Shown here: in pieces, positions 1-14,199 of the stretch | Layout of the letters: each line of letters starts with the position of its first letter | Numbering within the stretch: the first letter of the stretch is position 1 | NCBI GenBank assembly: GCA_964586355.1 | Contig: CAZPGO010000028.1 | Span: 1 to 14,199, forward strand | Direction: 5' to 3' | From: an uncultured archaeon | Lineage (GTDB): Archaea; Iainarchaeota; Iainarchaeia; Iainarchaeales; CSSED10-239 | DNA: 14,199 nt | Notes under the pieces: generated by a model | What the model saw: the letters and a program-made list of their open reading frames with translations, nothing else | What the model was told of the DNA's origin: nothing | The model's database searches: none | Position numbers and translations under genes: made by a program

Positions 1-676
1 CATTACCTAGTTCTATATTCTTGTCTTCTACTCTTACAGTTTGTGTGTTTAATATGGTTGTGTCACCATTAACAGTTAAATTGCCAGATACAGTTAAATC
101 TTGGGCACTTAAATCTCCAATATCTAAATTTCCAGCAGTTAAACTTCCACCCACATTAAGATTTCCACTTATTCCAACACCACCAGTCACTACCAATGTG
201 CCAGTAGCAGTGCTTGTGCTTGCGGTGTTTTGTGTAAATGTAACAGAGTTGTTTGCAGTTAGTGTTGTGAATGCACCAGATGCAGCGGTACCATCACCGC
301 CAATCGGCGTGCTTGCTATACTGTGTGCAAATAATGTTCCGCCAGCAACATCGACGTCATTGTTAAATGTTATTGTGCTACTAAATGTTTTATTGCCATT
401 TATTGTTTGAGCACCTTCGGTCATTACAAAATTTGCATTTGCACCAGCATCAGGAATGGTGTAAGTTCTTGCAGTATTGGTGGTGTAAGTTAGCGTGGCT
501 TTGTTCTCCTGAGTTCCCATTTGTATAGTGCCGGCACCAGCAATATTTCCACCAACATTCAAGTTTCCAGCAACTCCGGCACCTCCAACAACCACCAAAG
601 TTCCAGTCGATGTGTCTGTGCTTACTATATCCCCATTATAAAGGCCGTTGTATCTTTCTGTATAAGCTTTAGGCAT
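1..676 (-). CDS. Tail fiber / tail spike-like structural protein, N-terminal 225 codons (3' end lies beyond the left window edge)
   Basis: Absent from the ORF track because no stop codon lies in the window. I translated the reverse strand by hand from ATG 676..674, and it stays open to position 2: MPKAYTERYNGLYNGDIVSTDTSTGTLVVVGGAGVAGNLNVGGNIAGAGTIQMG...TASTSTATGTLVVTGGVGISGNLNVGGSLTAGNLDIGDLSAQDLTVSGNLTVNGDTTILNTQTVRVEDKNIELGN. The composition is Gly/Thr/Asn/Val-rich. There are two copies of a TGTLVVxGGxGxxGNLNVGG motif of the kind seen in phage fiber proteins. A GGAG Shine-Dalgarno (complement of 683-686) sits 6 nt before the ATG. Track ORFs 21..410(+) and 521..733(+) are antisense shadows of this gene. 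Confidence 0.7.
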   Translation of the reverse strand, partial: MPKAYTERYNGLYNGDIVSTDTSTGTLVVVGGAGVAGNLNVGGNIAGAGTIQMGTQENKATLTYTTNTARTYTIPDAGANANFVMTEGAQTINGNKTFSSTITFNNDVDVAGGTLFAHSIASTPIGGDGTAASGAFTTLTANNSVTFTQNTASTSTATGTLVVTGGVGISGNLNVGGSLTAGNLDIGDLSAQDLTVSGNLTVNGDTTILNTQTVRVEDKNIELGN

Positions 677-702
677 GACTTTCTCCAAATTATAGTGTTA
701 CA

Positions 703-710
703 TATTTATA
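703..710 (-). promoter_or_regulatory. T4-type late promoter candidate (exact TATAAATA on the reverse strand)
   Basis: Plus-strand tatttata at 703-710 is TATAAATA on the minus strand. It lies in the 43-nt spacer, 26 nt upstream of the tail-fiber ATG (676), and is followed by the GGAG ribosome-binding site. A gp55-like late sigma factor is encoded in the same window. Caveat: ATAAATA-like strings are common in this AT-rich DNA. Confidence 0.4.
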
Positions 711-719
711 TATACATTT

Positions 720-1235
720 ATGATAAAAAATAAAAATGGCAAAGAATACAAAGTATCTAAACCCAATCCATTAATGAAATTTCAAGAACTGTGGGAAAAG
801 TACACAATACATAATTTTTTTTGGCAAGAACTAAAAGAAATAAATTTTTTTAAAGAAACAAAAAAAGAAGAAAAAATAAACCAAACAGAAAAAAAAACAA
901 AAGAAAAAAAAATTGAACAAGAAAACAAATCGAACAAACAAATAACACTTTGTTGGTACGTAGAAGCGGAAACAACAAGTAAAAAAGATGAATTATATGA
1001 AGAAATAAAAACAAAAATAACATACAAAGAAAAAAAATTAATAGAAATAAAAATAGAAGAGTACAACGATCTTTATTTAAACTTTTCAAGTAAAGAGGAA
1101 TTGCTTAAAAATTCTATAATTTTTATAAAAAACAAGGATAAAAGATGGTGGAAAATAAAAAAAGAACAAAAACTAGAAGAAGAAAAATATTTTTATTTTT
1201 GTATTCCGTCAGACTTGACACCGTCTTTAGATTGA
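720..1235 (+). CDS. Hypothetical Lys/Glu-rich protein (171 aa)
   Basis: ATG-initiated ORF and the only protein-like reading of 720-1192; the antisense ORFs there are poly-Phe/Leu shadows of A-runs. Low-complexity K/E-rich middle, more ordinary ends (e.g. KFQELWEKYTIHNFFWQELK). The last 43 nt overlap the convergent 94-aa gene, which lowers confidence. Confidence 0.4.
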   Translation: MIKNKNGKEYKVSKPNPLMKFQELWEKYTIHNFFWQELKEINFFKETKKEEKINQTEKKTKEKKIEQENKSNKQITLCWYVEAETTSKKDELYEEIKTKITYKEKKLIEIKIEEYNDLYLNFSSKEELLKNSIIFIKNKDKRWWKIKKEQKLEEEKYFYFCIPSDLTPSLD

Positions 1236-1477
1236 GGAACTATGTTAACTTTGTAGCCGACCTTTTCTAGGCTTTTTTTGTGATCTTCCACACACTTCAA
1301 ATAAGCTGATTCATAAACATCTGCCAAAAAAGAAGAAAAATCTTTTAAATCTGAGTCTGACAGAAAATACAAAACTCTATCCACTAGCTTTTCATGCTTC
1401 GAGTATTTGTTTTCTAAAATATCTAAAACATATTTCTTAAAATAAATGTTTCTATTATTTTTTAATAAATCTAACAT
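1193..1477 (-). CDS. Hypothetical 94-aa protein, translationally coupled to the giant upstream gene
   Basis: Its ATG (1477..1475) shares one base with the TAA stop (1479..1477) of the 1378-aa gene, giving a TAATG junction on the minus strand. No recognisable family. Confidence 0.6.
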   Translation of the reverse strand: MLDLLKNNRNIYFKKYVLDILENKYSKHEKLVDRVLYFLSDSDLKDFSSFLADVYESAYLKCVEDHKKSLEKVGYKVNIVPQSKDGVKSDGIQK

Positions 1478-4400
1478 TATACAATATTTTTATCAATAAA
1501 TCTTTTAAAATAAGAATCTAATGAATCCCAACGTCCAGATTTAGTATAGTAATCTTTTATTCTTTTAGCTATACTAGATTTTTCAGAAATTTCTTTTTTA
1601 CTATTAATAATGTTGATAATTTCAACCTTTTTAAGCTTTCCTACATTAGAAAAGTCTGGTTCTGTGGATAAGCTATTGCTATCAATTCTTCTAAGAGTGC
1701 TTCCATAATTTCTGACCGCCAAAGACGTGACCCCCTGCAGCTTGTGAATATATGGTATGGGATCAAAATAATCTCCTGCGTAACCTTGAGGGCGAGCAAA
1801 TCCCCCTGGTTTATACATATTTGATCTTAAGAACTCAAGCACATTTGCTTTAATTAAATTGTTAGACTCAAGATTTTTTCTAAATGAAATTACAGAATTT
1901 TTATAATCATCATTCTGCTTCATTTGAAGCAGCACATCATCAAACATACTTTCAAACTTAACGGCCACGCTCAAAAACATATCAGAAATAGAATCTAAGG
2001 CAACAAAAAAACTTTTAGTGTTACTGCCAGGGTATTTTCTAATATAAGCTATTTCTGCGTCACTTGTTTCTGTGCCAAGTCCTTGTAAAAATAAAGTATA
2101 AGCTCTTAGTAAAGAACCTCTATCTTTATTTGGATCACCTAAAACATAATAAAAAACACTTGCAGATTTAACAAAATTTTCATTGCTAGTCTGACCTAGC
2201 TGTATGAGGTTACCAACTATGTTTGAAATCTTTCTCAAGTTAGAATCCACATTGTTTGCATAGTTAATTTTTTCTACCAATTTTTTAACTTCTGGAACTA
2301 CGCTATTAAATTTTTGCTTAAAATCTTTAACATAAGAATTTGTTTCATCAACCAAAGCGTCCTCCGACGAGGGTTCTTTGGTTGATTTTTCTCTTGCAAC
2401 AGATAAGCCAGAGATATGTTCTATGTCTTTTTGATAAATTTTGTTAGTATAATCATGTAAAGATTCTATTTGTTGTTTAATAGTTAAAGAGCTATCTTCA
2501 GGCGTATCATCTAATATTTTTTGGTTAAATATGTAGCTATCTGTACCTATAGTGCCTTGACTACTTGACCCATTGCCAACCAAAAATTCTTTTTCTTCTT
2601 TAACTTTGCCTAACAAAGTATCTTTTTGATCTTGTGTGAGCAAAGATTTATTTGTTTCGTAGAAAGTTCTTAAAAAGTTTCTTAATTCAGTTGGTGGACC
2701 AAACCTCCAGTTTTCCATGTCAGGCCTAAAATTGTCTTTATCAGCTTGAAACTCTCCTTTGTTTTCAGATTTTCTATAGCCAGGAAAATACCATTCGGCC
2801 ATTTCATCATCATCATCATCTCCAATTACGTCTATAGAAAATATAGAATTTAAAGCTTTGCTATTAGAATTATTAAGTTTTGATTTTTTTTCCAAGTCAT
2901 CTAAATAACTTTGGTATTCGGACAAAGATCGTTTAAATGCAAAAACACTTAATGTTCCTATTAAATTTTTTCTAGATTTTCTACCTACTTGTCCGTGATT
3001 TATGGAGCCTCTTTTTACTTTTTGATAACCACTTTGTAGCCATTTTCCTATTGTCGAACAAAACACATTTACTGCGCTCTTTTTTTCTCCAGAATCACCA
3101 AGAAAAGTTTTCCAAATACCCTTGTTTCCGCCAGCAATTACCTCTCCGACAACATAATCATGAAGATCTTGTATTCTACCAGGATTCTCTAAAAGCCATA
3201 CCCTAAAGCCAACATTGCCATCATTATTACAAACAATTTTTTTCATCGATAAACAGTCGTTTATGGCCTTAATAATTAAAGGAAAACCCATAATCTCTGG
3301 GTTAGAGTTCGACTTAATCACTTTTAAACGCAAGGGATCAGTCTCGCTCGATGAATATTGTCCCTCTCTATTTTCTTCTCCATCATCGGAAGAGGTTTTA
3401 CGTGGAATTTTTATCTCCTCTCCTATTCTATAACCATTTAAAACAAAAGGATAATAATCAGGAAGATCATATTTTGAGTAAAAATTAATAGGATCTACAT
3501 CATCATAAATATCTATTATGCTACCGCCAAAGAGCTGCTTATATTTTTTTATAACATCTGATTTAGAAAAAACTTGATCTATATGATCAGGATGAGACCA
3601 AACTTTTATAAAAGAAGCCTTGTCGTTTTTTCTCCACCTATTAAAGCCAAACTTTCTAGTTGCTCCTTTAGTATCTATGCTATAGTATACTCCGTCAACT
3701 CCCGCCTTTTTTAAATATCTACCTGAGCTTTTAGCACTTATTACTTTTACTTCTTTTTCTTCTCCATTATCATCAACTAGTTTGTAAACACTAGTTCTAT
3801 CGCTTGTACTAGGTGTATAAAAATCATCTTTAGGCTTACTTTTTTCGTCTTCTGGGGCGTCTTGATCTGAATCTGAATTACCGACTTCACCTTTAACATC
3901 ATCATTAGAGTCAGCATTAGAAGATTTAGAACTTAAAACCCCAGACAAATACATACCAGGTTTTAACAAAGGCACATTAATTTCTTTTTCTTCTCCATCA
4001 TAACCAACAAACTTTCTTTTAACAAAGGGAAGAACCACCGGAGCATAATCCATATCCCCCGGGACCAACTTTTTTTTGCCATTTATTGTTTTTAAATTTA
4101 ATGGCAAGCGGCCAGTTTTAATAAAATTCTCTAGTTCCTCTTTGGAAAGATTTTTTTCCAATTCACTTCTAGCATCAGAATCTAATCTCAAAAAACTTTG
4201 CCTTCTGGCTTCTTCATCTTCTCCATCTAATATTCTTGGACCCAAAACTCTTTTGCCTGTTTCTAATATATGATCGGCCTGTTTTTCTGCAAAATAGCCA
4301 GCAAATTTATTGAGAATTTTTCTATTTCCACTAATATTTTGCCAATTACTAACATAACTTCTTGCAATATTAGCCTTATTTTCTTTATCATCGCTAGATG

Positions 4401-5613
4401 CGACAAGGTCAGATCTGTTTTTTAATATGTATTCAATTGTTTCATTGTCTGTAGTGGCCCAATCTCCGGTTTCTATCTCATCACGAAACTTAGAATCTAC
4501 TATATCATAAAAACCATTGTCTTTGACTTTAGACCAAGATTGTAAAGTTCTATTTTTAGAAATAAACTCAACTATTTTGTTATTAAAGCTTTTTTTAATT
4601 ACATCATAATTAAAGCTGTCTTCTAAATTTCTTCCTATACTAAAAAATCTATAAGTCAATAAAGGACTTCCATCACTATCAGTTCCGCTAAACTTTTTAA
4701 AGTTTTCATCACTAGGTAAAGGGCCCATATGCCTTTGGTAGTTAAATTTAGCTAATTCCCTTATTAAGTTCTTAACACCTTTACTAGTATCTAGTGAAGG
4801 AAAGGTAAAACCCCTGGTTTTTCCGGCCGCAGTTGACCTACCCCCTCCCAAAGATATGTTTTGAGTTCTAGCCCTACCTAAATCAAAACCGTAACTTCCT
4901 GTTTTTTTCATTTCAATAGGAACTTCTTTTTCAAGAGTTCTACTAAGATTCATTAATTTTTGACTATTACCTGGCAGAGTTATTTCTTCTCCTTTAGTAG
5001 TTTCTAGTTTTTGTATAAGTCTGTTTATATGCATAGGAACAAAAGTCTTAGATGCACCACGGTTTCCACTTAATTTGTATGCTTTCTTTTCTTTAGCAAA
5101 AGGAACTATATAACCACATATCATGTATCTGAGTTCATGAAGAAAACTTCTTGAGCCTTTTTTTTTGGCTCTATCAAAATCCTCGCCATACTCTTCTCTA
5201 AAGTCTTTTTCCCAATTTTTTAATTTAACTTTTTCTTCCACAGGAGTAGCAACCTTGTCTCCGTAATCATTAAAACCAGAAGCAAAATTATTTACAAAAT
5301 CAACAAAAGAATCTAATGAAATGTTTTCTCTATCTTCTTTTGTTTTATATAGCTTATTAAAATCTCTTACAAAGGCAGACTCTATTTTTTTTCTAACAGC
5401 ATCTCTTTTCTTTAATTCTTCTAAAAGAACCTCATAGCGTGTCGATATAGCATAAGTCCAAAGAGTGTAGTCTATTTGGTAAAGAAAGTCTAAGTCTTCT
5501 TCGTCAAGCAACACAGAGCTTTCAGGGGTATCTCCCCTTCTTGCTTCTAATATGAACTCTGTGTCATGACTAATAACAAAAAAATTCTTAAAATTAAACA
5601 TTTTAAATGCCAT
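1477..5613 (-). CDS. Giant hypothetical protein (1378 aa), possibly virion-associated; function unknown
   Basis: Uninterrupted 4.1-kb ATG-initiated ORF, so coding status is essentially certain. I recognise no catalytic or fiber-type motifs. An acidic Ser/Asp/Glu-rich, probably disordered linker (about residues 560-600, nt ~3820-3940) separates two large blocks. A D5 tract is encoded by a (TCA)5 microsatellite. The gene is divergent from the neck gene, with start codons 22 nt apart. Confidence 0.9.
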   Translation of the reverse strand: MAFKMFNFKNFFVISHDTEFILEARRGDTPESSVLLDEEDLDFLYQIDYTLWTYAISTRYEVLLEELKKRDAVRKKIESAFVRDFNKLYKTKEDRENISLDSFVDFVNNFASGFNDYGDKVATPVEEKVKLKNWEKDFREEYGEDFDRAKKKGSRSFLHELRYMICGYIVPFAKEKKAYKLSGNRGASKTFVPMHINRLIQKLETTKGEEITLPGNSQKLMNLSRTLEKEVPIEMKKTGSYGFDLGRARTQNISLGGGRSTAAGKTRGFTFPSLDTSKGVKNLIRELAKFNYQRHMGPLPSDENFKKFSGTDSDGSPLLTYRFFSIGRNLEDSFNYDVIKKSFNNKIVEFISKNRTLQSWSKVKDNGFYDIVDSKFRDEIETGDWATTDNETIEYILKNRSDLVASSDDKENKANIARSYVSNWQNISGNRKILNKFAGYFAEKQADHILETGKRVLGPRILDGEDEEARRQSFLRLDSDARSELEKNLSKEELENFIKTGRLPLNLKTINGKKKLVPGDMDYAPVVLPFVKRKFVGYDGEEKEINVPLLKPGMYLSGVLSSKSSNADSNDDVKGEVGNSDSDQDAPEDEKSKPKDDFYTPSTSDRTSVYKLVDDNGEEKEVKVISAKSSGRYLKKAGVDGVYYSIDTKGATRKFGFNRWRKNDKASFIKVWSHPDHIDQVFSKSDVIKKYKQLFGGSIIDIYDDVDPINFYSKYDLPDYYPFVLNGYRIGEEIKIPRKTSSDDGEENREGQYSSSETDPLRLKVIKSNSNPEIMGFPLIIKAINDCLSMKKIVCNNDGNVGFRVWLLENPGRIQDLHDYVVGEVIAGGNKGIWKTFLGDSGEKKSAVNVFCSTIGKWLQSGYQKVKRGSINHGQVGRKSRKNLIGTLSVFAFKRSLSEYQSYLDDLEKKSKLNNSNSKALNSIFSIDVIGDDDDDEMAEWYFPGYRKSENKGEFQADKDNFRPDMENWRFGPPTELRNFLRTFYETNKSLLTQDQKDTLLGKVKEEKEFLVGNGSSSQGTIGTDSYIFNQKILDDTPEDSSLTIKQQIESLHDYTNKIYQKDIEHISGLSVAREKSTKEPSSEDALVDETNSYVKDFKQKFNSVVPEVKKLVEKINYANNVDSNLRKISNIVGNLIQLGQTSNENFVKSASVFYYVLGDPNKDRGSLLRAYTLFLQGLGTETSDAEIAYIRKYPGSNTKSFFVALDSISDMFLSVAVKFESMFDDVLLQMKQNDDYKNSVISFRKNLESNNLIKANVLEFLRSNMYKPGGFARPQGYAGDYFDPIPYIHKLQGVTSLAVRNYGSTLRRIDSNSLSTEPDFSNVGKLKKVEIINIINSKKEISEKSSIAKRIKDYYTKSGRWDSLDSYFKRFIDKNIV
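2804..2820. repeat. (TCA)5 trinucleotide microsatellite encoding poly-Asp in the giant ORF
   Basis: Plus strand tcatcatcatcatcatc. On the minus strand this reads GAT x5 and encodes ...IGDDDDDEM... Confidence 0.8.
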
Positions 5614-5615
5614 AT

Positions 5616-5623
5616 AATAAATA
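5616..5623 (+). promoter_or_regulatory. Late-promoter-like AATAAATA upstream of the neck gene
   Basis: AATAAATA differs from T4 TATAAATA at one position and lies 12 nt before ATG 5636 in the 22-nt divergent spacer. It overlaps a palindromic TATATATA (5622-5629) that could serve the opposite strand. No Shine-Dalgarno is present for either gene. Confidence 0.25.
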
Positions 5624-5635
5624 TATATAGATTAT

Positions 5636-6496
5636 ATGAATAAAATTTTAGAAATAAGCACCCCAACCAAAAACACAGTTTGCAATCCAAGCTGTTCTAG
5701 TGATTTAGGCCCAACAGAAACATTGACTCCTCTTTCTCCTAGAAAAAATAGAGAAAAAGTAAGAGAGCAAATAAAAGACTACGTTTTACTAATGTTGGGA
5801 GCCCCTGTTATAAACATAGAGTTAGACCAACAACAGTTAGATGGTGCGGTAGATTTTTCTTTACAAATAATAGAAGACTATGCTCCCAGAGAGTATTTTC
5901 AATGGTACTTATTTGAAACAGTACCAGGACAAACTATATACAAAATGCCAGATGATGTTGGGATGATAAGACAAGTGGCATACAAAGAAGTAGGCAAACT
6001 AGCGTTTAGTGCTGCTGATCTTGGTGGGGTAATACCACTTGAATATATGGGAGCAGGAGCTTATGGATCCATAGCAGGAGGAATAAACCCTCAAACTCCG
6101 GTATGGGGGAAAATGAATGAATGGGTTTTATACAAACAATACGAAGACATGTACCACAGAAGTGCCGGGCAACAGGGTGGATGGGAATGGATAGGTGGAT
6201 ATTCTAATATAAAACTATATCCAACTCCTTATAAAAATCACTTGGTAGCTGTGCATTATTTACAAAAAAGACCAGACTTTAAAGAAGTAACACAAGCAAT
6301 GCAAGAAGGCGCCTTGGCGTTTGCAAAAATAATGGTGGGAAGAATAAGATCTAAAATAATGAATCCTCCTGGGCCCAACGGAGGAATTCAATTAGATGGA
6401 CAACAAATATTACAAGAAGGTCTTCAAGAAAAAAAAGAATGGGAAGAAAGACTAATAAATAGATTTGGAGATCTCCCAAGCATAACACTAGGATAA
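5636..6496 (+). CDS. Neck / head-completion protein, T4 gp13/gp14 family-like (286 aa)
   Basis: The N-terminal block ...KVREQIKDYVLLMLGAPVINIELDQQQLDGAVDFSLQIIEDY... resembles the conserved N-terminal motif of the T4 neck protein family (gp13/gp14), from memory. Size and the structural-gene neighbourhood are compatible. Confidence 0.5.
   Translation: MNKILEISTPTKNTVCNPSCSSDLGPTETLTPLSPRKNREKVREQIKDYVLLMLGAPVINIELDQQQLDGAVDFSLQIIEDYAPREYFQWYLFETVPGQTIYKMPDDVGMIRQVAYKEVGKLAFSAADLGGVIPLEYMGAGAYGSIAGGINPQTPVWGKMNEWVLYKQYEDMYHRSAGQQGGWEWIGGYSNIKLYPTPYKNHLVAVHYLQKRPDFKEVTQAMQEGALAFAKIMVGRIRSKIMNPPGPNGGIQLDGQQILQEGLQEKKEWEERLINRFGDLPSITLG
6454..6461 (+). promoter_or_regulatory. Late-promoter-like AATAAATA embedded in the 3' end of the neck gene
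   Basis: Lies 38 nt upstream of ATG 6500, which has a weak AGGA ribosome-binding site. It is part of a 15-nt string, CTAATAAATAGATTT, that recurs exactly at 10734-10748 upstream of the gene at 10820. Confidence 0.2.
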
Positions 6497-6499
6497 TTT

Positions 6500-6967
6500 A
6501 TGAAAAAATTTAAAGAATGGATATTGCTGAGTGAACAAGCGGATGTATCCAGGTATAGTATAGAAGTTAATTTCAAAACAAAACCCGATGAAGTTTTAGA
6601 AGCATATTCAAAAATAACACTGGGTTACGTGAGTGCGGCAATAAAAAAAATGGGATATCACACAAAACATGTTTATACAGAAAAACCAATAAGACTACTA
6701 GTATCTTTAAACAAGTGGGATGATGGAGAGTGGATAGTTATCATTAGCTGGGACAAATCGAAAAAATGCTTTGCTTTGTCAACAGGCTTTTACAATAAAA
6801 TGAAGCAAACAGTTTCAATTAAAGAAACAGTACGATGTACAGGAGAAGATGCGTCAGAAATTTATAAAGATTTATTTAATAAATTGGGAGATTTAAAAAA
6901 TGAACCAAGCAGAAAAAGCACTTCACTAAATCCTGTAAACAAAAAAAGAGGCCCAAAAACTAGATAA
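6500..6967 (+). CDS. Hypothetical protein (155 aa) with a basic C-terminus
   Basis: ATG ORF starting 3 nt after the neck gene stop, with AGGA upstream. The sequence is protein-like (WDDGEWIVIISWDKSKKCFALSTGFY). No family recognised. Confidence 0.65.
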   Translation: MKKFKEWILLSEQADVSRYSIEVNFKTKPDEVLEAYSKITLGYVSAAIKKMGYHTKHVYTEKPIRLLVSLNKWDDGEWIVIISWDKSKKCFALSTGFYNKMKQTVSIKETVRCTGEDASEIYKDLFNKLGDLKNEPSRKSTSLNPVNKKRGPKTR

Positions 6968-7412
6968 AATCACCTTTATCTTTGGTGAAATCTTGGTATT
7001 TTTTCTTTAATTCATTATAATTTTTAGCTGATCTATACAATTGTTTAAAATGGTTAAGAATACAAGTAGTCATATAATTAAAAGCCTTGCCCACTCTAGG
7101 ATCAAATTTATCTAATTTTTCAAAACAAACAAGGACTCCTTCTTGAATAGCATCATCCTGATCTATTAAACTAAATTTTGCATACCTAACTATATTGCTA
7201 CTCAAAATGTAAAAAGCGTGAGCTAAATTTTTTTGTATATCCGTGAAATGAATACTTGATTCTAATAATCTTTTATCTATAATTTCACTTGTTATTTTTC
7301 TTTCCTTTAAATCCTGACTTAAAAAGCCATACAAACTTTTATCTCTTTTTGTTTTTTGAAACAATAATATTATTTTTTCTAAATTTTTGTTATTTAAATA
7401 TTCATTTGACAT
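6960..7412 (-). CDS. Late-transcription sigma factor, T4 gp55-like (150 aa from ATG 7412)
   Basis: Aligns by eye to T4 gp55. NEYLNNKNLEKIILLFQ matches gp55 YNYVNNKELLQAIIDW. YAKFSLIDQDDAIQEGVLVCFEKLDKFDPRVGKAFNYMTTCILNHFKQLYRSAKNYNELKKKY matches gp55 [58 protein letters not shown]. The track start at 7415 is a TTG; the adjacent ATG at 7412 is the more likely start. Confidence 0.8.
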   Translation of the reverse strand: MSNEYLNNKNLEKIILLFQKTKRDKSLYGFLSQDLKERKITSEIIDKRLLESSIHFTDIQKNLAHAFYILSSNIVRYAKFSLIDQDDAIQEGVLVCFEKLDKFDPRVGKAFNYMTTCILNHFKQLYRSAKNYNELKKKYQDFTKDKGDFI

Positions 7413-7429
7413 CAAACTATATTAGTTTG
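7413..7429. promoter_or_regulatory. Perfect 7-bp inverted repeat abutting the gp55-like start codon
   Basis: CAAACTA-TAT-TAGTTTG; reverse complement of the left arm equals the right arm. On the minus-strand mRNA the hairpin ends at position -1 relative to the AUG, and there is no Shine-Dalgarno sequence. Confidence 0.35.
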
Positions 7430-7459
7430 TAATTTTAATATTTGCCTTATTTAACAAAA

Positions 7460-7630
7460 ATGAATATTTATGAGTTATTTTATAAAATAATAGAAGATCC
7501 AAGATGTATAAAATATTATAAAGATTTAGCCAAATACTACGAAAAAACAAATAATGAAAAAAAAAATCTATATGAAAAAATTATAAATAAATATGAAAAT
7601 AGCAATAATAATAGTAACAAAAAACAATGA
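7460..7630 (+). CDS. Possible small protein (56 aa from ATG 7460), TPR-like helical repeat flavour
   Basis: MNIYELFYKIIEDPRCIKYYKDLAKYYEKTNNEKKNLYEKIINKYE... The track start at 7442 is a TTG. Contains an A10 run and overlaps the start of the next gene by 38 nt in another frame. Coding status is uncertain. Confidence 0.3.
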   Translation: MNIYELFYKIIEDPRCIKYYKDLAKYYEKTNNEKKNLYEKIINKYENSNNNSNKKQ

Positions 7631-8522
7631 AAAATCAATCAAAAAATGTATAAAGTCACTAGATTTCATTCAAAACAAAAATGTATATTACACAGATTTA
7701 AACAGCTCTGACGATACAGAAGAACATTTAAAGAAATTTATAAAAATAGAAAAAATTTCATCTGGTCCCTGTGACAATAAAAACAACTTAATAAAAAATT
7801 CAAAAGAAGATTGGATTTTATCGATAGAGCCCTGGGAGGAATTGGCCGCCGGGGCAAGTGAAATTCAAAATTTGATAAACAACAAAAAAAACAACAATCA
7901 ATACAAGGCTTTAATTTTAGATAATGAAATAATAAACAAATCAATAAGATTATTTAAAAAAACAAAAGAAACAATATTTAAAAACGAAATATATGAAGAG
8001 ATATATATTAAAAACACACCCACATCAAATATATTAATAAAAAAAAATGAACAAAATATAGAAAATGAAAAAGAAAAAATAGAAAAGTGGATGCTAAAAA
8101 ATAAAACTAATCCAAAATCATATTATTATATGTGTTGTTTTAATTTAAAAAATAAAAACTATTTAGAATTTAAAAAGCATTCAGAAAAATACATTTTTTT
8201 AGAAAAAAATGTAAATTTACCCTCTGTTGTCATGACAAAATACTATCAATCGATAATAAACTTACATGTATTTAAAAATTTTAAACAAAGTGTAAATGAC
8301 ATAATTTTTTGTATTGATCACAAACCAGACATGGCAGAATTTTGGTGTGTTTTAGGTGATATAAACTACAAATTAAATAAATATCAAAAATCAATGTATT
8401 TTTATGAAAATGCAATTATGTTTGGAGAAAACAGAAAAATAGACGATGATTTTTCCATAGAAATAAAAAAATATAAAAAATATCCTGAAGAGATGATAAA
8501 AAGATGCAAAGAATCAATCTAA
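7593..8522 (+). CDS. Glycosyltransferase family 2-like N-domain plus TPR-like C-terminus (309 aa), DxD motif degenerate
   Basis: The N-terminus KIAIIIVTKNNEKSIKKCIKSL...YTDLNSSDDTEEHLKKF...EDWILSIEPWEEL parallels the bacterial GT2-TPR pattern (I.IVKNEE..L..CL.S...IVDTGSTD.T.EI...DWIL.LDADE.L). The DAD position reads EPW. The C-terminal AEFWCVLGDINYKLNKYQKSMYFYENAIMFG looks like a TPR repeat. Confidence 0.5.
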   Translation: MKIAIIIVTKNNEKSIKKCIKSLDFIQNKNVYYTDLNSSDDTEEHLKKFIKIEKISSGPCDNKNNLIKNSKEDWILSIEPWEELAAGASEIQNLINNKKNNNQYKALILDNEIINKSIRLFKKTKETIFKNEIYEEIYIKNTPTSNILIKKNEQNIENEKEKIEKWMLKNKTNPKSYYYMCCFNLKNKNYLEFKKHSEKYIFLEKNVNLPSVVMTKYYQSIINLHVFKNFKQSVNDIIFCIDHKPDMAEFWCVLGDINYKLNKYQKSMYFYENAIMFGENRKIDDDFSIEIKKYKKYPEEMIKRCKESI

Positions 8523-8888
8523 ATTATTTATTACAACTGTAACTTGATCTTCATATCTAGCAACAGCCATTTGCTTACTACCTGGATCTAAACTCTTCAA
8601 TTTTTTTTCTAATTCATGTATAGAACAGTTAATTACCAAAAAATTATTAACAATTTTAAATCCATCTTCAAGTTTTAAGCTATTACTATCTATAGTTTTA
8701 TCTGGGTAGTAGTTATTAATGGTGTCGCTTGCTTCCAATATTATTTTTTTGTAAAAAGGTATATTGCAGCCACATCCAGGATTTTTTTGCCACTTGATTA
8801 AATCTTCTTTTAAACAAGAAGGCAAGCTATCCCTAAACCTCTTGTCCTTTAAGGCAACTTTTATATCAGCCAAGGTTATCTTATTCAT
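8514..8888 (-). CDS. Hypothetical protein (124 aa)
   Basis: Its ATG overlaps the stop of the upstream gene (ATGAATAA, 8888..8881), implying translational coupling. Contains a PGCGCN motif. No family recognised. Confidence 0.6.
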   Translation of the reverse strand: MNKITLADIKVALKDKRFRDSLPSCLKEDLIKWQKNPGCGCNIPFYKKIILEASDTINNYYPDKTIDSNSLKLEDGFKIVNNFLVINCSIHELEKKLKSLDPGSKQMAVARYEDQVTVVINNLD

Positions 8889-9183
8889 TTAAATTTTTAA
8901 TAGATAGAGTTTCAAGTAAATTCAGCAATGTAGCATGAAAATGAGAAAGAAGACTGCATAAACAACCGCAGGAAAAAATAAAGAAAAAGTTTTTAGATAA
9001 TAAAAAATAACTTAAAAATACGCCACACCAAAAACCACAACACATATAACACTCAAATAAATTGTGTAAATAAGAAGGAATATGCAACCTCAAAAAAGCT
9101 CTAACACTATTAAAGATGGCTCCGTCTATTATAATGTGGGTCATACCAACAGACCCTAATATAAAAACAATAAGTTCTTGCAT
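8881..9183 (-). CDS. Small Cys-rich membrane protein, DUF1360-like (100 aa)
   Basis: Hydrophobic segments. The pattern GMTHIIIDGAIFNSVRAFL...LFECYMCCGFWCGVFL resembles the DUF1360 signature (..T.li..D.i....R....l..C..C.g.W.g), from memory. Multiple Cys residues. Confidence 0.45.
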   Translation of the reverse strand: MQELIVFILGSVGMTHIIIDGAIFNSVRAFLRLHIPSYLHNLFECYMCCGFWCGVFLSYFLLSKNFFFIFSCGCLCSLLSHFHATLLNLLETLSIKNLNE

Positions 9184-9199
9184 AAAAAAATTATAACAG

Positions 9200-9538
9200 T
9201 TATCTCCAACAAGTCAAGAAAACTTGAGTCTTATTTTTAAATAAACAAAAATTTAAGTAATCTTTTAGATTGGCTTCGTTTAATGAATTAAAATTATTAA
9301 CAATATTGTTTTCTATTTTTTTTAAACAAATCTTTTTATTGTAGAATTTTTCTATTTCTTTCAAGTCACTCTCATCTATTAAATTCAATAGTTTTATCTT
9401 TAAGTTTTTAACTTTATTTATATCTCCTGTGGCCTTGCTTGATGCCCACTCTTGAAAAATTGAAAAATATTTTCTATGAATAAAATCAATATTTTTCATA
9501 AAGATACAATCTTCAATATTAAAAAAATTTATTAGCAT
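9200..9538 (-). CDS. Hypothetical protein (112 aa)
   Basis: ATG ORF and first gene of a three-gene minus-strand block. Its start codon lies inside the hairpin at 9532-9565. No family recognised. Confidence 0.5.
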   Translation of the reverse strand: MLINFFNIEDCIFMKNIDFIHRKYFSIFQEWASSKATGDINKVKNLKIKLLNLIDESDLKEIEKFYNKKICLKKIENNIVNNFNSLNEANLKDYLNFCLFKNKTQVFLTCWR

Positions 9539-9565
9539 AGAAAAAAGTTTTTTTTACTATGCTAA
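9532..9565. promoter_or_regulatory. Extended hairpin / palindrome in a divergent intergenic region, containing the ATG of the 112-aa gene
   Basis: TTAGCATAG (9532-9540) pairs perfectly with CTATGCTAA (9557-9565). The inner A5/T5 pairing (9542-9546 with 9551-9555) extends the stem after one mismatch, leaving a 4-nt loop. Confidence 0.4.
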
Positions 9566-9606
9566 AATAGTAAAATTAACCACAATTAAAATTAAAGGAA
9601 AAAAAT

Positions 9607-10617
9607 ATGTCAGAAGAAGATGTTTACAGAGTAAGAAGTGAAAAAAATGAATCATCAGAAAACCAGGAAAAATTAAATAAAATAGAAAATATGAGAAAAA
9701 TGGCCAACGAAGAATCTCAGGTCAAAAAAGAAAATTTTCCTTTTGAAGTAAAAGGCAACATACCAAATCAGCTTTTAAATAAAATCCAAGGAGAAAAAAG
9801 CGATTCAAGAGTAGAAACTATATCAGGATCTAGTGAACTAAAAGAAATACTAGAAGCAATAAAATCAAAAGCAGTTTATGAAAAAATAAGCCTTCCATCA
9901 AATGGAAGATTTTATAATGGAGAAGACGGCCCAACAGATGGAGTTTTAAGCATAAGACCAATGACAGGAGAAGAAGAGCAAATATTGGCAACACAAAGAT
10001 TTATCAAAAAGGGCACAGCACTAGACATGATATTTTCTCGGTGCATAAAGGAACCTTTTAAAGTTGAAAACCTATTGACGGTGGACAGAACATATCTCTT
10101 AATTTACCTAAGAGGAATAAGTTACTCAAACTTATATGAAGTAGAAATAAAGTGTCCAGAATGTGATTCAAAATTCTCCACAGAACTAGACTTGGACTCT
10201 TTGGAAGTAGAATATTGCCCAGAAAATTTCGGACCCATTTTAGAAGATAAACTACCTACTTCGGGACTGTCTTTCTCCTACAGGCTATCAAAAGGAGGAG
10301 ATGAAACAGAAATACAAAGACACAGAGAAAGAAGGATTAAAAATTTTGGAGACTCAACAGACGATACTCTTATTTACAGAACCGCTCTTTTAACAGAAAG
10401 AATAGAAGGCATAACAGAAAAAAGAGAACTTCAAACTTTAATAAAAAATTTACCAATATCAGATGTGAATTATTTAAGAAATTGCACAAGCGAACCTCCT
10501 TTTGGAGTAGATACAAAAGTACAAATTGCTTGCCCAATGTGCTTGGCCGAATTTGAAGTGGAGTTGCCACTTGAATCAAATTTTTTCTTCCCAAAGAAGA
10601 GGAGGGAGAAGGAGTAG
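9607..10617 (+). CDS. Baseplate hub protein, T4 gp26 family-like (336 aa) with an extra about 85-aa acidic/basic N-terminal extension
   Basis: AAGGA ribosome-binding site 7 nt before the ATG. The core KISLPSNGRFY...GVLSIRPMTGEEEQILATQ resembles the T4_baseplate/gp26 family signature (LPS.G..Y...v.vrpmt..dE..L), from memory. Two CxxC pairs (CPECDSKF, CPMCLAEF) suggest a zinc ribbon. Confidence 0.55.
   Translation: MSEEDVYRVRSEKNESSENQEKLNKIENMRKMANEESQVKKENFPFEVKGNIPNQLLNKIQGEKSDSRVETISGSSELKEILEAIKSKAVYEKISLPSNGRFYNGEDGPTDGVLSIRPMTGEEEQILATQRFIKKGTALDMIFSRCIKEPFKVENLLTVDRTYLLIYLRGISYSNLYEVEIKCPECDSKFSTELDLDSLEVEYCPENFGPILEDKLPTSGLSFSYRLSKGGDETEIQRHRERRIKNFGDSTDDTLIYRTALLTERIEGITEKRELQTLIKNLPISDVNYLRNCTSEPPFGVDTKVQIACPMCLAEFEVELPLESNFFFPKKRREKE
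10581..10587 (+). promoter_or_regulatory. Candidate -1 frameshift slippery heptamer T_TTT_TTC
   Basis: The zero frame reads TCA AAT TTT TTC TTC CCA, so the heptamer fits X_XXY_YYZ in the correct phase, 28 nt before the TAG at 10615-10617. The -1 frame is open from 10575 onward. Confidence 0.35.
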
Positions 10618-10817
10618 AAAACTCTTGTTTTAAGCTATGGGAAAGCATAGCTGAGGATATCTTCTTTTTTCAATATCACATGCACCAATCAACAAAAGAT
10701 TGTATGTCATTGCCTATAGATCTAAGAAAATGGCTAATAAATAGATTTATAATGCAAAAAGAAAAAGAAAATGAACAAATGGAAGCAGAGCGTAGAAAAA
10801 TTAAAACTAAGAGGTAA
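10587..10817 (+). CDS. -1 frame extension ORF (76 codons) of the gp26-like gene, or alternatively an independent 45-aa gene from ATG 10680
   Basis: Absent from the ORF track. My translation: LPKEEEGEGVENSCFKLWESIAEDIFFFQYHMHQSTKDCMSLPIDLRKWLINRFIMQKEKENEQMEAERRKIKTKR*. It ends at TAA 10815-10817, 2 nt before the next ATG. It fills an otherwise 202-nt non-coding gap. The internal ATGs (10680, 10704) have no Shine-Dalgarno. Confidence 0.4.
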   Translation, partial: LPKEEEGEGVENSCFKLWESIAEDIFFFQYHMHQSTKDCMSLPIDLRKWLINRFIMQKEKENEQMEAERRKIKTKR

Positions 10818-10819
10818 AG

Positions 10820-11560
10820 ATGTCTAGTGACAGTGACTATCAAATAAAAGAAAGATTTCAAAATCCTAATTGCAATGATATTGTGAGGCTTAGACTTTTT
10901 TCTTTTAATTCAAATGAGAAAAAAAATGTTTTTAAAATAAATAAAGTAAAAATATTACAAGTAAGCCAAGAAGATCAAACAGAACTATTAATAAAAACAA
11001 TAGATCAAGAAGAAATTCAAAATCCATCAAATGGAGAGTATTACATAGATTTACACTTGAATAAAGAAGAATTTACAATAGGAAATTACATAGATAAATG
11101 GGAAATACAGTTTGAAGAAAGCGAAGACTGTTCTGTAAATAACGTAAATAATTTTTTTCAAGTATTACCATCTATATGGTTCACGTCTTCGGGTCCAAAC
11201 ATTTATGATTTTAGCTTTAAGTTTAAACCAAATAAAATAATTTTAGGTAGCAAAAAATACCTAGTCATAGAAATAAACCCTATAACTCCAAGAATAGAAG
11301 ATATAGAAAAGTATTACGCAAATATAGCAATTACATCACAATTAAAAATAAATATAGAAAAAAATTGCGGAAACTGCCCTGTGGAAGAAAAAGAAATAAT
11401 TATAGAAGATGAGCTAGTGAGCTTCAGAGAAAAAAACTTAGGTTACTATTTAATGGACACAACAGAAATGGAAGAAGGAATATATAACATTTGGTTTAAA
11501 TTAGAGCATGGAGAAAACATATACGTATCAGAGAAAAACCAAGTTCAAATATTCTCATGA
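10820..11560 (+). CDS. Hypothetical protein (246 aa); tail/baseplate role possible from position only
   Basis: GAGG ribosome-binding site 5 nt before the ATG. Long clean ORF directly downstream of the hub-like gene. No family recognised. Confidence 0.65.
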   Translation: MSSDSDYQIKERFQNPNCNDIVRLRLFSFNSNEKKNVFKINKVKILQVSQEDQTELLIKTIDQEEIQNPSNGEYYIDLHLNKEEFTIGNYIDKWEIQFEESEDCSVNNVNNFFQVLPSIWFTSSGPNIYDFSFKFKPNKIILGSKKYLVIEINPITPRIEDIEKYYANIAITSQLKINIEKNCGNCPVEEKEIIIEDELVSFREKNLGYYLMDTTEMEEGIYNIWFKLEHGENIYVSEKNQVQIFS

Positions 11561-12121
11561 ATCAACTTTAGAAGAAAAGAAAAAACTATCATCTAGTTTT
11601 ATAAATTCATCTAACGAAATTGCCACCCACTGATTGTAGTTTAAACTATAAGTAAAATTATTACCAACTAAATCCAAATCTTTTTTAAGAATAAAAACCA
11701 GCCAAGGCTTTCTAGATCTTTTCCAAGCCAACAAAGGTTTTTTATTACATCTTTTGGCATCTCTGAAGGCTTGAGTTAAAAACTTATTCAGGTCGCTATT
11801 ACCCCTAACCAAAATTGAATTTAAATCAATGCCGTCATAGCCACCTTTGACTTCTAGTATAAATTTAAATTCAATGGGTGTTATTAAATCAGAACTAAAA
11901 ACATCTTGCGCATGTTTTGGAAGATAAGGAGTTTGACTCCATCTATTACCGCTGCCTATACTTCTAGAAAAAGCTTTTTTAAATCTTTTAGTTAATATTT
12001 TAGCAAGTTCTAATTCCGTCCTGTTGCCCTTCTTTTTAGAATTTATTTTTCTTTTACTCCTGTTGCTCAATATATCGTCTACGACTTGATCTTCGTCTTC
12101 GTCTCTTGGGTATTGTTGCAT
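11555..12121 (-). CDS. PD-(D/E)xK nuclease, archaeal Hjc / phage Holliday-junction-resolvase-like (188 aa)
   Basis: AAGGA ribosome-binding site 6 nt before the ATG. The motif order KKKGNRTELELAKIL...RSIGSG...DVFSSD...FILEVKGG fits the G-x3-E ... SG ... D ... E-V-K pattern of Hjc-type resolvases. Confidence 0.55.
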   Translation of the reverse strand: MQQYPRDEDEDQVVDDILSNRSKRKINSKKKGNRTELELAKILTKRFKKAFSRSIGSGNRWSQTPYLPKHAQDVFSSDLITPIEFKFILEVKGGYDGIDLNSILVRGNSDLNKFLTQAFRDAKRCNKKPLLAWKRSRKPWLVFILKKDLDLVGNNFTYSLNYNQWVAISLDEFIKLDDSFFFSSKVDS

Positions 12122-12239
12122 ACATATCCTTTCTAACCAGACCTATAGGCCTCGAAAAAGTAGCCACATCACCGGCACCACCGGTTGTTCCGTAGCTTAA
12201 AGTAGCCTCATGAGTGTTTAACCAAGCTTTAAAATTCAT
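12054..12239 (-). CDS. Small hypothetical protein (61 aa) overlapping the nuclease gene by 68 nt
   Basis: ATG ORF. The N-terminal 40 aa look like real protein (MNFKAWLNTHEATLSYGTTGGAGDVATFSRPIGLVRKDMY). The Arg-rich tail (KRRRRRSSRRRY) is the alternate-frame reading of the nuclease's acidic N-terminus. Confidence 0.4.
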   Translation of the reverse strand: MNFKAWLNTHEATLSYGTTGGAGDVATFSRPIGLVRKDMYATIPKRRRRRSSRRRYIEQQE

Positions 12240-12357
12240 ATTTATAGAGATATTCTAATATAGTTAACTTAATAAACTTGCATAAAGATTTAATAAAATC
12301 TTACATTAGTATATAGTATTTATTTCAAATAATTTAAGCAAAAACAATAAAAACAAG

Positions 12358-12705
12358 TCAATAAGGAATCCAACCTCTTGTTAATAAATTAAATAATTGC
12401 TTTTTATTTAAATGATAAACTTTTCCACTCAAATCAGAATCATCTACTTTTTGACCAGGTAAATAACTTCTTGTTTTGGCTGTAATTACTACTGATGCAC
12501 CAGTCTTATTTAAGGAACCAGGAACTATTCGGAACGTTCCTCCTTTATATAACTCGTTTCCAATCTTTAAAAAAGTATTAAAATCCTGGTTGAGTTGGCC
12601 ACTACCTTGATTGTCATAAACTTTTAAAAAGTCCTCCCAGCTAATTCCCAATTCATCTTCTAATCCAGATTCATAATTTTCAAAAAACTTTTTAAAGTAT
12701 AACAT
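12358..12705 (-). CDS. Hypothetical protein (115 aa)
   Basis: ATG ORF with ordinary globular-looking composition. Divergent from the gene at 12717, with only 11 nt between start codons. No family recognised. Confidence 0.6.
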   Translation of the reverse strand: MLYFKKFFENYESGLEDELGISWEDFLKVYDNQGSGQLNQDFNTFLKIGNELYKGGTFRIVPGSLNKTGASVVITAKTRSYLPGQKVDDSDLSGKVYHLNKKQLFNLLTRGWIPY

Positions 12706-12716
12706 ACATAATATAT

Positions 12717-13040
12717 ATGTTTAAAAAATTTAAAACTTTTATAAAAGAAAATAAAAAACTAGACGAGTTTTTTTATGAAAAACAAATAACTATGTTTTTT
12801 GAATATAAAAATAAACTATATGGAGCAAAAGAGCAAGACAGAATCATATTTGCAAAAATGAAATCAAATTTAAAAATTAAAAAAAATTATTTAGAATACA
12901 AAAAAGAAAATTTTTATGGCTACCCTATAGAAGATCTATTAAAAGGAGAAGATAAAAAAAAGGAATTTTATAAAAAAGATTTAAAAGAAATAAAAGTACT
13001 ACAAATAGAAAAAGTAAAAGAAAAATTAAAAGATGGATAG
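12717..13040 (+). CDS. Hypothetical Lys-rich protein (107 aa)
   Basis: ATG ORF. Its stop overlaps the next ATG (ATGGATAG, 13033-13040), implying translational coupling to the zinc-finger nuclease gene. Confidence 0.5.
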   Translation: MFKKFKTFIKENKKLDEFFYEKQITMFFEYKNKLYGAKEQDRIIFAKMKSNLKIKKNYLEYKKENFYGYPIEDLLKGEDKKKEFYKKDLKEIKVLQIEKVKEKLKDG

Positions 13041-13662
13041 AAAATATACCTGTTTTGTATGTGGAATAAACCTGGATAGTCACGAAATTTATAAAAACCA
13101 CATAATAAAAGAACATGAAATTGGAAGAGACTATGTGTTATGCCCTTTAAATAGATGTGGATATCCAGTTAGGTGCATAAGAACTCACTACAAAGCACAC
13201 CATCCAAAAGAATCCATACCAAAAGTAATACAATTGAGAGCCACTTTGTGGAGGGATTTTACAAAAAATAAAAAAACTTATCAAAAGCCAAAATTTAAAG
13301 AAGGATATTTTGAAAGTAAGAAAAACAACAAAATTTTGCACTACAGAAGCGGTTATGAGTTAGATGTTTACAAAGCTTTAGAAAAAATAAACAGTGTAAT
13401 AGAATATTATGTGGAACCAATTAAAATAGGATATTTATTTGAAGGAAAAAAACATACATACAACCCAGACTTGGTAGTAATCTTTGATGATAACCACAAA
13501 GAAGTATGGGAAATTAAACCATCAAACCAAACAGACTTGCCCAAAAACAATGCTAAATGGGTGGCTTGTGATAACTATTGTCAAATGAGAGGGTGGAAAT
13601 TTGTAGTAATAACAGAAAGAGGAATAAATAAACTAAAAAAAGTTAGTAAAAATATAATTTAG
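13033..13662 (+). CDS. Two C2H2-type zinc fingers fused to a TnsA-like PD-(D/E)xK endonuclease domain (209 aa); candidate homing endonuclease
   Basis: Finger 1: C7-x2-C10-x12-H23-x4-H28 (CFVCGINLDSHEIYKNHIIKEH), the classical spacing. Finger 2: C37-x4-C42-x9-H52-x3-H56. The C-terminal domain SGYE(109)LDVYKALE...YVEPIKIGY...HTYNPD(146)LVVIF...VWE(160)IK(162)P matches the TnsA N-terminal / restriction-endonuclease-like pattern S..E ... Y.PD ... E.K. Confidence 0.65.
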   Translation: MDRKYTCFVCGINLDSHEIYKNHIIKEHEIGRDYVLCPLNRCGYPVRCIRTHYKAHHPKESIPKVIQLRATLWRDFTKNKKTYQKPKFKEGYFESKKNNKILHYRSGYELDVYKALEKINSVIEYYVEPIKIGYLFEGKKHTYNPDLVVIFDDNHKEVWEIKPSNQTDLPKNNAKWVACDNYCQMRGWKFVVITERGINKLKKVSKNII

Positions 13663-14199
13663 TTTGTTTTCTTTTTCTTCTTTGCTAATGTTATAATTAT
13701 CTAAAACATAATCAAAATTAGACCAATTATAATTATTACTATCCAATGAGTTTTCTATAAAATTATTAGAATTAAAAGGATTTCTAGTAAGTCTCAATAC
13801 AAAACCACTCTCTTGTTTTATAGAAGAAACTTCATCTGGAAACCTAACATCTGTTATTATGGCTATATCAGGGTTTTCCTTTTTTATTAAACTTAATGTA
13901 GAACTAGTCCAAACATCAACTTTTAAACTTCTAAAAATATCAGTTCCAACAACCTCCATCACCTCTCTAGCTGTTAATTTTTTTTCTTTCCAAAAAACAC
14001 TTGTTAATGTGTTTTTTTGATCATCAGTACCATAGCATTGATCATAAGATAAACCTAAAATATTTATGCATATATCTTTTTTTAATCTGTCTGCAAAGGC
14101 ATATTGCCTAATAGTCTTTTCGGGAAAAAGAGTTTGAAAAAACCCCAGCAAATAATCACCAGAAGTGCTTTTGCCACTTTGTTTTCTGCCGCTGATACC
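13633..14199 (-). CDS. Deoxynucleoside monophosphate kinase, T4 gp1-like (5' end beyond the right window edge)
   Basis: The frame stays open upstream of the track's TTG start to the window edge: GISGRKQSGKSTSGDYLLGFF... This gives a Walker A motif like T4 gp1 SGVKRSGKDTTADFI. Further matches to gp1: REVMEVVGTDIFRSLKVDVW with RRLMQALGTDLIVNNFDRMYW, AIITDVRFPDEV with YIVPDTRQDHEM, and GFVLRLTRN with ATVIHVVRPG. Confidence 0.75.
   Translation of the reverse strand, partial: GISGRKQSGKSTSGDYLLGFFQTLFPEKTIRQYAFADRLKKDICINILGLSYDQCYGTDDQKNTLTSVFWKEKKLTAREVMEVVGTDIFRSLKVDVWTSSTLSLIKKENPDIAIITDVRFPDEVSSIKQESGFVLRLTRNPFNSNNFIENSLDSNNYNWSNFDYVLDNYNISKEEKENKLNYIFTNFF

What the first reader, a model, noticed from the sequence alone, without database searches (positions are those of the whole stretch)
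10575..10817. Candidate programmed -1 frameshift (T_TTT_TTC) joining the gp26-like hub gene to a start-less 76-codon ORF
Seen in the sequence:
- The heptamer T_TTT_TTC (10581-10587) sits in the correct X_XXY_YYZ phase, 28 nt before the TAG of the 336-aa gene.
- The -1 frame opens at 10575 and runs to TAA 10815-10817, stopping 2 nt before the next gene's ATG.
- It encodes protein-like sequence with Trp, Cys and hydrophobic residues (…FKLWESIAEDIFFFQYHMHQSTKDCMSLPIDLRKWLINRF…).
- Its first ATG (10680) has no ribosome-binding site. Using it would leave a 62-nt gap in a genome where co-directional genes abut or overlap.

Established knowledge: tail assembly chaperone genes of long-tailed phages (lambda G/GT, P2 E/E+E' with T TTT TTG) use this layout, with a slippery site near the end of ORF1 and a start-less -1 extension.

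Inference: a fraction of ribosomes would produce a product of about 400 aa with junction ...ESNFF-LPKEEEGEGVENSCFK... If real, this points to a G/GT-like two-product mechanism in a T4-type hub-assembly gene, which I am not aware of being described. Alternative explanations are a T6 homopolymer sequencing error splitting one longer gene, or an independent small gene.
Basis: partly seen in the sequence, partly recalled or inferred. Interest (0 to 1): 0.7.

Follow-up and report, generated by a model that had tools for sequence, protein, structure and literature searches.

The report
Conserved -1 frameshift in gp26-like chaperone gene
The slippery T_TTT_TTC site and the start-less downstream reading frame are real and are conserved in more than 80 related giant-phage sequences, so this gene very probably makes a short and a long protein by ribosomal frameshifting, as tail assembly chaperone genes of other long-tailed phages are known to do.

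Summary
Gene 9607..10617 encodes 336 aa and matches Pfam PF12322 (T4 gp26-type "baseplate hub"). It carries T_TTT_TTC at 10581-10587 in X_XXY_YYZ phase. The -1 frame is open from 10575 to TAA 10815-10817.

In this AT-rich window the heptamer alone is not above chance: there are 62 in-phase heptamers in 1827 codons. The comparative evidence is decisive.
- In 82 loci (47-66% aa identity) the heptamer is nucleotide-invariant in 80, while control Phe codons nearby vary freely.
- The -1 ORF is always open for 70-93 codons and encodes a conserved protein block.
- That block starts upstream of any start codon in 51 of 56 distinct sequences; none has an ATG there.
- None of the 120 best protein homologues is a fused single ORF.

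In cultured relatives (SP-15, LIS04, HSE3) the same gene sits between the tail tube and tape measure genes, which is the tail assembly chaperone slot. T4 itself has no frameshift; it has two paralogous genes, gp26 (short) and gp51 (long).

Verdict: a real programmed -1 frameshift of the lambda G/GT type and a new member of a known kind. It is unannotated in public records, but a 2022 paper I could not read probably anticipates it.

The parts
9607..10617 (+). Zero-frame gene, 336 aa: gp26-type 'baseplate hub' / tail assembly chaperone short form (TAC-N equivalent). It has two CxxC motifs (CPEC 183-186, CPMC 309-312).
   Evidence: Pfam PF12322 T4_baseplate, E 1.9e-17, 64.1 bits against a cut-off of 24.5, residues 96-327. 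phrog_150 baseplate hub, E 1.9e-21. The AF2 model matches SP-15 'baseplate hub subunit' with TM 0.82 and many gp26/gp51-type proteins in BFVD.
10581..10587 (+). Slippery heptamer T_TTT_TTC in X_XXY_YYZ phase. This is the proposed site of tandem -1 slippage of two tRNA-Phe.
   Evidence: for phase. It is invariant in 80 of 82 loci; the other two have C_TTT_TTC. Among 57 distinct sequences the Phe codons read TTT 57/57, TTC 57/57 and TTC 55/57, whereas control Phe codons 30 and 81 nt upstream are T30/C27 and T37/C20.
10587..10817 (+). -1 frame extension, 76 codons plus TAA (TAC-C equivalent). It has no start codon of its own before its conserved block.
   Evidence: Translation. 56 distinct homologous -1 products share the consensus S..LW..LAEEiFFFqYH....M...M..PIN.RKW.I.RFI.QKE.EN.AMEA.RRK. 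Codon-position entropy is 0.87 / 0.51 / 1.37 bits, as expected of a coding frame. 51 of 56 have no ATG/GTG/TTG before the block and none has an ATG.
10572..10574 (+). TGA in the -1 frame. It sets the 5' limit of where a productive shift can occur; the shift window is 10575-10614.
   Evidence: In most relatives the -1 frame also opens only 2 codons before the heptamer.
10615..10617 (+). TAG stop of the zero frame. The short product ends ...NFFFPKKRREKE.
   Evidence: Relatives stop 10-23 codons after the heptamer with TAA, TAG or TGA, so the standard genetic code applies.
10590..10596 (+). Second in-phase slippery heptamer, C_CCA_AAG, specific to this window. It would give the same extension, with junction NFFFPK-EEEG.
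   Evidence: It is not conserved: most relatives have TTC CCN CGN.
10599..10670 (+). Candidate, unproven downstream stimulatory structure. The purine tract GAGGAGGG (10599-10606), 11 nt 3' of the heptamer, can pair with the pyrimidine tract TCTTTTTT (10663-10670).
   Evidence: RNAalifold consensus of 8 pairs, -3.6 kcal/mol. 97% of cells are paired, but composition-preserving shuffles give 95.2% and slid controls 67-88%. The single-sequence fold has z = -1.57. No Rfam match. Inconclusive.
10820..11560 (+). Conserved downstream partner gene, 246 aa. It is predicted to be two tandem Ig-like beta-sandwich domains of unknown function.
   Evidence: A homologue lies directly downstream on the same strand in 82 of 82 loci, mostly within -25..+18 nt of the -1 ORF stop. 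AF2 pLDDT is 85. Foldseek gives only generic Ig-like matches. No Pfam or PHROG family.

Best explanation
Gene 9607..10617 is a gp26-family (PF12322) tail or hub assembly chaperone. It is decoded in two ways.

Most ribosomes read the zero frame to the TAG at 10615 and make the 336-aa short form. A minority pause with tRNA-Phe on UUU (P site) and UUC (A site) of U_UUU_UUC. Both tRNAs slip back one base, and translation continues in the -1 frame through 76 more codons to the TAA at 10815. This makes a 403-aa long form with junction ...LPLESNFF-LPKEEEGEGVENSCFKLW....

The two products share the chaperone body and differ in the C-terminal tail. The short form ends in a basic tail, FPKKRREKE. The long form carries an acidic linker followed by a conserved helical domain of about 55 aa.

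By analogy with lambda G/GT, the short form would coat the tape measure or hub protein, and the long form's extra domain would recruit another tail component. The fixed low ratio of the two would be set by the frameshift efficiency.

Shown here: the layout, its conservation, the coding status of the -1 frame, and the absence of an independent start. Inferred: the ribosomal (rather than transcriptional) nature of the shift, its efficiency, any stimulatory RNA element, and the roles of the two products.
For: (1) Anatomy is as described.

(2) 82 loci at 47-66% aa identity keep T_TTT_TTC in the same phase. 80 of 82 are exact, and the site is followed by TTC CC. Neighbouring wobble positions vary freely (GAA/GAG, GCA/GCG/GCC/TCA, CCN, CGN/AGR).

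(3) Synonymous-site entropy drops to 0-0.2 bits across the heptamer, against 1.3-1.9 bits elsewhere. Two other invariant Phe residues use TTT and TTC about equally.

(4) The -1 ORF is open for 70-93 codons in all 82 loci. Its product is conserved and shows a coding-type codon-position pattern.

(5) The conserved block begins before any ATG. 51 of 56 distinct sequences have no ATG, GTG or TTG at all in that interval.

(6) All 120 best protein homologues stop at 83% or less of the fused query, and 119 of 120 end ...NFFFP(R/K)4 plus about 6 aa. No fused ORFs exist, so this is not an indel artefact.

(7) Gene callers give the extension inconsistent starts: 41 aa and 60 aa on two copies of one contig, and representative hits beginning at query residues 17, 23, 30 or 32.

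(8) The same family occupies the sheath - tube - X - (small ORF or gap) - tape measure slot in SP-15, LIS04 and HSE3. In Mel-JY01 it follows sheath and tube, with a large unannotated ORF downstream.

(9) The distant relatives Atu_ph07 and XacN1 also have an in-phase T_TTT_TTC or T_TTT_TTT and a -1 ORF of 81-86 codons.

(10) T4 gp26 and gp51 are paralogues (BLASTP E 2e-6). gp51 carries a C-terminal extension that aligns end to end with the -1 extension profile, weakly (hhalign P 0.007). This fits a short-form plus long-form pair.
Against: - No direct evidence of translation exists: no proteomics or ribosome profiling, and the phage is uncultured.
- No convincing stimulatory RNA element was found.
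- In this window the gene is not next to tail tube or tape measure genes, so the chaperone role rests on homology and on synteny in relatives.
- The predicted fold is not significantly similar to solved chaperone structures. HK97 chaperone 2OB9 ranks only 15th, at E 4.6 and TM 0.48.
- Homology of the extension to the C-terminus of gp51 is weak: hmmsearch is not significant and hhalign probability is about 6%.
- A T6 run could in principle also support RNA polymerase slippage.
- Part of the heptamer's invariance could come from dual-coding constraint, since the C of TTC is also the first base of the conserved Leu codon CTT in the -1 frame.
Confidence: 0.85

Rival explanations
1. Transcriptional slippage. 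RNA polymerase adds one extra U on the T6 tract, so a fraction of mRNAs carry U7 and encode the long form in a single frame. The ribosome does not shift.
For: The site contains a homopolymer (T6). Distant relatives have T6 or T7 tracts at the same place with the extension in the +1 frame (SP-15, LIS04, Mel-JY01). A slippage-prone tract could serve either direction through insertion or deletion.
Against: - From established knowledge, productive bacterial transcriptional slippage normally needs runs of about 8-9 or more A or T. Here the run is exactly six in all 82 loci and is never longer.
- The phase relative to the zero frame is strictly kept, as X_XXY_YYZ requires. Transcriptional slippage does not require this.
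- The +1-frame relatives HSE3 and GXN1 have TTC TTT C with no homopolymer at all.
Confidence: 0.07
2. The downstream ORF is an independent small gene, of 45 aa from ATG 10680 or from a non-canonical start. It is translated by its own initiation or by termination-reinitiation after the TAG.
For: Gene callers annotate small ORFs here (SP15_046, HSE3_gp075, FDI40_gp687, and 41-60 aa ORFs in L104/L105). A few metagenomic proteins with this domain start with Met and have unrelated N-termini of 40-50 aa (P0141, P0143, P0156, P0124).
Against: - The conserved block S..LW..LAEE.FFF.YH lies upstream of the first ATG in the window and in relatives. The first ATG falls anywhere from 14 to 39 codons after the heptamer.
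- 51 of 56 sequences have no ATG, GTG or TTG before the block.
- No Shine-Dalgarno precedes ATG 10680.
- Called starts are inconsistent.
- The -1 frame is kept open back to the heptamer in every locus, and in most it opens only 2 codons before it.
Confidence: 0.04
3. Artefact or decay. A homopolymer sequencing or assembly error, or a recent frameshift mutation, has split one longer gene.
For: T6 runs are error-prone on some sequencing platforms. One metagenomic protein (P0158) reads through in a garbled way.
Against: - The same T6C and the same frame relationship occur in 80 or more independent assemblies from different samples and in complete cultured-phage genomes.
- None of the 120 best homologues is a fused ORF.
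- The zero-frame tail after the heptamer, P(R/K)4...QA followed by the stop, is itself conserved.
Confidence: 0.01

Closest known systems
Lambda G/GT and P2 E/E+E' tail assembly chaperone frameshift (Levin et al. 1993; Christie et al. 2002; Xu, Hendrix, Duda 2004; from established knowledge, references listed)
   Same: A start-less ORF sits in the -1 frame, overlapping the 3' end of ORF1. An in-phase X_XXY_YYZ heptamer lies a few codons before the ORF1 stop; P2 uses the near-identical T_TTT_TTG. The two products share an N-terminal body. In cultured relatives the gene sits between the tail tube and tape measure genes.
   Different: The protein family differs: PF12322 with two CxxC motifs, 336 aa against roughly 100-140 aa. 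There is no significant match to Pfam chaperone families or to solved chaperone folds. In this window the gene is not adjacent to tube or tape measure genes. The extension is short, at 76 aa.
Phage T4 gp26 and gp51 (hub assembly chaperones; Leiman et al. 2010, PMC3004832, Table 2)
   Same: Sequence family is shared (PF12322; fold matches to gp26/gp51-type proteins). gp26 and gp51 are paralogues. gp51 resembles a gp26-like body plus a C-terminal tail...DEIFTFYQINH...MIPAERGFVLKLIEKDKQ, which resembles the -1 extension EDIFFFQYHMH...LPIDLRKWLINRFIMQKEKE (weak).
   Different: T4 has no frameshift. gp26 ends ...LKEFFELL-TAA just after the FF motif, with GAG TTC TTT GAG and no heptamer, and it abuts gene 25. 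The short and long forms are separate, divergently transcribed genes. T4 gene 26 also has an annotated internal start, 26'. This matches how PRFect describes Vladimirov et al. 2022: a short gene plus a separate fused long gene.
'Baseplate hub' genes of Agrobacterium phage Atu_ph07 and Xanthomonas phage XacN1
   Same: They belong to the same family and have the same in-phase T_TTT_TTC (Atu_ph07) or T_TTT_TTT (XacN1) at the homologous FF codons. Each has a -1 ORF of 81-86 codons.
   Different: Body identity is only 20-38%. The records annotate just the last 40-60 codons as separate hypothetical proteins.
'Baseplate hub' genes of Bacillus phages SP-15 and HSE3, Listeria phage LIS04, Streptococcus phage GXN1 and Microcystis phage Mel-JY01
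   Same: They belong to the same family. In SP-15, LIS04 and HSE3 the gene sits in the chaperone slot between tube and tape measure. The homologous extension (LALWNSILDEQF...FERKEMY...) is reached at the same FF codons.
   Different: The extension is in the +1 frame: GAA TTT TTT CAC, GAG TTT TTT AGT, TTC TTT CGT or AAC TTT TTT TGG. A +1 (or -2) event would be needed there, not a -1 event.
E. coli dnaX -1 frameshift (from established knowledge)
   Same: Tandem -1 slippage occurs on an X_XXY_YYZ heptamer and yields two products with a common N-terminus.
   Different: dnaX uses A_AAA_AAG with an upstream Shine-Dalgarno-like element and a strong downstream hairpin. Here no upstream SD-like sequence is seen, and only a weak, unproven long-range pairing lies downstream.

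Membership tests
Frameshifted tail assembly chaperone pair (lambda G/GT type) | Second ORF overlaps the 3' end of the first in another frame and lacks its own start | tested here: met
   The -1 frame is open from 10575 to 10817. The conserved block lies upstream of any ATG, and 51 of 56 relatives have no ATG/GTG/TTG there.
Frameshifted tail assembly chaperone pair (lambda G/GT type) | In-phase slippery heptamer X_XXY_YYZ within the overlap, conserved among relatives | tested here: met
   T_TTT_TTC at 10581-10587. Exact in 80 of 82 loci, and synonymous sites are frozen.
Frameshifted tail assembly chaperone pair (lambda G/GT type) | Gene located between the tail tube (major tail) gene and the tape measure gene | tested here: not met
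   In the window the neighbours are small unknown ORFs, a glycosyltransferase, a 246-aa Ig-like protein and nucleases. The feature is met in the cultured relatives SP-15, LIS04 and HSE3.
Frameshifted tail assembly chaperone pair (lambda G/GT type) | TAC-N fold or sequence family (HK97 gp10-like spiral; Pfam Phage_TAC families) | tested here: inconclusive
   No Pfam chaperone family at E <= 0.1. In Foldseek against the PDB, 2OB9 scores E 4.6 with TM 0.48 over about 90 columns, which is not significant.
Frameshifted tail assembly chaperone pair (lambda G/GT type) | Two products made in a fixed low ratio, both needed for tail assembly and absent from virions | not testable with these tools
   Needs expression, genetics or proteomics.
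T4 gp26/gp51 baseplate hub assembly protein family (Pfam PF12322) | Match to PF12322 above the gathering score over the whole domain | tested here: met
   64.1 bits against a cut-off of 24.5; profile positions 9-218 of 219. Structural matches to gp26/gp51-type proteins.
T4 gp26/gp51 baseplate hub assembly protein family (Pfam PF12322) | T4-type expression: short and long forms from two separate genes, with no recoding | tested here: not met
   The window has one gene plus a -1 extension. T4 gene 26 has no heptamer and no room for an extension, and gp51 is a separate paralogue.
dnaX-type stimulated -1 frameshift | Upstream SD-like element and stable downstream hairpin at 5-8 nt | tested here: inconclusive
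   No SD-like sequence upstream. Only an 8-bp long-range pairing 11 nt downstream, which composition largely explains.

The most novel reading that the evidence does not exclude
Within the single protein family PF12322, the recoding site is anchored to the same conserved Phe-Phe codons, but the direction has flipped during evolution.
- It is -1 (T_TTT_TTY) in the giant-phage clade of this window, in Atu_ph07 and in XacN1.
- It is +1 (TTT TTT N, or TTC TTT C) in the SP-15, LIS04, HSE3, GXN1 and Mel-JY01 lineages.
- In T4 the site is lost altogether and replaced by a gene duplication (gp26 plus gp51).

If all three states are functional, this family would be a natural series showing how a two-product requirement is met by interchangeable decoding solutions. 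The many 'baseplate hub' annotations followed by orphan small ORFs would then all be mis-annotated chaperone pairs.
Probability: 0.3. Interest if true: 0.55.

Novelty: new member of a known kind. Interest (0 to 1): 0.35.

Why it matters
- It identifies the tail assembly chaperone, and its recoded long form, in a large clade of uncultured giant phages. Relatives lie on contigs of up to 673 kb. In these genomes the tail genes are scattered and the gene is labelled only 'hypothetical' or 'baseplate hub'.
- It shows that public records of cultured phages (SP-15, LIS04, HSE3, Atu_ph07, XacN1, Mel-JY01) miss the recoding. They annotate truncated orphan ORFs, or nothing, in its place.
- It ties the T4 gp26/gp51 pair to the classical G/GT paradigm. 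T4 appears to have replaced a frameshift with two genes.
- It gives a clean set of more than 50 natural sequence variants for studying U_UUU_UUC slippage.

The principle itself, frameshifted tail chaperones, has been textbook knowledge since 1993-2004, so the finding refines annotation and evolutionary history and does not reveal a new mechanism.

Tried and rejected
- **Solved-structure searches on the 336-aa protein.** The sequence profile found only chance zinc-finger hits. Foldseek against the PDB found nothing significant; the HK97 chaperone scored E 4.6.
- **Extension versus T4 proteins.** An hmmsearch with a profile of the 56 -1 products was not significant, although gp51 was the top hit at DEIFTF-Y.
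- **Fused products versus gp51.** hhalign against a gp51 alignment gave only a zinc-ribbon segment at probability 6%. The extension-only profile against the gp51 C-terminus aligned full length, but with P 0.007 and probability about 6%. This is suggestive only.
- **Downstream RNA structure.** RNAalifold, pair counting and a single-sequence fold gave a purine/pyrimidine pairing that composition largely explains. Rfam found nothing.
- **Natural in-frame fusions of the extension.** A search of 1.84 billion representative proteins found none. Hits were small ORFs with arbitrary starts, plus one error-ridden read-through, P0158.
- **Alternative genetic code (TAG read-through).** Rejected: relatives end the zero frame with TAA, TAG or TGA at the same place, and the conserved frame is -1.
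- **The key prior paper.** I tried to read Vladimirov et al. 2022; it is not held. Only citing sentences were available.
- **Identity of the 246-aa downstream gene.** Only generic tandem Ig-like folds were found.
Full report
**1. Observation**

- ORF 9607..10617 encodes 336 aa ending ...CPMCLAEFEVELPLESNFFFPKKRREKE-TAG.
- Zero-frame codons AAT TTT TTC (10579-10587) place T_TTT_TTC (10581-10587) in X_XXY_YYZ phase.
- The -1 frame has TGA at 10572-74, opens at 10575 and runs to TAA 10815-17, 2 nt before the ATG of the next gene (10820).
- A -1 slip gives ...ESNFF-LPKEEEGEGVENSCFKLWESIAEDIFFFQYHMHQSTKDCMSLPIDLRKWLINRFIMQKEKENEQMEAERRKIKTKR, 403 aa in all.
- The first ATG in that frame (10680) has no purine-rich leader.

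In this window (GC 23-35%) in-phase heptamers are frequent, 62 in 1827 codons, so the heptamer alone is not above chance. A 78-codon stop-free -1 frame has P of about 0.0017.

**2. What the gene is**

The 336-aa protein matches Pfam PF12322 (T4_baseplate, the gp26 family) at 64 bits, against a cut-off of 24.5, over residues 96-327. It also matches phrog_150, 'baseplate hub'. The extension has no family of its own.

The nearest record in the phage collection is LR756511.1, an uncultured phage genome of 595 kb. Its body is 52% identical and its extension 40% identical, and the extension hit lies in the -1 frame there too. Relatives lie on contigs of up to 673 kb. A neighbouring 286-aa gene is T4 gp13-like. 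The window therefore comes from a giant phage with T4-type morphogenesis genes scattered among unrelated genes.

**3. Comparative test of the frameshift**

A search with the fused 403-aa product returned 999 homologues. All 120 best cover 83% or less of the query, that is, the zero-frame part only. 119 of 120 end ...NFFFP(R/K)4 plus about 6 residues. No fused ORF exists.

Eighty DNA loci from IMG/VR, LR756511 and the window were then analysed together.
- The heptamer is T_TTT_TTC in 80 of 82 loci and C_TTT_TTC in two. It is always followed by TTC CC.
- The zero frame stops 10-23 codons later, with TAA, TAG or TGA.
- The -1 frame is open for 70-93 codons in every locus. In most it opens only 2 codons before the heptamer.

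Among 57 distinct sequences, the three Phe codons at the site read TTT 57/57, TTC 57/57 and TTC 55/57, and the preceding wobble base is T in 56/57. Two other invariant Phe residues 30 and 81 nt upstream use T/C at 30/27 and 37/20. Ordinary wobble positions carry 1.3-1.9 bits of entropy.

The 56 distinct -1 products align with the consensus S..LW..LAEEiFFFqYH....M...M..PIN.RKW.I.RFI.QKE.EN.AMEA.RRK. Codon-position entropies in that frame are 0.87, 0.51 and 1.37 bits, the pattern of a coding frame under purifying selection.

None of the 56 has an ATG between the opening of the -1 frame and the start of the conserved block, and 51 have no GTG or TTG either. Gene callers give the ORF inconsistent starts.

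These results exclude a sequencing error and an independently initiated small gene. They leave recoding at the heptamer as the only consistent reading.

**4. Mechanism**

The best-supported mechanism is tandem -1 slippage of tRNA-Phe on U_UUU_UUC.

I found no convincing stimulator.
- There is no SD-like element upstream.
- A conserved purine tract (GAAGAAGG; GAGGAGGG in the window, 10599-10606) lies 11 nt downstream. It can pair with the pyrimidine tract that encodes the IFFF motif of the extension (10663-10670). Pairing occupies 97% of cells, but composition alone gives 95%.
- The single-sequence fold is unremarkable, with z = -1.57.
- Rfam finds nothing.

The window also has a second, non-conserved in-phase heptamer, C_CCA_AAG (10590-96), that leads to the same extension.

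RNA polymerase slippage on T6 cannot be excluded. It is less likely because the run is never longer than six and the phase is strictly kept.

**5. Function, by context in relatives**

In Bacillus phage SP-15, Listeria phage LIS04 and Bacillus phage HSE3 the PF12322 gene is annotated 'baseplate hub'. It sits in the order sheath - tube - PF12322 - (small ORF or 200-nt gap) - tape measure. This is the canonical slot of the tail assembly chaperone pair. Microcystis phage Mel-JY01 has the order sheath - tube - PF12322 - small ORFs - large ORF.

The same FF codons mark the switch to a homologous extension in all of these relatives (alignment).
- The extension is in the -1 frame in Atu_ph07 (T_TTT_TTC) and XacN1 (T_TTT_TTT).
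- It is in the +1 frame in SP-15, LIS04, HSE3, GXN1, Mel-JY01 and Slickus01.
- None of these records annotates recoding.

**6. Comparison with T4**

T4 gene 26 (208 aa) ends ...LKEFFELL-TAA right after the FF motif. It has no heptamer, abuts gene 25 and carries an annotated internal start, 26'. There is no frameshift in T4.

T4 gp26 and gp51 are paralogues (BLASTP E 2e-6 over about 160 aa). The extra C-terminal tail of gp51 aligns over its full length with the extension profile, but only weakly. hhalign gives P 0.007 and probability about 6%. hmmsearch is not significant, and a comparison of the whole fused product gives only the zinc ribbon.

This fits the description of Vladimirov et al. 2022 in a citing paper: T4-like phages carry a short chaperone gene and a separate fused long one instead of frameshifting. 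Another citing paper says poly-T slippery sequences are known in TAC-N genes of T4-like phages. I could not read the primary paper. Leiman et al. 2010 list gp26 and gp51 as hub assembly chaperones.

**7. Structure**

The AF2 model of the 336-aa protein has pLDDT 72.7, and its first ~90 residues are disordered. It has no significant PDB neighbour; the HK97 chaperone 2OB9 scores E 4.6 and TM 0.48. It matches dozens of 'baseplate hub / hub assembly' proteins of myophages in BFVD, with SP-15 at TM 0.82.

Membership in PF12322 is therefore firm. Membership in the structural chaperone superfamily is untested or inconclusive. 'Works like G/GT' rests on layout, conservation and synteny.

**8. Verdict**

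This is a real, strongly conserved programmed -1 frameshift that makes short and long forms of a gp26-family assembly chaperone. It is a new member of a known kind. It is useful for annotating giant phages and several cultured phages, and for the evolutionary link to T4 gp26/gp51. It is not a new mechanism.

The most novel reading left open is the flip of shift direction (-1 or +1) at one homologous site within the family, together with its replacement by gene duplication in T4.

Noticed in passing
L083 (SP-15) 3190-3425; L086 (LIS04) 3170-3425; L087 (HSE3) 3189-3413; L088 (GXN1) 3200-3515; L084 (Mel-JY01) 3254-3482: In these cultured myophages the homologous chaperone extension lies in the +1 frame, not the -1 frame. 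It is reached at the same conserved FF codons (GAA TTT TTT CAC, GAG TTT TTT AGT, TTC TTT CGT, AAC TTT TTT TGG). None is annotated as recoded; the region is a gap or a truncated 'hypothetical protein'.
   Followed up: partly
L085 (Atu_ph07) 3280-3516; L090 (XacN1) 3229-3489: Two jumbo phages have an in-phase T_TTT_TTC or T_TTT_TTT at the end of the 'baseplate hub' gene and a -1 ORF of 81-86 codons. The records annotate only the last 40-60 codons (FDI40_gp687, ORF316).
   Followed up: partly
window 10590-10596: A second in-phase slippery heptamer, C_CCA_AAG, lies 3 nt after T_TTT_TTC and still ahead of the zero-frame TAG. It would yield the same extension. It is not conserved in relatives.
   Followed up: partly
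window 10820-11560: This 246-aa gene is conserved directly downstream of the -1 ORF in 82 of 82 loci, mostly abutting or overlapping it. It is predicted, with pLDDT 85, to be two tandem Ig-like beta-sandwich domains. It has no family match and its function is unknown. It may be a partner or client of the chaperone.
   Followed up: partly
L082 (T4) 3803-4429 (-) and 4480-5229 (+): T4 gp26 and gp51 are detectable paralogues by plain BLASTP (E 2e-6). gp51 has an extra C-terminal tail that resembles the frameshift extension of this family, though weakly (hhalign P 0.007).
   Followed up: partly
window 5636-6496 and 1477-5613 (-): The 286-aa gene is T4 gp13-like (neck or head-tail adaptor; phrog_211, and PF26809 in the L104 homologue). 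It lies next to a divergent 1378-aa ORF with no family match. The same pair, 286 aa plus 1208 aa, recurs near the chaperone gene in L104/L105.
   Followed up: no
window 13033-13662, 11555-12121 (-), 13633-14151 (-), 7593-8522: Other genes in the window: a TnsA-like endonuclease N-terminal domain protein (PHROG label 'head closure'); a PDDEXK / RusA-like nuclease; a dNMP kinase; and a GT2 glycosyltransferase with a TPR tail. Tail genes are therefore scattered among metabolic genes here.
   Followed up: no
L001 3952-4236: In LR756511.1 an extra ORF of about 90 codons is inserted between the end of the -1 extension and the 246-aa homologue. The two abut in the window and in most loci.
   Followed up: no
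P0141, P0143, P0156, P0124: A few metagenomic proteins of 78-123 aa carry the extension domain after an unrelated Met-initiated N-terminus. In some lineages the domain may be a free-standing gene, or these may be alternative-frame read-ins. Their contexts were not examined.
   Followed up: no
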